A stretch of 64,000 bases of DNA from IMG/VR virus record IMGVR_UViG_3300042898_006838, positions 32,001-96,000 of that record; one strand, 5' to 3'. Below, piece after piece: positions 1 through 64,000 of this stretch. This DNA is from a virus. Position 1 is the first letter of the stretch; every line of letters begins with the position of its first letter. Position numbers and translations under genes: made by a program. The notes under the pieces are model-generated. The model did not search any database. It saw only the letters and a program-made list of their open reading frames with translations, and had not been told where the DNA came from.

Positions 1-1199
1 CGCTGCATACCGAAGCTGGTGGTGTCGCGAGGGAAGATGACGTTACATCGAGGGATGGCTGCGAACCTGGTGTCTGGAAGGCACAGGTACTGGGCCAGCA
101 GCGGCTTGGTCTCCAGACCCTCGTCGACGGTAGCAGCCTTGACTCCGCCGCTGACCGCGTCCAGGCGCACCAACTCGTCACGCAGCGACTGCAGCGTCTT
201 GACCAGTGAGTCAAGATTCTGATCTTCGATGTCGACGGTGGCGTCGGCAAAGGCCTGTTTTACGTCAGCGTCTATCTCACCGTTGCTGGTCTCGGACGTG
301 ATCGTGATCGACACCTGGTCCTCAACGCCGAGACCACCAGCCGACAGCACCTGCTTGATCTGGCTCTGGACCTCATCTGTAAACTTTCCTACCAGCTGAG
401 GAGCCGTAGGAGTCCCGTCCTCGACGAGGCGTGGCTGTGGATTGCAGATTATCTGGTACCGAAACACGGCCAGTGTGTTCTCGATGATCTGCATCAGCGA
501 CGTCTGACCGCTGACGCTGAGGACATCGTTTTTCATCACCGACAGCAGGTTTTCTCGACTCAGTAGCAGGTCAATGTTCTCATCTTTCGGCGACATCCAA
601 CGCGCGTCGAGGAGCAGGTTGGCATTGGCTTTGTTGAAGAAGACGTTTCCGTTCGGCTCCTTCATCGACTCGTTCATGACGTTGACGGCCACGGACTGAT
701 GGCTCTTGTCGCTGTTGGCGGCAAAGACTTGTTCGAGACGCGATGACAGGCTTGCACCTGACACGGGTGCGTCGATGCCCACGGACCCACTGTTGCCGAA
801 GAAGGCGTTGATGCGGGTGGCGGCAATAGGGGCCGGGAATCCGCCGCGGCTGGTGTCGTAGTAGTAGAGCTTCATCTGCTCCCAGTACGTGGAGTAGCCA
901 GCGCAATGGAATGACAGGTTCCTGCTCGACGGCGTCTTGGAGAAGCTGTCACCCACGATCTCGCCCTCGAAGAGCAGCGGCCAGTCGTCTTCGTCGTGGT
1001 TCTCGCGGATATCTAGGTCACTGTAGAAGACATGGACGCGCGCGCGCTTGAACCCCTCGTACTCGATTCCGGGCACAGGTGGGACGGTGAGGCTGGCCTC
1101 GGAGTTCTTGCTGTTGGATCCGCTGACGCTGACGGAGCTGACCTTGCTGACCAAGATACCTTCGATGAAGACGCGGAGCTGGATGTGGTCTGTTCTCAC
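1..1199 (-). CDS. Putative baseplate hub / tail-tip protein (runs off the left edge)
   Basis: Not in the ORF track because it has no stop in the window. Manual translation from a GTG overlapping the upstream stop gives MRTDHIQLRVFIEGILVSKV...WPLLFEGEIVG...; the same frame reads AIPRCNVIFP at the window edge. Position in the tail operon supports the call. Confidence 0.55.
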   Translation of the reverse strand, partial: MRTDHIQLRVFIEGILVSKVSSVSVSGSNSKNSEASLTVPPVPGIEYEGFKRARVHVFYSDLDIRENHDEDDWPLLFEGEIVGDSFSKTPSSRNLSFHCAGYSTYWEQMKLYYYDTSRGGFPAPIAATRINAFFGNSGSVGIDAPVSGASLSSRLEQVFAANSDKSHQSVAVNVMNESMKEPNGNVFFNKANANLLLDARWMSPKDENIDLLLSRENLLSVMKNDVLSVSGQTSLMQIIENTLAVFRYQIICNPQPRLVEDGTPTAPQLVGKFTDEVQSQIKQVLSAGGLGVEDQVSITITSETSNGEIDADVKQAFADATVDIEDQNLDSLVKTLQSLRDELVRLDAVSGGVKAATVDEGLETKPLLAQYLCLPDTRFAAIPRCNVIFPRDTTSFGMQ

Positions 1200-2656
1200 G
1201 AGCGTCGCTCCACGGTCAGGTAGAAGTATGATGGTCGAACAGTACGACGGCCGAACCCGGATGACGGCATCTTGGTGACGGAGAATGACACGTCTTCACC
1301 CGTCGAACGGCCAATCAACTGACCGGGTTCTATGACCAGACCCGAGACCAGCTCGTCTATCACGGACACGGGCTCCAGGCGCATGGCCATGCCCGTGTCC
1401 GTGGACACGACCACGAAACGGCCACGCGGCGTCCGGCCGGCCTCGGTCACGCGACCGCGAACGGGCGACAAGATCTCGCGTCCGGGCAGGCACGACATCA
1501 GGTCCGACCTGGATCCGTTTTGCCCCCAAACCGAGATGAGTCTGCCGTGTGGCACGGGCTGAACCGTCCGCGGACCAAAGTCACCTGGCACCGGGATGTA
1601 TTCAGGCTCCACCTCCGCAGACGCGATGACGGCCGCTGGCACCGCGCTGGCACTGGCTAGCGGGTCGTACGGCACGTACTGGGGAACAAGAGATATGACT
1701 TCCCTGACCACGAACAGGGTGTAGAAGTATTTCGTGCCGTTTTCGACTTCGACGTCGTTGTGCGACCTCGACAACCCCTGGTACACGAGTTCGCCATCCC
1801 CGGGAGTCAGCGGATATCCGGCTGTTGAACGTCTGAGTTCAAAGCGTTCGACCCTTAGCGACGGGTTCGTGGTCCAGTAGAGGCTGACCATGGTGTCGAG
1901 ACCGCTGATAGCGAAGAGTCTAGGCGTCTCTACAATTCCTTCGTCGGTGTTGAACTGCCAGCTGGAGCTGGCTGTGTTGCCACCGTTGTCCGCCACGGCT
2001 ACGGCCACGGTGTAGACCTCGAAGTAGAGCAGAGGCTGAAGGCCGAAGACATCTACATGCACGCCGTCGACGATGGACGTGATCGATCCCGTGTACCCGG
2101 TCTGAAAGACGCCGTTGACCACGGCCGCGCTGACGAAGTCATCGCCGTTGATGAAGACGTTGACGGTGGCCGGATTGATCCCGGAGCCGTTGACGTCCAT
2201 GGCGTCGAAAGAGACGTGCGAGGACACGGGGACGGAGAAGGAGCCGGGGACAGGGAGCTTGTTGACGATCGTCGGCGGCTTTAAGTCGCCGGTGGCAAAG
2301 TTCCACGATGAGCTGGCGCTGTTGGCGATGGCCGCGCTGTCCTGCACGAAGACTGAGACCGAGATCGAAGACAGACTCTGGAAGTCGGCGCTGGGGTTGA
2401 TCTCGACGTGAAAACCATCAACCACCGGCGTGATGGCCGCGAGGAAGCCGAGCTGCGTGACTCCGTTGACCAGGGCCGGGGTGCCGTCGACGTCGACTTC
2501 CAGGGTCGCGATGTTGATCCCAGATCCCTCGTCCATGACATCGAACGAGACGTTGACGGACTCGGGTACGTTGAGAGACGCGGGGGCCGGCGACCTGTTC
2601 ACGATCGTCGGCGCCACGATGTCGCTGTCGAACTCGCCGATGAAGACTTCTGGCAT
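1196..2656 (-). CDS. Virion protein: two Ig-like repeats, an FN3-like domain and a degenerate M23/LytM-like C-terminal domain
   Basis: Repeated PTIVN..P.P....VP....VSFD.MD..GSGIN motif; C-terminal SPVRGRV...GRFVVV...PGQLIGRSTG without the HxH zinc ligands. Confidence 0.6.
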   Translation of the reverse strand: MPEVFIGEFDSDIVAPTIVNRSPAPASLNVPESVNVSFDVMDEGSGINIATLEVDVDGTPALVNGVTQLGFLAAITPVVDGFHVEINPSADFQSLSSISVSVFVQDSAAIANSASSSWNFATGDLKPPTIVNKLPVPGSFSVPVSSHVSFDAMDVNGSGINPATVNVFINGDDFVSAAVVNGVFQTGYTGSITSIVDGVHVDVFGLQPLLYFEVYTVAVAVADNGGNTASSSWQFNTDEGIVETPRLFAISGLDTMVSLYWTTNPSLRVERFELRRSTAGYPLTPGDGELVYQGLSRSHNDVEVENGTKYFYTLFVVREVISLVPQYVPYDPLASASAVPAAVIASAEVEPEYIPVPGDFGPRTVQPVPHGRLISVWGQNGSRSDLMSCLPGREILSPVRGRVTEAGRTPRGRFVVVSTDTGMAMRLEPVSVIDELVSGLVIEPGQLIGRSTGEDVSFSVTKMPSSGFGRRTVRPSYFYLTVERRS

Positions 2657-2671
2657 CAGCGTCTCACTTTG

Positions 2672-4615
2672 TCACAGTCGACCGCGCAGGTATTCACGGA
2701 TCTGGGTGAGAGTCTTAGCGACATTGCTGACGCGCACAACGGCAAGCTGATCGCTCGTACCCAGGGACAGGGACGGGGCGCCAGCTGACAGCGAAGGCAC
2801 TTCGTTACCGCTGCCGCCGATCCAGCGCCCGGTGACGACACTTCCGTTGACGACCAGCAGCGTATCGCCGGCCGATCCGAAGGTGTGACTCACGGCCACG
2901 TGGTTGACGGAGTTGTAACGCAGACGCTCGCCGCTCTCCTGTCGGAATTCGACGGTCGCCGAGGCGGTGTCAAACCGGAACCTGAGGCTTCCGTCTGAAG
3001 CATACGCGAGCTCAACTCCGCCCTGATTCCGCACTCCACCGCTGGAATGGATGAGTTCGGCTCGGCTGCTGTAGACCAGGGCCTCAACGGATGTGAGCCG
3101 TGGGTACACGATTACTTCGACGGTAAAAGCCGAGGACTGGACTGGCAGCGTTCCCGCTGCCACGAGGATGCTGTCGCCATTGCCAACAGCCGTTCGACCC
3201 AGTGTCGAAGACAGGCTCTGAGCTGTGATGACGGCGTGACGCGCGTCTGGACTGGCGTCAAGGATTCTGGCGGCACTGCCTCCGCCGCTGACGTTGGCTT
3301 TGATGCCGCCAAAGCCCTTGGCGTAGAGCGCGGCCACGGACTGAGGGCTCCAGGCCTGGTTGGCGACTATGACCTCGTCCAGGCGACCGGAGAAGCGTGA
3401 GTTAGTCCAGGACGTGGCCTGACCCAGCTGCACACTCCCGGTGCTCACGGCCGCGGCTGAGCCCTGTGTGGGCTTCTGCAGCACCAGCTTGCCATCGATG
3501 TAGCATCGCACGATCTTGTTCACGAAGTCGCGCGTCCAGGCGACATGCGTCCAGACACTGACTTTGAATGTGCCGGCGGACAGGAGGTAGCCGAAGTACG
3601 GCGCGCCATGACCGTTGCCGCCAAACGTGCCGTAGTAGAAGTAGCCGCTGCCGTCGCTGTTGATGACCGTGGCGTACTCGCCGCCGTACCCCTTGCTGAT
3701 CGGGTGCTGGTTGCCCTGCAGCGTCGTCAGACGCATCCACCAGCTCAAGCTCAGCTGACCGGTGATGCGCAGGTTGGCGACGTTTCCGGCGTCGTAATAC
3801 CCGGTACCGGCGCCGCTCAGGAACTCACGGGCCTGACCGACTTGACCTGCGATGCTGACCGGCGCCGCGCCCACCAGTGAGGCGTTGTTTCCTCCGACGA
3901 TATCCACGGCGCTGCTGCCGATGAAGTCTCCGGTATCAAACGTCCAGTAGCTGACTACGCCGGGAGGAAGAGCCTCGGTCACGGACACGGTGTCAACTGC
4001 TCCGTCGTAGAGCAGGATGGTATTGGCGTCTGCTTTCATGGGCAGAGCCAGGTCACGATTGATTGACTGAGTACCGGCGTAGCGAGCGAAGAAGGTGTCG
4101 GCCTTTCTCACCACATCCTGATCTCCGGCCTCCGTTGCCGTTGGGTCGATGATGGTTATTTCAGAGCCGCCTCCGACCTTCACCTTCACGTCTCGATCTC
4201 TGACGTAGAACTGCCTGGGAACACTGTTGACCGTGAACTGGCTTGGAATATCTCCTATGGCCAGGAAAGTCACAGGTGCCACGATCAGGTTTGTGACTAC
4301 GTTCCATGTGAATGTAAACAGCGACGCTCCGTCGCTGAACATGAAGACGACCTCGTTATCAGCTACTTCCAGGCAGTGAAAATTCAAGACCCTGACGCGG
4401 TCGACAGGTACCACACGCTCGCTGAAGTCAGTGCCGTCCGTGCGCAGCCCGCCGATGACGGAGATCGAGCCCGTGCGCTCACGCACGACAAAGACATCAC
4501 CGCGTCCGTCGTCGTTCATCGTCCACACGGCCCATGACTTGTTGGCCGCACGCAGGTGCCTGACCTGCTGCGCGTCTCCGACCACGGACATGGCGACGGG
4601 CGATGTCAGCGTCAC
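2672..4615 (-). CDS. LamG / concanavalin-like domain tail protein (probable receptor binding)
   Basis: YWTFD...WTHVAWT...YIDG...FSGRLDEV LamG signature plus a second partial LamG domain; start reassigned to the GTG at 4615, just after the upstream stop. Confidence 0.75.
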   Translation of the reverse strand: MTLTSPVAMSVVGDAQQVRHLRAANKSWAVWTMNDDGRGDVFVVRERTGSISVIGGLRTDGTDFSERVVPVDRVRVLNFHCLEVADNEVVFMFSDGASLFTFTWNVVTNLIVAPVTFLAIGDIPSQFTVNSVPRQFYVRDRDVKVKVGGGSEITIIDPTATEAGDQDVVRKADTFFARYAGTQSINRDLALPMKADANTILLYDGAVDTVSVTEALPPGVVSYWTFDTGDFIGSSAVDIVGGNNASLVGAAPVSIAGQVGQAREFLSGAGTGYYDAGNVANLRITGQLSLSWWMRLTTLQGNQHPISKGYGGEYATVINSDGSGYFYYGTFGGNGHGAPYFGYLLSAGTFKVSVWTHVAWTRDFVNKIVRCYIDGKLVLQKPTQGSAAAVSTGSVQLGQATSWTNSRFSGRLDEVIVANQAWSPQSVAALYAKGFGGIKANVSGGGSAARILDASPDARHAVITAQSLSSTLGRTAVGNGDSILVAAGTLPVQSSAFTVEVIVYPRLTSVEALVYSSRAELIHSSGGVRNQGGVELAYASDGSLRFRFDTASATVEFRQESGERLRYNSVNHVAVSHTFGSAGDTLLVVNGSVVTGRWIGGSGNEVPSLSAGAPSLSLGTSDQLAVVRVSNVAKTLTQIREYLRGRL

Positions 4616-4616
4616 G

Positions 4617-4907
4617 TCACAGCCCCAGCGGATTGGCGGAGTCGACTGTCGCACCAGGTGCCGGCGCCGGTGAGTGCGTCGACAGCGGAGCCGGTTCGAT
4701 GGCCACCACGATCTCGATGCCCGCGGCCTGGGCCCAGGCGACGACGGCGTTCTGGGCTTCGAAGCTCGACGTCGGCGGACTGAAGACGCAGTCGGCCCAG
4801 GCTTCTGGTTGCGCCTGCTCGTTGACCTGCTGGGCACCGGGCACGAGCGACGACAGAGGCACGTTGACCGTGACTGAGGACTTGTTTTGGACCCTGATCA
4901 CAAACAT
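4617..4907 (-). CDS. Hypothetical small tail protein
   Basis: GGAG RBS; tightly packed in the operon. Confidence 0.6.
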   Translation of the reverse strand: MFVIRVQNKSSVTVNVPLSSLVPGAQQVNEQAQPEAWADCVFSPPTSSFEAQNAVVAWAQAAGIEIVVAIEPAPLSTHSPAPAPGATVDSANPLGL

Positions 4908-4917
4908 CTCTGACTCC

Positions 4918-7900
4918 TCACGTCACAGGCGCGCCACTGCCGACGATGGTCACGCGCCGGACCTGTTGCTGCAAGTTTCGGCGCCGGCGGATGACCCACG
5001 TCAATCCGCTGGCAATGCCGGGAAGAATCTCGTCGTACTTGACCTTGATGACCTTGTTTGGGTCGCTGCCTGTGATCGACACGATTTCAAAAATGCGTCG
5101 ACCGTAGGTGACGTTCGAGATCTCTATGAAGTCGCCAGCCACCGGGCCGTCGACAGCCGTCAGCGCCTCGCCCAGGACCACGATGTCCGTGCAGCCGTCT
5201 CCGTCGTCATCAGCCGGCGTCGTGGCGCTGACCGTCGAGCTCTGCACGGTCACGAACTCCAGGTCGTAGCCGAAGTGTATCGTGCCTTCGATGTGTCCGA
5301 TGGTCACGCGGTTGTTGGTGTCCCAGTCCGTGTAAAACGAGTCGTGAGGGGCCACTGGCGGAGAAGAAGAAGGAGGTGACGACGACTGCGCCCGATTGAT
5401 CTCACGTCCCACATCCCAGGCCGCGGCGGTTATCGGGTGCGGAATTTCGGCCTGCAGAACCAGGATCTGCGTTGTCGACGGCACGTCGATGATCGTCCAG
5501 TAGCTGTCATCCAGCGGCTGGTCGCGCGTCGACACCTCGTCGGCGCTGTCGATGCGCAACTCGTCATTTGGTCCGAAGGAGCACGTGGCCCAGGTGAACG
5601 TGTTGGTCTCGTTGACAAAGGCCTTGCTCGTCTGCACCTCCGTCGCAGACACGAAGCCGGTGATCAGCGCCCAGCCGTTGTTGGCGCTGTTCGCGGCACC
5701 GCCGATGCGGATGTAGTTTCCGATGATCAGTCTCGTGAACAAGGCGCCTGGGTCAATGAAGCGACCGGCGCTGGTGACCTGGGCGTCGTTGACGCCCGTG
5801 TCCGTGTACAGCGGCCCGGTGACGTTGACGATGTTCGTCAAGCCATCGGCATTGCCATCGTCGACTGGCGTGGCACCCGTGCCGCTGGCGCGGATGACCT
5901 GGATCTTGTCGGTCTGTTGGCCATTGAACAAATCGTCGTCGGCGTCATCGAGCCGGTTCTCGATGGGCCTGCCGAGCGGCTTGAAGTTTTCGTCGTAGAG
6001 ATGAATGCCGGCGAAGTACGACGTCGCGTTGTAGATGTTGTCGGGCTCATACGTGCGCCAGCGCCAGTACTGTCGTCGCCGCACACTCTCTGGCAGGTCT
6101 CTGAGGTCGAAGATCACAGAGGCGCCGACAGCTGGTGAGGTGTTGCTGTTAAAGCTGATGCCTGGATTACCCTTGTAGCCGTTGTAGCCCGTGTACCAGG
6201 TCCCCGGGCTTGCGCTGTCCGGGCCGTTGGCGGGAACGGCGTTGGTTCCCTTTGGCGAAGACTTGACCAGCGACCAGTTGACGCCATGGTCATTGGACGA
6301 CCACATGTCGTGTTGCCAAAAGATCTTCATGCGATCTTGGTCCGTGAGATACGTGCCGATCTCGATGAATGAGACAACGGGGACGTTTCTCAACTTCCAA
6401 CGGCGGCCAGCGGCCGCGACGCGCGTTGTCGTGAACACCTTGTCGACTTGGACCTGGGTGGCGCTGAGTCGAGCCAAGATCACGGCCTGACCGTTGTCGT
6501 TGTCAGCCGACGATCCGTTGGCGCCTTCGATGAAGATGCTCTTGCCCACGTCTCCGGCGGAGAACACATATCCGCCGCCGGTGTTGAACAGGTCCGTTCC
6601 CGCGGTCCAGAAGCCGTCGGCATCGAGCTCCAGTTCATCGGCGATGCGAAGAACGGCCGTCGGTTGCATGGCCACGGTTGACGTAAGGTATAGGGCGTTG
6701 GTGCCCAGGTACCCTGGCGCCGAGCCGTATCCGAGTGGGTACTTGAAATAGTCGGCGACGCCACGCGAGAACGGCGGGCGGAAGGTCGGAGATCCGCTGG
6801 CTGAGCTGCTGAATCCTCCCTCCAGTCCGCCGTCGACGGTGTTCATGTTCTTGATTGTCTTCACGGCCTCGTCACATGTGCGCTGCACCGTGGGCTGAAC
6901 GAAGAACTGGTAGAACAGATTCGCGGTCTGCGTGTTGTCCTTGCCTGCGCCGATGTAGGTGATGAACGTGCTGTTCTCATCGGCCAGGAACTCGTCGGTC
7001 TGTGCCACGGCACCGCCGGCCTGCAGGAAGCTGATGTACATGCCGTCGTCGAGCGGCTGGCTCCACTCGTGGACGCGCCGCAGTCCGGCGCCGAGTACGG
7101 CGTTGGCTGTGCGCGAGTTGCTGCCGCCGCGGAAGTTGATGTCGCTCCAGCCATTGCCGGCCAACATGCCCTTGACCCAGGCGCTGCCGTTCCAGCGCCT
7201 GTCGATCCAGACCGCGGAGTGCATGGTCAGCGGCGGTTCAGTTTCAGGTCTGAAGGTGTTCGAGTTCTGGCCACTGACGACACAGCCCATGCCCATGCCC
7301 AGTTCATCGTAGGCCATGCGACGCCACGGCTCCACGGCGGCGGCAGCGCGCGCCCCGTGGCTGTAGATCATGGTCTGTTCGGCGCGCCAGTACTCGGTGC
7401 CGCTCTCGCTGCCTGTCATCCGCAGCCAGTGCAGACTCGGGGTGCCCTCTCCGTAGCTGGCGAACAGACCAATCGCGCCCGTCGTCGGCTCGACGACGAT
7501 GCTGGTGCTGCGTGGCAGATACTGGTAGGTGCCGTCCTTGGGCACCAGGACGATGCTGGGGAAGTTGGTGACGATGCTCGGATTCTGGTGGTAGCGCGTG
7601 AAGTTCGCGGCCGTGGGTGTCGCGGTCCACGCCACGTCCCCGCGTACACGCACCCATCCGTCACCTGTGTCGCTGCCGTTGTACGTGAAGCCGAGCCAGA
7701 CCTCGTTGTGAAAAGGATGCACGCCGCTGCCGGCGACGGCGGGCACGCGCACGACCTTGAGGAAGTTCACCGGCGCACCGGTGCCTACGACGGTCAGCGG
7801 GCTCACGGCCGGGATCGAGGCCTGCGCGAAGCTCACGCACGCGCCGTCACCGGGATTCCAGCGGCAGATGCGCGCTCCCTGGCTGATCCAGTAGACGTTG

Positions 7901-9834
7901 CCGTTCGTGTCCCAGTCGATGTTGTGCTGGCCGCTGTTGAAGCCCGTGGTGCTGTTGTCCACGGTGTAGCCCGTGAGCAGTACGGCCTCATTTGCCGCCA
8001 ATGCGCCCTTCTGGATCGCGACAGGCGCTCCGCCGGCGCCCAGGTAGCTGATGGCCAACACCAGGTTCAAGTTGTCGGTGATGGACGCGATCTCGTAGCT
8101 GCGAGTGTCGCTTCCAAACCTGATCCAGTCGCCGACGGCGAACTGCGTCGTGAACAGTGTTCCGACACCCAGCACGGCCGTGCCGCCGTTGGTGGCCGTG
8201 ACCGTCCCCGTGAGGGCGCTGAGCTGGTGCACGCGCTTCCACGTCACACCGTCGTCGTCGCTGTAGTTCAAGCCGCCGGTCGCCGGCTCGTTGTTCCCGC
8301 CGATGGCCCAGATACGCTGCGTCCCTGGCCCGCCGCTGTACACGCCGCTGAGGTCGTCGCAGAGCGCGACGATGGCTCGTGACGTCAGACCGCTGGCGTC
8401 AGCCGCGTTCTGCTGCTTGCGCCACTGCGCCTCGACGGCAGGGGCTGAGGCGTCTCCGCCCGGAGCCGGGTGCATGCGTGCCAGCACGTACCGGTCATCC
8501 TGGCCGCTGCTGGCACTGAACCAGAGCTTGCGGTTCTGGTCGACGATGATGTCGTCCCAGTTTCCTGCCGGCGCTGCGGCCGTGGCTCCCCAGGTCGCCT
8601 GACTGAGACCAGTGATGCTGCCGTCGTTGAGCACATCCTGGAACGGCTGTGGGCTCATGTGCAGGTGGCGCATGATACCGTAGGGCTTGTTGACGCGGTT
8701 TGGCGTCGTCCACCACCAGTGGCCGTAGCCGTCGTAGACCGTGCGCTGCGGGATCTGGTTCCACTCGGTTTTGTCGTAACAAAGGCGCTCGTCGACGGCG
8801 ACGAAGGACAGGAGGTTATTCTCGCCGTGGATGTAGTTCGTCCAGCTGTCGCCCTTGAAGTACGGCCGTCGGCGCCAGAAGTACTCGGCAACGGGACCCG
8901 TGCGCAGCGACCACGTCAACCCTTCGCCATCCGTGAAACCTTCGCCAATGGTTACAGCGTCGGTGTCGACGTTGCTCGCGTCGACGAAGGCCGTGATCAA
9001 ATAGATACCGCGCCCGTGGACGGCGATGTACTTGCCGACGTCGCCGGGTACGAAGCCGGCGAAAGTAGAGTCGTTGAACCGTGCCGGGGTTCCCGGGTCA
9101 GTGAAGCCTGTGTTCTTCACGGCGCCCTGAATGACGCCGGTGCCGCCGTTCTTGGCGTAGTAGACCTGAAAGCCGCTGTGGTGCAGCCGCTCTTCTGGCG
9201 GGTTGTAGGCGCCTGTGATCTGAATCTGTCCCTGGCTCAGGGGGATGATCAAGGTCTCATTGAACCAGGCCGTGCGCGCATACGGGTGCTTGAAGATGTT
9301 GCCGATGGTGTTGCGCGGGATGTCGACTTCACTCAGCGCCTGGTCGCCCCAGCTCCCGGTCTGTGAGTTTGGAGCGACTCCGAGCATATAGGCGTTCTCT
9401 CCATTGTAACTGACGACCATGCTGCCAATGGCGCACGACGAGTTACCAATGGTGTACGTGCGCCCGTAGGTGCGCGAGAAGTTTCCGTAGCCATCGGCTC
9501 GGTCCGTGAGGACAGCGCCTGCCGTGCCGTCTGGTCCCGAGCCCAGGCCGCCTTCGTAGTTGACTGCCAACTCCCAGCTGCGGGAAAAGGTCTCGGCGTA
9601 GTCCAGGAAGGCGCCGCGATGGCGCAGGTTCGGCACGTAGGGCCTGAGCGGGCTGTGTCGGCGAAAGGCGATGCGAGCCCCGAACCGCGCGTAGTTGGCC
9701 CAACGGCCAGTGCGCACGTAGGCCTCAAAGGGCTGTGTGTTGATGAGCGACGGATGCGTGCGATTGCTCGCGCCTACGACTTCGCCGTCGCCGATCTGGA
9801 GCTGAGAATAGCCGTGGTGAACGCTGCTGCCCAT
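4918..9834 (-). CDS. Large tail fibre / baseplate protein with Asp-box (BNR) motifs and repeated small beta-barrel modules
   Basis: 1638 aa, rich in G/T/N/W; YSDDDGVTW and SSNDHGVNW Asp-boxes; repeated DVGKxIxI-like modules. Confidence 0.7.
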   Translation of the reverse strand: MGSSVHHGYSQLQIGDGEVVGASNRTHPSLINTQPFEAYVRTGRWANYARFGARIAFRRHSPLRPYVPNLRHRGAFLDYAETFSRSWELAVNYEGGLGSGPDGTAGAVLTDRADGYGNFSRTYGRTYTIGNSSCAIGSMVVSYNGENAYMLGVAPNSQTGSWGDQALSEVDIPRNTIGNIFKHPYARTAWFNETLIIPLSQGQIQITGAYNPPEERLHHSGFQVYYAKNGGTGVIQGAVKNTGFTDPGTPARFNDSTFAGFVPGDVGKYIAVHGRGIYLITAFVDASNVDTDAVTIGEGFTDGEGLTWSLRTGPVAEYFWRRRPYFKGDSWTNYIHGENNLLSFVAVDERLCYDKTEWNQIPQRTVYDGYGHWWWTTPNRVNKPYGIMRHLHMSPQPFQDVLNDGSITGLSQATWGATAAAPAGNWDDIIVDQNRKLWFSASSGQDDRYVLARMHPAPGGDASAPAVEAQWRKQQNAADASGLTSRAIVALCDDLSGVYSGGPGTQRIWAIGGNNEPATGGLNYSDDDGVTWKRVHQLSALTGTVTATNGGTAVLGVGTLFTTQFAVGDWIRFGSDTRSYEIASITDNLNLVLAISYLGAGGAPVAIQKGALAANEAVLLTGYTVDNSTTGFNSGQHNIDWDTNGNVYWISQGARICRWNPGDGACVSFAQASIPAVSPLTVVGTGAPVNFLKVVRVPAVAGSGVHPFHNEVWLGFTYNGSDTGDGWVRVRGDVAWTATPTAANFTRYHQNPSIVTNFPSIVLVPKDGTYQYLPRSTSIVVEPTTGAIGLFASYGEGTPSLHWLRMTGSESGTEYWRAEQTMIYSHGARAAAAVEPWRRMAYDELGMGMGCVVSGQNSNTFRPETEPPLTMHSAVWIDRRWNGSAWVKGMLAGNGWSDINFRGGSNSRTANAVLGAGLRRVHEWSQPLDDGMYISFLQAGGAVAQTDEFLADENSTFITYIGAGKDNTQTANLFYQFFVQPTVQRTCDEAVKTIKNMNTVDGGLEGGFSSSASGSPTFRPPFSRGVADYFKYPLGYGSAPGYLGTNALYLTSTVAMQPTAVLRIADELELDADGFWTAGTDLFNTGGGYVFSAGDVGKSIFIEGANGSSADNDNGQAVILARLSATQVQVDKVFTTTRVAAAGRRWKLRNVPVVSFIEIGTYLTDQDRMKIFWQHDMWSSNDHGVNWSLVKSSPKGTNAVPANGPDSASPGTWYTGYNGYKGNPGISFNSNTSPAVGASVIFDLRDLPESVRRRQYWRWRTYEPDNIYNATSYFAGIHLYDENFKPLGRPIENRLDDADDDLFNGQQTDKIQVIRASGTGATPVDDGNADGLTNIVNVTGPLYTDTGVNDAQVTSAGRFIDPGALFTRLIIGNYIRIGGAANSANNGWALITGFVSATEVQTSKAFVNETNTFTWATCSFGPNDELRIDSADEVSTRDQPLDDSYWTIIDVPSTTQILVLQAEIPHPITAAAWDVGREINRAQSSSPPSSSPPVAPHDSFYTDWDTNNRVTIGHIEGTIHFGYDLEFVTVQSSTVSATTPADDDGDGCTDIVVLGEALTAVDGPVAGDFIEISNVTYGRRIFEIVSITGSDPNKVIKVKYDEILPGIASGLTWVIRRRRNLQQQVRRVTIVGSGAPVT

Positions 9835-9837
9835 GGA

Positions 9838-10353
9838 TCACGTCCTCTGAATGGCGAGACGGTAAGAGACTTCGAGTGTGGCCGACACGACCTGGACGAT
9901 GGGCGTGCTCAACAGCGTCGCCGCGCAGATGCCGCTGGGTCCGGACTTGAGGTTCGTGAAACCGTCCTGCGACGCGTTCCGGGTCAATCCGATCATACGT
10001 ATCGTCCGCTGAACCGGCGGTACGGCAAAGACGACCTGGTACGTCCAGATGCGATTGGGGCCGTCGATAGACGGGACGACGCCTATGAGCGAGACGCCAG
10101 GCATCGTCGTGCGCATGGAGCTGCGCTTGGGGTGCATGGCCTCCGTGGTCTCGTGGAGAAACACGCACATGTTCGCATGTGCAAGGTCGTTGGCCGCAAA
10201 GAGCAACCGATAGTACTCGGTGATCATGTTGTGCTGATGGACGTGCTGCAGGATGTTGCCATCGGCATCGCGCAGCACGGCATCGATCGTGCCTTCGACA
10301 TTTGGCAGCCCCGGCTGGCCAGTGAGCAGTTCCGCCAACGGCTTGCGTGTCAT
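9838..10353 (-). CDS. Hypothetical tail / baseplate protein
   Basis: ATGA-coupled to the upstream gene; beta-strand-rich 171 aa. Confidence 0.6.
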   Translation of the reverse strand: MTRKPLAELLTGQPGLPNVEGTIDAVLRDADGNILQHVHQHNMITEYYRLLFAANDLAHANMCVFLHETTEAMHPKRSSMRTTMPGVSLIGVVPSIDGPNRIWTYQVVFAVPPVQRTIRMIGLTRNASQDGFTNLKSGPSGICAATLLSTPIVQVVSATLEVSYRLAIQRT

Positions 10354-11822
10354 GACCCGGCTCCGATGTTGACAGTGTTGCGTGCGACGAAACTGGCCGG
10401 GGCGACGCTGTCTGCGCCCGTCACACTCCAGACGAGAGCGCCGTTGTTAGCGTCGGCGCCGGGGGCCGTCAACGCGACGACGCGCACGCTCGTGGCACTG
10501 ATTATCTCCACGATCGTCCACGAGCCGTTGTTGGCGGCTGTCGCCGCGCCACTGACCGTGATCTGCCGATCCAGGTGCTGACGGCTCATCTGCACGAGGC
10601 CCGTGAACACAACATGCCCGCCGACGGCCGAGGCCATGGCCGCCGCCGTGCCCACGGCCGGGAACCAGGTGCGTGTGAAACCGGCTTCACCGCTGTGGCC
10701 CGTGTAGCCGCTGACCACCGGGCCGTCGGTGGGCACAGCCAGTTTCAGCGGCGCGAAGGTCACGGTGCTGTGCGTGTGCTGCGGGCTCTCGCCGGTGAAC
10801 CCGGCGCGCAAGAAGTCGCCGTTCGTAGCCCCGGCGTCGGCGCTGCGTGCCGTCAGCCTGCGCATGGCCGACGCGCCCTGATCGCCGTAGACGCTCTGGG
10901 TGTAGTAGCGGTCACCTTCGGCGTATGCCGGGTCCAGGAACACCTGAATCTCTGTCGAGTACGGGAGCTCGGCGACCTGGACGGCGGCGCCGGTGTTGAT
11001 CTTGAACAGACGCACGGAGGTGATGAGCGTGCTCGATACTGGCGGCACGATCGCGGCAGCCGGCGTGCCCAGGAACGCGACGGGCGCCGGCGAGTTCGGT
11101 GGCGAGCTGAACGTGATGAAGGGACTCTCTCCGGTGAACCCAGAGACCAGTGGTCCGTCTGTGGGCACAGCGAGCTTGATGGGTGTGAAGGTGACGACGT
11201 CGTGCCTGTGGTTCGGGCTTTCCCCCGTGACGCCGGACTTGATGTTCGACTTCAGGATGCTGGGCTGTGCCAGTGTGCTGGGTACCTCGTCGTCGGCGCC
11301 GCTGACGAGGAAGACCTTGCCGTTCTGAATGTAGACGATCTCGACCTCGTTGGTGAGCTCGTTGAATCCGACGTCGACCTTGTCCCCGGGCACGACTAAA
11401 ACTTCAGCGGTCAGGGGATCGTCTTTTCGAGCGTAGATGTTACCGGGCACGCGGGAGTACACGACCCAGGGCGCGGAGCTGGTCTCGGCGATACGCGGGA
11501 CGCTGGCGTCGTCAGTGAACGTGATCTGGCGCAGGCCGACTTGGAACATATAACTGAAAACTGGGGACAGAGAACCGGTGACGCTGACGTTTACGACCGA
11601 GCCACTGACCATCGTCGACGGCTGGTCGAGCACCAGGCGCAGGCCGCCTGTGACTGGGATAGACAACGCCATCCATCCGGCTAGGGCGCTGACTCCATTC
11701 CAGACCTGAACGGAGTCGACGGCCACGGACGTGATCGTCTCGCCGAGTGCGTCAAAGATCAGTGCCGTGTTAACGGGCACAAGTCTCTCGCCAGATCTTG
11801 GTGTCACGAGTGTGATCGTCAC
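10350..11822 (-). CDS. Virion structural protein with an internal ~38-aa duplication
   Basis: GxTGESP...KLAVPTDGP.VSG.TG occurs twice; Ig-like N terminus. Confidence 0.65.
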   Translation of the reverse strand: MTITLVTPRSGERLVPVNTALIFDALGETITSVAVDSVQVWNGVSALAGWMALSIPVTGGLRLVLDQPSTMVSGSVVNVSVTGSLSPVFSYMFQVGLRQITFTDDASVPRIAETSSAPWVVYSRVPGNIYARKDDPLTAEVLVVPGDKVDVGFNELTNEVEIVYIQNGKVFLVSGADDEVPSTLAQPSILKSNIKSGVTGESPNHRHDVVTFTPIKLAVPTDGPLVSGFTGESPFITFSSPPNSPAPVAFLGTPAAAIVPPVSSTLITSVRLFKINTGAAVQVAELPYSTEIQVFLDPAYAEGDRYYTQSVYGDQGASAMRRLTARSADAGATNGDFLRAGFTGESPQHTHSTVTFAPLKLAVPTDGPVVSGYTGHSGEAGFTRTWFPAVGTAAAMASAVGGHVVFTGLVQMSRQHLDRQITVSGAATAANNGSWTIVEIISATSVRVVALTAPGADANNGALVWSVTGADSVAPASFVARNTVNIGAGS

Positions 11823-14293
11823 GGTGCGACGTCCATCTGCGTGCGCACATGCCGCTCGACAAGTCCCCAGACGGTCATGGCCGTGCGCACGTAGGCGCTG
11901 GAGTCAGATTCGGTGACACCGGCTGACGACAGACGTCTGACTCGTCTGGCGTCTGAGAGCACGGCAGCCGCCGCCGGCGCATGCACCTGGTACGCGACTA
12001 CCCGGCCCGGGGTGTCGGCTCCGGCGTAGAGACGGCCGCGGCTCAGTGTCGTACCAGACTCCAGGGCCACGGCGTTGACTGAACCGGCTCCTGTCAGCCC
12101 GAGTTGAGCCTGGGTGAACTCGACCTTGTCCGCTGTCGAGACGTTCAACAGCGCCACGTGGCCGGCTGTTGCCACTGCCAGAACATCGCCATCCAGAACC
12201 AGGTCCCTGACATCTGAGGCCTGAAGAGCCGGAACCGTGCCGTCGTCGGCGAAGAATTCTGAGGCCTGCAGGGCCAGGAAGCGACGCCAGTCCCAGACCT
12301 CGACGCTGCCGATGCCGGTGTCGTTGTAGGCCACAGCCAGGCGCCGGTCACTGAGTTCGACCCGGAACCCGGCGACGGGGATCGTTCGACTGACAACGGG
12401 GCCGGGAAGCCCGACCTCGTCAACGTCATGAGCCATGGTCACGACGCTCGTGCCCGTCAGCGCCAGGAGCCACTGCCTACTCCAGGCCCTGAAGGACATG
12501 GACGAGTAGGGGCCTGGCGCCAGGGCGTAATCGGCGTCGGGGATGTCACCTGCCTGGTTCATGTCTCGTGAGGTGATGTCTCCAGACCCGTCTTCCAGTC
12601 CCACTGTCGACAGACGACGAGATGTGTCGCTCACGAAGTCGATGGTGATGACCTCGCTGTCGCTGGCGACAGAGAACACGGCGTCGGGACCACCATCTCC
12701 GTCCAGCAGCGGCCTGGCGCTGTTGCCGGCCATGGACCAACCGCTTACGGCCTGCGTACAGCTCATCCACGGCGTGGTCGCCAGTGGCTGCAAGATCAGC
12801 CAGCCCCCTGGATAGGTCACGAACGTGCCGCTGACCGGAAAAGATCCGAGCTCCGTGAACCAGCTGGCGACGTCCGACGTCCGCGACCCGTTGTCGTAGC
12901 GCCAGCCGTCGGCGGCGAAGCCCGTGTGCCCGAGGGCCACGGGGTCGGCAAAGCTCTGGCCCTGGAAGTCGAAGGACAGGGCGTTGACGACGTCATCTGA
13001 CAGCAACTGTCCGCCGGCGACGTCGGCCGCCGCCGCCTCGACGCCGGAGCCAAACTGCACGCTCCAGACCCGGCGCTCACCGGCTCGTGCCGAGAGATCG
13101 GAGGCCCGGACGTCGACATGCACCAGCCGCCTGTCGGCGTAGGCGACGCTGTTCTTCAACACCACGTCAAAGCCGCCGGTGACGGGCGTGAGCGTGGACG
13201 CGGCATACGTTCCGACTCCGACGCCGGCGGTCACGGCTGGAGCGCCGTCGACGAGGACGGTGACGGATGCCAGGGTCACGTCGTGGACGCTGGTGACCGT
13301 GAAGGCCAGGTCGCTGGTCGGCGATGACAGGCGCGGGACGCCGCGGGACCCAGGGGCGGGTGAGATCAGGGACACGATCGGGCCCTCGGCCTGACCGACG
13401 TCGAAGTGGTAACGGGTGACGCCAGGGTTGCCTCGGGCGTCGGCGGCGCGGACCACGACCTCGACACGGGTTCCGACGGCGTAGGCGCTGGGCACGGTCA
13501 TGACCGTCGTGGCTCTGCCGCTGACCACGGACGTCACCGGCAGCCAGCCGCTGACGCCGGCGTCTCGACCGTTGACCACGATCTGCTGACCCTGGACCCA
13601 GATGTCCAGGCCCCAGTCCCTGAAGACGTTGACCGTCGCCGACGGGTTGAGGATCTGGGAGCCGTCGTAGGTCGCCAGGTTCGGACCCTGGACGCTGACG
13701 ATGGTCCTGAAGACTCCGGGGACGACCTCCAGGACCCGGCCCTCACAGCCCCTGAAGCTCAGGCCCGGGTTCAGGGACGGGTTGAACCAGACCTGGTTGG
13801 CGGGTGACCCGGGACCCAGCGGCAGGTTCGGGGCGTACTGCAGGTTCGCGGACACGATCGTGAAATCGACTGTCTCCGTGACCTCGTCGCTGACCACGAC
13901 CGTCAACGACGCCGGGCTGGCCGCGGCTCGCGAAAACGGCGCTGGCACAGTCAGTGTCGGCACGACGACCGGGCACTGACGATCTGCGATCTCGAATGTC
14001 CAGGACTCGTCGAGGGCGCCGGTGACGACCCGCAGGTGGCAGGTATCTCCGGCCGCCAGCGGCTCCACAGGACGTATTACGACGTCAAAACCGCTGCCAC
14101 CGTCAGCAGATATTTCCGTATCCATGGCCTGGCTCTCTGAACCAGAGACCACCAGGCGGCCGTTGAAGTAGACGCTGAGACCGTAGACTGGCGTCGTCGG
14201 GTCGTCGCTGGTCACCGACAGCGTCACGATCTGCCTGGGGCTGACGCCAGAGGCCAGGGGCTGCGGATCTCTCTTGCTCACGGCCAGTGTCAC
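11819..14293 (-). CDS. Ig-like repeat virion protein (baseplate / fibre associated)
   Basis: Several P.P...GV...L.V..DG.....GFDVV Ig-like units; overlaps both neighbours. Confidence 0.65.
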   Translation of the reverse strand: MTLAVSKRDPQPLASGVSPRQIVTLSVTSDDPTTPVYGLSVYFNGRLVVSGSESQAMDTEISADGGSGFDVVIRPVEPLAAGDTCHLRVVTGALDESWTFEIADRQCPVVVPTLTVPAPFSRAAASPASLTVVVSDEVTETVDFTIVSANLQYAPNLPLGPGSPANQVWFNPSLNPGLSFRGCEGRVLEVVPGVFRTIVSVQGPNLATYDGSQILNPSATVNVFRDWGLDIWVQGQQIVVNGRDAGVSGWLPVTSVVSGRATTVMTVPSAYAVGTRVEVVVRAADARGNPGVTRYHFDVGQAEGPIVSLISPAPGSRGVPRLSSPTSDLAFTVTSVHDVTLASVTVLVDGAPAVTAGVGVGTYAASTLTPVTGGFDVVLKNSVAYADRRLVHVDVRASDLSARAGERRVWSVQFGSGVEAAAADVAGGQLLSDDVVNALSFDFQGQSFADPVALGHTGFAADGWRYDNGSRTSDVASWFTELGSFPVSGTFVTYPGGWLILQPLATTPWMSCTQAVSGWSMAGNSARPLLDGDGGPDAVFSVASDSEVITIDFVSDTSRRLSTVGLEDGSGDITSRDMNQAGDIPDADYALAPGPYSSMSFRAWSRQWLLALTGTSVVTMAHDVDEVGLPGPVVSRTIPVAGFRVELSDRRLAVAYNDTGIGSVEVWDWRRFLALQASEFFADDGTVPALQASDVRDLVLDGDVLAVATAGHVALLNVSTADKVEFTQAQLGLTGAGSVNAVALESGTTLSRGRLYAGADTPGRVVAYQVHAPAAAAVLSDARRVRRLSSAGVTESDSSAYVRTAMTVWGLVERHVRTQMDVAP

Positions 14294-15897
14294 AACGGAT
14301 ACCCTTCGGTTACGACCGCAAAGTTCACGCGCGAAGCGCGCGATATATCGGCGTCGCTGATGGCGACGTTGTACCCTTCCTTCAATAGCTTTATGAACGT
14401 GAGTTTTAAGTCAACGTCGGACACTCCAATGTCAAAACTTTCGTCGACGACGATGTCTTTACTCTCTCCTGAACCAATGCCTCGCGCCCTGCTTGTTCTC
14501 AACTGTCCTGAGTTGGGACTGGCTGACGTCGAGATCCAGACTGATATGCTTGCAATGTATCCGCTGTCAGTGGTGTCAATGTATCCCTCAACGAGCACCT
14601 GGATGAGAGATACCTTATTAAGTTTATCGGGAGATGAGAACTTGGCTTTGCCTACGACAGTCGCTTCCTGCGTCTTGACCTTGGCGTCGGCCTGGTCCTG
14701 TGTCTTGGCGACAGCGGGCACCTCACCCGCAGCGCTGGCGGCGGCGGCGTCTGCGTCCTGGCTCTTGGCTTCCGCGGCCGCGATCTTGTCGTCGGCGGCT
14801 TTGACGGCAGCGGCGGCGGCATCGGCTGCAGCCTGATCTCCGGCAGCCAGAGCGGCGGCCTGAGCTCGTGACGCAACTGCTTTTTCTTCCTCGCCTGCAG
14901 CTTTGTCGAAGCTGGCTTCCAGGCTGGCGTCGATGGCGTCGACAGCCTGCTTCTCCAGGCTTGCGGCCTTCTTCTGTGCCGGGAGCTGCTCGTCGGTCTT
15001 GGTCTTCTCGGCCTCGTTGGCCACCTGCCTGGCACCCGGGCTCGGCGCCAGGATGTCCTCGACTTTGACCTTCTCCTGGTTCAGGCGCTTGCTGTTGGCG
15101 ACGAGGTCGCTGACGCTGCGTGGCGTCGACGTCGTGCCGTCAGGGTTTTTACGGTCAACTCCGCCGATGAACGCTCGCTCGGCCACGACCATGGTCAACG
15201 TCACGTTCACGGCCCCGGGGACCTGAGAGTTTCTGGCCGCGGTCATGGACAGCAGCGTCCCCTGCACGATCACGTCCTCGTAGAGGATGAAGGTCTTGGC
15301 CCGGAGTTCGATGCTCTTCGTGCCGCGGTAGTAGTCCTCGTAGTCCTGGAGTAGCTGCGTCGTGAAGTTCATGCCGTCGACGTCACGGCCGTTGAGGACG
15401 ATGCCCTGGAATGTCCAGATACGGGGGCGACGACCGAAGACGAATAGGACCTCGCTGGCGAAGGTCTCGTGCAGCTGGTAGCGCTCCTCGTCGGCCTCGG
15501 CGATGGCTTGCAGGCTGAACTTGTCGAAGGTCAGGTTCGGCACGTACTCGCTGCGGACGCTGCTCTTCCGACTCGGCTCGACCTTGATGATCATCTTCGC
15601 GCCGACCTTGAAGGCTCCGCTGGTGACCAGGTCCGCGGTCGGGATCTCCTGCCTCGTCCGGCTCTTGTTCTTCTCCTCGTTAGCGGTCGTGGCCGCCTCC
15701 TGCAGGCCGGTGACAACGCGTTGACTGTCGTCGCTGAACAGGTCCAGGAAGGAAGGAAGATAGCTGATGGCCACGGTCTGCGTCGGCACCTTCTCGATGA
15801 CCTCGGTAAAGCGCAGTTGGTTCATGACCGACGACAGAGCCAGGCTCACGATCGTGGGCTGGTCAGCTTTTGCCGAGACTTCACTATTCTTCGCCAT
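14290..15897 (-). CDS. Putative baseplate tube-initiator-like protein with an Ala-rich coiled coil
   Basis: Immediately follows the tape measure gene; EERYQLHETF...FGRRPRIWTFQG tube-like fold segment followed by an Ala/Lys-rich helical region. Confidence 0.5.
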   Translation of the reverse strand: MAKNSEVSAKADQPTIVSLALSSVMNQLRFTEVIEKVPTQTVAISYLPSFLDLFSDDSQRVVTGLQEAATTANEEKNKSRTRQEIPTADLVTSGAFKVGAKMIIKVEPSRKSSVRSEYVPNLTFDKFSLQAIAEADEERYQLHETFASEVLFVFGRRPRIWTFQGIVLNGRDVDGMNFTTQLLQDYEDYYRGTKSIELRAKTFILYEDVIVQGTLLSMTAARNSQVPGAVNVTLTMVVAERAFIGGVDRKNPDGTTSTPRSVSDLVANSKRLNQEKVKVEDILAPSPGARQVANEAEKTKTDEQLPAQKKAASLEKQAVDAIDASLEASFDKAAGEEEKAVASRAQAAALAAGDQAAADAAAAAVKAADDKIAAAEAKSQDADAAAASAAGEVPAVAKTQDQADAKVKTQEATVVGKAKFSSPDKLNKVSLIQVLVEGYIDTTDSGYIASISVWISTSASPNSGQLRTSRARGIGSGESKDIVVDESFDIGVSDVDLKLTFIKLLKEGYNVAISDADISRASRVNFAVVTEGYPL

Positions 15898-18800
15898 CAG
15901 CTGAACCAGCCTCTCTGCTTCTCTTGCAGCTTCTGGACGACGTCGGCCAGTGCCAATGAGGACTTGGCGATACTTTCCATTTGCGTGGCCAGTTCGGATG
16001 CCGATTTGGACTCAGACGTCGTCAGCATGCCGCCGTTCTTGCTCATCGTCACACGGCCGCCAATGCCCTCGCCCATGAGTCCAGAGAGCCGAGCCGAGCC
16101 GAGCTCTTCAGCCGTCAGCCCGCCTTCCATCAGCTTCTTGGCCTCGTCCTTGCCGACGAGAGCCTCAAGGCCCTTGCCACTGGAGTCGGCATCGAGAGCC
16201 TTCATGATCGTTTCGCTGACACCCTTGGCCTTCAGAGCCGCGCGCTGCTCCTTGCTCAAGCTGATGTTGCCGAGACCGGCGAGGGTATCGGCTCCGACAT
16301 CGCCTTTGGCCAGGGCTCCGAGGGCCAACATCCCCTTGCCGTCGACGCCGCTGCCGGCGAGGACGCGCTCCAGGTCACTGCCGGCGACCATCGCCCGAGA
16401 AGATATGGCTTTGTCGCCTTCGAACCGGCCAACGGTATCAAGGCTCCCCTTGATCCCCTTCAGGCCAGAAACTCCAAGCTCCTTCCACAGATCCGCGGCT
16501 CCGCCCGTCAACTTCTCGGCCTGAGCGTTGATCTCGCTGGTAGTACCGCTGTCGAGCATGCCCAGGAGCTTCTTCATGTCTTCGCTGCCAGCCGCTGCCG
16601 CTATGTCATCTTTAGTAAGCGTCTTACCGGCGAAGAATAAGTTGTCTTTACCTGTGACACCTTGAGCAGCTAGTACATCGTTTATGTCAGAGACAGCCTT
16701 GTCGTTGGACGCACTGTCTTCAGCTGTTGGTTTAAATTTTCGTCCGGGACTGCCAAGAAGGATGCTGGGGATATTGATCCCGTAGTCCTTGCCGATTTTC
16801 TCCTCCAAAGCCTTGGCTACAGTTGGGCTCTTGGACAGGATACCGTCGTACTGGCCTCTGGTGGCCAGGTTCATGTACTCGCGCATGAGCTGACGCTTAC
16901 GCTCTGGGTCGGTAGCAGCCTTCAACTCCTCCATCTTGGCACTGGCCACGGCGCCAGATCCTCCGGAGCTTCCGATCTCACTATCCTTGAGGATTTTATC
17001 AGCGGCCAGGCGATGCTTCTGCTCGACCTTCTTGCCGTCGTTGTTCTTTATAAATGATCGGTACCTATTACGTTCACGTCGACTTTCGTTCTCATCGGTC
17101 ACGTCTGATTGGTTGCTCATCTTACCGACTTGACCGAGACGGTCGCCTAGCATTGTCTCGTCTTCCGTTTGCCCGAGTCCCTTGCCGCCACCTGAGACAC
17201 GCAAGATATCTGTGGCGTTGACTTTTCCTCCCATGTTCATGTCTTCGAGACCGTAGTAGCTGTTTCTGAGTCCACGCATGACGTTGCTGGCGCTGTTGGA
17301 CCATGAAGCCCCTGTGTAAGCCATGCCCTCAGCTGCTCCGGAGAATGCGCTTTGAACGTCGCGGCCAATCTTCGGCATGATCGCTGCCTGCTCCAGCGTC
17401 CGGCTCGTGATCTGGTTGCCGAGCTCACGCGCCTGGCTCCGCTGCTGGCCGCGGAGCGCCGTTGGCGACTCCTCGATCTGGCGCATGAGGCCTTCGAGCT
17501 GGGCGCCGCTGGCCCCGGTCTGCTGGCCTAGGAGGTTCATGAACAGCGTGCGCTTGTTGACGCCGGACCCTCGGCCCAGGCTCTCGGTCTGGCTCATGAT
17601 CTGCTGGGCCATGGCTGACAGCATAGCCGGCTGGTCCTTGAGCATCTTCGCCTGCAGCTCCTGCGGCCGCGTCGTCATCTCCAACAACATCTCAGGCGTG
17701 GCGTTGGCGCTCGCCCGACCCAGGGCCCCGGTAGTGCTGCGGCCGACGCCGGACATGCTGAAGCCGCCTCCACGCTGGTAGCCGGCGCCCATCATCGCCA
17801 TGGCCGTGCCGCTCTGCATGAAGTTGCCCATGGCGTTGCCCAGCGCGTCCTGGGCGCCTTCTCGTCCGCCGAGAGCCGCGACGTCACGAGCTCGCAAGCG
17901 TCCGCTGCCAATGGCACCCTGGGCGATGTTGGCGCTCATGGCCCCGAGGCCAAAGCCTTCTGCTCCCAGTCCCATGCTCGCCATCTTGTTGGCCTGACGC
18001 ATGCTTGCCGCCGCGCCCTCTCCGCTGGTCAAGCCCCTGATCGACGAGCCGATGACGGCCATGCGCGCGGCCTGGGATGGGTCGATGCCCACGGCCTGCA
18101 TGTCGCTCATGTTCGCCAGCGTCTCGCGGACGGTGGTGCCCATGGTCCGACCCATTTCCTTCACCGTCTTCGTGAGCTCACGCATGCGTCTGGCGACGTC
18201 GGTAGCGTTTCCCGCCCCACGCATCAGGTCCTGCTGCACGGCTCCGCCAAAGATCTCCTGGATGTCGCGCTCACTGAACGTGGCGTCGTTGATGGCCAGC
18301 TTGTTCATCTCCGAGCCAAAACCCACGCGCTGACCACGTGTTGACTGGCCGCCGCCCTGGAAGCGGAACGCGTTCTTGCGGTACTGGTCGCCGAACTGGT
18401 TGATGACACCCGACTGCCTGACGGTCTCGCCGATGGACATGGTCACCGGAGCCAACAGCGCCTGACCGGCGATGCCGCCAACCAGTCCCGCGGCCATGCC
18501 GCCGCGCGCGAGTCCCATCGCTGGGCCCAACACTGAGCTGCCAAAGGCGTCGCCGGCGATTGCCGTCAGTACCGAGGCACCGCCTGCCCCGGCTGCGGTC
18601 ATGGTGTTGCCGAAGCCTGTGGCTGCACGCTCCACACCCGCTTCCATGACCCGGCCGCCGTGCATCTGCCGCATCATCCCCGGAGTGACGCCCATGCCCA
18701 TGCCCACAGCCGCCGAGCGGAACATGCCGGCGTTGGGGTCGAGCTCGGCGCCGTAGCTCGTGCGCCTGACGCCCGTGCCCATGAACGGGCTGACGGCCCC

Positions 18801-19259
18801 AGCCCCGGCCCGGCCGAAGAAGGATCCGAAGCTGTTGGCCGCGCCCAGGCCGGCCATGCCGCCGCCGAAGGCCGCTCCGGCCATGGCCCCAATGGGAACC
18901 TGCGGCATGGCAAAGCCGCCGTACCCGCCGCCGTAGGACGGGGGTGGCTGGAGGTTCATGGGCATGACCGGCGACGCCGCCATCTGCATGCCGCCACCGA
19001 GCCTGGAGATCGAGGAGTTGAGGCTGTTGAGCTGCGTGGCCAGCATGTTCATCTGCACAGACAGGCCGCCGACGGCCTGCTGAGTCTGGCTGGCCAGCAT
19101 GTTCACGGCCATGGTCTGACCGGCGACGTTGCCCTGAACAGACTCCAGGCTCCGAGCGGCACGAGACAGGTCAGCCGAGCCCAGATTCACTGAGCTCGGC
19201 GCCTGTCGATCCTGATTCAGAAGGCCTGAAAGTCCGATTGCTGGGTCAGCGGCTGGCAC
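15897..19259 (-). CDS. Tail tape measure protein
   Basis: 1120 aa, helical, rich in G/A/M; directly downstream of the frameshifting chaperone pair. Confidence 0.8.
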   Translation of the reverse strand: MPAADPAIGLSGLLNQDRQAPSSVNLGSADLSRAARSLESVQGNVAGQTMAVNMLASQTQQAVGGLSVQMNMLATQLNSLNSSISRLGGGMQMAASPVMPMNLQPPPSYGGGYGGFAMPQVPIGAMAGAAFGGGMAGLGAANSFGSFFGRAGAGAVSPFMGTGVRRTSYGAELDPNAGMFRSAAVGMGMGVTPGMMRQMHGGRVMEAGVERAATGFGNTMTAAGAGGASVLTAIAGDAFGSSVLGPAMGLARGGMAAGLVGGIAGQALLAPVTMSIGETVRQSGVINQFGDQYRKNAFRFQGGGQSTRGQRVGFGSEMNKLAINDATFSERDIQEIFGGAVQQDLMRGAGNATDVARRMRELTKTVKEMGRTMGTTVRETLANMSDMQAVGIDPSQAARMAVIGSSIRGLTSGEGAAASMRQANKMASMGLGAEGFGLGAMSANIAQGAIGSGRLRARDVAALGGREGAQDALGNAMGNFMQSGTAMAMMGAGYQRGGGFSMSGVGRSTTGALGRASANATPEMLLEMTTRPQELQAKMLKDQPAMLSAMAQQIMSQTESLGRGSGVNKRTLFMNLLGQQTGASGAQLEGLMRQIEESPTALRGQQRSQARELGNQITSRTLEQAAIMPKIGRDVQSAFSGAAEGMAYTGASWSNSASNVMRGLRNSYYGLEDMNMGGKVNATDILRVSGGGKGLGQTEDETMLGDRLGQVGKMSNQSDVTDENESRRERNRYRSFIKNNDGKKVEQKHRLAADKILKDSEIGSSGGSGAVASAKMEELKAATDPERKRQLMREYMNLATRGQYDGILSKSPTVAKALEEKIGKDYGINIPSILLGSPGRKFKPTAEDSASNDKAVSDINDVLAAQGVTGKDNLFFAGKTLTKDDIAAAAGSEDMKKLLGMLDSGTTSEINAQAEKLTGGAADLWKELGVSGLKGIKGSLDTVGRFEGDKAISSRAMVAGSDLERVLAGSGVDGKGMLALGALAKGDVGADTLAGLGNISLSKEQRAALKAKGVSETIMKALDADSSGKGLEALVGKDEAKKLMEGGLTAEELGSARLSGLMGEGIGGRVTMSKNGGMLTTSESKSASELATQMESIAKSSLALADVVQKLQEKQRGWFS

Positions 19260-19590
19260 GTTTATCTCCCAGGTAGACTCTCCGGACTCTATACGACTTC
19301 GCGCCCTCTGACTTCAGGATCTGCTTCATCTCCTCTTTGGTCTTCTCCTCGGCCTTCCCATCGCCGGGAAACATCAGTTCCCGCAGCTTTTGCAGCTGCT
19401 TGACAACTGTCTCCGAGTTCTCGTGCCTCATGCACGCCACGGCCATGACGGCTACTTTCTGAAACTCGACCGCCATCCGCCGGTAGAAGACGCGGGACAT
19501 GCGCGCCTCGTGCAGAGGGCCCTGAACCCGTACGCCGTCGTAGTACAGGTTCGCCTCCGCCCAGCCGGAAGGAGTCGTATTCAGTTTCCC
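19246..19590 (-). CDS. Tail assembly chaperone, -1 frameshift extension (gpT-like)
   Basis: The -1 frame is open from GGG AAA CTG at 19590 into MSRVFYRR... and ends at 19246. Confidence 0.75.
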   Translation of the reverse strand, partial: GKLNTTPSGWAEANLYYDGVRVQGPLHEARMSRVFYRRMAVEFQKVAVMAVACMRHENSETVVKQLQKLRELMFPGDGKAEEKTKEEMKQILKSEGAKSYRVRRVYLGDKRASR

Positions 19591-20189
19591 AGGACGTCGC
19601 CCGCCTTCTCGTCGTTGGCGACGGCGTCGACGGTGGTCTGCAACACCTGGTAGAACTCGATCAGACGCTGGACGATGGCTACAGGCAGGGCGCCCAGTGC
19701 CGCGTAGCGACGGCTCCTGACCTCGGACATCGACTCGGCCGCCAACTTCGGGTCAGTGCGCACGAGCTCGTGGTAGTCCTCGGGCATGGTTACGCCGCCG
19801 AAGTCCATGCCATTCATCGTCGTCAGAGAGTGCGTGAGCAGCAGCAGGTTCAGTTCGTTGCTGACACGCAGGTTGTTGGGGTCCTCGTCGCGCATGAACT
19901 TGTCCAGCTGCTTCTGGCTGTCCAGTGCCTGCGCCTCGTTGAGGCTGCGCATGCGGATACTCATGCCTGCCGAGATCCTGATCTCGTCGGTGACGTAGAA
20001 GAACGGAGCCGTGGTCAGCGCGGTCATGATCTCCAGTTCCTTGCCCGTGAGCAGCTTGGACATGACCTCACGCGCCTTGCGAGTCGATCTCTTCAGCCAG
20101 ATCTGCTGCGCCTGTCGAAGCTGTCCGTCGCTGAGCTTCTCCAGATCCTCTGTCGTCACGGCCCTTGGTGTCGTCGCTTCTTCCGCCAT
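19581..20189 (-). CDS. Tail assembly chaperone (gpG-like)
   Basis: AGGAGG RBS; ends CTG GGA AAC TGA; upstream of the tape measure gene. Confidence 0.8.
   Translation of the reverse strand: MAEEATTPRAVTTEDLEKLSDGQLRQAQQIWLKRSTRKAREVMSKLLTGKELEIMTALTTAPFFYVTDEIRISAGMSIRMRSLNEAQALDSQKQLDKFMRDEDPNNLRVSNELNLLLLTHSLTTMNGMDFGGVTMPEDYHELVRTDPKLAAESMSEVRSRRYAALGALPVAIVQRLIEFYQVLQTTVDAVANDEKAGDVLGN
19584..19590 (-). other. Programmed -1 ribosomal frameshift heptamer G GGA AAC
   Basis: X XXY YYZ pattern immediately before the stop; the -1 frame joins the downstream ORF. Confidence 0.8.
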
Positions 20190-20203
20190 CTTGCACCTCC
20201 TGT

Positions 20204-20231
20204 AAAAAAAACCGAGGCACGAGCCCTCGGT
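20204..20231 (-). terminator. Intrinsic terminator ending island 1
   Basis: Minus strand ACCGAGG-gctcgtg-CCTCGG followed by a T8 tract. Confidence 0.75.
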
Positions 20232-20255
20232 CCACCGTCTCCGGTGGCCACGTCT

Positions 20256-20561
20256 TCAGAACCCGTTGGGAATGGTCATGAGCCGGAAGCGCGTGCGCTC
20301 GTAGGCGACGCTTTCGTCAGCTTTGACCACGAGACGGTGCTCGGGCTTCGACGTCGCCTGCTCGTAGCGGTACCGGCGGACGCAGCTCCCGGCTCGGTAC
20401 TCGAAGACGTCGACGAAGCTGACTTCATTGACCACAAGCTTTTCATCGGATCGGCAGGTGGCCTGGGCGATGTAGCCGTCGACGGCACTGTTGTTGGTGA
20501 CGACGTCAAAGACGTCAGGGGACACAAGTACGCCGTTGACGTAGATGAGGTAGTTGTTCAC
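20256..20561 (-). CDS. Hypothetical protein
   Basis: GTG start overlaps the upstream TGA; MNNYLIYVNG... Confidence 0.55.
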   Translation of the reverse strand: MNNYLIYVNGVLVSPDVFDVVTNNSAVDGYIAQATCRSDEKLVVNEVSFVDVFEYRAGSCVRRYRYEQATSKPEHRLVVKADESVAYERTRFRLMTIPNGF

Positions 20562-20953
20562 GAAAAACTCCGCTGTTCGATGTACATGTTTCCGTCGCTT
20601 CCGAACGTGATCTTGGCCTTGGGATTGACCTCCGTGGCCGGCCAGAACTTCTCCCAATCCAGAGCCAGCTTGTAGACCACAACATCTCGACCATGGCTGC
20701 TCTTGCGCCTGGTCTTCTCGTAGCCGTGCTTCTCCAACACACCCCAGGTCTCCAGGCTCCTGAGTACGCCGCCAAACCACCGCTGGTCGCCAGCCACGTC
20801 CAGGCAGTCGCGGAGGTCGTCGACGCTGACATGCTGGTAGCGCATGGCGATGACGACGGCGGCAGCTCGCACCCCGTGCTTGCTGTCAGGCCTGGACCTG
20901 ACAACTGAGTCGATGATCTCTAGGAACTGTTCCGGGAATTTTTTATCTTGCAT
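20558..20953 (-). CDS. Hypothetical protein, possible winged-helix DNA-binding protein
   Basis: AAGGAG RBS; SVDDLR...FGGVLRSLETWGVLEK...VVVYKL has a wHTH-like pattern. Confidence 0.5.
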   Translation of the reverse strand: MQDKKFPEQFLEIIDSVVRSRPDSKHGVRAAAVVIAMRYQHVSVDDLRDCLDVAGDQRWFGGVLRSLETWGVLEKHGYEKTRRKSSHGRDVVVYKLALDWEKFWPATEVNPKAKITFGSDGNMYIEQRSFS

Positions 20954-21144
20954 AACTTATCGTTCTCCTTCTCCTGCGCCTTGGAGCGCTCGAAGGCCAC
21001 GATCACGTGGCCTGTGCATGAACCGCAGGCCTCCGTGTGCTGCCCGTGCAGCTGAAGGCAGGCAGTGTGGGTTATGTGACTCAAGGCCTTGCGTGGGCAC
21101 ACGACCATGCCCTGCCAGTACCTGATCTCGTCCGCGTCACTCAC
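20920..21144 (-). CDS. Small Cys-containing hypothetical protein
   Basis: GTGA coupling; C..C..CGSC. Confidence 0.5.
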   Translation of the reverse strand: MSDADEIRYWQGMVVCPRKALSHITHTACLQLHGQHTEACGSCTGHVIVAFERSKAQEKENDKLCKIKNSRNSS

Positions 21145-21431
21145 GGACTTTTTACTGGAGCCGGGCCGGCGGCGGCGACGATGGCGGCCGTCGACAGTGA
21201 CGACGGGATGTTGGGCATCCGCGCTACGCGGTCAATCTGTTCGTCAGCCAGGCCCATAGCCTTGAGACGGTCTCGCTCTTCCTTTGCCTCCAGGAGCGCG
21301 TACACGGCCATTCCCGCCGACTCCTGGAGCTGATGCTGAACCTTCTGCAGTTCCGTCAGCGCCTGCTCGTATGTCTTGATCCAGTTCACGAGCCGGTGAA
21401 GGCTCAGGGCTTTTTTCTCTTCCTCGTTCAC
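21141..21431 (-). CDS. Hypothetical coiled-coil protein
   Basis: GGAG 5 nt before a GTG; heptad-like LTELQKVQHQLQE. Confidence 0.55.
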   Translation of the reverse strand: MNEEEKKALSLHRLVNWIKTYEQALTELQKVQHQLQESAGMAVYALLEAKEERDRLKAMGLADEQIDRVARMPNIPSSLSTAAIVAAAGPAPVKSP

Positions 21432-21819
21432 ATTCACTCCACCACGCCTCAAGGGCGACTTTTGCTTGGTTGACGATTTCTTTCGCCTGATTTTTGACCC
21501 TGAGCTCATCAACACTCCGACATCCGCCAAGAGACAGTGACGCCGTCACCAACTGCTGCCTTCGGTCTCCACCGGACGTCGTTGCCAGCGCCAGGGCCCT
21601 GGCCACGGCCTCGGTGTCGATGACGCGAATGACTCTGTCCATGACCGTCAGCATCTGTTCTAGACTCGTGACCACGGGATCACCGGCCAGATGCTCGCTG
21701 ACGTAGTCCAGTACGGCTTTGACGTCTCGACAGTAGACCGTCGATACGCCGTCGACCTTGATCTCGAACCCTGGGATCAAGGGCGTGAGCAAGAATCGTC
21801 CCGCCGCATCGAGCTTCAC
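21244..21819 (-). CDS. Hypothetical protein (3' end overlaps the next gene)
   Basis: GTGA coupling to the upstream gene; protein-like for about 125 aa. Confidence 0.55.
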   Translation of the reverse strand: MKLDAAGRFLLTPLIPGFEIKVDGVSTVYCRDVKAVLDYVSEHLAGDPVVTSLEQMLTVMDRVIRVIDTEAVARALALATTSGGDRRQQLVTASLSLGGCRSVDELRVKNQAKEIVNQAKVALEAWWSECERGREKSPEPSPARELDQDIRAGADGTAEGSASAPGVGGNGRVRAPGGKGRARPSQGYGPG

Positions 21820-22214
21820 GACGGCAGGACCTTGATGCCCGTCTTCGAGAACTTTACCCTGGCCTTGTCGCCGGGCTTCTTGCCCATGATGCCAAGTGGC
21901 AGCCCCACTCGTCCGTTGACGCCGACGATGTAGACGCGGGTCTCGCCTTCATCTGGTGGCGTCACCGGGCCACCGACGTGCCCTTGCCGCTTCTGGGCTG
22001 CGAGATCCAGCAGTGACTTGTCGATGTCTCGGTAGCCGTGCTCTTTCAACACAGCCACGATGCGGCTGGCGCGGATCGCGTCCAGTCGTTCACCGATCTC
22101 GGCCTTGACGGCATCAAAGCCCTCGCCCTGAATCCTCAGCGCCAACTGTCGGTTGTCCAGGTAGACTGCTCTGGATTTCTTGCGAGACCTTGACTCTGTC
22201 ATCAGTGACCCCAT
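21816..22214 (-). CDS. Putative AbrB/MazE/SpoVT-family DNA-binding protein
   Basis: C-terminal VGVNGRVGLPLGIMGKKPGDKARVKF matches the swapped-hairpin pattern. Confidence 0.6.
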   Translation of the reverse strand: MGSLMTESRSRKKSRAVYLDNRQLALRIQGEGFDAVKAEIGERLDAIRASRIVAVLKEHGYRDIDKSLLDLAAQKRQGHVGGPVTPPDEGETRVYIVGVNGRVGLPLGIMGKKPGDKARVKFSKTGIKVLPS

Positions 22215-22244
22215 TTGACTTAATCACTTGTGTCATAGCACAGT

Positions 22245-22664
22245 TCAGACATCAACATCAGAGTTGACGTCAAGGGTCCCGGCCTGAGAGAAGACACGGC
22301 GAGAGCTGTCGCTGGCTCGAAACGCGAGCTTTACCTTCTCCGGCGCTTCGTAGTTGGTTTGTGTCTGAGGGTTCCACCGCTGGCCGCTGGGAGTGACGTG
22401 AGGTTTGAAGGTTCCGATCTTGCCCATACGCACGCGTCCGCCAGCGAGTACGATGTACGAAATCTGATCGGCGATACCGAAGACGATGTCCTTCACGGCC
22501 TGGCGACTGAGCTCGGCACCCAGCACGGGCACGAACACGGTCTTGTTGAGATGGTCGTAGAACTCGTCCTGACGAACGACTCGATCGCGAATGCTGTCCC
22601 TGATCTTCTTGGCCAGGGTCGACTTGGAGATGGCTCGCTTGTCTACCGTCATCTCGTCTGTCAT
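22245..22664 (-). CDS. HU/IHF-family histone-like DNA-binding protein
   Basis: GGRVRMGKIGTF...WNPQT...APEKVKLAFRAS matches the HU arm signature. Confidence 0.85.
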   Translation of the reverse strand: MTDEMTVDKRAISKSTLAKKIRDSIRDRVVRQDEFYDHLNKTVFVPVLGAELSRQAVKDIVFGIADQISYIVLAGGRVRMGKIGTFKPHVTPSGQRWNPQTQTNYEAPEKVKLAFRASDSSRRVFSQAGTLDVNSDVDV

Positions 22665-22665
22665 T

Positions 22666-22696
22666 CCGTTATACCTCGCAAGACTCTGGTTTTCAC
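22666..22696 (-). promoter_or_regulatory. Island promoter-like motif, copy 1 (GTGAAA-N17-TATAACGG)
   Basis: Matches the copies at 29737, 39304 and 59957; upstream of the HU gene. Confidence 0.6.
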
Positions 22697-22738
22697 GGCC
22701 TCAGAGCGCGTAGAATCACTACGACCAAGGAGCAGACT

Positions 22739-23446
22739 ATGAACCCGTTGCTGAAGACACTGCGAACCAAGACGGCGGGGGTCTGGGCTCTTCCGGCCGA
22801 GCGCCGATTCCCCATCGACACAGTTGACCTCGTCAAGACCGCGGCTGTCGCCTTCGAGGGCCAGCTGGAGAACATGGATCCGGCCCAGCGCCTGGTCTGT
22901 GCGCGTCGCGTCTGTGATCGTGCCGCTGAGCTGGGTGTACACGTCGAATCGTCCCTCGCCTACAAGTACGCCAGCGCCAATCTCAGCCCCTTCTTCGCTC
23001 AGTTCCTGGCTCTACGCAAGGAGGCCAGCTGCCACCTTGCTGACCGTGAGTTGGACATGCTGGCCGCCACGGCGGAGAAGCTGTCCTCGATCAAGGACGT
23101 TAACGCTCGCGTCGTCGGCCTCGACAAGGTGGCTGTGGCCCTTGAGAACTTTGACCGCGGTCACGGCCTTGAGGGGCACTGGGACAACTTCTTCCCAGAC
23201 CCGGCGTACAGCGTCTACGGACAGACCTTGGACCGCGGCGAGCGGATGGTCTTGGCCGTGAAGGTTGCCGGCCACGAGATCGACGGACAGATGCTGGAGT
23301 CGGCGGACTGGGAGGGGCTGAGAGGTCGCCTCGATGACTCAGTCATCGACGGCCTGCGTGATGCCGGCGCTGACCAACTCGCGGTCTTCGACAGCCTCCC
23401 GGCTCCGCACAAGGACATCATCGTCCAGGCCCTGGTGTCGGCATGA
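22739..23446 (+). CDS. Hypothetical head-cluster protein with KxA motifs
   Basis: AAGGAG RBS; TKTAG, VKTAA, RKEAS, VKVAG. Confidence 0.7.
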   Translation: MNPLLKTLRTKTAGVWALPAERRFPIDTVDLVKTAAVAFEGQLENMDPAQRLVCARRVCDRAAELGVHVESSLAYKYASANLSPFFAQFLALRKEASCHLADRELDMLAATAEKLSSIKDVNARVVGLDKVAVALENFDRGHGLEGHWDNFFPDPAYSVYGQTLDRGERMVLAVKVAGHEIDGQMLESADWEGLRGRLDDSVIDGLRDAGADQLAVFDSLPAPHKDIIVQALVSA

Positions 23447-24735
23447 GCGTGGTCAACGACGGTCACAAGGACAGCGGCGGCGGGTCAATGGCTGACGCCG
23501 TCTTCGAGGGAATGTGGAAGGGGGCCAGCCGGCCGTCACGAGCCGTCGTTGGCCCGCTTGCGGAGTGGGATGGCCAGGACCCGATCGTGACCAAAACTGC
23601 TCGTGTGCTCAGCGAGAACAGGAGCTTTGAGTCCACAGCCGGCCCCGGTGCCGCCCGCAATGCCAACAGCGGACCAGATCCGTCTGAGAGCTACAGCGCC
23701 ACGGTCGGAGCCACGGCTTCGGAGGCCAAGACTCCGCCGCCAGCGGACCAGAAGAAGCCTGTCGACAGCGGTCCGGCGAAGGGGGTCAAAGGCCCGGCTG
23801 CCTCTGGTCAGATTCAAGACGGCGGCCAGGGGCAGCGAAGCGATGTCTCGTCCAACGTCAAGTCGCGGCTGCAGTCGATGCTTCGCGTCAAGGAGACGGC
23901 ACCAATCCCCCGTGATCTCGTGCCCGCCGGGGCCATGGACAGCGACTACGAAAAGGTCGGATCAGCCCTGCCCGTGGAATGGCTTGAGCAGGCCGGAGAC
24001 GACGTCAGTGAACTGGCTGTCAACGAGCGATTGGCATATGCCGCTGTCCCAGGCGACGGTGGATGGCTGCGTGACGTCGCCGCCGATATCCTGGTCAAGG
24101 AGGCAAGCTCCGACGGCGAGTACCTGGTTCGCGATGACGTCCACCCGCTGAAGATCGTGGCCGTCCTCGACGACCTACTGGGCAGTGAGTGGCGGGAGTG
24201 GGAGCCGGAAACGATCAAGGCCTCACTGGCCAAGGAGGCGGGGACGGAGCCAGGCGACGGGGTTATGGACAAGATCATGGCCGTGAAGCTGGCGCTCTTC
24301 CGCCCCGAACTCTTCTACGGCCGGTGGCAAGCCTTCGAGAAGATGGCTGTGGCTTTCAACGACCGGCGCCCGGAGATGACGGACACCGAGCGGCTGAGTG
24401 CCGATGAGATGGCCAACGCCGTCGCCATCGCCCAGAAGCTGGCTGGCGAGGGGGACTTCACACCCGAGGTCGCCGCCTACGTCGCCACGCACCTCTTCGA
24501 CGAGGGCCTGGTCGTGGCGCCTCCGCAGCTGCTGTTTGCCGACGCCAAACTTGCAACCCTGGTCCGCGACCAGGGCCTGCGCCGCAAGGTCGTCCTGGCC
24601 TACGAGTCGGCGTTGAAGAACATGCCGTCGGACGAGAGCGAGGATCCAATTGAGATTCAGGCTCGCCGCATGGTGCGCACACACCTCTACGTCATGGACC
24701 GATTCGATCAGGGTCGAGAGCAGCTTGGATCATGA
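23443..24735 (+). CDS. Hypothetical head-cluster protein
   Basis: ATGA coupling; disordered N terminus, helical C-terminal domain after VKEAS. Confidence 0.7.
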   Translation: MSVVNDGHKDSGGGSMADAVFEGMWKGASRPSRAVVGPLAEWDGQDPIVTKTARVLSENRSFESTAGPGAARNANSGPDPSESYSATVGATASEAKTPPPADQKKPVDSGPAKGVKGPAASGQIQDGGQGQRSDVSSNVKSRLQSMLRVKETAPIPRDLVPAGAMDSDYEKVGSALPVEWLEQAGDDVSELAVNERLAYAAVPGDGGWLRDVAADILVKEASSDGEYLVRDDVHPLKIVAVLDDLLGSEWREWEPETIKASLAKEAGTEPGDGVMDKIMAVKLALFRPELFYGRWQAFEKMAVAFNDRRPEMTDTERLSADEMANAVAIAQKLAGEGDFTPEVAAYVATHLFDEGLVVAPPQLLFADAKLATLVRDQGLRRKVVLAYESALKNMPSDESEDPIEIQARRMVRTHLYVMDRFDQGREQLGS

Positions 24736-24995
24736 ACAGGTACCCGGCGCGGCAAGAACAGTGTGACCGAGAAGGCTGCCGTCCCGCGAGGCTGAGACCG
24801 GGAGCGACGGTGCGCGTGCAAGGAGTTGTCAACGGAGTCATCGGCCCGTTGGTCGAGGGACGCGTGTTGATCTCCAAGGCCAGCGATCTGGCCCCGGAAG
24901 TTGATGCGGTACTTGTGGCAACAAGAGAGTACGGTCGGCGTTGGTTTCACACCCGAGGCCACCCATTCCGAGTCGTTGAGGAGATCTGCGCATGA
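24732..24995 (+). CDS. Small hypothetical protein
   Basis: ATGA overlaps at both ends. Confidence 0.5.
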   Translation: MNRYPARQEQCDREGCRPARLRPGATVRVQGVVNGVIGPLVEGRVLISKASDLAPEVDAVLVATREYGRRWFHTRGHPFRVVEEICA

Positions 24996-27178
24996 CCAGC
25001 GAGAACGTGGCGCTTGAACGCCATACTTACGACGACCCGTTCCTGGACATGGCCTCGACGAAGCTGCCGAAGAGCTTCAAGAAGCTCATGGAGCTCTGCC
25101 AGATCTTCGCGCTCACGCACCCGCAGATCAGCCCCATCATCCAGCGCCTGGCCGAGTATCCGATCACCAGCCTCGTCTACAAAGGCGACCGTGAGAGTGA
25201 GCGTGTCCACAAGGACATCTTCGAGGTCAAGCTCCGGATCATGGAGAAGATGATCGAGTGGGGCCTGGACTACCACGCCTACGGAAACTGCTTCATCAGC
25301 ATCAGCTTCCCGTTCCTGCGCATGTACCGATGCCAGACCTGCAAGACCATCTACCAGAGCCGTGAGGTCAACTACCAGTACATCGGCGGCCGATTCCAGG
25401 GTCGATGCCGAAGCTGCGGCGGAGACCGAGAGTTCGATGCCATGGACCAGTACGTCAAGGACGCCAGCGGCATCAACCTCTTCCGCTTCGAGCCGCAGCT
25501 GATGACGCCGAAGTTCAACCGTGTCACCGGCCGCTACTTCTACTACTACGACATGCCTCCGGACCTGGTACGCAGCGTCGAGATCGGTGACAAGGACATC
25601 ATCGACAGCACGCCCGTCGAGTACCTGCGGTGCGTGAAGCTCAAGCGCAAGATGAAGCTCAAGCGCGTCTTCCACTTCAAGCGCCCGACACTCAGCGGCC
25701 GCGACATGCAGTGGGGTTTTCCGCTGGTGCTGCCAGCGCTGAAGGATGCCTACCTCAACCAGATCTACAAGAAGGCCGACGAGGCTATTGCCCTCGAACA
25801 CAGCGTGCCCCTGCGCGTGATCTTCCCGCAGCCGCAGACCAAAGACCCAATGCAGATGCTGGCGCTGGGCAACTTCAAGAACTTCATGGCCAAGAACATC
25901 AGGTACTGGCGCCAGGACAAGAACGCGATCATCACCGCGCCCATGCCCATCGGCAGCATGAACATCGGCGGCGACGCCCAGGCCTACAGCACCATCCAGG
26001 CGCGGGTGAAGGTCGTCGACGAGATCATCGGCGCGTGCATGGTCACCCGTGGCTTCGTGCTCGGCGGTGAGAACTGGTCAAGCGCCAGCATCAGCCAGCG
26101 GGTCATGGAGAACAGCTTCATGAACTACCTGCGTCGCATGGACGCCTGTCTGCAGTGGGTTCGTGACGAGGTTGGCGCGTACATGGGCCTGCCGCCGTGC
26201 GCCGTGTCGATGAAGCCATTCAAGAAGGTCGACGACGTGCAGATGCTGCAGCTGATAGTCGGCCTGGCCCAGCAGAAGCGTGTCAGCTGGCAGGAGACGC
26301 TTGGGCGACTGGACCTGGATAGCCGGGACGAGCTCGACGTCATCGAGAAGGAGGCCGTGCGCTACACCGAGCTCATGGTCCAGGAACTCATCGGCCAGAA
26401 CGAGGCCAGCTCCAAGGCTCTCGTGGCCCAGACCGTGGCCCAGGACCAGGCGGCTGGCGTTCAGGAGGTCCTGCAGGCCCAGGCCATGCGAGGTCAGGCC
26501 GTTGGTGCCGATGCCGCTGGGCAGATGAGCAAGGCCCAGTTCGAGGCTCAGCAGGCGGAGGTGGCAGCCAACACGCCGCCAGACCCGGCGTCGGCGGCAG
26601 CATCGGCTGAGGCCGAGAAGGACCAGGCCGTGGCCGAGAACTTCCGCGTCCGCAGTCAGCAGATGAGCGGGCAGCAGCCGGAGCAGCCGCAGGAGCAGAT
26701 GGTGGACGTGAACATGCAGCGTCAGATCCAGATGTGGGCCGGCGAGCTGCTGTCGATGTCCGGCGACGAGAAGCGTAAGCAGCTGCAGTACATGCACGAG
26801 CAGAACCCGGAGATCGCCCAGGCCGTGGTGGAGGTGGCCAGGGAGATGGAGCAGAGCGGTGGCGGTCAGCAGACCGCCGGTCCCGGTCCAGCTATCAGCA
26901 GGAGCCAGGACGCCAAGTCCATGACCGACGCCATCATGTCCCAGGTCAAGAGCCCAGATGAACTCGCTCAGCGCCTGTCCATGATCGATGCCCGGCAACA
27001 GTCAGCCGTGCTCCAGGAGATCCAACGCCGAAACCCTCAGCTCTTCATCAAGGTCATGCAGTTGATGAACGCCGAACGAGCCAAGGGGATGGAGTCCGGA
27101 GCCGGCCGTGGTAACGTGCCAGACAGCAAACCGCTTCCAGAACAGAAACCGCCGCAGCGCGAGGAGTCACCGGTATGA
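24992..27178 (+). CDS. Portal protein (putative) with a CxxC..CxxC insertion and a Gln-rich C-terminal extension
   Basis: DYHAYGNCFI, VFHFKRP, WGFPLV..AL are portal-like motifs; size and context fit. Confidence 0.75.
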   Translation: MTSENVALERHTYDDPFLDMASTKLPKSFKKLMELCQIFALTHPQISPIIQRLAEYPITSLVYKGDRESERVHKDIFEVKLRIMEKMIEWGLDYHAYGNCFISISFPFLRMYRCQTCKTIYQSREVNYQYIGGRFQGRCRSCGGDREFDAMDQYVKDASGINLFRFEPQLMTPKFNRVTGRYFYYYDMPPDLVRSVEIGDKDIIDSTPVEYLRCVKLKRKMKLKRVFHFKRPTLSGRDMQWGFPLVLPALKDAYLNQIYKKADEAIALEHSVPLRVIFPQPQTKDPMQMLALGNFKNFMAKNIRYWRQDKNAIITAPMPIGSMNIGGDAQAYSTIQARVKVVDEIIGACMVTRGFVLGGENWSSASISQRVMENSFMNYLRRMDACLQWVRDEVGAYMGLPPCAVSMKPFKKVDDVQMLQLIVGLAQQKRVSWQETLGRLDLDSRDELDVIEKEAVRYTELMVQELIGQNEASSKALVAQTVAQDQAAGVQEVLQAQAMRGQAVGADAAGQMSKAQFEAQQAEVAANTPPDPASAAASAEAEKDQAVAENFRVRSQQMSGQQPEQPQEQMVDVNMQRQIQMWAGELLSMSGDEKRKQLQYMHEQNPEIAQAVVEVAREMEQSGGGQQTAGPGPAISRSQDAKSMTDAIMSQVKSPDELAQRLSMIDARQQSAVLQEIQRRNPQLFIKVMQLMNAERAKGMESGAGRGNVPDSKPLPEQKPPQREESPV

Positions 27179-28506
27179 GCCAGGAAATTGACGACATGTT
27201 TTCGTCGGATCTCAAGGATCTGGCCAACCCGAGCCGCGTGAAGCTTGCTGAGGCCGAGAAGACAGCGCTCGTCGGCCCGCTGCTGGAACTCGGAAACCTC
27301 GGCATTCCCAGCGGCATCGGCTACGCCGTCGGCGCCAACAAGACGCCGGTAAGCAAGGACGAGGCCCGTCGTCAGCTCGACAGCGGATACAGCGTTGGCA
27401 AAGGTCTCCTCGTACCCGGCTACACCGGCTACCGCGCCGGCAAGAACAGCGCGGCCCGCGAGATGCTGCGCGCGGCCGAGAGCAAGAAGAAGAAGGGCAA
27501 GAAGGAAGCGGCTCTGAGCCCGGAGATGGCCTTCAACGCCGGCCGCGTGAAGGGCGCTCAGGACCCGAGCCGACCAGGCGCCGAGATGCCCGAGAACCTC
27601 AAAGCCGTCGAGCGCATGCGCCCGAACAAGCAGTCGCCGCTGACGGACAAGATCGAAGCCGCGAAGAAGCAGGCGAGCTGGCAGCAGCCTGCTGGACGTC
27701 GTGACACCTTGGGACGAGGAAGCCGAACCGGCGACCTCGGCAAAACCATCGGCAAGCTGATGAAGACGACGAGGAGCAAGGAGGCTTCGGCCGACGATCT
27801 CTTTGCCGCCGAGCTCTGCCAGGCCGTGGGCCTGGACGTGCCTGAGGCCTACGTCGACTTCCAGCGCCCGCAGGTCAAGATCGCGGGCAGTGCCAGCGAT
27901 GCCATCGACAACCACTTCCGCGGCTGGATGGAGAAGAAGGCCGGCGAGGATGTGGTCAAGGTCGCCAGCGATGACGAGGACAAGGACGAAGAGTCCGAGT
28001 GCTCCATGGACCACAGCAAGCTCAAGACCGGCACCAAGTGCAAGAAGTGCGGCGAGATGTGCAAGGAATCCTCGGTCAAGGAGGCCTTGAGCAGAGGGTT
28101 TATTGAAGCCATGCTCAAAGGCAAGAAAATCGTCGGCAAGGGAGGACGAACAGCTTCCCAGCGCCTGATGCGTGCCTCCGACAGAGGTCAAAGCGCCTTC
28201 AGCCGCAGAGTCGGCGCCGACGCCCCCAAGCGAATGACGAATTCAGCCCTTGAGCTGCAAAGTCAGGCTGACGGACAGCTCAACAACATCGGACGCGACA
28301 TCGCCGCCGGCACGTCGAAGACCTCCAGCGTCAAGACGGCGATGTGTGGCGCCGAACACAAGAAGCTCAAGCCCGGCGCCAAGTGCGAGAAGTGCGGCGA
28401 GATGGCGAAAACCGCCGGCATCATCGAGCACGACGAGAACCTGGACCTGCTGGCCAAGATCAGGGCCCGGGCCGCGCAGGGCCTGGGGCTGAACGGCGAT
28501 GGCTGA
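27175..28506 (+). CDS. KxA-punctuated putative internal-head polyprotein with two zinc-knuckle repeats
   Basis: EKTA, KKEAA, KKQAS, SKEAS, VKIAG, EKKAG, VKVAS, VKEA, VKTA, AKTAG; C-x3-H-x8-C-x2-C twice. Confidence 0.7.
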   Translation: MSQEIDDMFSSDLKDLANPSRVKLAEAEKTALVGPLLELGNLGIPSGIGYAVGANKTPVSKDEARRQLDSGYSVGKGLLVPGYTGYRAGKNSAAREMLRAAESKKKKGKKEAALSPEMAFNAGRVKGAQDPSRPGAEMPENLKAVERMRPNKQSPLTDKIEAAKKQASWQQPAGRRDTLGRGSRTGDLGKTIGKLMKTTRSKEASADDLFAAELCQAVGLDVPEAYVDFQRPQVKIAGSASDAIDNHFRGWMEKKAGEDVVKVASDDEDKDEESECSMDHSKLKTGTKCKKCGEMCKESSVKEALSRGFIEAMLKGKKIVGKGGRTASQRLMRASDRGQSAFSRRVGADAPKRMTNSALELQSQADGQLNNIGRDIAAGTSKTSSVKTAMCGAEHKKLKPGAKCEKCGEMAKTAGIIEHDENLDLLAKIRARAAQGLGLNGDG

Positions 28507-28711
28507 CACCTTCCACGTCCGCGTCTTCTGCCTCACGCACCCCAGCGACAGGCAGGACTTCGAGGAGATCAGGCAGGACGTGGAGGTCGACGGCGGTCGC
28601 CGGTTTCGTGTGCTCAAGGAGACCAGCTCCTGGACCCGCGACGGCGACCTGATGATGGCCCTGGAGTACGTGGAGCTCGACGACAAGGCCGTAGCCGAAG
28701 AACGCTACTGA
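28499..28711 (+). CDS. Small hypothetical protein
   Basis: Overlaps the upstream stop; typical codon usage. Confidence 0.65.
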   Translation: MADTFHVRVFCLTHPSDRQDFEEIRQDVEVDGGRRFRVLKETSSWTRDGDLMMALEYVELDDKAVAEERY

Positions 28712-28719
28712 CCTCGGCT

Positions 28720-28754
28720 AAAAAAAACGGGGACCCGGTGGTCGGGTCCCCGTT
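28720..28754 (-). terminator. Intrinsic terminator ending island 2
   Basis: AACGGGGACCCG-accac-CGGGTCCCCG followed by T8 on the minus strand. Confidence 0.85.
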
Positions 28755-28758
28755 GTCG

Positions 28759-28806
28759 TCAGCGCCCGCGGATGCCGGCGATGGCTTCGTCTTGTTGGCT
28801 GTTCAC
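28759..28806 (-). CDS. Possible 15-aa micro-ORF (MNSQQDEAIAGIRGR)
   Basis: AAGGAG 7 nt before a GTG; ends just before the terminator. Confidence 0.35.
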   Translation of the reverse strand: MNSQQDEAIAGIRGR

Positions 28807-28843
28807 GGTCACTCTCCTTCCCCTGTAAATCAAATGCCTCCGG

Positions 28844-28875
28844 CCTCCCCCACCCAGTGGCCCGGGTGGGGGAGG
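28844..28875. other. Perfect 12-bp GC hairpin
   Basis: CCTCCCCCACCC-agtggccc-GGGTGGGGGAGG. Confidence 0.7.
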
Positions 28876-28888
28876 AGAGTCGTCGTCT

Positions 28889-29653
28889 TCAGCTCAGAGG
28901 CGGCGTCGCGCGCTTGGCCTGCTCGGACATGGCCTTGGCAATGGCCTCTGACATCATGCTGATCTGCTCCTCGCGGCTGTACTGGCCCTTGAGATCCTCA
29001 AGGGTTCCGACCACGCGGTCGACCATGAGGAGCTTGCTGCTGCCGCTGTCGTAGCCGCGCTTGCGCAGGTCGGCGAGGTCGCCGCGGGCGTGGAGCTCAC
29101 GCGACAGGTTCGCCTTCGCCTCCTTGCGCATGTCCTTCTCTGCTCGTCCGGCCAGGAACACGACCACAGCCTCGTAAGCCGCCAGGTACGCGCCAGCCGC
29201 CGTGGCCAACGCGTCCTTCTTGCCGCTGCCGACGATGTCCTCGGCGTCAGCGGTGGCCATGGCCGCGGTGATGAGCCCGGCCTCGCGCTGGGCCACGACC
29301 GACATCATCGCCGACCAGACGTCGTCAGGCAGCCCCTCGGGACCGGCGCGGCGCTTGCCGTCGACGATCTTGGCCTTGAAGTCGGCCGTCGCCCGGGCCA
29401 GCATCTCAGCGCCGTTCAGGTGGCGGTCGGCAAAGCTCAGGACCTCCTGCCGCATCTCCATCAGCTCCCCGGCGCGAGGGTGGCGGCCGACGAAGGTTTC
29501 GGGCTTGCTGGCCCGGACCTTGTCGACGGCGTCGACGCGGTACGACGGCATGGCGCCGTCGACGGCGCGGTCGAAACGGCGCTTGGCCTTGGACTTGGAA
29601 TCGGTACCGATGATTTTGGCGCCGACGTGCTTGATCTTCTTGAACATACCCAT
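28889..29653 (-). CDS. Hypothetical protein (island 2)
   Basis: AAGGAG RBS before MGMFKKIK; helical 254 aa. Confidence 0.75.
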   Translation of the reverse strand: MGMFKKIKHVGAKIIGTDSKSKAKRRFDRAVDGAMPSYRVDAVDKVRASKPETFVGRHPRAGELMEMRQEVLSFADRHLNGAEMLARATADFKAKIVDGKRRAGPEGLPDDVWSAMMSVVAQREAGLITAAMATADAEDIVGSGKKDALATAAGAYLAAYEAVVVFLAGRAEKDMRKEAKANLSRELHARGDLADLRKRGYDSGSSKLLMVDRVVGTLEDLKGQYSREEQISMMSEAIAKAMSEQAKRATPPLS

Positions 29654-29736
29654 GACTGACTCCTTGACAGGCCCTGGGGTGTTAACCCTGGGCGGTGGAT
29701 GAGAGTGAGAACAGACCACCTGTTTCTCTCTCACCT

Positions 29737-29768
29737 CTGTTATGCCCGTGTCCTGACGCGATTTTCAC
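29737..29768 (-). promoter_or_regulatory. Island promoter-like motif, copy 2 (GTGAAAATCGC-N7-CACGGGCATAACAG)
   Basis: Nearly identical to the copy at 59957-59988. Confidence 0.7.
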
Positions 29769-29785
29769 GATAGGATGAGGTCGAC

Positions 29786-32700
29786 ATGTACCAGCACGCC
29801 GAACGCACCTTCTCCGACGTCAAGCGAAACCTGGAGACCTACGTCCGGGGTCTGTTCCCCATCGAGGGCAAGAAGCGGACGCTGGTGCTCCGTGACCTGG
29901 AGATCAGGGACAACGCCGACCCAGGTGACTACGCCAGTCAGCGTCAGGCGCGCATGGCCGGCGAGAGCTGGAGCATCCCAGTCATCGCCGTCATGGAGCT
30001 GTTGGAAGGTGGCAAGGTCATCGACCGGGCGAAGATGAAGATCATCGACCTGCCGCGGCTGACCAACCGCGGTAGCTACATCGTCAACGGCACGGAGTTC
30101 ATGTTCCCGACGCAGAAGCGCCTGCGATCAGGACCCTACGTGCGCCTGGGCGAGAACGAGGAGCTGCGCACGTTCTTCAACGTCGCCAAGGGCCGCAGCT
30201 TCCACCTGGGTCTTCACCCGACCAAGGGCCACTTCCAGTTCCAGATCGAGAGTAGCAAAAACATCCCCCTGTACCCGCTGCTGCAGGTCCTGGGCGTCAG
30301 CGACGACGATATGGTCAGGGCCTGGGGCCGAGAGGTCTGGAAGGCCAACGTCGTCACCGACCCTGGTCAGCGAACCAAGGCGCTGCAGACCATCTACGAG
30401 AAGATGTCGTACGCACGAGATGATGTACCGGCTCCCACCGTCGAGCAGCTGCCTGATGCCATCAAGGCCATATTCTCAGCCACGGTTATCGACGGCGAGA
30501 ACACCGAGCTGACCATCGGTGAGCGTCACGACACAGTCAGTGGCCGGGCGGTGATGTTGGCGGCGGCGAAGATGTTGGGCGTGGCCCGAGGCGAGCGCGA
30601 GGAAGATAACCGCGACAGCCTCATCCACAACGACATCGTGGATCTTGGCGACTTCATCGTCGAACGCTTCCGAGACCCGCAGTTCCGAGGCCGCATCGTC
30701 AGGGCCGTGAAGTTCAACGTCGACCGTCGCGACAAGGTCAGCCAGATCATCAGCCGCGACAGCTTTCAGCGCCCGGTCGACAGCATGCTCACTGAGAGCC
30801 AACTGGCTCAGACCCCGAACCAGAACAATCCGCTGGGTATGATCAGCGACTACACACAGCTCACGGTCCGGGGCGAGGGTGGCATCCAGAACGACAACGC
30901 CCTGACACGCAGTGTCCGGGCCCTGGATCCCAGCCACCTGGGATTCATCGACCCCAGCCACACGCCCGAGGGCCAGGGCGTGGGCACGACCCTGCACCTG
31001 ACGACGAACACGGAGAAGCGTGGTCGCGACCTCGTGGCCCGTGTCATCGACGTCAAGACCGGCAAGGCCGTGGACCTCACTCCGGTACAGATCTTCAAGG
31101 CCACAGTCGCCTTCCCCGAGTCCTGGGACGGGAAGAAGCTCACGGGCCCGAAGGTCAAGGTCAGCCGACGCGGCGAGATCTCGAACGTGCCGGTGTCCGA
31201 GGCCCAGTACGTGTTCTCGAAGCCAGAGCACCTGATCGACGTCAACAGCGCCAGCATCCCCTTCCTCAGCCACAACAACGGCACGCGCGTGATGACGGCC
31301 AGCAAAATGGGCGCCCAGGCCAAGCCGCTGGAGACGCCGGAAGCGCCGTTGGTGCAGGTGGACAGCGGCGAGGGCACGACCGTCGAGGCCGTGGTCGGAG
31401 CCGCATTCTCACCGAAGTCTCCGGTCACCGGTATCGTGGAGAAGGTAGAGGAAGACGCGGTCATCATCTCCGGTCAGCGCGTGTCCATTCCCCGCCACTT
31501 CCCGTTGAACAGCAACAACTTCCTGCACGCACAGCCGACGGTGAAGGTCGGTGACAAGGTCTCCAAGGGCCAGGTCATCGCCGACACCAACTACACGGAC
31601 AAGGGCGTCATGGCCCTGGGGAAGAATCTGCTCGTGGCTTACACGCCCTACAAGGGCATGAACGTCGAAGACGGTGTGGTCATCAGCGAGACCGGCGCCA
31701 AGAAGATGACCAGCGAGCACATGTACCAGCAGCCGTACATGTTTGACGTCGACACGGTCATGGACCTGAAGAAGTTCCAGGCCTACTTCCCGGCCAAGAT
31801 CAAGAGTGCAGATGCCGAGAAACTCGACAGTCAGGGCGTGATCAAGAAGGGCCAGGTCGTCGGCCCCGGGTCCATCCTCGTCGCGGCCATGCGCAGGCAC
31901 GCGCCGACCACTGAGAGCCAGCGCCTGGCCGCTGTCAGCCGCATCCTGGCCAAAGAGTTCCGTGACGACAGCCTACGCTGGGAGAAGGACGTCACGGGCG
32001 TGGTTCAGGACGTGGCCAAGAGACCACGTGAGATCGTGGTCTTCGTGCGCACCAGCGAGGCCGCCCGTATCGGTGACAAGATCGCCGGTCGCTACGGCAA
32101 CAAGGGCATCATCGTGCACATCGTCGGCGACGCGGAGATGCCGCGTGACGCCAAGGGTCGGGTCCTGGACATGATGCTGAACCCAAACGGCGTCGTCAGC
32201 CGCATGAACATGGGTCAGATCATGGAGACGACGGCGAGTCGTATCAGCGAGAAGACGGGGAAGACGTTCGTGACCCGGGGCTTCGGCGAGGACAGCGCCA
32301 AGCGCATCGCCGCCGAACTCAAGGCCAACGGCCTCAAGGACCACGAGACCATCAGCGACCCCGTTGACGGCGCGGATATCCCCGGTGTGCTCGTCGGACG
32401 ACAGTACATCTATAAGCTCGAACACCAGGCGACGAAGAAGGTCGGGGCCCGGGGCATGGGCGCCGAGTACCCCTACGGCTACGAGGGGCAGGCTCCACGC
32501 GGAGCCCAGGGAGGACAGGCTATCGGCAGCATGGAGACCTACGCGCTCCTGGCCCATGGCGCGTTGTCCAATCTCCACGAGATGTACGGCGTGAAGAGCA
32601 GCTACGACTACGAGACCTGGAGAGCGCTGGAAAGCGGGGCTCCGCTGCCGCCTTCTAAGCCCAGCCACGCCTCGCAGAAGTTCCTGGCCATGCTCAAGGG

Positions 32701-35700
32701 TATGGGCGTCAACGTCGAGCAGCGCGGCAACGACATGGTGATGATGCCGTTCCTTGACCGGCACGTGAAAGAGATCAGCAACGGTGAAATCAGCAGCTTC
32801 CAGGTCCTGCGAGGCAAGGACTTGCGCGAGGAAAAGAACGGCCTATTCGACACGAAGAAGACGGGTGGCGTGCAAGGCGAGCAGTGGACGCACATCAAGC
32901 TTCCGGTGCCCATGCCGAACCCGACGTTCGCCAACGCCATCTTGAGCCTGCTGCACATGAGCCAGGAGGACTACGACGAGGTCCTGGCCGGCAAGAAGAA
33001 GATCGGCGGTCTCACGGGAGGCGAGGCCATCAAAGCCGAGTTGGCGAAGATCGACGTAGCCAAGCGCATCGCCGAAGTAGACCAGGAAATAAAGGGCAAG
33101 ACCGGTTCGTCACTGAACGCTCTGCACAAGGAGCTTCGGTTCCTGCGCGGGCTCAGGGAGACGGGGATCAAGCCCAGTGAGTACGTGATCTCGCTGCTCC
33201 CGGTCCTGCCGCCGAAGTTCCGTCCCGTGTACACGCTGCCCGACGGAAACCTTCGGATCAGCGACGTTAACTTCCACTACCAGAGCCTGCTGCAGCTCAA
33301 CGACCAGATGGGGAAGCTCAAAGGCCGCCAGTTCGATGACCAGCGCAAGGCCTTGGCATCCGAGATCTACAAGGCCGTCGGCGGCGTCACGGGCATGGGC
33401 GACGGTGTCGTCGAGCGGTCTCCGTCTCCCAAGGGCCTGGCGATGCAGATTGCCGGCGTCGGCAGTCCCAAGGGTGGATTCTTCCACTCCAGCCTGATGA
33501 AGAAGAGACAGGACGTGAGCGCCAGAAGCGTTATCGTCAGCAACCCGAGCCTGGGCCTGGACGAGGTCGGCGTTCCCGAGGCCGTGGCCTGGGACAGCTT
33601 CCGACCGTTCCTGATCAAGGAGCTGCGGAACATGGGTATGACCCCGCTTCAAGCCAAAGCAGCCGCCGACGCTCGTGGCGACGTGGCTAAGCGGGCCCTG
33701 GAAAACGTGATGAAGGATCGTCACGTCATTCTCAACCGCGCGCCGACCCTGCACAAGTTCAGCGTCATGGCCTTCAAGCCTCGACTGGTCCCTGGCTACG
33801 CGATTCAGATCCCGCCCCTGGTCGTCGGCGGCTTCAACGCCGACTTCGACGGCGACACCATGGCCATGCACGTGCCGGTCAGCGCCGAAGCCAACGCCGA
33901 GGCCGCGAAGATGTTGCCCAGTGCCAACCTCTACAAGCCCGGTAGCGGGAAGATGCAGCACAAGATCGAGCACGAGTACGTCCTGGGTCTGTTCAAGATC
34001 TCGCGTCCGGGAACCGTGTCGACGAAGAGGTACACGTCGACGGCCCAGGTGCTCAGCGACCTGCGCGCTAAGTCAGTGGCCCCTGATGCCGTAATCAGCG
34101 TCAGTGGCATCGGCAGCACCACACCCGGCCGCGTGCTCATCAACGACGTGTTCCCGGCTCGTCACCGAGACTACGGCCTGATCTTCAGCGACAAGGTCAT
34201 CCAGGCCAAGTTGACGGAGATCGACAAAGGCAGCGGTCGCGACGTTTTCGTGAAGTGCCTGCAGGCTCTGGCTGACATCGGCCGACGCTATGCCTACAGC
34301 ACGGGCAGCAGCTTCCTGCTCAGCGACTTGCAGACCATGGGCAAGGAGCGCAACGCCGCCTATCGCACGGCCGACGCCGCGGCCGACCGCGTTCGCAGTG
34401 GCCCGGGTAGCGACGATGACAAGAAGAAGAAGATCATCGACATCTACATGCGCGTTGGCGCCAAGCTGCAGTCGGAGATGAGGCTGGGCAACAACAGCAG
34501 CGGCCAGAGCAACAACATCAACGACATGATGACCGCCGGCGCGCGAGGCAACCCAGATCAGATCCGGCAGCTGGTTGGCAGCGTGGGTGTGATGCTCGAT
34601 CACAACAACAAGCCTATGCCAGAGCCAGTCCGCGGCACGTACACTGACGGCCTGACTACGAGCGAGTTCTTTGCCCACATGTACGGCAACCGTAAGGGCA
34701 TGATCGATAAGAGCCAGAGCGTGAAGGACCCAGGTGCGCTGACCAAGCAGGTCGTGGTCAGCGCCGCCGGCTACCGCGTCTCCAGCCTCGACTGTGGGAC
34801 GATGTCTGGCGTCTCTGAGTCCTGCGACGGGGTCAACGCCCTGGACCGCTGTTCGGCTGAGAACGTGCCTGGTCTGGTCAAGCGCAATGACTTCGTGACG
34901 TCCAAGGTCCTGGCCGCTTTCCGTGCCCGTGGCGTCAAGACCATCAAGATCAGGAGTCCGTTGACCTGCATAGCCGCCAGTGGCGTCTGTGTCCGATGTT
35001 ACGGTCTGGACGAAGAAGGTCAGGCGCCGGCTATCGGCGCCCACGTCGGAATCAAGGACACCCAGGGCCTCACAGAACCCAGCACGCAGTTGGCGATGAA
35101 GACATTTCACACTGGCGGTGTGGCCACGGGCAAGGCCAGTCTGACCACGGGCTTTGACCGCGTGAAGAAGCTGTTCACGATGCCGGATACCGTTCGCGAC
35201 AAGGCCACGATGGCCGAGGTCAGCGGGCGCGTGGAGTCCGTGGCCCCAAATCCGTTTGGCGGCACGATCGTGGTCGTAGCCGGAACCAAGCACCGCCTGG
35301 CCACGGGCCGCAAGGCCAGCGTCGTCGTCGGCGACCAGGTGACCAGGGGTCAGAAGATCAGCGACGGTGACATCCAGCCCCAGGACATGCTGCGTCTCAA
35401 CGGTTTGCGGGCAATGCAGCTTCAGCTCCGTGACGACATCGGCAGCGTCTACGCACAGGGCGGTGAGCGCCTGCACGCCAAGACCATCGAGGTGCCGGTG
35501 CGCATGCTCACGGAGAGCGTGAGAATCAACGACGCCGGAGACCACCCGAGCCTGGTGCCCGGCGACTACAGCACCTACGGCCGCGTCGACGACTGGAACC
35601 GTGGCCACCCTGGCAAGAAGCCTGTGAAGTACCTTCACATCCTGCCCGGCAGTGAGTACCTTCCGCATCGCAGCGACGACTGGGCCCAGCGCATGGCCCA

Positions 35701-35845
35701 CAACCGCGTCCAGCAGGTGCTGCAGGAAGCGCCGGCAATGGCAGCCAAGGCTCCGCTGTCCGGTGGCAGTCCCTTCGCCTCCCTGGCTTTCGGCAAACGG
35801 GTCGCGCAAGATCCATGGCGTTCAGGAGGATTGACCAGTGGCTGA
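29786..35845 (+). CDS. rpoBC: Fused DNA-directed RNA polymerase beta-beta' (single 2019-aa chain)
   Basis: beta motifs: GSYIVNG, SQLAQ..NQNNPL, GMNVEDG, GDKIAGRYGNKG, SRMNMGQ, GSMETYAL. beta' motifs: VLPP..RP, LNRAPTLH, NADFDGD (33836-33856), RSPLTC..VC..CYG, EPSTQLAMKTFH. Confidence 0.97.
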   Translation: MYQHAERTFSDVKRNLETYVRGLFPIEGKKRTLVLRDLEIRDNADPGDYASQRQARMAGESWSIPVIAVMELLEGGKVIDRAKMKIIDLPRLTNRGSYIVNGTEFMFPTQKRLRSGPYVRLGENEELRTFFNVAKGRSFHLGLHPTKGHFQFQIESSKNIPLYPLLQVLGVSDDDMVRAWGREVWKANVVTDPGQRTKALQTIYEKMSYARDDVPAPTVEQLPDAIKAIFSATVIDGENTELTIGERHDTVSGRAVMLAAAKMLGVARGEREEDNRDSLIHNDIVDLGDFIVERFRDPQFRGRIVRAVKFNVDRRDKVSQIISRDSFQRPVDSMLTESQLAQTPNQNNPLGMISDYTQLTVRGEGGIQNDNALTRSVRALDPSHLGFIDPSHTPEGQGVGTTLHLTTNTEKRGRDLVARVIDVKTGKAVDLTPVQIFKATVAFPESWDGKKLTGPKVKVSRRGEISNVPVSEAQYVFSKPEHLIDVNSASIPFLSHNNGTRVMTASKMGAQAKPLETPEAPLVQVDSGEGTTVEAVVGAAFSPKSPVTGIVEKVEEDAVIISGQRVSIPRHFPLNSNNFLHAQPTVKVGDKVSKGQVIADTNYTDKGVMALGKNLLVAYTPYKGMNVEDGVVISETGAKKMTSEHMYQQPYMFDVDTVMDLKKFQAYFPAKIKSADAEKLDSQGVIKKGQVVGPGSILVAAMRRHAPTTESQRLAAVSRILAKEFRDDSLRWEKDVTGVVQDVAKRPREIVVFVRTSEAARIGDKIAGRYGNKGIIVHIVGDAEMPRDAKGRVLDMMLNPNGVVSRMNMGQIMETTASRISEKTGKTFVTRGFGEDSAKRIAAELKANGLKDHETISDPVDGADIPGVLVGRQYIYKLEHQATKKVGARGMGAEYPYGYEGQAPRGAQGGQAIGSMETYALLAHGALSNLHEMYGVKSSYDYETWRALESGAPLPPSKPSHASQKFLAMLKGMGVNVEQRGNDMVMMPFLDRHVKEISNGEISSFQVLRGKDLREEKNGLFDTKKTGGVQGEQWTHIKLPVPMPNPTFANAILSLLHMSQEDYDEVLAGKKKIGGLTGGEAIKAELAKIDVAKRIAEVDQEIKGKTGSSLNALHKELRFLRGLRETGIKPSEYVISLLPVLPPKFRPVYTLPDGNLRISDVNFHYQSLLQLNDQMGKLKGRQFDDQRKALASEIYKAVGGVTGMGDGVVERSPSPKGLAMQIAGVGSPKGGFFHSSLMKKRQDVSARSVIVSNPSLGLDEVGVPEAVAWDSFRPFLIKELRNMGMTPLQAKAAADARGDVAKRALENVMKDRHVILNRAPTLHKFSVMAFKPRLVPGYAIQIPPLVVGGFNADFDGDTMAMHVPVSAEANAEAAKMLPSANLYKPGSGKMQHKIEHEYVLGLFKISRPGTVSTKRYTSTAQVLSDLRAKSVAPDAVISVSGIGSTTPGRVLINDVFPARHRDYGLIFSDKVIQAKLTEIDKGSGRDVFVKCLQALADIGRRYAYSTGSSFLLSDLQTMGKERNAAYRTADAAADRVRSGPGSDDDKKKKIIDIYMRVGAKLQSEMRLGNNSSGQSNNINDMMTAGARGNPDQIRQLVGSVGVMLDHNNKPMPEPVRGTYTDGLTTSEFFAHMYGNRKGMIDKSQSVKDPGALTKQVVVSAAGYRVSSLDCGTMSGVSESCDGVNALDRCSAENVPGLVKRNDFVTSKVLAAFRARGVKTIKIRSPLTCIAASGVCVRCYGLDEEGQAPAIGAHVGIKDTQGLTEPSTQLAMKTFHTGGVATGKASLTTGFDRVKKLFTMPDTVRDKATMAEVSGRVESVAPNPFGGTIVVVAGTKHRLATGRKASVVVGDQVTRGQKISDGDIQPQDMLRLNGLRAMQLQLRDDIGSVYAQGGERLHAKTIEVPVRMLTESVRINDAGDHPSLVPGDYSTYGRVDDWNRGHPGKKPVKYLHILPGSEYLPHRSDDWAQRMAHNRVQQVLQEAPAMAAKAPLSGGSPFASLAFGKRVAQDPWRSGGLTSG

Positions 35846-36233
35846 CTTCACACCAACTCGCATCAAAGACCAGGACATCAACGGCGTGTACACGCCAAGC
35901 GGGCCTGCGCAGACCATGCGGAAACGCATGCTAGGTGACGACGGGGCGTCGGTGACGGGGAAGAGCGAATGGGTGCGCATGACACCGAGCTCGAAGAGCT
36001 TCTTCCTCTACAACGTCAGCCGCACGGGCGCCGTCGGAGCCGCCGTCGTGCAGATCCACGGCGCCATGGAGCTCGCTGACGTTCCTGAGAATACGGCCTT
36101 CCAGCTCCTGGCCACTCTCAACGCCGCCGCCCCACACGCCAACGTCACCTCGCCATGGAGCTACATGCGCGCCGAGGTCACCGTCGCCGGCGCCTCGGCT
36201 GTGCAGGTGGGCATGGACACAGAGAACCCATGA
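35838..36233 (+). CDS. Hypothetical beta-rich virion protein
   Basis: AGGAGG RBS, GTG start; coupled to both neighbours. Confidence 0.65.
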   Translation: MADFTPTRIKDQDINGVYTPSGPAQTMRKRMLGDDGASVTGKSEWVRMTPSSKSFFLYNVSRTGAVGAAVVQIHGAMELADVPENTAFQLLATLNAAAPHANVTSPWSYMRAEVTVAGASAVQVGMDTENP

Positions 36234-36715
36234 ACAACCATGGCGTCAGAGACGGCATGGTCAAGGTGGCCATGCGAGCCGACGTCGAGGAGCAGGTGCT
36301 CACGGCGCTGACCACTCTCTTGCCCCGCGGTGTCGACCCGGGTCACGACGACGAACTCGACGACCTGCTCCCGGACGTCGGAGATCTTGAGGCCCTGGTC
36401 ATGGCCGTGGAGGAGAGTTTCGACGTCGACTTCACCGACGCCGAGGCCTTTGATCTCTTCGCCTTCGGCACCGTCGGTGACCTGATCGAGGCCGTGACCA
36501 AGCACCTGATGTCGAAGACCGCCGGCTATGACCGCGCCTACTACATCCAGAACCGTGAGCGTCTGAAGACCAAGAGCCGCACGTACCGCATGCGCAATCT
36601 CCACAGCGTCAGACGCAAGGCAAAGGCCTATCGACGCAAGGTCAAACGGCGTATGATCAGGCCGCGGAAACGCGTGGGCAGCGCCGGAAGCGGATATCAC
36701 TTTATCGCGAGGTAG
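36230..36715 (+). CDS. Acyl-carrier-protein-like domain lacking the phosphopantetheine Ser, fused to an Arg/Lys-rich tail
   Basis: DLLPDVGDLEALVMAVEESFDVDFTDAEA....TVGDLIEAV aligns with the ACP pattern DLGADSLD..ELVMALEEEFD.EI.DE.A....TV. Confidence 0.75.
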   Translation: MNNHGVRDGMVKVAMRADVEEQVLTALTTLLPRGVDPGHDDELDDLLPDVGDLEALVMAVEESFDVDFTDAEAFDLFAFGTVGDLIEAVTKHLMSKTAGYDRAYYIQNRERLKTKSRTYRMRNLHSVRRKAKAYRRKVKRRMIRPRKRVGSAGSGYHFIAR

Positions 36716-36718
36716 AAC

Positions 36719-37123
36719 GTGGACAAGTTGGCATTCGAAATCGGCGTCGCTGACGGCATCGAGAAGACGGCGATCTCAAATGACGTGGCCATGAGGGCCT
36801 TGGCTCGTCGTATTGATCAAGCTCGTCTTGCCGGAGGCAACGCTGATTTCATGACAAAAGGCCGAAAAGCGGTGCGGATGATAAATCGGACCCGCTCCTG
36901 GAAGGAAGGCAAGAACCAACGCGTGTATCTGCACAAGCGTACCGGAGCCGGCATGGAACAGCTCATGCGTCGCGCTCAGGAAGTCAAGAAGTCGCCTGTC
37001 GCCGACAAGGTCGTTGGCAGCAGCAAGAAGAAGAACATCGCCATGGGCCTGGGAGCCGCAGCCGGCGTCGGGGCCATGGGAGCCGGGGCCTACGGCCTCA
37101 ACCGCGCGCTGAAGGACGACTGA
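36719..37123 (+). CDS. Basic protein with an AFEIG..EKTA leader and a C-terminal Gly/Ala hydrophobic helix
   Basis: MDKLAFEIGVADGIEKTA...MGLGAAAGVGAMGAGAYGL. Confidence 0.7.
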   Translation: MDKLAFEIGVADGIEKTAISNDVAMRALARRIDQARLAGGNADFMTKGRKAVRMINRTRSWKEGKNQRVYLHKRTGAGMEQLMRRAQEVKKSPVADKVVGSSKKKNIAMGLGAAAGVGAMGAGAYGLNRALKDD

Positions 37124-37193
37124 CATAAACAAGGCATCATTCGACCGAGATGAGACGAATAGCCGTGGACGCCGCCTGACCAGCTCCAAAGCA

Positions 37194-38852
37194 ATGTGGA
37201 CCGACGAGGACGGGCGTGTGCACACCACGCCCAGCAACCTCGTGGCCAATCGCGTGAACATCAAGCCCGGCGTGCCATACAGCTTCGCCGACCGCCCGTT
37301 CATGACCCAGGTCTTCGACGACCCGTTCCCAGCCATCGGCTTGATGACGGCTCGGCAGATCAGCAAGTCCACGTTCCTGGCCGCTGATGCACTGGCAAGC
37401 TGTGAGGCCCTGTCGCCGTACACGGTCATGGTCCTGACTCCGAGCCAGGATCAGACGCGGAAGTTCAGCTACGACCGCCTGGGGCCCACGATTGCCAGTT
37501 CCCCGGCCGTGCGCTCGATGATGAGTGCCGAGAGCCTGGACAACGTCTTCGAGAAGAGCTTTGTCAACGGCAGCAAGATCTACCTCAGCTACGCCAAGGA
37601 GAACGCCGACCGCGTCCGCGGTATCAGCGCCGACCAGATCGACTACGACGAGATTCAGGACATGCACCTGAAGGCCGTCGAGGCCGTGACCAGGGAGTCT
37701 TTGTTCACCAGCCGCTACAAGCGCCGGCGCTACGGCGGCACGCCCAAGAGCTTCAGCAACGGCATCGAGCAGCGGGTCTGGAGGCAGAGCGACAGGCGCG
37801 AGTGGATGGTGCGCTGCCGTCACCACGCACCCATCTACCACCAGAAGCTGACGAAGAGGAACGTGGGCGTCAGCGGCCCGATCTGTGACCGCTGCGGCAA
37901 GAGCCTGTTCACGCTCGACGGCCTCTGGGTCTCGACGTCGTCGCTGACGCCAGACGGCAAGGTGCCGAGGATCCACGGCTACCACATCCCGCAGATCATC
38001 TTCCCGACCACTGACGTCGAGGTTGCCCCCGGCATCCGCGGATTCCTGGACTGGGGCTCGTTCAAGGACGAGATCGAGGACCCGAACACCGATGAGGCGA
38101 CAAAGCTCAACGAAAAGTGGGGTGAAAGCGCGGACAGCGAAGAGCGACCGGTGAAGGAGGACGAGCTCCGCGGCGCCTGCGTCGACGAGAGATCCATGCC
38201 ACAGGTCTGGCAGGAGTGGATGAAGGGCGAGTACTTGTTCGCGGGCCTGGACTGGGGAACGGGTCTGCAGTCGGCTACGGTCCTGACTATCGGCCAATTC
38301 GACCCCCGGGACCCGAAGATATTCCGCTACGTCTACGCCAAGCGCTACTTCGGGCGCGACGCCGACCCCAAGATCTGCGTTCCCGACATCCTGCGCAAGC
38401 TCCAGGACTTCCGAGTCTTCCGGGCCCACGCCGACTTCGGCAGCGGCCTGGGTCTGAACAGCCAGATCGAGGAGGCACGTGGCGAAGAGTTCCTGACCAC
38501 GAACTACTGGAGCAGCAGCATCGGCGGCAAGCGAGTGATCTACGACCCGGATCTCAGGCGCTACGTCCTGAACCGGAGCCTGCACATCACCCGCTTCTTC
38601 CAGGGACTGAAGAAGCGGAGCCTGCGCGTGGCCTTTGGCTGGCCAGACTTCCGCGTCTTCGCCGAGGACATCCTCCACGTCTTCCGCGAGGAGCGGAAGA
38701 ACGGCGACCCCTACTACGACCACAAGCCCGAGGAGCCGGACGACGCCATGCACGCCATGATCTACACCTGGCTCATCGCCAGCTTCCACCGCTACCGCAA
38801 CGAGGGCGTGGAGGTGGCGCGGACCACGCACGACCCGCAGTCCGGAGGCTAA
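37194..38852 (+). CDS. terL: Terminase large subunit
   Basis: ARQISKST Walker A, RGISAD..DYDE Walker B, GTPK motif, AGLDWG and PDDAMHA nuclease motifs. Confidence 0.9.
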   Translation: MWTDEDGRVHTTPSNLVANRVNIKPGVPYSFADRPFMTQVFDDPFPAIGLMTARQISKSTFLAADALASCEALSPYTVMVLTPSQDQTRKFSYDRLGPTIASSPAVRSMMSAESLDNVFEKSFVNGSKIYLSYAKENADRVRGISADQIDYDEIQDMHLKAVEAVTRESLFTSRYKRRRYGGTPKSFSNGIEQRVWRQSDRREWMVRCRHHAPIYHQKLTKRNVGVSGPICDRCGKSLFTLDGLWVSTSSLTPDGKVPRIHGYHIPQIIFPTTDVEVAPGIRGFLDWGSFKDEIEDPNTDEATKLNEKWGESADSEERPVKEDELRGACVDERSMPQVWQEWMKGEYLFAGLDWGTGLQSATVLTIGQFDPRDPKIFRYVYAKRYFGRDADPKICVPDILRKLQDFRVFRAHADFGSGLGLNSQIEEARGEEFLTTNYWSSSIGGKRVIYDPDLRRYVLNRSLHITRFFQGLKKRSLRVAFGWPDFRVFAEDILHVFREERKNGDPYYDHKPEEPDDAMHAMIYTWLIASFHRYRNEGVEVARTTHDPQSGG

Positions 38853-38880
38853 AAAAAACTCGACCCCTTTCGGGGCCGAG
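38851..38880 (-). terminator. Intrinsic terminator ending island 3
   Basis: CTCGGCCCC-GAAA-GGGGTCGAG followed by T8; the A-tract overlaps the terminase stop codon. Confidence 0.85.
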
Positions 38881-38892
38881 CTTTCTCGTCGT

Positions 38893-39201
38893 CTAGTTCA
38901 TGATCCAGCGCTGACCGTCAGCGCGGTTTTTTCCGCGTGAGAAAATGCCATCGACGTCGTCGATGCCCTGACCAGCTTCGTCGTCGATGAGGTCGAGGGA
39001 GAGGCGTTCAAGCGCCAGCTCTTCTGCACGGGTCCCGAAGAACCCTGCCCCTCTGGTTGCCCGGCAAGCCTTGCGTTTGCGGCCAGTGAGCCGGTCGACG
39101 TCTTCGTCGGCCAACTTCTCCGACCATGCGCACCTGCTGCAGAGGGCTCCCTTTTTGGGCGCCGATATGAGGCTGGTACAGCCTCTGCAGTTCACAGTCA
39201 T
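38893..39201 (-). CDS. Small zinc-finger (CxxC..CxxC) hypothetical protein
   Basis: CRGC...CSRC; lies between the motif and the terminator. Confidence 0.65.
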   Translation of the reverse strand: MTVNCRGCTSLISAPKKGALCSRCAWSEKLADEDVDRLTGRKRKACRATRGAGFFGTRAEELALERLSLDLIDDEAGQGIDDVDGIFSRGKNRADGQRWIMN

Positions 39202-39287
39202 GTCGCCTGTCTTGTCTCCGCTGACTTCAACTTGCTGACCACTTCCGTTTGCGGATTACCGGGTGTGGACGACGTCGACGAGATCAT
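39198..39287 (-). CDS. Possible 29-aa micro-ORF coupled to the zinc-finger gene
   Basis: GGAG RBS; ATG...ACA TGA overlaps the next ATG. Confidence 0.4.
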   Translation of the reverse strand: MISSTSSTPGNPQTEVVSKLKSAETRQAT

Positions 39288-39303
39288 TCTCTCTCCGTCA
39301 GTC

Positions 39304-39314
39304 CTGTTATGCCC
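39304..39314 (-). promoter_or_regulatory. Island promoter-like motif, copy 3 (GGGCATAACAG; upstream box degenerate)
   Basis: 11-nt identity to the downstream half of copies 2 and 4. Confidence 0.6.
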
Positions 39315-40796
39315 TCAGCCGCCACCGTATTCCGGGACCGCGGACATGAACTGCTTGTTCAGATCGCTCTTCTCCCGACGACGCTCGTCGATCCATTGGT
39401 CAGGGCTCATCGGCGGCTTGGTCCTGAAGACCTTGTTGACCAGGGACTTGTTGTGAGCGGTCATGTAGCGCCGGACCTCTACGTTCCTCTCGTCCTCGGG
39501 AAGGTGGGCGTGACTGCGGAATCTGGCACTGCGGCCCACGGCCTGGTTGCCGCGTTCCGGGTTCCAGTGCTCTTCGGTCAGCTGCACCATCCGCACGCCC
39601 TTGAGATCCAGGCCCTCGCCGCCGGCGGGACTGAGGCCGAGAACACGCAGGCGTCCGGCGTTGAAGTCAGCCACCATCTGCCGGCGCTGAGCGTCGTTGA
39701 GGCTGCCGGTGAAGGCCGCGGACGGGATCTTTCGCCTGTTGAGCTCGTCGATCAGCGGCTGGACTCCGCTCTCGATGAAGTTGCTGTAGATCACGGTCTT
39801 GAAGGCCTTGTTGCCCGCAGACTGGCTGACGATGTCGTCGAGCATGGCCTTGAACTTCGGAGACTCCATGGCCTTGGTGGTGTAGAGGCTGGGGTTGTTG
39901 CTGATCTGGCGAGCCGCGGCCATGAAGCTGTTCATGTTCTTCAGGTCCTTCTTGCTCGGCGGCAGGTTGTTCTTGAGCTTGTAGGCCAGGACCGGATTCT
40001 TCGAGCTCAGAGCCTTCATCATCTGCTCTTGGCCCGGTGACATGGGCACGGTCACCACCGACTCACTGACCGTCGGAAGCTCTCGCTGGTAGGCCTCGTT
40101 TCCCGAGAAGCGGTGGACGACTGGCGACAGCTTGGCGCCAAGCCCGGCCTTGTTCTTCAGGCTCTCTTCGACTCCAGGCTTAACGCCACTGAGCCGTCCC
40201 CAGAGACTGACTGGTATCTGCTTCTCGTCGATGTGCTGGCGCTTGAAGTCCTCGATGCTCTCGAACACGGGCTTGCCGGCAGCCAGGTTCACCAGCGGCA
40301 CGATCTCCTCGGGCCGGTTGTTTATCATGCTGCCGGTGAGGCCGAGCATGAACTTCACCTTGCCGCGCACTTTGTCGAAGGCTTCGCGGGGCCCGGGGTT
40401 GCGTAGACGGTGGAACTCGTCGGCGATGATCGTCGTAGGCCGAGCCCGAGCAACCCAGCCCTCGGGATCGCGGCGAAACTCGTCGTAGCTGATGACCGTG
40501 TACGCGCCATGTCGCAGCGGGCTCACGTGATCTCGCAGCTGGCCCTGGAAGTTCTCACGCAATGCCGCCGGCGTCACGACCAGGACGTTGCCGCCCTTGG
40601 CCTCGGCGACGGCGATGGAGCCCAGGGTCTTGCCGCTACCCAGTCCCCAGTTCAGGACCATGCCCGATGACGTCGCCGAACGCGCCACGGCATCGGCCTG
40701 GTGCGGCTGCAGCTTGACGCTCGGGTTCAGGGCCGCGGTCTTGGTCAGCGCCGCCCGTGCTCGTGACGTGAACTCAGCAGCTGTCTTCGACGTCAT
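39315..40796 (-). CDS. SNF2-family (SF2) helicase/ATPase with a KTA-KTA N-terminal leader
   Basis: GLGSGKT, ADEFH, LTGS, GGEGLDL, WNP...QAVGRSAR. Confidence 0.9.
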   Translation of the reverse strand: MTSKTAAEFTSRARAALTKTAALNPSVKLQPHQADAVARSATSSGMVLNWGLGSGKTLGSIAVAEAKGGNVLVVTPAALRENFQGQLRDHVSPLRHGAYTVISYDEFRRDPEGWVARARPTTIIADEFHRLRNPGPREAFDKVRGKVKFMLGLTGSMINNRPEEIVPLVNLAAGKPVFESIEDFKRQHIDEKQIPVSLWGRLSGVKPGVEESLKNKAGLGAKLSPVVHRFSGNEAYQRELPTVSESVVTVPMSPGQEQMMKALSSKNPVLAYKLKNNLPPSKKDLKNMNSFMAAARQISNNPSLYTTKAMESPKFKAMLDDIVSQSAGNKAFKTVIYSNFIESGVQPLIDELNRRKIPSAAFTGSLNDAQRRQMVADFNAGRLRVLGLSPAGGEGLDLKGVRMVQLTEEHWNPERGNQAVGRSARFRSHAHLPEDERNVEVRRYMTAHNKSLVNKVFRTKPPMSPDQWIDERRREKSDLNKQFMSAVPEYGGG

Positions 40797-40808
40797 GACC
40801 AGACTCCG

Positions 40809-41147
40809 TCATCCAAAGGCTTGTGCGACCGGGGCGACGGTCGACATGACCTTGCCTAGTCTCTGCTTCAACGGACTGCCGCTGGCTACCCCGCCCTTGG
40901 CCAGAGCTCTGCCACCAGTGCCCATGAGGCTTGATACGCCGCCGGCCACGGCTCCGGAGAAGCCTCCGACGCTGCCGCTTTGAGCCGCTGCCACCGCCGG
41001 CGCGATGTGACGGTTGATGAGCGGTTGAGCGCGCGTCAACACGTTCTTGGCCCCGGAGATCATGGGGGCGAATGACATCGCCTCCTTGTCCTCCATCGCC
41101 ACCTTCATCATCCCGGCCCGGGCCCCGGCTTCAAACGCGCTATTCAT
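40809..41147 (-). CDS. Small basic Gly-rich protein with an AFEAG..KVA leader
   Basis: AAGGAG RBS; MNSAFEAGARAGMMKVA-MEDKEA-. Confidence 0.7.
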   Translation of the reverse strand: MNSAFEAGARAGMMKVAMEDKEAMSFAPMISGAKNVLTRAQPLINRHIAPAVAAAQSGSVGGFSGAVAGGVSSLMGTGGRALAKGGVASGSPLKQRLGKVMSTVAPVAQAFG

Positions 41148-42000
41148 TTCCGCTCTCCTTGACAGACACGCTGTCGACTTCGGTTCCGGTTCCAGAGGTG
41201 TCCTCAGCGTACTGCCTGTGCAGGTCGGCGAGCGTGGGCACTGGGTTGTCTGGGTACTCCAGCATCGGCTTCAGGCTCATGTCCGTTCCCGCTCCCTTGC
41301 CGCGTGCCTTGGCGATGGCGCTGAGTTGTTTCTGAGCCGTCCCCGTCTTCAGGACCATGGACGCGAAGCTCAGGGCCTGGCGCTGGCTGTCGACGTCCGG
41401 ACGCGAACTCAGGTTCTTGAACCGGAAGTAGCTGTCGACGCTGATACTGCGGACCATGTCCTCGACCGGGAGCTGGGTCTCGTCTGGGATGATACCCTCC
41501 GCCCATGCCGCGTAAGCCGGCCTCTGCGTCAATGGCACGGCCGACGGCGGCGGGTCAGGCTTCCTCTTGCCGCCGCGTCGGAAGTAGTTTGTGAAGTCCA
41601 CGGCCGTAAGCGTGGTCGTGTCCCAGAACCCGTCCCTGAACATCTCCACGCCACGACGCGTGACCTCGCGTCCAAACTTCAGGCCCAGGATCGTGGACAC
41701 GGCGTCTGGGTCCACGCGATCCAGGAGCAGATGCTCGGCACAGGATCTGACGGCAGCCGTCTCCACGATCCAGAACATGTGCAGCGTCGAAGAGCTGTCT
41801 CCGTCGAAGAACGACAGACCCAGTGACTCACGAAGATCGGCCGTGAACAAACGACCACGGAACCCGTCCCGAATCGCATCCACGTCTGCGGCTTCAGGCG
41901 GGACGTACTCCAGGTCGCTGAGGTTTGAGATCACGTCGTCCGTGTTCTCTCCGCTCAGCACCAGGTACGTCAGGTACCGGTGGTACGGGTATCGGCTCAC
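41140..42000 (-). CDS. Hypothetical protein (small terminase candidate, unproven)
   Basis: Coherent 286-aa ORF within the operon; function not recognised. Confidence 0.6.
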   Translation of the reverse strand: MSRYPYHRYLTYLVLSGENTDDVISNLSDLEYVPPEAADVDAIRDGFRGRLFTADLRESLGLSFFDGDSSSTLHMFWIVETAAVRSCAEHLLLDRVDPDAVSTILGLKFGREVTRRGVEMFRDGFWDTTTLTAVDFTNYFRRGGKRKPDPPPSAVPLTQRPAYAAWAEGIIPDETQLPVEDMVRSISVDSYFRFKNLSSRPDVDSQRQALSFASMVLKTGTAQKQLSAIAKARGKGAGTDMSLKPMLEYPDNPVPTLADLHRQYAEDTSGTGTEVDSVSVKESGNE

Positions 42001-42002
42001 GT

Positions 42003-44525
42003 CTAAGCCGTCGCCGCCTGCTCTGCTCGATGGTCGAGAGCCGACTTGAGCACTCGCAGACGGTTGACGGTTTTTGACAGTCCCTCAAGAGCCTGGCGGA
42101 CAGGCTCTTCGGGAACGTGAGGCATGCCCAGGCGCACGGCCACGAGCATGGCCGCGACGCGGCTGGCGGTCTCGTCGAAGTCTTCGATGCTGTCCACGAA
42201 GTACTTCAGGTTCTGAGGTGTGATGAACTCCAGGCTCAACACCGCGTCCAACGTCTCCGGGACACTCGACGCCGCCGCGGCCTTGAACAGGGCCTCGCTG
42301 GGGCGGCAGGCGGCCGCGAAGTTGACTGTTGCCTGATCGTATTCTGGATCGGGGATGACGATGACCTCGAAGCCCTGACGCTGCGGCTCGTGAAGCCCGG
42401 CGATCTTGACACCGCGATCCAGGCCCTGACGGCGCTTGGCCTCGTCGAGAGCCCAGGCCGCCCCATCTCCGTCCATGCCCATGGCCACGAGCAGCTCGCG
42501 GGCATCCCACTCGCTCAGGTCCTGCCAGCTCGCGTTCTTGTTCTGTCCACCAAGCATCGACCCCGCCACGGCGCCGGCCGCCATGGGAGCGGCGATCATC
42601 GCCGCGCCAGGTGCGTAGTGCTTGGCCACGCGAGCCGCGCCGCCGAAGCCACCGCCGGCCGCGTTGTAGAGCTTCTTGGCGCCACGGCCGATCTGCCCAG
42701 GGTTCGTGGCCAGGGTCTTCACCTGGTTGAAGCCCGTGCGAGCCAGGCCGCCGAGGAACGCGGACTTCACCGTCCACAGCGCACCGTCGCTGGTGACGTG
42801 CGTCGACGATCGGTCGCTGCTCAGCTTCGTCAGCTGGTCGCTGGCCTCCGCTACCTCCAGCTTCGACGTCAACGGCACCCACTCCACGTCGCCAGGCGCG
42901 TAGTACACCACGCCATCGGACAGGGCCGAGATCTCGTTGTTGACCGTCGTCATCTGCTGGAAGCCCTGGACACCGGCAACGGGCACAAGTGTCACACTCT
43001 GTCCGCTCACCGAGTCACGGACGATGAACAGGGTATGGATGTGCCCGCCGCTGTCCGTCACCAGCCTGACGCCGGAGATGGTCATGGGCGTGGTGGGGAT
43101 GGGTGTGCCGTGGACGTAGCTGACGAACACGCCGTGTTGACCGGTCTTCGGTGGGCGGCTGGGCAGGCGAGGGCTCGTGGATACGCGGGTGCCGAAGAGT
43201 TCGGTGGCCACGGAGTACCTGCCGTCGAGAGCCACAAAGAGCTTCTTGGGCACGACCTGTCCGTCGATGGTCACCATCTGCCGGCAAACGTAGCCGGCGA
43301 CGGTGTCTCCGCGTCGCGTGTAGATCATGTGCGCGCCGTCGCTGGCGACTGGCAGGGCCCCGGATCCGCTATCAGGATCCCATGACGCGCGCTCGACGCC
43401 GTCGCTCTCCACGTACACGTCGCCGCTGCGGAGCTTGCGCATGACCTCTGGGTAGCGGTCGCCGAGGATGGACCTGAGCTCGTCGTCAGTTACGCGCTGC
43501 GACGGCCCGCCGCTGAACTTGATGTTGATGCCGCTTGGCGCCTCGAAGATCTGGACGATGTTCGGCTTGCGCACGGCCACGGACGAGCGTGTCTCCGGCT
43601 GCACGCGCGTGACCATGTCGATGACGGCCAGGTTGTTACCCGTGCCCTTGAGCAGGGCCGGGTTCGTGGCCAGCATCTTTCTGACGCTGGCCAGGTCATT
43701 GGGGTCGAAGGATCCGGTCTTCAACAGCCGAGCGGTGAAGCCGTTGTCGACGTCGTAGCTGCTCTTCTTGTAGAGAACGTCCTTGGTCTTGCCTACGAGA
43801 GCGCCGACAGTCGCGCCTTCGGCGGCTCCGATCAGTGCGCCCTTGCCGACGGCGGCAATGGTCTTGGCTCGGCTGCGACGAGGGTCGGCGGCTCGGGCGC
43901 CGGTCTCCTTCTCGACGGCCTGAGAGACGCGAGTAGGCGTTCGGAAGGCGGCCCCGACGATGGCGCTCTTGCCCGTGTCCGGAAGAGCCCTGAGCCTGGA
44001 CACCAGGCTGCTCTTCAGGCTCGAAGTCTTGGTCCCGTCATAGGGGCCGGCGAAGGGGCTGGCCTGGCCGCTGTACTCCAGGGGCGTGGCATCGCCGGTG
44101 ACGTCGCCGACGTACGGGTTGCCGCCGATGGCGCGGCTGGCGCCACCGCCTTCGGCCTCGCCAACGGCCGGGCTGTGGGTCACGGAGCGCACGGTCTCCG
44201 GGTCCAAGTACCGGTATCGTCCCTTGTGGAAGAACACGTCCAGGGGCGCGAGCTCCGGATCTGCTCCCGGCCGCGGCCGGGAGATGACCACGGGCACCGC
44301 CATCTCGCCCTCCAGGATCACGGAGCCGACAGCCGCTCCCTTGCTGGCGTCGAGGCGTCGAAGATCGATCTCAGCCGTCTCCAGAGGCAGGTACGGGTGC
44401 TGACTCTTAAGGTAGCGAATGATCTCCGACTGCCAGAGCTTGGGGTTGGCTGGGAGCTTGTATCCGGCGACCTTCTCGAAGGACTCGGGCTCAAAGTACA
44501 GTGGCTGTCTGGACATGGTCGTCAC
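42003..44525 (-). CDS. Large head-cluster protein with KxA/KxS-flanked basic inserts
   Basis: GAGG RBS; EKVAG, TKTSS, YKKSS, TKLSS, VKSA, NKNAS, VKIAG, FKAAA. Confidence 0.75.
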   Translation of the reverse strand: MTTMSRQPLYFEPESFEKVAGYKLPANPKLWQSEIIRYLKSQHPYLPLETAEIDLRRLDASKGAAVGSVILEGEMAVPVVISRPRPGADPELAPLDVFFHKGRYRYLDPETVRSVTHSPAVGEAEGGGASRAIGGNPYVGDVTGDATPLEYSGQASPFAGPYDGTKTSSLKSSLVSRLRALPDTGKSAIVGAAFRTPTRVSQAVEKETGARAADPRRSRAKTIAAVGKGALIGAAEGATVGALVGKTKDVLYKKSSYDVDNGFTARLLKTGSFDPNDLASVRKMLATNPALLKGTGNNLAVIDMVTRVQPETRSSVAVRKPNIVQIFEAPSGINIKFSGGPSQRVTDDELRSILGDRYPEVMRKLRSGDVYVESDGVERASWDPDSGSGALPVASDGAHMIYTRRGDTVAGYVCRQMVTIDGQVVPKKLFVALDGRYSVATELFGTRVSTSPRLPSRPPKTGQHGVFVSYVHGTPIPTTPMTISGVRLVTDSGGHIHTLFIVRDSVSGQSVTLVPVAGVQGFQQMTTVNNEISALSDGVVYYAPGDVEWVPLTSKLEVAEASDQLTKLSSDRSSTHVTSDGALWTVKSAFLGGLARTGFNQVKTLATNPGQIGRGAKKLYNAAGGGFGGAARVAKHYAPGAAMIAAPMAAGAVAGSMLGGQNKNASWQDLSEWDARELLVAMGMDGDGAAWALDEAKRRQGLDRGVKIAGLHEPQRQGFEVIVIPDPEYDQATVNFAAACRPSEALFKAAAASSVPETLDAVLSLEFITPQNLKYFVDSIEDFDETASRVAAMLVAVRLGMPHVPEEPVRQALEGLSKTVNRLRVLKSALDHRAEQAATA

Positions 44526-44561
44526 CTCGCAGGCTCATGCTATCTGGAAAAATCGTCGTCA

Positions 44562-45551
44562 TCAGCACTTTGTGATCTTGTCAACAATCTGCTGGACCAA
44601 CTCGATGATGGGGATAATGGGGTCAAGCGACGACCTCAGCTCGTTGAGTGTCGTGGCCACGTCGCTGAGGTTGCTGAAGTCTGGGATGGCGAATGGCAGA
44701 CCCGTCGTGGCCATGTCGTCGATCAGGGCCAGGAACTGCTCGCGCTGCTCGTCACTGGTCGGGCCGCCGGCGCCGCTGAGGTCTGGGAACGGAAGCAGGC
44801 CAAATCCTGTCGGCGGCAATCCGGCCATGAGCTTGGCCATGGTGGCCAGAGGCTTGGGCAGGGGGCGAGCGGCAATATCGGCGATGAGGCTGACGATGGA
44901 CATCAGCGGCACGAGATTGGTCAGCGGCCCGATCTTGGCCTCAAGCTGAGGCAGGCTGTTGTCCTGAGCGCACTGCAAGAGGATGTCGATGTGGGGGAAT
45001 CCGAAGTTTGCCGCCGGCAGATTTCCGAATGAGTCGACGAGGCTGTTGAACTGAGCCATGGCACAGTCACCGAACTGCAGGGCGGCGATGATCGTGTCCT
45101 TGATCGTGAACACGGCGCTGAGCTGAGGGATCAGGCCTCCCAACTTCAACGCCTCGCAGACGACGCCGGCGAGGCTGTTGATGAGGTTTGGGATAAGGCT
45201 GGCGAGATCAGGGATCTCCGGCTGGATGACCACGCCGTCGGCGTCAATTAGCGGATCTGGAGGGAATAGCAGTGTCAGCGGGTTGCCAGGAGCCACGATC
45301 ATGGACAGCGCTGACAGCAACTGCATGGTCTTGATGAGCACGTCCATCAACGCCATGACGAAGCCGATGATATCGAAGACGGGTTTGATGGCACCGAGTA
45401 CGGGCTGAACTCCGGAGAGCAGGCTCTGGAACGGGTCTATGCAGTTGGGGATACCCTGACCCTGACCGGACATGGAAGACAGGTCGAGGCCGCCAGGCAG
45501 CTTGATGCTGACGGAGAGAGCGATACCCGGGATTCTAATGCATGCGCCCAT
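44562..45551 (-). CDS. Hydrophobic helical hypothetical protein downstream of the spike gene
   Basis: 329 aa, rich in I/L/P. Confidence 0.65.
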   Translation of the reverse strand: MGACIRIPGIALSVSIKLPGGLDLSSMSGQGQGIPNCIDPFQSLLSGVQPVLGAIKPVFDIIGFVMALMDVLIKTMQLLSALSMIVAPGNPLTLLFPPDPLIDADGVVIQPEIPDLASLIPNLINSLAGVVCEALKLGGLIPQLSAVFTIKDTIIAALQFGDCAMAQFNSLVDSFGNLPAANFGFPHIDILLQCAQDNSLPQLEAKIGPLTNLVPLMSIVSLIADIAARPLPKPLATMAKLMAGLPPTGFGLLPFPDLSGAGGPTSDEQREQFLALIDDMATTGLPFAIPDFSNLSDVATTLNELRSSLDPIIPIIELVQQIVDKITKC

Positions 45552-45554
45552 GAC

Positions 45555-46364
45555 CTAAATCGGATCCTTCTCGCCGAGAACCGGCTTGCCTTTGATGACC
45601 ACGCTCGGGGCGTCGATGTTAACTCCCGCCAGGCCGATGATGTTGATCACGTCGCCCTCGACAAAGGTTTCTCCTGCGGCATTCACACGCAGCCTCAGCG
45701 GCGGGTGCTCTGGTTTCACGGCACTGTCTCTCGCCACTTCTAGCACCACCGGGTCGTTTCCGGTTGTGCCAATGCGGACGCGGACACGCATGCCAGGGGT
45801 ATCCGGGTCAGCCTTGACCCTGAACTCGGCGTCGTAGATCACATCCTCGCTGCCAACGTCTCTGGTCCAGTTCACGAAGCCGCCGGGACCAATCATCTCC
45901 CAGTTGTTGAAGAGGTGAGCGATGGTGCTGTTGATGGGGCTGTAGACGGTGCGGGCACTGTCGCCGCTGCCGATGAGCACGGTTCCGCCATGGAAGCAGA
46001 TGACTTTGGCCTCGTTGCCCTCCTCATCCAGGGTTCGCATGGCCAGGCTTCCTTCCGTCAGGTCGGCAAGGCGGCCGCCGAGCTCCAGACCAGCGCCCTT
46101 GGTCACCGGAGACTTGAAGCCGATGACCACGGAAAAGCGTCCACGGGCACCAAAACCGGCCCGGTCCGTGGCCAGGACCAGGCACTGGCTACCGACCCTG
46201 GGCACCATGTCAAAGCCACTGCCTCCGCTGCTGATGTAGGGCAGAAGGTAGCTGACGTTGGTGAACCTGGTGCCGCTGCGGCTGCTTTGTGCGTCGAGAA
46301 CTCGGTCCTTCGCCCGGACGCTGAGAACCGAGCACTCATATATTCTTGGCTGTTGACCCGGCAT
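45555..46364 (-). CDS. Baseplate central spike-like protein (gpV/gp5/gp45 type)
   Basis: AAGGAG RBS; OB-fold motif PRVGSQCLV; C-terminal repeating beta strands. Confidence 0.6.
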   Translation of the reverse strand: MPGQQPRIYECSVLSVRAKDRVLDAQSSRSGTRFTNVSYLLPYISSGGSGFDMVPRVGSQCLVLATDRAGFGARGRFSVVIGFKSPVTKGAGLELGGRLADLTEGSLAMRTLDEEGNEAKVICFHGGTVLIGSGDSARTVYSPINSTIAHLFNNWEMIGPGGFVNWTRDVGSEDVIYDAEFRVKADPDTPGMRVRVRIGTTGNDPVVLEVARDSAVKPEHPPLRLRVNAAGETFVEGDVINIIGLAGVNIDAPSVVIKGKPVLGEKDPI

Positions 46365-46409
46365 CTTGCTCCTTGCCCGTCCGCAAAACCAGCTGGTACG
46401 CTGCGCACC

Positions 46410-47342
46410 ATGCCCACCAATGTCTCCGGCTACAACAAGTTCGAGCTCGAATCCTTCGCCAAGCGCGCTGCTGATTCCTACCTCCGTGACGGGCGGGACA
46501 TGGACGACAGTATCACGTCTCTTGCGCGTGAGAACGGCTTCACTGGGCACCACGTGGATCGCGTGGCCCAAGCCGCCAACACCTTCGTCAACGGTGAGCT
46601 GGTCAAGCAGGCTCGGGCAGAGAAGCGAGACCTGAGGGTCACATTCAAGCTGGCCAGTGGCGAGGCTGTGAAAAAGCGCTTGTCCGGTAACGACGTCAGC
46701 GAGACACGGAAGGCCGCATCACTTCAAGACTCTTTCCGTGTCGAGAAGCGCGCCGTGGACAGGGGAGCTGTTCTCGACGGCGTCATCGGCAAGACGGCGC
46801 GCGACCCGATGGCAGCTCTCCCGCGCTCCGTCGACGGCCATGAGCTTGCTGCCACCTACGTGAAGAACGCGCAGGTCGCCAAGTCAGTGGCCGGCAGCGT
46901 CACCAGTGCCACTCTCGCCTGTGCCTGTCAGGACCTGGAGTCGATGAAGGAACAAGCCACCGGAGACATGTGGCGTGCAAAGCAGGCGGCTGAGAACGTG
47001 GAGTACGAGATCCGTGACCAGGTTCACGACCTCCTCCTCGATCATCACACACCAGCCACCCTCCGCTCCGTCATCGCCAACGGCGTAAAAGACGCCAAGC
47101 TCGCGGCCTACGTCGACGGCCTGGTGACAAAGGTCGCCGCCGAGCTGGAGGTTCGCGAAGGCAGGAGCCTTGTCACAGGACTCATGGTCGTCAACGACGA
47201 TCACCCGCTGCTGACCAAGGTCGCCGAGATCAGCTCCAAACTCGATCGCTGCCGGCAGGTCAATACCGGCCTCACGGCCTTCACGGCCGCGGCCGACGCC
47301 GCTCGCCTCGACTTCACACGCGCTGCTCGCGAGGGACGATGA
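46410..47342 (+). CDS. Head-cluster hypothetical protein with many KxA motifs
   Basis: ATG 7 nt after TACGCT with no RBS (possibly leaderless); AKRAA, FKLAS, RKAAS, GKTA, TKVAA. Confidence 0.7.
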   Translation: MPTNVSGYNKFELESFAKRAADSYLRDGRDMDDSITSLARENGFTGHHVDRVAQAANTFVNGELVKQARAEKRDLRVTFKLASGEAVKKRLSGNDVSETRKAASLQDSFRVEKRAVDRGAVLDGVIGKTARDPMAALPRSVDGHELAATYVKNAQVAKSVAGSVTSATLACACQDLESMKEQATGDMWRAKQAAENVEYEIRDQVHDLLLDHHTPATLRSVIANGVKDAKLAAYVDGLVTKVAAELEVREGRSLVTGLMVVNDDHPLLTKVAEISSKLDRCRQVNTGLTAFTAAADAARLDFTRAAREGR

Positions 47343-47938
47343 TGAACAAGAAATCAGGCCTTGGTTCGCTGATCATGCCCGGCATGGCTCTCGTCGACGC
47401 CGCCGAAAAGACCAAACAGTACAAGAAGATGCTGGATGTCCAGCAGGCGCCGCTGCCACCGAAGACCGCCGGAGCGAAGCAGATGCTGCGGTCATACCTG
47501 CACAAGAAAGCAAGCCTGAAGACCGAGGTCACAAAGGCCATGGCCGTCGGCGCCGGCCTCACCGCCGCCGGCGTCGGCATCGGCTTGGCGTCGAACGTCG
47601 TCGGCGACATGTACGTCAAGCTCCAGGCCGCGCGCATGTTCGCTGAGCTCAGCCGAAGGCACAGCGAAGTCCGAGGTAACAAGCGCGCTCGTGAGTACTT
47701 CGACCTGATCGTGGCCTATGCCCCCAGTCTTCTCCGCCATCCAAACGCCATCGGCGACTTCCTGCTGCGTCAGCTGCAGTACCCGATGTCCAGCGTCGAG
47801 TTCATCAAGCAGCTTGCCGATCTTGAGGCGACGGTGACGAAGACTGACCGCGGTTCGCTGGGCATGAACATCGGCGCTCAGGCCTCCGGCATGGCTTCGA
47901 ATGTGGCCGCATCCAGCTTCGTTGGCAAGAGGCGCTGA
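47339..47938 (+). CDS. Head-cluster protein with a Gly/Ala hydrophobic helix
   Basis: PKTAG, HKKAS, then AMAVGAGLTAAGVGIGLA. Confidence 0.7.
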   Translation: MMNKKSGLGSLIMPGMALVDAAEKTKQYKKMLDVQQAPLPPKTAGAKQMLRSYLHKKASLKTEVTKAMAVGAGLTAAGVGIGLASNVVGDMYVKLQAARMFAELSRRHSEVRGNKRAREYFDLIVAYAPSLLRHPNAIGDFLLRQLQYPMSSVEFIKQLADLEATVTKTDRGSLGMNIGAQASGMASNVAASSFVGKRR

Positions 47939-47939
47939 G

Positions 47940-49418
47940 ATGTGGAAAGTCATCGTCAACGAACCTGAGACCAAGTTTGGCCCGAGCTGGACATGGTTGG
48001 ACATGTCCAGCCGTCACTCCCTGCACAAGGTCGCCAGCACCGGCGTATTCGTGCCACCTGAACTGCAGGCAAAGATCGCTGAGATCCAGGGGCAGCTGCC
48101 GGGTGACAAGGTCGCGTTCTACAATCGGGCCCTGGGATCCTACGAGGCCTTCGGTCTGAACAGGAACGGCGACGGATTCGAGGCTGACTGGCTGCGAAGG
48201 AACCACGACACCTTCGTCAAGAACGGCCACTACTTCAAGCACCACCAGAACAAGGACCCGGCCCTGGGGCGAGGCCGTCCCGTCGCAAGCGCCTACAACG
48301 AGAAGACGGCGATGGTGGATCTGATCATCGTCGCCGACAGGGACAAGTGCGAGGAGCAGATCCAGGCCCTTGAACGTGGTCAGCGCGTGCCTACGTCGAT
48401 GGGAGCCAAGGTCGCCTTCGACGTCTGCACCATCTGCGAGAACCGGGCTCCGAACCGCGACTCGTACTGCGAGCACGTGAAGACCGCGGCCCTGGAGCCC
48501 TACGGCATGTCCCGCGTTCTCAGCGATGGCCGTGTCTGTGGCGTGTTGAATCCGAACCCAGGTTTCTTTGACATCAGCGACGTCATCGTCGGAGCCGCGG
48601 CCGAGAGCGAGACGCTGATGAAGGTCGCCGGCTACGGGAAGCTGTCGGGAGCAGACCTGGCCGTACTCACCGGCCTGTCGAAGATCGGCGACGAGAAGGG
48701 CGCAGCGATGTCCAAGCGCCTGCCCGGCGAGATCGACGCCGCCTACCACCCGCTGTCGTCGCGAGCAGAAGACTTCAGCAGCCGTGAGGTCGACATCCCG
48801 GATGCGGACATCGACCGCGTTCGCGAGCGCTCTGGCTTCGAAGGTGTGTTGCGGAACAGTGCGGCCCTGGGCATCGTGCTCAAGCCCAGCGAGTTCGCAA
48901 GAGCCGCGAAACTGAGCTCTTTCTCTGCGCCAACCCTGAAAGAGATTTTGCGCAGTGAATCTGCCCCAAAAAAGATTCTGACGGCGGCACTCGACGACGG
49001 CTCGCTTCAGATCCTGTCTCGCTTCTACGACCAACGCAGCAGCCAGCAGCCGGCCCTCATGAACAGGATCTCAAGCCCTGGTCAAAAAATCGCCTCACGT
49101 CTGGAAGGCGAAAACGCTGATGCCAAGCGCATGTACTGCGCGTACCGCCGATCTCTTCTTGACGTCGACAGCGAAGATACTCGCTGGTCCATGAAGTGTG
49201 CGGGAACGAGCGACCGGTACCGGACAGAAACAAGCCGCGCCTACACGCTTCACGTCTTCACCGAGCCTGAGATCAGGGAGAAAGTCCTTGACCGGATCAC
49301 GAAGGTTGCCGGACAATCACGCGGCACTGGATTCGGTCCCGTCAGCGGATCGATGGCAGATGAACTCGGTGTTGAAGTACTTGAACTTCTTGCGGTACAG
49401 TCTATCCAGACTTTTTGA
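47940..49418 (+). CDS. Prohead maturation protease (putative) with a zinc-binding insertion
   Basis: NRNGDGF, HH, TSMG (candidate catalytic Ser), CTIC..CEH, FFDIS; upstream of the scaffold and capsid genes. Confidence 0.75.
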   Translation: MWKVIVNEPETKFGPSWTWLDMSSRHSLHKVASTGVFVPPELQAKIAEIQGQLPGDKVAFYNRALGSYEAFGLNRNGDGFEADWLRRNHDTFVKNGHYFKHHQNKDPALGRGRPVASAYNEKTAMVDLIIVADRDKCEEQIQALERGQRVPTSMGAKVAFDVCTICENRAPNRDSYCEHVKTAALEPYGMSRVLSDGRVCGVLNPNPGFFDISDVIVGAAAESETLMKVAGYGKLSGADLAVLTGLSKIGDEKGAAMSKRLPGEIDAAYHPLSSRAEDFSSREVDIPDADIDRVRERSGFEGVLRNSAALGIVLKPSEFARAAKLSSFSAPTLKEILRSESAPKKILTAALDDGSLQILSRFYDQRSSQQPALMNRISSPGQKIASRLEGENADAKRMYCAYRRSLLDVDSEDTRWSMKCAGTSDRYRTETSRAYTLHVFTEPEIREKVLDRITKVAGQSRGTGFGPVSGSMADELGVEVLELLAVQSIQTF

Positions 49419-49451
49419 CCGCCGGACTTCGGAAAAAGAATGGGAGCAAAC

Positions 49452-50240
49452 ATGAGCGACATCGCCAACCTCTACAACGAGGTCATGAACCAGGCGGAAG
49501 CCGAGAAGACGGCATCCGACATGAGCGAGGGCCCAGCCTTCGACAAGACTTTCTTCGAGAAGGTTGCCAACGGTGAGGAGGACGCTGTCGAAGCGCTCAA
49601 CTCCTTCATCGACGACGCCCGTTCCGAAGGCTACAGCGATGAACAGATCGAGGAAGCCATCGGCGAGTCGATGAGCGAAGCCGGCATCATCGAGAGCGAA
49701 GACGAAGGCGAAGGCGCTGACGACGGCGAAGACGAGTTCGAGCTCCACAAGGCCGCGGCTTACGCCGAGGGCGCCACGAAGGCCGTCGAAGACGTCCTTG
49801 AGACCGAGATGGCGAAGACCGCCGGCGTCACCGCCGAGGACTTCATGGAGTACGAGGTCGGCATGGCCTACGGCCAGGGCTACGCGGAAACGCGTCGCGC
49901 CGCCGAAGAGATCGTGACCAAGATCGCGGCCGCCAAGATCCCCGGCCAGAAGCTCAAGATGGGCGTCGGCGCCAAGCTCAAGCAGTACTTCCAGGGCGGC
50001 AGCGCCATGGACCGTGCGGCCAAGCGTCTCGCCGGCTCCGGCATCCAGGGCAACGCGAGCCTCAGCGACGGCACCGGCCGCATCCCGATGCAGGTCCGCA
50101 AGGCCATCCTCAGCGAAGAGAAGTCGGCCGTGAAGGGCATCGGCAAACGCCGCAAGGCCGTCGCCGGTGGTCTCGCCCTTGGTGCCGTCGGCGCCGGCGG
50201 CGCTGCTGCTGGTATGGCCGCTCGGAAGAACCGGGACTGA
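49452..50240 (+). CDS. Scaffolding-like protein: acidic N terminus, basic Gly-rich C terminus
   Basis: GGGAG RBS; D/E-rich segments separated by EKTAS, EKVAN, HKAAA, AKTAG, TKIAA. Confidence 0.65.
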   Translation: MSDIANLYNEVMNQAEAEKTASDMSEGPAFDKTFFEKVANGEEDAVEALNSFIDDARSEGYSDEQIEEAIGESMSEAGIIESEDEGEGADDGEDEFELHKAAAYAEGATKAVEDVLETEMAKTAGVTAEDFMEYEVGMAYGQGYAETRRAAEEIVTKIAAAKIPGQKLKMGVGAKLKQYFQGGSAMDRAAKRLAGSGIQGNASLSDGTGRIPMQVRKAILSEEKSAVKGIGKRRKAVAGGLALGAVGAGGAAAGMAARKNRD

Positions 50241-50241
50241 A

Positions 50242-50604
50242 ATGAAGGCCACAGACTTCGCCAAACTTGGTCGTGAGCTCGTCGCAAGCCGTAAGGAATG
50301 TGACGCTCTCAAGGTCAAACTTGCTGGTCTGGAAAAGCGGGCGGCGGCGGAGGTCTTCCTCACGTCGCTCCTGCAGGACCCCACGGCTCCCATGCACCTC
50401 CGTCCTTCGGGCGTGGAGGACTTCCTCTCCAAGAGGGACCAGGTCGAGAAACTTGACCTGGAGACCGCAAAGCTCGCCGCTCAAATGGCAAGCCGCGGAG
50501 GATTCGAGATCGGGGAACCTGAGGACGCAAGCCCCAGGTACTCCTCGTCCAGCAGCAAGGCCGACGACCAATTCGTCGACTGGCTGTCCGGTTTTGGCCA
50601 GTGA
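50242..50604 (+). CDS. Small coiled-coil scaffold-like protein
   Basis: MKATDFAK...EKRAA; between the scaffold and decoration genes. Confidence 0.6.
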   Translation: MKATDFAKLGRELVASRKECDALKVKLAGLEKRAAAEVFLTSLLQDPTAPMHLRPSGVEDFLSKRDQVEKLDLETAKLAAQMASRGGFEIGEPEDASPRYSSSSSKADDQFVDWLSGFGQ

Positions 50605-50628
50605 ACATTTGAGCGGAGGAATACCCCC

Positions 50629-51054
50629 ATGTCGATCGAGATCATCACCCGCCGTGCACCTGAAGATCGCCGCTCTGTGGCGCTCAATCCCGCGGCCCTG
50701 CCGACCATCAAGGCCGGGCAGATTCTGCAGAAGATCGGCGGTTTTGCCGTCCTCGCCGATGGCGCGGCTCCCATCCCCGACCCGATGTGGGCTTTCACCC
50801 AGACCGGCCGTCTGGACACTGACATCAGCAAGTCAGTGACCATCGTCGAAGCTCCGTTCTCTGCCAAGGTCAACAGCGACTGCTACGTCGGATCACCCGC
50901 CGCCGGCAACGCTCTCAAGGTCGGCACCGGCGCCGACAAGGGTAAGCTGGTCGTCGCGACCCTGCCCGCCGACCAGTCAGCTGCACTCGTCGTCGCGTTC
51001 TGCGTCACGGGTCCGGATGCCGACAACAAGATCGAGATCAAAGCCGTCCGCTGA
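50629..51054 (+). CDS. Head decoration / capsid cement protein (putative)
   Basis: GGAGG RBS; 141 aa, beta-rich, directly before the major capsid gene. Confidence 0.6.
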   Translation: MSIEIITRRAPEDRRSVALNPAALPTIKAGQILQKIGGFAVLADGAAPIPDPMWAFTQTGRLDTDISKSVTIVEAPFSAKVNSDCYVGSPAAGNALKVGTGADKGKLVVATLPADQSAALVVAFCVTGPDADNKIEIKAVR

Positions 51055-51096
51055 GCTTGGTCACAATTCCCCGCCCAGGGATCTGAAGGAGAAGTC

Positions 51097-52005
51097 ATGT
51101 CCGAGTTCGGAAGCAACCTGAATCGAATCTTCGTGGAAAACATCCGCGACCCGGCCATGCGAAAGGAGGCAGAAGAGCGCTCTCAGGCCTACCTGAAGCT
51201 GCGTGTCTACGAGGACAGCTTCCTGTCCCGTATCCTTCCGCCGAAGCCCATCAGCCCAAGCCAGTGCGATCGTACTCTCGAATCTCCGACGATGCTCCGC
51301 AAGATCATCGACAAGGAGTACACGGACGTGACCGCGACGGTCATGGATTTCCGTGGCAAGGGCAACTACAAGTTCATCGAGACTGCCCAGTATGCGGTCG
51401 ACTTCCACAAGATCGAGTCGGAAGAGTACCACATCACCGAACAGGAGCTCCGAGCCAAGGAGCAACCGGTCCAGTCCCTGATCAAGCACCACACGGCGCG
51501 CCAGATCCAGGAGGTCATGGACCGGACCTTCATCAACGCCATCGAGGCCATCCTCGCCGCGAACCCGACCCAGGCGATCACCGACAGCAGCGACATCATC
51601 CTGCCGTCGAACATCACCAAGCTGCGCAACGTCCTCGACGGCCGCTCGACCTTCCCTCAGGTCGCTGCCACGCTGCTGATGTCGAGCGCTCAGTTCAACA
51701 ACATGGCTGTCTGGCCTCAGGCCGGCGTCGACAACGGCATGGGCCAGGAGTACTGGGCCGACGGCTACAAGTACGACAAGCTCTACGGTCTGCGCGTCGT
51801 CAAGACGATCAAGTCGAACCTCGTGCCCAACAACAAGGTCTACGCCTTCGTGGCTCCCGAGTTCCTCGGCCACCACCTGACGTTCAACGACGACCGGTTC
51901 CAGATCAAGACCGAGTGGGACGACATCGCCTGGAAGGCGTGGAAGACCCACGGCGCCGCCATCGGCAACAACTTCGGCGTCGCCAGCTTGACCCTCGGCG
52001 TCTGA
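51097..52005 (+). CDS. Major capsid protein (HK97 fold, putative)
   Basis: AAGGAG RBS, strong codon bias, 302 aa; FLSRILPP, IQEVMDRTFI, VPNNKVYAF; followed by a terminator. Confidence 0.8.
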   Translation: MSEFGSNLNRIFVENIRDPAMRKEAEERSQAYLKLRVYEDSFLSRILPPKPISPSQCDRTLESPTMLRKIIDKEYTDVTATVMDFRGKGNYKFIETAQYAVDFHKIESEEYHITEQELRAKEQPVQSLIKHHTARQIQEVMDRTFINAIEAILAANPTQAITDSSDIILPSNITKLRNVLDGRSTFPQVAATLLMSSAQFNNMAVWPQAGVDNGMGQEYWADGYKYDKLYGLRVVKTIKSNLVPNNKVYAFVAPEFLGHHLTFNDDRFQIKTEWDDIAWKAWKTHGAAIGNNFGVASLTLGV

Positions 52006-52035
52006 GCCGCGAGCTGAAAAATGAAAGCACCGGTG

Positions 52036-52076
52036 ACGGGGCGATCCGGGTAAACTGGACCGCCCCGTTCCCTTTT
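52036..52076 (+). terminator. Probable terminator after the capsid gene
   Basis: ACGGGGCG...CGCCCCGT stem followed by TCCCTTTT. Confidence 0.55.
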
Positions 52077-52095
52077 CACAAGCAGGAGTAGAGAC

Positions 52096-52500
52096 ATGCC
52101 TCACTTTCACAACCCAAAGGGACACGTCGACGGCTGGTGGCGCAACCAGGCCCTTGACGGCAACGGCGCGCCTCGCGCCCTCAACCTCGGGCTCGTGAGC
52201 CTGGCTCCCGGGTCAGCGCGCTTTGTCGACGCCAAGACCGTGGACCGCAGCGGCGGCGCCTTCGACAACGCCAAGTCCGCGGGCCTGGTGGCCGGCCCTT
52301 TCGCCACCGAGGCCCAGGCCACGGCTCCTGCCGCCAAGTCGGCGCCGGCACCGAAGCCCGAGCCGACGCAGCCGGCCGCTGAAGACGGTGAACCGTCCCC
52401 GGCCCCGGCGCCGAAGTCGGAAGAATCAGCGCCCGTCGCCGAAGAGACCTCGTCGACGGCGCCGAAGAAGAGCGAAGGCGACAAGAAGCGGAAGGGGTAG
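52096..52500 (+). CDS. Hypothetical protein with a Pro/Ala/Glu/Lys-rich tail
   Basis: AGGAG RBS; typical small gene after a capsid gene. Confidence 0.7.
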   Translation: MPHFHNPKGHVDGWWRNQALDGNGAPRALNLGLVSLAPGSARFVDAKTVDRSGGAFDNAKSAGLVAGPFATEAQATAPAAKSAPAPKPEPTQPAAEDGEPSPAPAPKSEESAPVAEETSSTAPKKSEGDKKRKG

Positions 52501-52503
52501 TCC

Positions 52504-52968
52504 ATGGCTCCGCCAGGCATTCGCAAGACCGAAGATGAGCTCGTGAAGATGGTGCGTACTTTCCTTGGCGACACGCCGGAGGAGAACAAGCTCGTCGTCG
52601 ACAAGGAGCTCAGCGACGACAAGATTCGCCTGGCGTTGAAGCTGGCCCTCGACAGCTACAACAACACGCCGCCGTACGAGAACTCCAGCTACCTGACGTT
52701 TCCTAGCCTGACACTGATCCTGCATGGGGCTGTCATCCAGTGCCTGACCATGGCCGGTATCGTCAGCAGCCGGAACTACCTGAGCTTCAACGACGGCGGC
52801 ATCAGCGAGGTCGTCAGCGACAAGGCCGGTGCCTACCAGGGCTGGATTTCCAGCCTGGTCGGCGCCTACCAATCCGAGCTCTCCAACATCAAGGTCAGCT
52901 TGAACATGGAGCGCAACTTCGGCGTGATCCCAAGCCCGTACGGGAACGTCTTCGACTTCGACAGCTGA
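52504..52968 (+). CDS. Head-tail adaptor (putative)
   Basis: VRTFLGD...LSDDKI...LSFNDGGIS is adaptor-like; context fits. Confidence 0.65.
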   Translation: MAPPGIRKTEDELVKMVRTFLGDTPEENKLVVDKELSDDKIRLALKLALDSYNNTPPYENSSYLTFPSLTLILHGAVIQCLTMAGIVSSRNYLSFNDGGISEVVSDKAGAYQGWISSLVGAYQSELSNIKVSLNMERNFGVIPSPYGNVFDFDS

Positions 52969-52974
52969 GGGGTC

Positions 52975-53772
52975 ATGCGCTTCTACGACACCCGAGTCCT
53001 GGCTATGCCCCGTGAGGGCCTGCATGTGCAGTGGCAGTTGGAGCCCGAGGACACGGACATGTCCAGCGTCGAGGTGGAGTTGCAGCGCAGCGAGAGTCCG
53101 CTCGGGCCCTTCGAGGTCCTGCAGGCCTTCGACCCGGTGTCGGTCTTCGCGTTCACGGACAAGACCGTGCCCTGGCGACCGAAGGGCTGGGAGATCTACT
53201 ACCGCCTGGTGGCCAGGAATAAGACCAGCGGCGACGTCGTGCACGAGGGACGAGCCTTTGGAATGCAGGGACAGCTGCCTCTCGACGCCCTGGAGATCAT
53301 CAGGCAGCACAACATCATGCTCCGTGGCGTCAATGGCCACGGCGCGTACAACGGCACACTCTGCACCGTCTACAAGCGCAGGAACTTCGGAGCTCGCTGC
53401 GTGTTCTGCGTCGACGCCCAGACCGGTCGCGTGACCATCAGCGGCTGCCGGAGCTGCGGCGGCACCGGCTTCTCGGGCACCGGCTACTACGCGCCCGTGG
53501 ACGTGTTCATCGCCCTGCAACCCAACGCCAGGAACCCGCAGATCACGATGCTGGGCAAGCTTGAGGACAACGAGACCAGCGGCTACCTCGTCAACTTCCC
53601 AGTGCTCTACGGCGGAGATCTGATCGTGGAGCCCAGCGAGGTCCACTGGCGGGTTGTTGCCGTGGAGCCTACGCTGCGCCATCGTGTCATCGTCAGACAG
53701 TCACTGCGCCTTCGACAGCTAGACCACAACGACGTAGAGTACGAGACTCTTCGTCACAGCAGCCACAGATGA
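52975..53772 (+). CDS. Neck / head-closure protein (putative) with a CxxC..CxxCxGxG zinc finger
   Basis: RCVFC...GCRSCGGTGF; GDLIVE..WRV stopper-like C terminus. Confidence 0.6.
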   Translation: MRFYDTRVLAMPREGLHVQWQLEPEDTDMSSVEVELQRSESPLGPFEVLQAFDPVSVFAFTDKTVPWRPKGWEIYYRLVARNKTSGDVVHEGRAFGMQGQLPLDALEIIRQHNIMLRGVNGHGAYNGTLCTVYKRRNFGARCVFCVDAQTGRVTISGCRSCGGTGFSGTGYYAPVDVFIALQPNARNPQITMLGKLEDNETSGYLVNFPVLYGGDLIVEPSEVHWRVVAVEPTLRHRVIVRQSLRLRQLDHNDVEYETLRHSSHR

Positions 53773-54098
53773 GGAACGTCATGGAAAAGACCGCCTTTGA
53801 AATCGGATTCGAAGAAGCTTTGAAGATCGCGTCCAGCGGCCAGCCCATGGTCGACTCGTCTCCGGCTCCCTACCTCAACACCAGCGGCGGCGCGAAGGCC
53901 GGTACTCAGGGTCCGCACAACGGCGTCGTGGCCCCGGCTCCGGGATCCAGCTACTACTCTCCGCCGGCAGCAGCCGGTGGCCACTTGAACACAAACTCCT
54001 CGCCATCGACCGGTGAGAAGGGCAAGAGCGAGACGGGGACACTGGCCATGTGCAAGGACGCCGCCCTCGCCATCGCGTCCAGGAACCGGAGCCGCTGA
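53769..54098 (+). CDS. Small disordered protein with an EKTA-FEIG..KIAS leader
   Basis: MEKTAFEIGFEEALKIAS. Confidence 0.65.
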   Translation: MRNVMEKTAFEIGFEEALKIASSGQPMVDSSPAPYLNTSGGAKAGTQGPHNGVVAPAPGSSYYSPPAAAGGHLNTNSSPSTGEKGKSETGTLAMCKDAALAIASRNRSR

Positions 54099-54706
54099 TG
54101 TCAGTGAGAGACGACGTACTCGCCAAGAGTCGAGAACATATGGAAAAGGAGGCGAATGTCTTCGCCAACGCCTTGAACCGTGCGGGATCACTCGTCGGGC
54201 GAGGCGTCGCCTCTGTCGCTGGCAAGGGTGGTCAGCTTCTCTCCAACCCCAGCTCTCGCCTCGGCCAGCTTGCTGACCGAGTCAGCACGTCAGCTGCCGG
54301 GCAGGGGGCTGCCAGCCGCGCGGCTCTGGCGAAGAGAGTCGAAGATCGAGCTCAAACCGCGGCTCAGAGCCGGGTGATGAAGAAGATGACGCCGGCCGAG
54401 CGCGTCAGCGTCCGGCAAGACCAGTCGGCGTCGCGGGCAGCGGCCAAGGCCAAGGCCAACGCGCCGATGCCGCAGTCCGCTGCTCCTGTCGGCGTGTCCC
54501 AGGCACCGGCTCAAGCCCAGGCCGCCGGTGGTCAGGTTGTTCCCATCCGTCCGGGCATGGGCTTGGGCAAGAAGGTCATGATCGGTGGCGGGCTTCTGGC
54601 TGGCGGCTCGATGATTGGCGGTGCCGTCGGCGCCGGCAAGCAGAGCGTTCAGCAGCAGATGGCCAGCGGCCAGATCGTGCCCGGAAACTACGAACAGCAG
54701 GGATGA
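54098..54706 (+). CDS. Basic Ala/Gly-rich protein with an EKEA leader and a C-terminal glycine-zipper-like helix
   Basis: TGATG coupling; IGGGLLAGGSMIGGAVGAG. Confidence 0.7.
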   Translation: MSVRDDVLAKSREHMEKEANVFANALNRAGSLVGRGVASVAGKGGQLLSNPSSRLGQLADRVSTSAAGQGAASRAALAKRVEDRAQTAAQSRVMKKMTPAERVSVRQDQSASRAAAKAKANAPMPQSAAPVGVSQAPAQAQAAGGQVVPIRPGMGLGKKVMIGGGLLAGGSMIGGAVGAGKQSVQQQMASGQIVPGNYEQQG

Positions 54707-55545
54707 CTGGTCGAATCTTCATCCACACGCTCTCACTACCAGAGCGAATTTGGGTGGACTTTTTCCGGGTCTTTTTTAGCCAGAGGTATCTCCTGGTTGA
54801 CGAGGACATGCGCCCCGTCGAGAACCAGTTCTTGATCGAGCAGTCCCTGGAGCCGGGGAACAGACGCTTCGATGTCCTCTTCGAGAGCGACATGGAAAAA
54901 GCGAATCCAAACATCCTGCCCTGCCTCGTCATCGAGGACACGGGTACGGCTCAGACTGGAATCCTTCTCAACGAGCTTAGGACCTGGGCTGTGAAACCAG
55001 CGTCTATGCGTGACCGCACGGACTTGCTGCGCAGCACCTACGTCTTTCACTGCTGCAGTCGTCACCGAGGAGAAAGCCGTCTGCTGGCTTCTATTGTCAG
55101 CGCGGCCGTTACCTCGTTCAGAGACGCGTTGCTTGAAGCTGGTCTGCACAAGATCGATCCATGGTCCATTGGAAAGACCATGGCTCTCAAGGCAGACAAC
55201 GACGAGGTTTACGTCGACACGCCTGTGACGGTGAACTTCAGTTTCCAGGAGCGATGGAAGACCATCGAGAACAGCGACAGCTTCTACGAGCATTACTGCC
55301 TGGCTATCGCCGCCGACCAGCTGGTACGCTACGTGCGCACGGCCATGGCTGTGAGCGATTCCTTCCTGATTCCCTACGTGAAGACGACAATGGACATCGA
55401 GAACATCAACATCAACAACTACGTGATGAGCTCGATGTCTCTGTCAGATCCGACCTCGTCGTCGTTCTTCATTAACAGCCGCGTCGACGTCGTCGATGCT
55501 GACAATGTCACGAAATACCTGAGGACGTCGATGCGCGTGTCTTGA
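54703..55545 (+). CDS. Tail terminator / completion protein (putative) with C-terminal YVRTxM repeats
   Basis: Directly before the sheath gene; LPCLVI and YVFHCCS..ES..LA pattern. Confidence 0.6.
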   Translation: MTGRIFIHTLSLPERIWVDFFRVFFSQRYLLVDEDMRPVENQFLIEQSLEPGNRRFDVLFESDMEKANPNILPCLVIEDTGTAQTGILLNELRTWAVKPASMRDRTDLLRSTYVFHCCSRHRGESRLLASIVSAAVTSFRDALLEAGLHKIDPWSIGKTMALKADNDEVYVDTPVTVNFSFQERWKTIENSDSFYEHYCLAIAADQLVRYVRTAMAVSDSFLIPYVKTTMDIENININNYVMSSMSLSDPTSSSFFINSRVDVVDADNVTKYLRTSMRVS

Positions 55546-55589
55546 GATAGCTCAAGTCCGCGACTAGACTCCCACACGCGAGGTGCGCC

Positions 55590-58500
55590 ATGGCCTATGA
55601 AGAACCAGGGATCAAAGTCATTCAGCAGCTGTCACAGGCTGCTGCAAACATCGCCGCGGCGACGCAGGCTGCGACGCTGGTTGGCGAGCTCTACGAGGTC
55701 TTCAGTGACCGAGTGCTGACCAGGCGCTATGACGCGTTGACCGGCGCCGGAAGCCAGGCTTTCACCTGGCCAGGGAAGAAGACGACGTCTGTCGTCGATC
55801 TCGCTGGCGTCCGCAAGGACACGGCTGAGCCCGACAGCCAGCTCGACGAATACGCCGTATTCCCACTGGCGTTCAAACTCCGTGACCCGATCACGAGCCA
55901 GATCTTTTCCATCGACAAAATCTCCGGTGTCTTCGGCGTAAGCCAGACCGGGTTTTCGCTGGCCGAGAAGGTGGACGCCGCCGGCGCCCGTCTCTCCGGT
56001 GCCGTGGGAACTGGCGCCCAGGCCAACCGCCTTCACTCCCGCCTCGGCGGCGCGGTGAACGCCGGCGTCAGCGTCGGTGACCGCGTGCGCGTGACCAACG
56101 CGCCGACCTTGCCCATCTTCGACATCCGCGGCAAGGTCACGGCCTTCGCCGACGACGACGTCACGTTCCAGGGCGACGGCACCCAGTTCAAGGTCAACGC
56201 CTCGACCGCCGCCGGCTCGGCGACGTTCGTGGCCACGGTCACGGACAAGGCCGTCACGCTCCCGGCCACCGGCGTCATCCGCGTCGACAGCGGCGGCAAG
56301 ACCGAGGATCTGGCCTACGGCAGCGTCTCCGTCGCCGGCCTCGTCCACACCTTCACGCTCGCGGGCGCCACGCTCACGCGCCTGCAGCATGACGCGCAGG
56401 TCGACGTCAAACTCCTGGTCCGCAATACCGTGAACATGGCGTTGACCGACGGCAACATCGTCGCCTCCAGCGGTCACGTCGCGTCGGCTGCCGGCGGACT
56501 GACCGGTCGCCTGAACCAGCGCATCGCAATCTGGCCCGAGAACCTGTGGGTCAACACCGGATCCGTTGCCGGCGGCGGATTCCGAGTCAACACCAGTGAC
56601 CTGACGCTGACGGAAGCCCATGTTGGACGCCTGGCCACGGTGTGGACCGACACTTCCGGCGTAACCTTCGCCACCGGCGCCAGTGTCGGCGGCGTCTCGG
56701 TCCTGGAGTTTGAGGACACGACCAACAGCCCGTTCCTGGCTGCTCACGTCGGACTCGTCATCAAGATCGGCAGCGAATACCGCCGCGTCACCAGTGTCGT
56801 CTCGGCTTCGAAGATCACGTACAGCGGCGCCAAGATCACCAACGCCGCCGGCATCACATTCTTCCTGTACGTGACGCCAGTCGTGTGCACGATCACGGCC
56901 GTCGACGTCGCCGGCGGTGGCAGTGACTTCTTCGTGGACACGGCTGTCTCGGCTGTGGCCGGTGCTCTGCCGGTGGTTATCCACCGACCCGAGTACCGCG
57001 ACGTCACCAGCGTCGTCACCGACTTTGACGTCGTGTACAGCGGCAGCGCCATCGTCCCGGACACGACCTTCGGCCGCTTCACGCCCGTGTCTCTCTTCAC
57101 CGAGAGCATGACGTTTGAGGTCATGCCAGACTTCGAGTTGCTGACCAGCTTCCGCGCCCTGGACATCGCGGCCGTAAACGACACGCTCGCCGTGTCGACG
57201 ATCAGCGAGGTTCAGAGCCTGGGAGCCGTCCACAAGGCCAACCCCTTACTCTGGGCCGCCAACTCCGCCTTGCTGGCTATGGGCACCACCGACGTGCCCG
57301 TGCTCCTGCAGTCCGTCGACCTGTTCAGCGACGCGCTGAGCGGATCAAAGTCCGGGTTCCCCGAGGACCGGCAGGAGGCGCTTGGCTACGGCCTGGCGCT
57401 TGAAATCCTGTCAAGCCAGGATAGCCCGTACTTCCTGGTGCCACTGACCAGGGACGAGAGTGTGCGCTCGGCATTCCGTGGTCACGTCCTGGCACAGAGC
57501 CAGCCGACGGCGAAGCATGAGCGCGTGGTCTACCAGACCTACGACCTCCCGCTCGGAGACGTCGAGAGCGTCGAGGGCCTGATCGCCCCCGGCTTCAACG
57601 GCGGCAACAAGCGCATCACCGACATCGGCGCCGGCTTCATCTCCACCCACGGCCTGATCCCCGGCAACGCCGTCGTGATCCAGAAGCCTGCGGCCTTCGC
57701 CGGCAGCTACGTCATCGCCGCGGGCAGCGACGACGACAACCTGGTCCTCGAAGGCACGCCCTGGCAGCAGGATGGCGCCGGCTCGTTCCTGTCCGCGGCC
57801 AAGGAGTTCTCGGTTGCCAACGCTGACACCACGGTCACAAACGTCGTCGACTCGGCGACCAGCGGCGTGTGGAAGGACGTGCAGCCCGGCGACTACCTGC
57901 TGCTCGGCAGCCAGACGCGTCTGATCACGGCCGTCAGCAACTTCGCCCCGGGCACCAACAACCGCCTGGCCTACAGCGGTTCGGCGCTGACGCCGGCGGC
58001 GGCGTCGCAGAGCGTCTCGATCCTGCGCACCAGCGTCGGAGTCGAGTTCTACGCCAAGCCCATGGACAAGACCGAGCAGGCGGCGGCCATCGCCGCCATC
58101 AGCCAGGGTCTCGGCAGCCGTCGCTACGTCAACTTCTGGCCCGACTCCGTCGAGCAGATCACGGGCACTGACACGCAGGGTAACGAAGTCAAGGAGCTGG
58201 TCCCCAGCTTCTACGCCGCGGCGGCCGAGGCCGGTCGTGACAGCGTTATCCCCAGCGCCCGTAGCTCCACCGGCATGTCGCTGGCCGGTTTCACGGGCCT
58301 CGACCACAGCAACCGCTACTTCTCGACGGCTCAGCTGAACGTCATCGCCGGCGGCGGCTGGTCGATCCTGGAGCAGAAGGTCGTCGGAGGTCCGGTGACG
58401 ATGCGGCACCTGTTGACCACGGACATGTCCACGGTCAAGAGCCAGGAGCTCAGCTTCACGAAGAACGTCGACAACATGGCCAAGGTCAAGCGCGCGAGCA

Positions 58501-58754
58501 CTGAGCCCTTGCTCAACGACGACAGCGGCCGAGTGAACATCACCCAGGACCTGCTGACGTCGCTGGCCTTCCCGTTCCAAGGCATCTACGAGAGCTTCGT
58601 TCGCACCGGTCAGCTGGTGCGCACGAGTGGCAAGCCGGCGTACAAGATCCTGTCCATCCGACAGGACCCGCTGAACGCCGACTGCATCCTCGAAGACGTC
58701 GAGCTCAACGTGCCCCTGCCCGCCAACCGTGTCGTGGTGACGTTCGTCATCTGA
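55590..58754 (+). CDS. Contractile tail sheath protein with large inserted domains
   Basis: N-terminal YEEPGIKV; C-terminal QLNVIAGGG...MRHLLTTD...ELSF...PLPANRVVVTF. Confidence 0.85.
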   Translation: MAYEEPGIKVIQQLSQAAANIAAATQAATLVGELYEVFSDRVLTRRYDALTGAGSQAFTWPGKKTTSVVDLAGVRKDTAEPDSQLDEYAVFPLAFKLRDPITSQIFSIDKISGVFGVSQTGFSLAEKVDAAGARLSGAVGTGAQANRLHSRLGGAVNAGVSVGDRVRVTNAPTLPIFDIRGKVTAFADDDVTFQGDGTQFKVNASTAAGSATFVATVTDKAVTLPATGVIRVDSGGKTEDLAYGSVSVAGLVHTFTLAGATLTRLQHDAQVDVKLLVRNTVNMALTDGNIVASSGHVASAAGGLTGRLNQRIAIWPENLWVNTGSVAGGGFRVNTSDLTLTEAHVGRLATVWTDTSGVTFATGASVGGVSVLEFEDTTNSPFLAAHVGLVIKIGSEYRRVTSVVSASKITYSGAKITNAAGITFFLYVTPVVCTITAVDVAGGGSDFFVDTAVSAVAGALPVVIHRPEYRDVTSVVTDFDVVYSGSAIVPDTTFGRFTPVSLFTESMTFEVMPDFELLTSFRALDIAAVNDTLAVSTISEVQSLGAVHKANPLLWAANSALLAMGTTDVPVLLQSVDLFSDALSGSKSGFPEDRQEALGYGLALEILSSQDSPYFLVPLTRDESVRSAFRGHVLAQSQPTAKHERVVYQTYDLPLGDVESVEGLIAPGFNGGNKRITDIGAGFISTHGLIPGNAVVIQKPAAFAGSYVIAAGSDDDNLVLEGTPWQQDGAGSFLSAAKEFSVANADTTVTNVVDSATSGVWKDVQPGDYLLLGSQTRLITAVSNFAPGTNNRLAYSGSALTPAAASQSVSILRTSVGVEFYAKPMDKTEQAAAIAAISQGLGSRRYVNFWPDSVEQITGTDTQGNEVKELVPSFYAAAAEAGRDSVIPSARSSTGMSLAGFTGLDHSNRYFSTAQLNVIAGGGWSILEQKVVGGPVTMRHLLTTDMSTVKSQELSFTKNVDNMAKVKRASTEPLLNDDSGRVNITQDLLTSLAFPFQGIYESFVRTGQLVRTSGKPAYKILSIRQDPLNADCILEDVELNVPLPANRVVVTFVI

Positions 58755-58772
58755 TCAGAGGAGGAACTGACC

Positions 58773-59444
58773 ATGCCCGTTCAAAAGAAATACGCAGCCA
58801 GCACCCTGAGCAACTGGAATTTCCGTCAGTTCCACCTGAACGTGGATCGAGGCGGAAAGAACCAGGGCCAGTTCATGACCCCGGAGGCGACGCTCATCGC
58901 CGCCGGCCCTGCTCGCCTTGAGGACCTGAGTGGTGCGGCGTTGGAGAAGCTCGTCATCCCCATCGCCATCACCGACAACGTGTCCGTGAACCAGAACAAG
59001 ATGCTGCAGCAGATCTTCGAGATCGGCAGCCGCCGCAGCTACTTCGTCAGCGGCCACACCACCGGCACCGTGGCTCTGGCGCGGCCGATGTTCAACGGCC
59101 CGAGCCTGATGCGCGTCCTCACCGGCGCGACCCAGGACACCGAGGGCTTGGACAACGACGCGGGCATGGACGTCATCAGCGGCGGCGACCCAGCCGGCCG
59201 GCAGTTCAACGACGAGACCGAGGCCACGTTCTACATCAACCTGCAGGCCGAGATCTTCGATCGGCCGACGGGGTTGATGGTGTACATGATCGACCAGCGG
59301 AACGTGCCCTACGGCGCGTTCTACATCGAGGACTGCAACATCAACGCTCACGGCTTCGGCGTCGCCAGCCAGGCCATGACCGTGGTCGAGAACGTGAGCA
59401 TGATGTTCGACCGCGTGGTGCCCGTGGCCGTCACCGCCGGCTAA
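58773..59444 (+). CDS. Tail tube protein
   Basis: GAGGAG RBS; QIFEIGS, YIEDCNI, VENVSM tube motifs; follows the sheath gene. Confidence 0.85.
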   Translation: MPVQKKYAASTLSNWNFRQFHLNVDRGGKNQGQFMTPEATLIAAGPARLEDLSGAALEKLVIPIAITDNVSVNQNKMLQQIFEIGSRRSYFVSGHTTGTVALARPMFNGPSLMRVLTGATQDTEGLDNDAGMDVISGGDPAGRQFNDETEATFYINLQAEIFDRPTGLMVYMIDQRNVPYGAFYIEDCNINAHGFGVASQAMTVVENVSMMFDRVVPVAVTAG

Positions 59445-59500
59445 AAAAAACCGCTGTCGGTTTTTTCGCAGACAAAGCCGCCGTGACTGGCGGCTTTGTC
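59443..59500. terminator. Convergent terminator region with two hairpins
   Basis: A8-CCG-ctgt-CGG-T6 and GACAAAGCCGCC-gtgact-GGCGGCTTTGTC. Confidence 0.75.
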
Positions 59501-59503
59501 GTG

Positions 59504-59941
59504 TCAGTACCAGCCGGAGCGGTTGCTGGCGCGCCGGGCCGCGCGAGCCTCGGCCTCTTCGTCCTCGCGGCGAGCGCTGTCCAGATCATCCGCCATCCGC
59601 TGCCTGTGCTTGGGCAGCTGCCAGCACTCCTTGCAGACGACCAGAGCTTTGTCGCCCTGGGCGGCGTAGAAGTCGTACCACTCCCATTCCCAAGTCTCGC
59701 TGCGCGGCTTGGTCGTGGAGCAATCTCGACAGACTACCTTCTCCTCACCCTCCGACCGCCGGTGCTGTTCAGCACACGAGGCGCACATGGCGCACCCGTC
59801 TCCGTCGAGCTCGCTGCGGCAGAAGCTGTCTACTTCGATCCGCGCGATCACCAGCGGTTCGTGGCCGCAGGTGCCAACGGTCCCACGAGCGACGAGGGCT
59901 TCGATGTCCTTCTTATAAGTCTTCGTGACGAACCAGTTCAT
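59504..59941 (-). CDS. Cys-rich (multiple CxxC) hypothetical protein (island 4)
   Basis: GGAGGTG RBS; CGH, CASC, CRDC, CKEC. Confidence 0.75.
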   Translation of the reverse strand: MNWFVTKTYKKDIEALVARGTVGTCGHEPLVIARIEVDSFCRSELDGDGCAMCASCAEQHRRSEGEEKVVCRDCSTTKPRSETWEWEWYDFYAAQGDKALVVCKECWQLPKHRQRMADDLDSARREDEEAEARAARRASNRSGWY

Positions 59942-59956
59942 ATCTCACCTCCACGA

Positions 59957-59988
59957 CTGTTATGCCCGTGGAGGCGAGCGATCTTCAC
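59957..59988 (-). promoter_or_regulatory. Island promoter-like motif, copy 4 (GTGAAGATCGC-N7-CACGGGCATAACAG)
   Basis: Nearly identical to copy 2. Confidence 0.7.
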
Positions 59989-60449
59989 CAGCTGCCGCTG
60001 GCCTGGTGCCACTGCCGCATCTTGGCCATGACCATGGCCGTGGTCGAGGCCTGGCTCGTGGTCTTGACCAGCTTCTGGTCGTAGAAGATGGCGGTCATGG
60101 AGAAGAGCTTGAGAGCCGGCGGCAGGCCCGGGTTCTCAATCTCCCACTGCCTGGGGTCGAAGTAGTCCAGGAACCGCATACCCGCGCTCTCGGTGAAGAC
60201 GTCGATGAGCGCGTGCTGGAACACGATCTTGGCCCGGTCGTAGTTGATCCCGGGCCTAACCTGGACCTTGACGATCAGCGTCTGCTCGCTGGGCTTGAAC
60301 TCACTCTGGCCCTTGGTGACCTCGACCATGTACGGCTCACCGGCCTCGACGCCGGCGCGCGCCGAGACCAGGGCCGTGGGACGAACGCCGCCGCGGAGTG
60401 CTTGTCGCTTCTGTTCTTTGTCCATGACCAAAGCTGACACAGAAGACAA
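59985..60449 (-). CDS. Hypothetical protein
   Basis: Coherent ORF; the true start may be the ATG at 60426. Confidence 0.65.
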   Translation of the reverse strand: MSSVSALVMDKEQKRQALRGGVRPTALVSARAGVEAGEPYMVEVTKGQSEFKPSEQTLIVKVQVRPGINYDRAKIVFQHALIDVFTESAGMRFLDYFDPRQWEIENPGLPPALKLFSMTAIFYDQKLVKTTSQASTTAMVMAKMRQWHQASGSW

Positions 60450-60451
60450 CG

Positions 60452-60940
60452 TCAGCCAACTGCTTTCATCATCTCGTCAAGCACCGAGTACTCGTGACCA
60501 CATGCCGGGCAGGTCAGGCTGTGACGGTCGGCGCATTCCCGACACAACACGTCCTGGCAGCAGCTCTGCTCCACGTAGTCGTCGGTCAGGTCCCCGCAGT
60601 TGCTCAGCGTGCACTGACAGTGCGTGACCTCGATGTCGTCCCAGGTCAAGCCCACGATCTCCATGATCAGGTCGTCAGCTCCCTTGTGACACCTGATCTC
60701 GTCGTAGAGCCACTGCATGTGGTCGTCGAAGGACTCGTAGGCCCAGGCCTGCTTGTCGCTGCAGTCCTCTGGGGCATCGCTGAAGTCGCTGAAGTCCCAG
60801 CCATCGAACTCGGAGTAGTAGAGGTAGCACTCGCGGTAGGCGACATCGGCCTGCGTCAGGGCCTCAGTCAGCGTCTTGACCTTGTCGTAGACCTTCAGGC
60901 CCTTGATCCTGACCCTCTTCTCCAGCGAACTCTGAAACAT
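60452..60940 (-). CDS. Acidic protein with a C-terminal Cys-rich zinc finger
   Basis: GAGG RBS; CQC..CC..CREC..CPAC. Confidence 0.65.
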   Translation of the reverse strand: MFQSSLEKRVRIKGLKVYDKVKTLTEALTQADVAYRECYLYYSEFDGWDFSDFSDAPEDCSDKQAWAYESFDDHMQWLYDEIRCHKGADDLIMEIVGLTWDDIEVTHCQCTLSNCGDLTDDYVEQSCCQDVLCRECADRHSLTCPACGHEYSVLDEMMKAVG

Positions 60941-61442
60941 GTCCCTCACGCCCATCAGCCACCGCCTTTGCCATGTCCAGGGCCACGCTGTCGACATCGT
61001 CGTCGCACGTGATCCAGAGTTGAACGCCGAAGACCTTGACGTGTTTCCAGGCCACGTGCCCACCTTCTTCGTCGACGACCACGAACAGGTCACCGACGAC
61101 CAGGTAGTCGTCCGGCGGACCGCCGCTGACTTCATCCGCCACGTCGATACTGTCGTCGTAAGCGGCGCTGGCGATGGCGGACGAGATCTCGTTGCTCGCC
61201 TGCTCGTAGGCCAGGATACCGAGCCCGTCGCTGATCGACGGCGAGGTTGGGAAGTGGCCTTTGACGTAGACCTGTTCAGCTAGCCTCAGCAGTTCGCTGT
61301 CTTCTAGCTGGCTGCCGAGGTCGTAGCCGCTGAGCCAGTCGCCGACGTGGTCGCTGATGTCTCGCTCCCGGTAGCTGCCACTGGCGGCGACGTTGGAAAA
61401 GAAATCGTTTCCGCAGTCTTTGATTATTTCATTGAGTGTCAT
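60864..61442 (-). CDS. Acidic hypothetical protein
   Basis: GGAGG RBS; D/E-rich. Confidence 0.65.
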   Translation of the reverse strand: MTLNEIIKDCGNDFFSNVAASGSYRERDISDHVGDWLSGYDLGSQLEDSELLRLAEQVYVKGHFPTSPSISDGLGILAYEQASNEISSAIASAAYDDSIDVADEVSGGPPDDYLVVGDLFVVVDEEGGHVAWKHVKVFGVQLWITCDDDVDSVALDMAKAVADGREGHVSEFAGEEGQDQGPEGLRQGQDAD

Positions 61443-61665
61443 TCACAGCCTCCTCCATCTCCTCAAGAACACTTGCTTCGTCAGGCGACTGCCATTCGCC
61501 GTCGGGGTCAATGAACCAGCGACAGCTTTCGCAGGAGCTGCCGGCCCAGGACTCAAGGTCCTGCAGCAGCACCGACTCGCTGTCACCGTCGCCACCGGCG
61601 CAGTCGGGACAGAAAAAGGCCCCGTCACAGACGAGGCCAATCACTTCCCAGATCTTGCGGCCCAC
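61429..61665 (-). CDS. Small zinc-finger hypothetical protein
   Basis: CPDC...CESC; tightly packed. Confidence 0.55.
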   Translation of the reverse strand: MGRKIWEVIGLVCDGAFFCPDCAGGDGDSESVLLQDLESWAGSSCESCRWFIDPDGEWQSPDEASVLEEMEEAVNDTQ

Positions 61666-61668
61666 GGC

Positions 61669-62013
61669 CTAGGTCTTGACCCTGGACTCCGGCGGCAGGA
61701 TTGCTCGCCGAGCCAGGTCCTGTGGCAGGTCACGGACGATGACGTCCAAGACCTTGTCCGGGTCCATGTCCGCGCTGATGCCGGCACGAGCCATGGTCCC
61801 GCGGTCGACGTGGCCGCCGTGGGTCAGCAGGTGGGCGATACGGGCCCTGAGCGCCGACGTCTCCAGGGCCTCGGCGGTGGCCAGCAGCGTCTCCTCCCAA
61901 CGCCTCTGCTCCCTGTCGCTGGCGCAGATGCCGACGAATGCCGGGTGACGACTCCGCAGGTAGTCGCTGCCGGGGATGCGGTCTGTCTCTTTCGTTCCTG
62001 GCTTGATGCTCAT
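61669..62013 (-). CDS. Hypothetical protein
   Basis: AGGAG RBS; ATGA coupling. Confidence 0.65.
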   Translation of the reverse strand: MSIKPGTKETDRIPGSDYLRSRHPAFVGICASDREQRRWEETLLATAEALETSALRARIAHLLTHGGHVDRGTMARAGISADMDPDKVLDVIVRDLPQDLARRAILPPESRVKT

Positions 62014-63350
62014 GACTTGCTCCTGTCGCTGGCCGTGCGGACTCGCCCGGCCACCTGACGTTGTGGTTTCTCTGGCTTCACTGGCTTCGGCCCGGGCTTC
62101 ACGGCCGTCCGCTTCCTGGGCTTGAAGACGTCGAACTCTGTCTCGATCTCCTGCGAACGCGCCGGCTCCAGGGCCTTGTTCACGTCCTCGTGCTTGGCGA
62201 GCTTCTTCACTTCAGCGAGGTTCAGGCTCGTGAACTCGCTGAGCTTGTGACCCTCGACGACGCCGGTGTCGATGAGGCCTTTGATGATGCTCAGCGTCTT
62301 GTTCTTGTCGTAGCGCGTCATCTCGTGGGCGTTGAAACCGACCCCGGTCTCCTCGTCCAGGAGCACGACGCCGTGTTCCTGCGTGAAGGCACGCAGGGCC
62401 TTCTTCACACCCGCCACCCGCTCCTGGTTCACGATCAACCAGGCCGCAGCCTCCCTGGCGCTGACCATGTCCGTGGGCGTGGTCATTGACGGCTCCAGCA
62501 CCTTGTTGCCGGCGCTGCAGCTGGCCAGATATCGGCAGTACTGGCACTTCCCGAAACCAGGCTCTGGCTGGATCTTGTCTTCGGTGATCATGGACTTGAA
62601 ACGCGCCCGCATCTGCAGACGTGACCAGGCCAAGGCGATTTGCTCGCGGCTGAAGTCCACGATATCCGTGACCCCGTACTGGAAGTAGTAGATGCCGGCA
62701 CGGAAGCGTGTGAACTGCGGGTACTTGTGCATGGCCAGGGTCAGGTAGCCACACAGCTGCTCATCGGTCGACAGCTCGCTGTCGCTGAACATGGCCGGTC
62801 TGTTCTTGAAGTCGATGATCGTCAGCAGACCGTCACCGCTGTCCTCGGCGTAGTCGACGACGCCGCGCCATCCGTCTTCCGGACATGTGTCGAAGGGCAC
62901 GACGTTTCCCGCGGCGTCGATGGCCAGCTTCAGCTCGTTGCCAATCATCCGGTCGCGGATGAAGGCATTTCGCTCCTCGACCGTGATGTCGCTTGTGATA
63001 CGGAATCGGCGATAGAACGTGGCCATGCGCTCGTCGACGATGTCGACAGCCGAGATCATGTCACCGGCATCCTTCATCACCTCCTGGCTCACGGACAGCG
63101 AGCTCAGGTGACCGGAGACCTTGGCCTCGGCTGCCAGGGCCTGGGACGGAAGACCCAGGCCAGAGATAGCCCGCAGCTGCAGATCGGCTCCCGTGTGCAG
63201 TAGCGTGCCGAGACGTGTCCTGTCGATCTCCAGCAGCCTCTCCGGACGCGGCTCCGGTGGCAGCTTCAACACCTTCTCCTTGTACAGGGCCAGGGAGCAG
63301 GAACTGGCTCGGCTATAGGACCATGGTCCCTTGAGAACTGTCTTCGTCAT
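62010..63350 (-). CDS. PD-(D/E)XK (RecB/AddB/Cas4-like) nuclease
   Basis: WSYSR..C, GTLLH, E.KL, GVVD, IIDFK, QL..Y, CQYCRYLASC; GGAGG RBS and ATGA coupling to the helicase. Confidence 0.85.
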   Translation of the reverse strand: MTKTVLKGPWSYSRASSCSLALYKEKVLKLPPEPRPERLLEIDRTRLGTLLHTGADLQLRAISGLGLPSQALAAEAKVSGHLSSLSVSQEVMKDAGDMISAVDIVDERMATFYRRFRITSDITVEERNAFIRDRMIGNELKLAIDAAGNVVPFDTCPEDGWRGVVDYAEDSGDGLLTIIDFKNRPAMFSDSELSTDEQLCGYLTLAMHKYPQFTRFRAGIYYFQYGVTDIVDFSREQIALAWSRLQMRARFKSMITEDKIQPEPGFGKCQYCRYLASCSAGNKVLEPSMTTPTDMVSAREAAAWLIVNQERVAGVKKALRAFTQEHGVVLLDEETGVGFNAHEMTRYDKNKTLSIIKGLIDTGVVEGHKLSEFTSLNLAEVKKLAKHEDVNKALEPARSQEIETEFDVFKPRKRTAVKPGPKPVKPEKPQRQVAGRVRTASDRSKS

Positions 63351-64000
63351 TTGATTGCCTCCTGAAACCAAGCGGGTAACTGCTTCTTGTTGGCGGATAG
63401 GAACCTGTTGAAACGACTGTCGAGAATGTAGGTACGGCAGCTGTCTTCGGCGCTGCGCATACCTCGTCCGTAGGTCTGAACCAGGGTCAGGCATGCACGC
63501 CAGTCGCTGAACCTGGGATCAATCTCCGAACGCGCCTTCACGCGCTTGCTCGGGTACTGGTAGGGCAGACGGATGATGATCTGGAAGCGGCACAGGTCGT
63601 CCTTGAAGTCGTAGCCCTCGGTGAGCCCGACTCCGACCAGCACCGCGTCCTTTGCATCGCCTCCGGACAGGAACTTGTTCACCACCGACACCCTGTCGTC
63701 CTTGCCGTGCCAGACGAACCTCTTCTTCTCCAGCACCGCCGACAAGGCCTCAGACATCTGGTAGCTAGTGCAGTGCACCACGCCCCTGACGCCCCTGTTC
63801 TCGTCGACGATCTCTGAGATGGCTTTCGACAAGGCCTCGAAGTTCCCCTCGTAGCCCTTGAAGCCCATGTCCCCGACGTACCTGCGGATCAAGGGCCTCC
63901 TGTCAGCCGGGAACGTGCTGGGTACCGACAGGTGCCTGGTGTTCTCGGTGCTGAGGTTGACGCTGCGGCTGAAGGCCTTGTCTCCGTCCAGGAACGTGGC
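63347..64000 (-). CDS. dinG: DinG/XPD-family helicase, C-terminal part (5' end outside the window)
   Basis: VHCTSY, EGYDF...RFQII..LPY, QTYGRGMRS.ED....ILDSRF; frame is open to the window edge. Confidence 0.88.
   Translation of the reverse strand, partial: ATFLDGDKAFSRSVNLSTENTRHLSVPSTFPADRRPLIRRYVGDMGFKGYEGNFEALSKAISEIVDENRGVRGVVHCTSYQMSEALSAVLEKKRFVWHGKDDRVSVVNKFLSGGDAKDAVLVGVGLTEGYDFKDDLCRFQIIIRLPYQYPSKRVKARSEIDPRFSDWRACLTLVQTYGRGMRSAEDSCRTYILDSRFNRFLSANKKQLPAWFQEAIK

Follow-up and report, generated by a model that had tools for sequence, protein, structure and literature searches.

In phage T4, the internal proteins IPI-III and Alt carry an N-terminal capsid-targeting sequence that is cut by the gp21 prohead protease. 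In adenovirus, the core proteins pVII and pX/Mu are made as precursors that are cut by the viral protease. Another group of small phage proteins, the small terminases, is usually encoded just upstream of the large terminase, and Sf6 gp1 and the SPP1-type G1P represent the architecture used here for comparison. In addition, polyvalent or virion-packaged effectors have been described, and some of the phage proteins for which packaging and injection are predicted contain InPase domains of the type found here (Iyer, Burroughs, Anand, de Souza and Aravind 2017, PMC5512222).

The locus described here lies in a window of 64,000 nucleotides, which is the whole stretch of DNA that was analysed, from an uncultured phage of 156 kb whose genome is 96% complete (CheckV). 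The first-pass annotation had described a leader ending in K-V-A, an acidic ACP-like domain, M-S-K-T-A (residues 94-98) and a basic tail, and all of these are present in the ORF at 36230-36715 (+), which encodes 161 amino acids plus a stop and consists of three parts. The best explanation, held tentatively and with slightly less than even confidence, is that the product is an internal head protein precursor from which the head protease releases two parts, an acidic look-alike of ACP and a basic module that binds DNA. Cutting inside the capsid is proposed because the parts are separated by a motif resembling the phage's own head-protease site. The features are as follows.

29786..35845, plus strand: single-chain β-β' RNA polymerase, first gene of the same operon
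35838..36233, plus strand: upstream ORF (131 aa) without a known family; by eye it seems rich in β structure, and every close relative keeps it in synteny
36230..36715, plus strand: whole target ORF (leader, ACP-like domain, K-T-A, basic tail), GC3 0.78 in its own frame
36230..36271, plus strand: N-terminal leader, residues 1-14, ending K12-V13-A14 (36263-36271) in the sequence M-V-K-V-A
36272..36523, plus strand: serine-less domain of predicted ACP fold, residues 15-98, net -17, with V50 at 36377-36379, ending K96-T97-A98 (36515-36523)
36524..36712, plus strand: conserved basic C-terminal module, residues 99-161, net +21, single copy in the genome
36719..37123, plus strand: downstream 134-aa ORF; its leader ends E-K-T-A and is followed by a basic stretch and a membrane-like Gly-zipper segment
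37194..38852, plus strand: large terminase, GpA_ATPase type, last gene of the operon
47901..49418, plus strand: head-maturation-protease homologue of 505 aa, candidate processing enzyme, with H115, S166 and H192 invariant

The locus resembles T4 IPI-III and Alt in that unrelated proteins carry one short leader, head proteins are enriched in a short protease motif, the products expected to lie with the DNA are basic, and the passengers at a conserved slot vary. However, there is no sequence relationship, the motif is φ-x-K-(T/V)-A here and L/I-x-E in T4, and the target has a second, internal site that would give an acidic and a basic product. With adenovirus pVII and pX/Mu, the locus shares the proposed release of a basic DNA-associated product from a precursor by a virion protease in the capsid, but the virus, the protease and the motif are unrelated, and the basic part is predicted to be folded with conserved Tyr, in contrast to an Arg-rich disordered peptide. 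Similarity to the polyvalent effectors lies in the InPase (PF18823) and papain-like amidase domains swapped on a constant module, in the structural operons and in the peptidase processing proposed for them (PMC5512222), whereas the proteins here are small, with one passenger each, and the constant module is a 63-residue basic domain outside the families covered by the Pfam, PHROGs and PDB searches. No match to known internal-protein families was found in PHROG, in Pfam or by tblastn of phage records.

The start codon of the target ORF overlaps the stop codon of the 131-aa ORF before it as ATGA (GTGA in the nearest relative), an arrangement by which the target is apparently coupled translationally to that gene. 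No terminator lies between the single-chain RNA polymerase gene and the target gene, which belong to one operon, and a terminator-like hairpin is found at 38908-38924, past the large terminase gene. Purifying selection on the target gene was demonstrated by sequence comparison with its orthologue in L009 (86% identical), in which dN/dS was 0.12 overall, 0.076 in the ACP part and 0.16 in the tail. Three other readings of these letters were dropped: an antisense ORF of 179 aa at 36161-36700, which is a shadow frame of a GC-rich gene; a longer in-frame start at 36155, which lies inside the upstream gene; and the internal ATG at 36272 as the true start, since the protein sequence of the leader is kept in homologues of 53% identity. 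With the whole target protein, Pfam gave nothing meaningful, tblastn against 50,697 phage records gave no match, and an ESM Atlas feature search gave no usable match. A scan of IMG/VR with the A1 family alignment confirmed zero loci.

The middle domain (pI 4.05) is a four-helix ACP fold according to two independent predicted models, in agreement with the helical bundle proposed in the first-pass annotation. For the AF2 model of the protein (pLDDT 72.7), every Foldseek PDB match listed was an ACP or other carrier-protein (PP-binding) domain, mostly at TM 0.65-0.81 and rmsd ~2-3 Å over ~79 residues. The best BFVD matches were phage carrier proteins, and the independent ESM Atlas model matched PP-binding clusters at TM 0.73-0.83. 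Among the weak PDB sequence matches, 38 of 40 were ACPs; with the family profile, 29 of 30 PDB matches were ACPs (best E 1.6e-3), aligned over the full ACP length. In a library of 1.8 billion proteins, the same profile matched a 1066-aa synthetase at its three carrier domains (E 1.6e-4). The proposed HMM or structure comparison with ACP was borne out by these predicted models and sequence matches and by PHROG 5934 'acyl carrier protein' (E 2.8e-4) but not by Pfam PF00550 (PP-binding), which the protein did not match at E ≤ 1 and which had no match at E ≤ 10 across the whole genome in six frames. Compared with AcpP (type II ACP; PF00550; PDB 6lvt, 2x2b, 1l0h), the domain has the same predicted four-helix fold and acidic character, aligns over the full length, and has a nearly AcpP-like helix II (L-V-M-A-x-E-E-x-F-D). 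It differs in carrying V50 at the cofactor site, in lying below every Pfam threshold, in the lack of a PPTase in the genome, and in its setting, a late phage operon in which a leader precedes it and a basic module follows it.

V50 (codon GTC) aligns opposite the DSL serine of ACPs. The loss of this serine, pointed out earlier for the target, holds across the family: the column contains V, D, E, G, H or I, most often Asp or Glu, and in none of 18 homologues (16 aligned, plus L013 and L014) is it Ser. With the canonical serine lost, the ACP-like domain is, on this alignment, without the capacity for phosphopantetheine. That the domain still works as a carrier protein, with loading at a different residue or through an unusual transferase, is extremely improbable. 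Such loading would fit the Ser that P0015 has one position past the canonical site and the Thr that L013 has there, but it has to be set against the missing canonical Ser, the Pfam PP-binding model without a match, the absence of a PPTase (PF01648) from the phage genome, and the fact that genes for acyl, polyketide or peptide synthesis were not recognised there.

The C-terminal module contains 23 K/R in 63 residues (pI 11.9). It had been described as a protamine-like tail, and it is indeed as K/R-rich as such Arg-rich peptides are expected to be; in contrast to them, it is predicted to be a folded module (pLDDT 86.6) with conserved Tyr, Arg and Gly positions, not low-complexity disordered Arg tracts, and the description was given up. 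The model consists of helix 3-31, helix 33-48 and a β-hairpin (55-59/65-69), that is, a long kinked helix or two helices followed by a terminal β-hairpin. Across the family, the net charge of the tail is +10 to +23, mostly +13 or more. Judged from sequence, the tail defines a family without annotation in which the N-terminal domain is swapped (none, ACP-like, amidase or InPase). It stands alone in 27 proteins of ≤ 100 aa, and it also lies behind Peptidase_C92 (E 1e-7; a C92/NlpC-type amidase) or InPase (E 2e-33), with an HExxH (metalloprotease-motif) domain as a further N-terminal passenger seen by eye only. Acidic ACP-like or ACP-derived N-parts are its commonest companion, in ~28 of 74 representative clusters by inspection. 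One syntenic slot in L005, L007 and L016 is filled by tail-only, amidase-tail and InPase-tail proteins; this slot is the end of a structural operon, and one of its proteins carries an amidase and a membrane-like segment. No recognisable terminase was found near it in 7-8 kb flanks. Searches of 29 tail-family members against Pfam gave nothing meaningful, the tail profile had no match among PDB sequences, and two tail-only relatives had none by tblastn against the 50,697 phage records. Among PHROGs, only families of unknown function and weak HNH-endonuclease matches (best E 0.0027) were obtained.

The ACP-like domain behaves as an insert, because in L004, whose RNA polymerase C-terminus is closely similar, the same slot holds leader-EKTA-tail without the ACP domain. 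The EKTA-AYSH junction is identical in this tail-only protein and in the ACP-bearing P0007. The first-pass annotation had gone further, to the likeness of a whole gene dropped with its own Met between two cleavage sites, and this Met did not stand: the residue after K-V-A is Met in the target but Val in its closest homologue, and other homologues have L, S, I or further residues, so Met15, which is not conserved, is not a relic start codon. The K-x-A boundaries themselves proved to be real and conserved. Of 70 family proteins, 68 have K-x-[AGS] no more than 22 residues ahead of the tail, compared with 22.3 expected, and ACP-bearing forms have K-x-A at both boundaries of the insert, whereas tail-only forms have one. 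The bracketing of the ACP-like domain by K-x-A is, by these counts, beyond chance.

The motif is also concentrated in the head gene cluster, where K[TV]A occurs 31 times against 8.0 expected, about four-fold (z 8.4, a score that is partly circular, as the region was first drawn by a reader aware of the motif). In the rest of the genome, it occurs 11 times against 17 expected. The loose K-x-A tripeptide is not enriched genome-wide (225 seen, 212 expected); enrichment is confined to the K[TV]A and φ-x-K-[TVLI]-A forms within the head cluster. The K[TV]A sites are mostly kept in orthologues of ~45-50% identity. The major capsid protein candidate has zero K[TV]A sites; therefore, the motif does not mark every head protein. 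A candidate head maturation protease, assigned by sequence family, is encoded near the scaffold and capsid genes. The homologue itself matches PHROG 18299 'head maturation protease' weakly (E 6.8e-4), and 18 of 22 members of its family match it, with a best E of 5.4e-9; the protease profile had no match among PDB sequences or in Pfam. Conserved K-φ-A sites flank the protease domain of the homologue at residues 41-43 and 241-243, and K241 and A243, at the end of the domain, are invariant and directly followed by an indel-rich linker.

A profile of the 14-residue leader, built only from foreign homologues, gave the target a score of 15.5, the second best in the genome; the best belongs to the downstream 134-aa ORF. 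Seven N-terminal matches were found in the genome with scores of 5.0-16.7, all above the controls, for which the best scores were 4.1 (shuffled proteins) and 4.6 (reversed proteins). The homologues P0008, L014 and L009 keep the leader. These results point to a leader signature that is common to at least seven otherwise unrelated proteins of the phage. Most of these proteins are small, Gly-zipper membrane-like proteins close to holin-like genes; therefore, the leader could serve membrane or assembly docking, not capsid targeting.

Docking is also the role given to the leader if the protein is an uncleaved cytoplasmic adaptor, in which the leader and K-T-A would be structural or docking helices and the protein would tether a partner, bound by the ACP-like face, to nucleic acid, bound by the basic module; the protein might, for instance, assist the co-transcribed phage RNA polymerase as an accessory factor. 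Such an adaptor is considered unlikely. It is in keeping with the terminator-free operon shared with the single-chain RNA polymerase and with the position of K-T-A at the end of predicted helix IV (residues 82-96 of the AF2 model), so K-T-A could simply belong to the fold. Weak hints of the same kind come from the likeness of the tail to the repeats of the GIY-YIG-type P0066, from its HNH-endonuclease PHROG matches and from NUMOD4/HNH and GIY-YIG neighbours. However, an adaptor does not account for the roughly four-fold enrichment of φ-x-K-[TV]-A only in head-module proteins, for the motif that brackets the protease domain at invariant positions next to an indel-rich linker, or for the two K-x-A boundaries of ACP-bearing forms against one in tail-only forms. 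The swapped N-domains, moreover, include enzymes typical of injected phage proteins.

The charges of the two main parts nearly cancel (-17 and +21), which suits a second possibility, that the ACP-like domain is a mere pro-domain without a host target and only neutralises or solubilises the +21 module until it is removed by the protease. The frequency of acidic ACP-like N-parts (net -4 to -25) as tail companions and the usual Asp or Glu at the serine position agree with this. On the other side, the leader of the 27 tail-only members is nearly neutral (mean -1), and some other members have N-parts as basic as +20 to +31, so the tail has no general need of an acidic partner. In the closest pair, purifying selection acts more strongly on the ACP part than on the tail (0.076 versus 0.16), and the AcpP-like helix II that is kept exceeds the needs of a counter-charge. 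A mere pro-domain is thus judged quite unlikely.

The position of the gene raises the possibility of a small-terminase-like packaging factor, neither cleaved nor packaged, in which the basic helices and β-hairpin would oligomerise and bind DNA and the ACP-like domain would replace the usual N-domain. Six relatives have the gene, or the tail-only orthologue, either next to the large terminase gene on its upstream side or separated from it by a single small gene. The two genes abut directly in L001; in L011 and L012 the terminase gene follows at once, and one small gene stands between them in the window, L009, L013 and L014. No small terminase of Nu1 type or Terminase_2 type (PF07471, PF03592) was recognised anywhere in the 96%-complete genome, and the order of a helical N-domain, long helices and a C-terminal β-hairpin loosely recalls small-terminase architecture. 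However, the N-domain, at net -17, cannot bind DNA and matches carrier proteins only; the leader is common to unrelated small proteins; and no small-terminase HMM of Pfam or PHROG matches the protein. The slot in L005, L007 and L016, at the end of a structural operon and with amidase and membrane-like segment or InPase, is also hard to reconcile with this role. A complex prediction for the large terminase and the full target protein, run without controls, gave a score of 0.00, which weighs on neither side. A packaging factor is rated very unlikely, although, if the precursor reading fails, the target protein alone would be left, by gene position, as a candidate for the small terminase missing from these phages.

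For the internal head protein precursor, the following course can be proposed. Transcription would be late, from the operon that the gene shares with the phage RNA polymerase and the large terminase. The leader, likened to the capsid-targeting sequence of T4 internal proteins, would bring the precursor into the procapsid. The head maturation protease would then cut after φ-x-K-(T/V)-A, that is, after A14 and after A98, giving a 14-residue leader peptide, a free 84-residue acidic domain of ACP fold and a 63-residue folded basic module that is expected to bind packaged DNA. We infer targeting, cleavage, packaging, DNA binding and a host target alike. The basic module is the constant part of a wider phage family, and the ACP-like domain one of several interchangeable N-terminal passengers. 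Most likely, this domain would either bind proteins as a look-alike of host ACP that enters the cell with the DNA or serve as an acidic counterpart that keeps hold of the basic module until the DNA comes in. Delivery as cargo, which the first-pass annotation had suggested, gains some indirect support from the family members whose passenger at this position is an InPase or an amidase domain.

A broader proposal, possible but doubtful at present, is that these parts form an undescribed cargo system in a clade of uncultured large phages. In such a system, a basic 63-residue DNA-anchoring module, a 14-residue leader and φ-x-K-(T/V)-A punctuation would allow passengers (a serine-less ACP decoy, a cell-wall amidase and a pyrophosphatase) to be loaded, cut free and injected, and the ACP look-alike would titrate a host ACP partner. 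If the precursor reading is right, the φ-x-K-T/V-A recognition motif would make mature virion products predictable from sequence across the clade, and a small, portable, capsid-loading and DNA-anchoring module would make further injected effectors findable by architecture. It would also be another independent case of phages retaining the ACP fold minus its chemistry, here with a late operon, protease sites and passenger swapping, all in a lineage without a cultured member. The context of the serine-less domain would point to host delivery, and the hunt for its partner would therefore be well defined.

Some further observations concern the tail. In Foldseek and VIA-align, its model gave generic long-helix matches only (Z ≤ 4.3), and an ESM Atlas feature search returned viral hypothetical clusters at the 0.80 level, which serve as a lead only. 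Structural neighbours of the tail carry NUMOD4/HNH and GIY-YIG domains, a weak hint, and a Y-Y-x-x-N-x-E repeat pattern is common to the tail and the repeats of P0066.

The open reading frame at 36230-36715 (+) belongs to a phage genome represented by a single 155,932-bp contig with 63% G+C and 96% completeness (CheckV); the window spans bases 32001-96000 of this contig. It is the third gene of an operon that runs from RNA polymerase to terminase, in which the first terminator-like site lies at 38908-38924, with none earlier:

29786-35845, +: single-chain β-β' RNA polymerase
35838-36233, +: 131-aa ORF outside known families, seemingly β-rich by eye
36230-36715, +: the target gene, 161 residues
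36719-37123, +: 134-aa ORF
37194-38852, +: large terminase

The ATG of the target is located inside an ATGA overlap with the stop codon of the upstream 131-aa ORF, and this overlap is kept as GTGA in the nearest relative, L009. The product is composed of three parts:

Residues 1-14: leader, ending M-V-K-V-A
Residues 15-98: acidic domain, pI 4.05, net charge -17
Residues 99-161: basic tail, pI 11.9, net charge +21, with M-S-K-T-A immediately before it

The 134-aa product (+) carries the top-scoring leader of the genome (ending E-K-T-A), followed by a basic stretch and a Gly-zipper membrane-like C-terminus. Similar Gly-zipper segments are fused to the basic tail in P0051, P0054, and P0073 from other phages. 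The 131-aa protein is present twice in L001, a locus of a relative (L001:8922-10001), as copies of 142 and 215 aa, with a further match between part of the longer copy and the 490-aa product of 10350-11822 (-). The orthologous single-chain RNA polymerase of this locus (L001:134-8929) has 2931 aa, versus 2019 aa in the window phage, and probably carries inteins, since Intein_splicing and LAGLIDADG matches are listed for it.

The first-pass annotation had described the middle domain as similar to an acyl carrier protein (ACP), and both profile and structure searches support this description. PHROG 5934 'acyl carrier protein' matches the target (E 2.8e-4), and ACPs account for 38 of its 40 weak PDB matches by phmmer, all in one register. 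A family profile of 17 members found ACPs in 29 of 30 PDB matches (best E 1.6e-3), covering the whole ACP length, and in a library of 1.8 billion proteins the first family profile matched a 1066-aa synthetase at its three genuine carrier domains (E 1.6e-4). For the AF2 model (pLDDT 72.7), all listed Foldseek PDB matches are ACPs or other carrier-protein domains, mostly with a TM of 0.65-0.81 by target and an rmsd of about 2-3 Å over ~79 residues. BFVD matches are phage carrier proteins, and the ESM Atlas model of the target matches PP-binding clusters (TM 0.73-0.83). No PP-binding Pfam match was found for the target or, at E <= 10, anywhere in the phage genome, which also has no phosphopantetheinyl transferase. 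V50 aligns with the phosphopantetheine serine of ACPs. The loss of serine, noted earlier for this protein, extends to the homologues examined: the column holds V, D, E, G, H, or I, and never S, in 16 aligned homologues and two more from the loci. The fold and sequence signals, the missing Pfam match, and the lost serine together indicate a predicted ACP fold that is a remote relative of ACPs and stands outside the working carrier family. Against an 86%-identical homologue, dN/dS is 0.076 for the ACP part versus 0.16 for the tail, and the AcpP-like helix II (L-V-M-A-x-E-E-x-F-D) is retained, which shows no sign of decay in the domain.

A profile search of 1.8 billion representatives returned 74 proteins, and the tail is the region common to most of them. 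It stands by itself in 27 proteins with lengths of 56-100 aa, follows the ACP-like acidic domain in others, and is also found behind other N-terminal parts:

P0052: Peptidase_C92/NlpC-type amidase, E 1e-7
P0076: InPase PF18823, E 2e-33
P0063: HExxH motif by eye, no Pfam match

The tail ends within six residues of the C-terminus in 54 of the 74 proteins, and its net charge ranges from +10 to +23, mostly +13 or more. The earlier picture of a protamine-like tract did not hold. The predicted structure is helix, helix, and terminal β-hairpin (pLDDT 86.6, 29-sequence alignment) with conserved Y-Y, Y-R, R-R, Y-R, R, G, and G positions, and on these grounds the tail appears to be a folded mini-domain. 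It occurs once in the phage genome and has no match in Pfam, PHROG function, PDB sequences, or PDB folds. Repeats of a GIY-YIG-type protein show the same Y-Y-x-x-N-x-E periodicity as the tail, and NUMOD4/HNH- and GIY-YIG-domain proteins are among the structural neighbours of the tail, which gives a faint hint of DNA binding. P0066, a foreign GIY-YIG-type protein, has tandem Y-Y-I-D-N-x-E-K repeats, and three of its stretches match the tail profile. The Y-Y-x-x-N-R-E periodicity of the tail may be related to this repeat class, a companion of homing endonucleases.

The proposal that K-x-A sites bracket the ACP-like domain was borne out: K-V-A ends the leader and K-T-A precedes the tail, and K-x-[AGS] occurs at most 22 residues ahead of the tail in 68 of 70 tail-family proteins (22.3 expected). 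The loose K-x-A motif is at expectation genome-wide (225 observed, 212 expected). KTA (26 vs 11.2, z 4.5) and φ-x-K-[TVLI]-A (28 vs 12.2, z 4.6) are in excess. In the head gene cluster, whose limits were set by a motif-aware reader, K[TV]A reaches 31 occurrences where 8.0 are expected (z 8.4); the other 126 proteins have 11 where 17 are expected. Most sites are retained in orthologues of about 45-50% identity. The N-terminal K-V-A closes a 14-residue leader, F-E-x-G-V-R-x-G-φ-x-K-V/T-A, which is kept in relatives. A leader profile built from six foreign homologues only gave seven N-terminal matches in the genome, scoring 16.7, 15.5 (the target), 12.9, 11.0, 7.5, 6.4, and 5.0, all above the best controls (4.1 in ten shuffles, 4.6 in reversed proteins).

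A candidate protease is encoded among the head genes:

47901-49418, +: head-maturation-protease homologue, 505 aa
49440-50240, +: very acidic 266-aa protein, between the protease and capsid genes

The capsid candidate weakly matches the PHROG 2522 major head protein family (E 6.2e-7). Besides a Gly-zipper C-terminus, the acidic protein contains three K[TV]A sites and one K-I-A site, and is taken to be a scaffold on composition alone. Neither Pfam nor PDB gives a match for the 505-aa protein; 18 of 22 family members match PHROG 18299 'head maturation protease' (best E 5.4e-9), H115, S166, and H192 are invariant, and C176, C179, and C190 are conserved. An invariant K241-x-A243 closes its protease domain ahead of an indel-rich linker, and residues 41-43 form a second conserved K-φ-A. 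The ACP and protease domains thus share this kind of bracketing, which we take as the strongest indirect argument for the inference that φ-x-K-(T/V)-A is the maturation cleavage site.

Five lineages (the window with L009; L001; L011/L012; L013; L014), whose terminases are as little as 55% identical, share the order RNA polymerase, ~135-aa apparently β-rich protein of no known family, leader-ACP-KxA-tail protein, optional small leader-bearing protein, and terminase. The closest cultured-phage large terminase, from Salmonella phage Arash, has only 28% identity. In L004, whose RNA polymerase C-terminus is closely similar, an 80-aa leader-EKTA-tail protein occupies the slot of the target. Because this slot lacks the ACP domain and the same EKTA-AYSH junction follows the ACP domain in P0007 (near-identical EKNA-AYSH in P0008), the domain behaves like an insert with K-x-A at each end. 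In a more distant lineage (L005, L007, L016), the gene for the tail protein stands after homologues of two late proteins of the window, of 1054 and 223 aa, and this single slot is filled in turn by proteins of the tail-only, amidase-tail, and InPase-tail types. InPase domains of this type have been described in phage 'polyvalent' proteins predicted to be packaged and injected (PMC5512222).

The combination of a shared leader, protease-type punctuation motif, and unannotated basic module with swapped passengers was present in no family library or paper searched. The best-fitting reading of the target is an internal-head-protein precursor, a possibility we put a little short of even. T4 internal proteins and Alt are the proposed analogues, a parallel that draws in part on reviews. 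The leader would direct the precursor to the procapsid, the protease would cut after A14 and A98, and the basic module would remain with the DNA. The ACP look-alike would be a passenger that either lures host ACP partners as a decoy or pairs, as an acidic partner, with the basic module. The many family members with no acidic part weaken the case for a purely charge-neutralising role. The main rival, a small-terminase-like factor, would suit the gene position, and no small terminase was recognised when the whole genome was searched (PF07471 and PF03592 absent), but the acidic N-domain, a leader common to other proteins, and enzyme-bearing orthologues speak against it.

An SNF2-type helicase (39315-40796, -; PHROG 62, E 7e-50) starts with two K-T-A sites inside residues 1-21. 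The L011 orthologue keeps the second of them, which raises the question of whether the helicase is also processed or packaged. At least six small proteins with the same N-terminal leader are clustered at genome positions 144071-153605 (-), 48-57 kb past the window end. Most of them have Gly-zipper membrane-like segments. Scattered among them are single-TM holin-like proteins and a P-loop protein of 502 aa whose leader-like site is internal.
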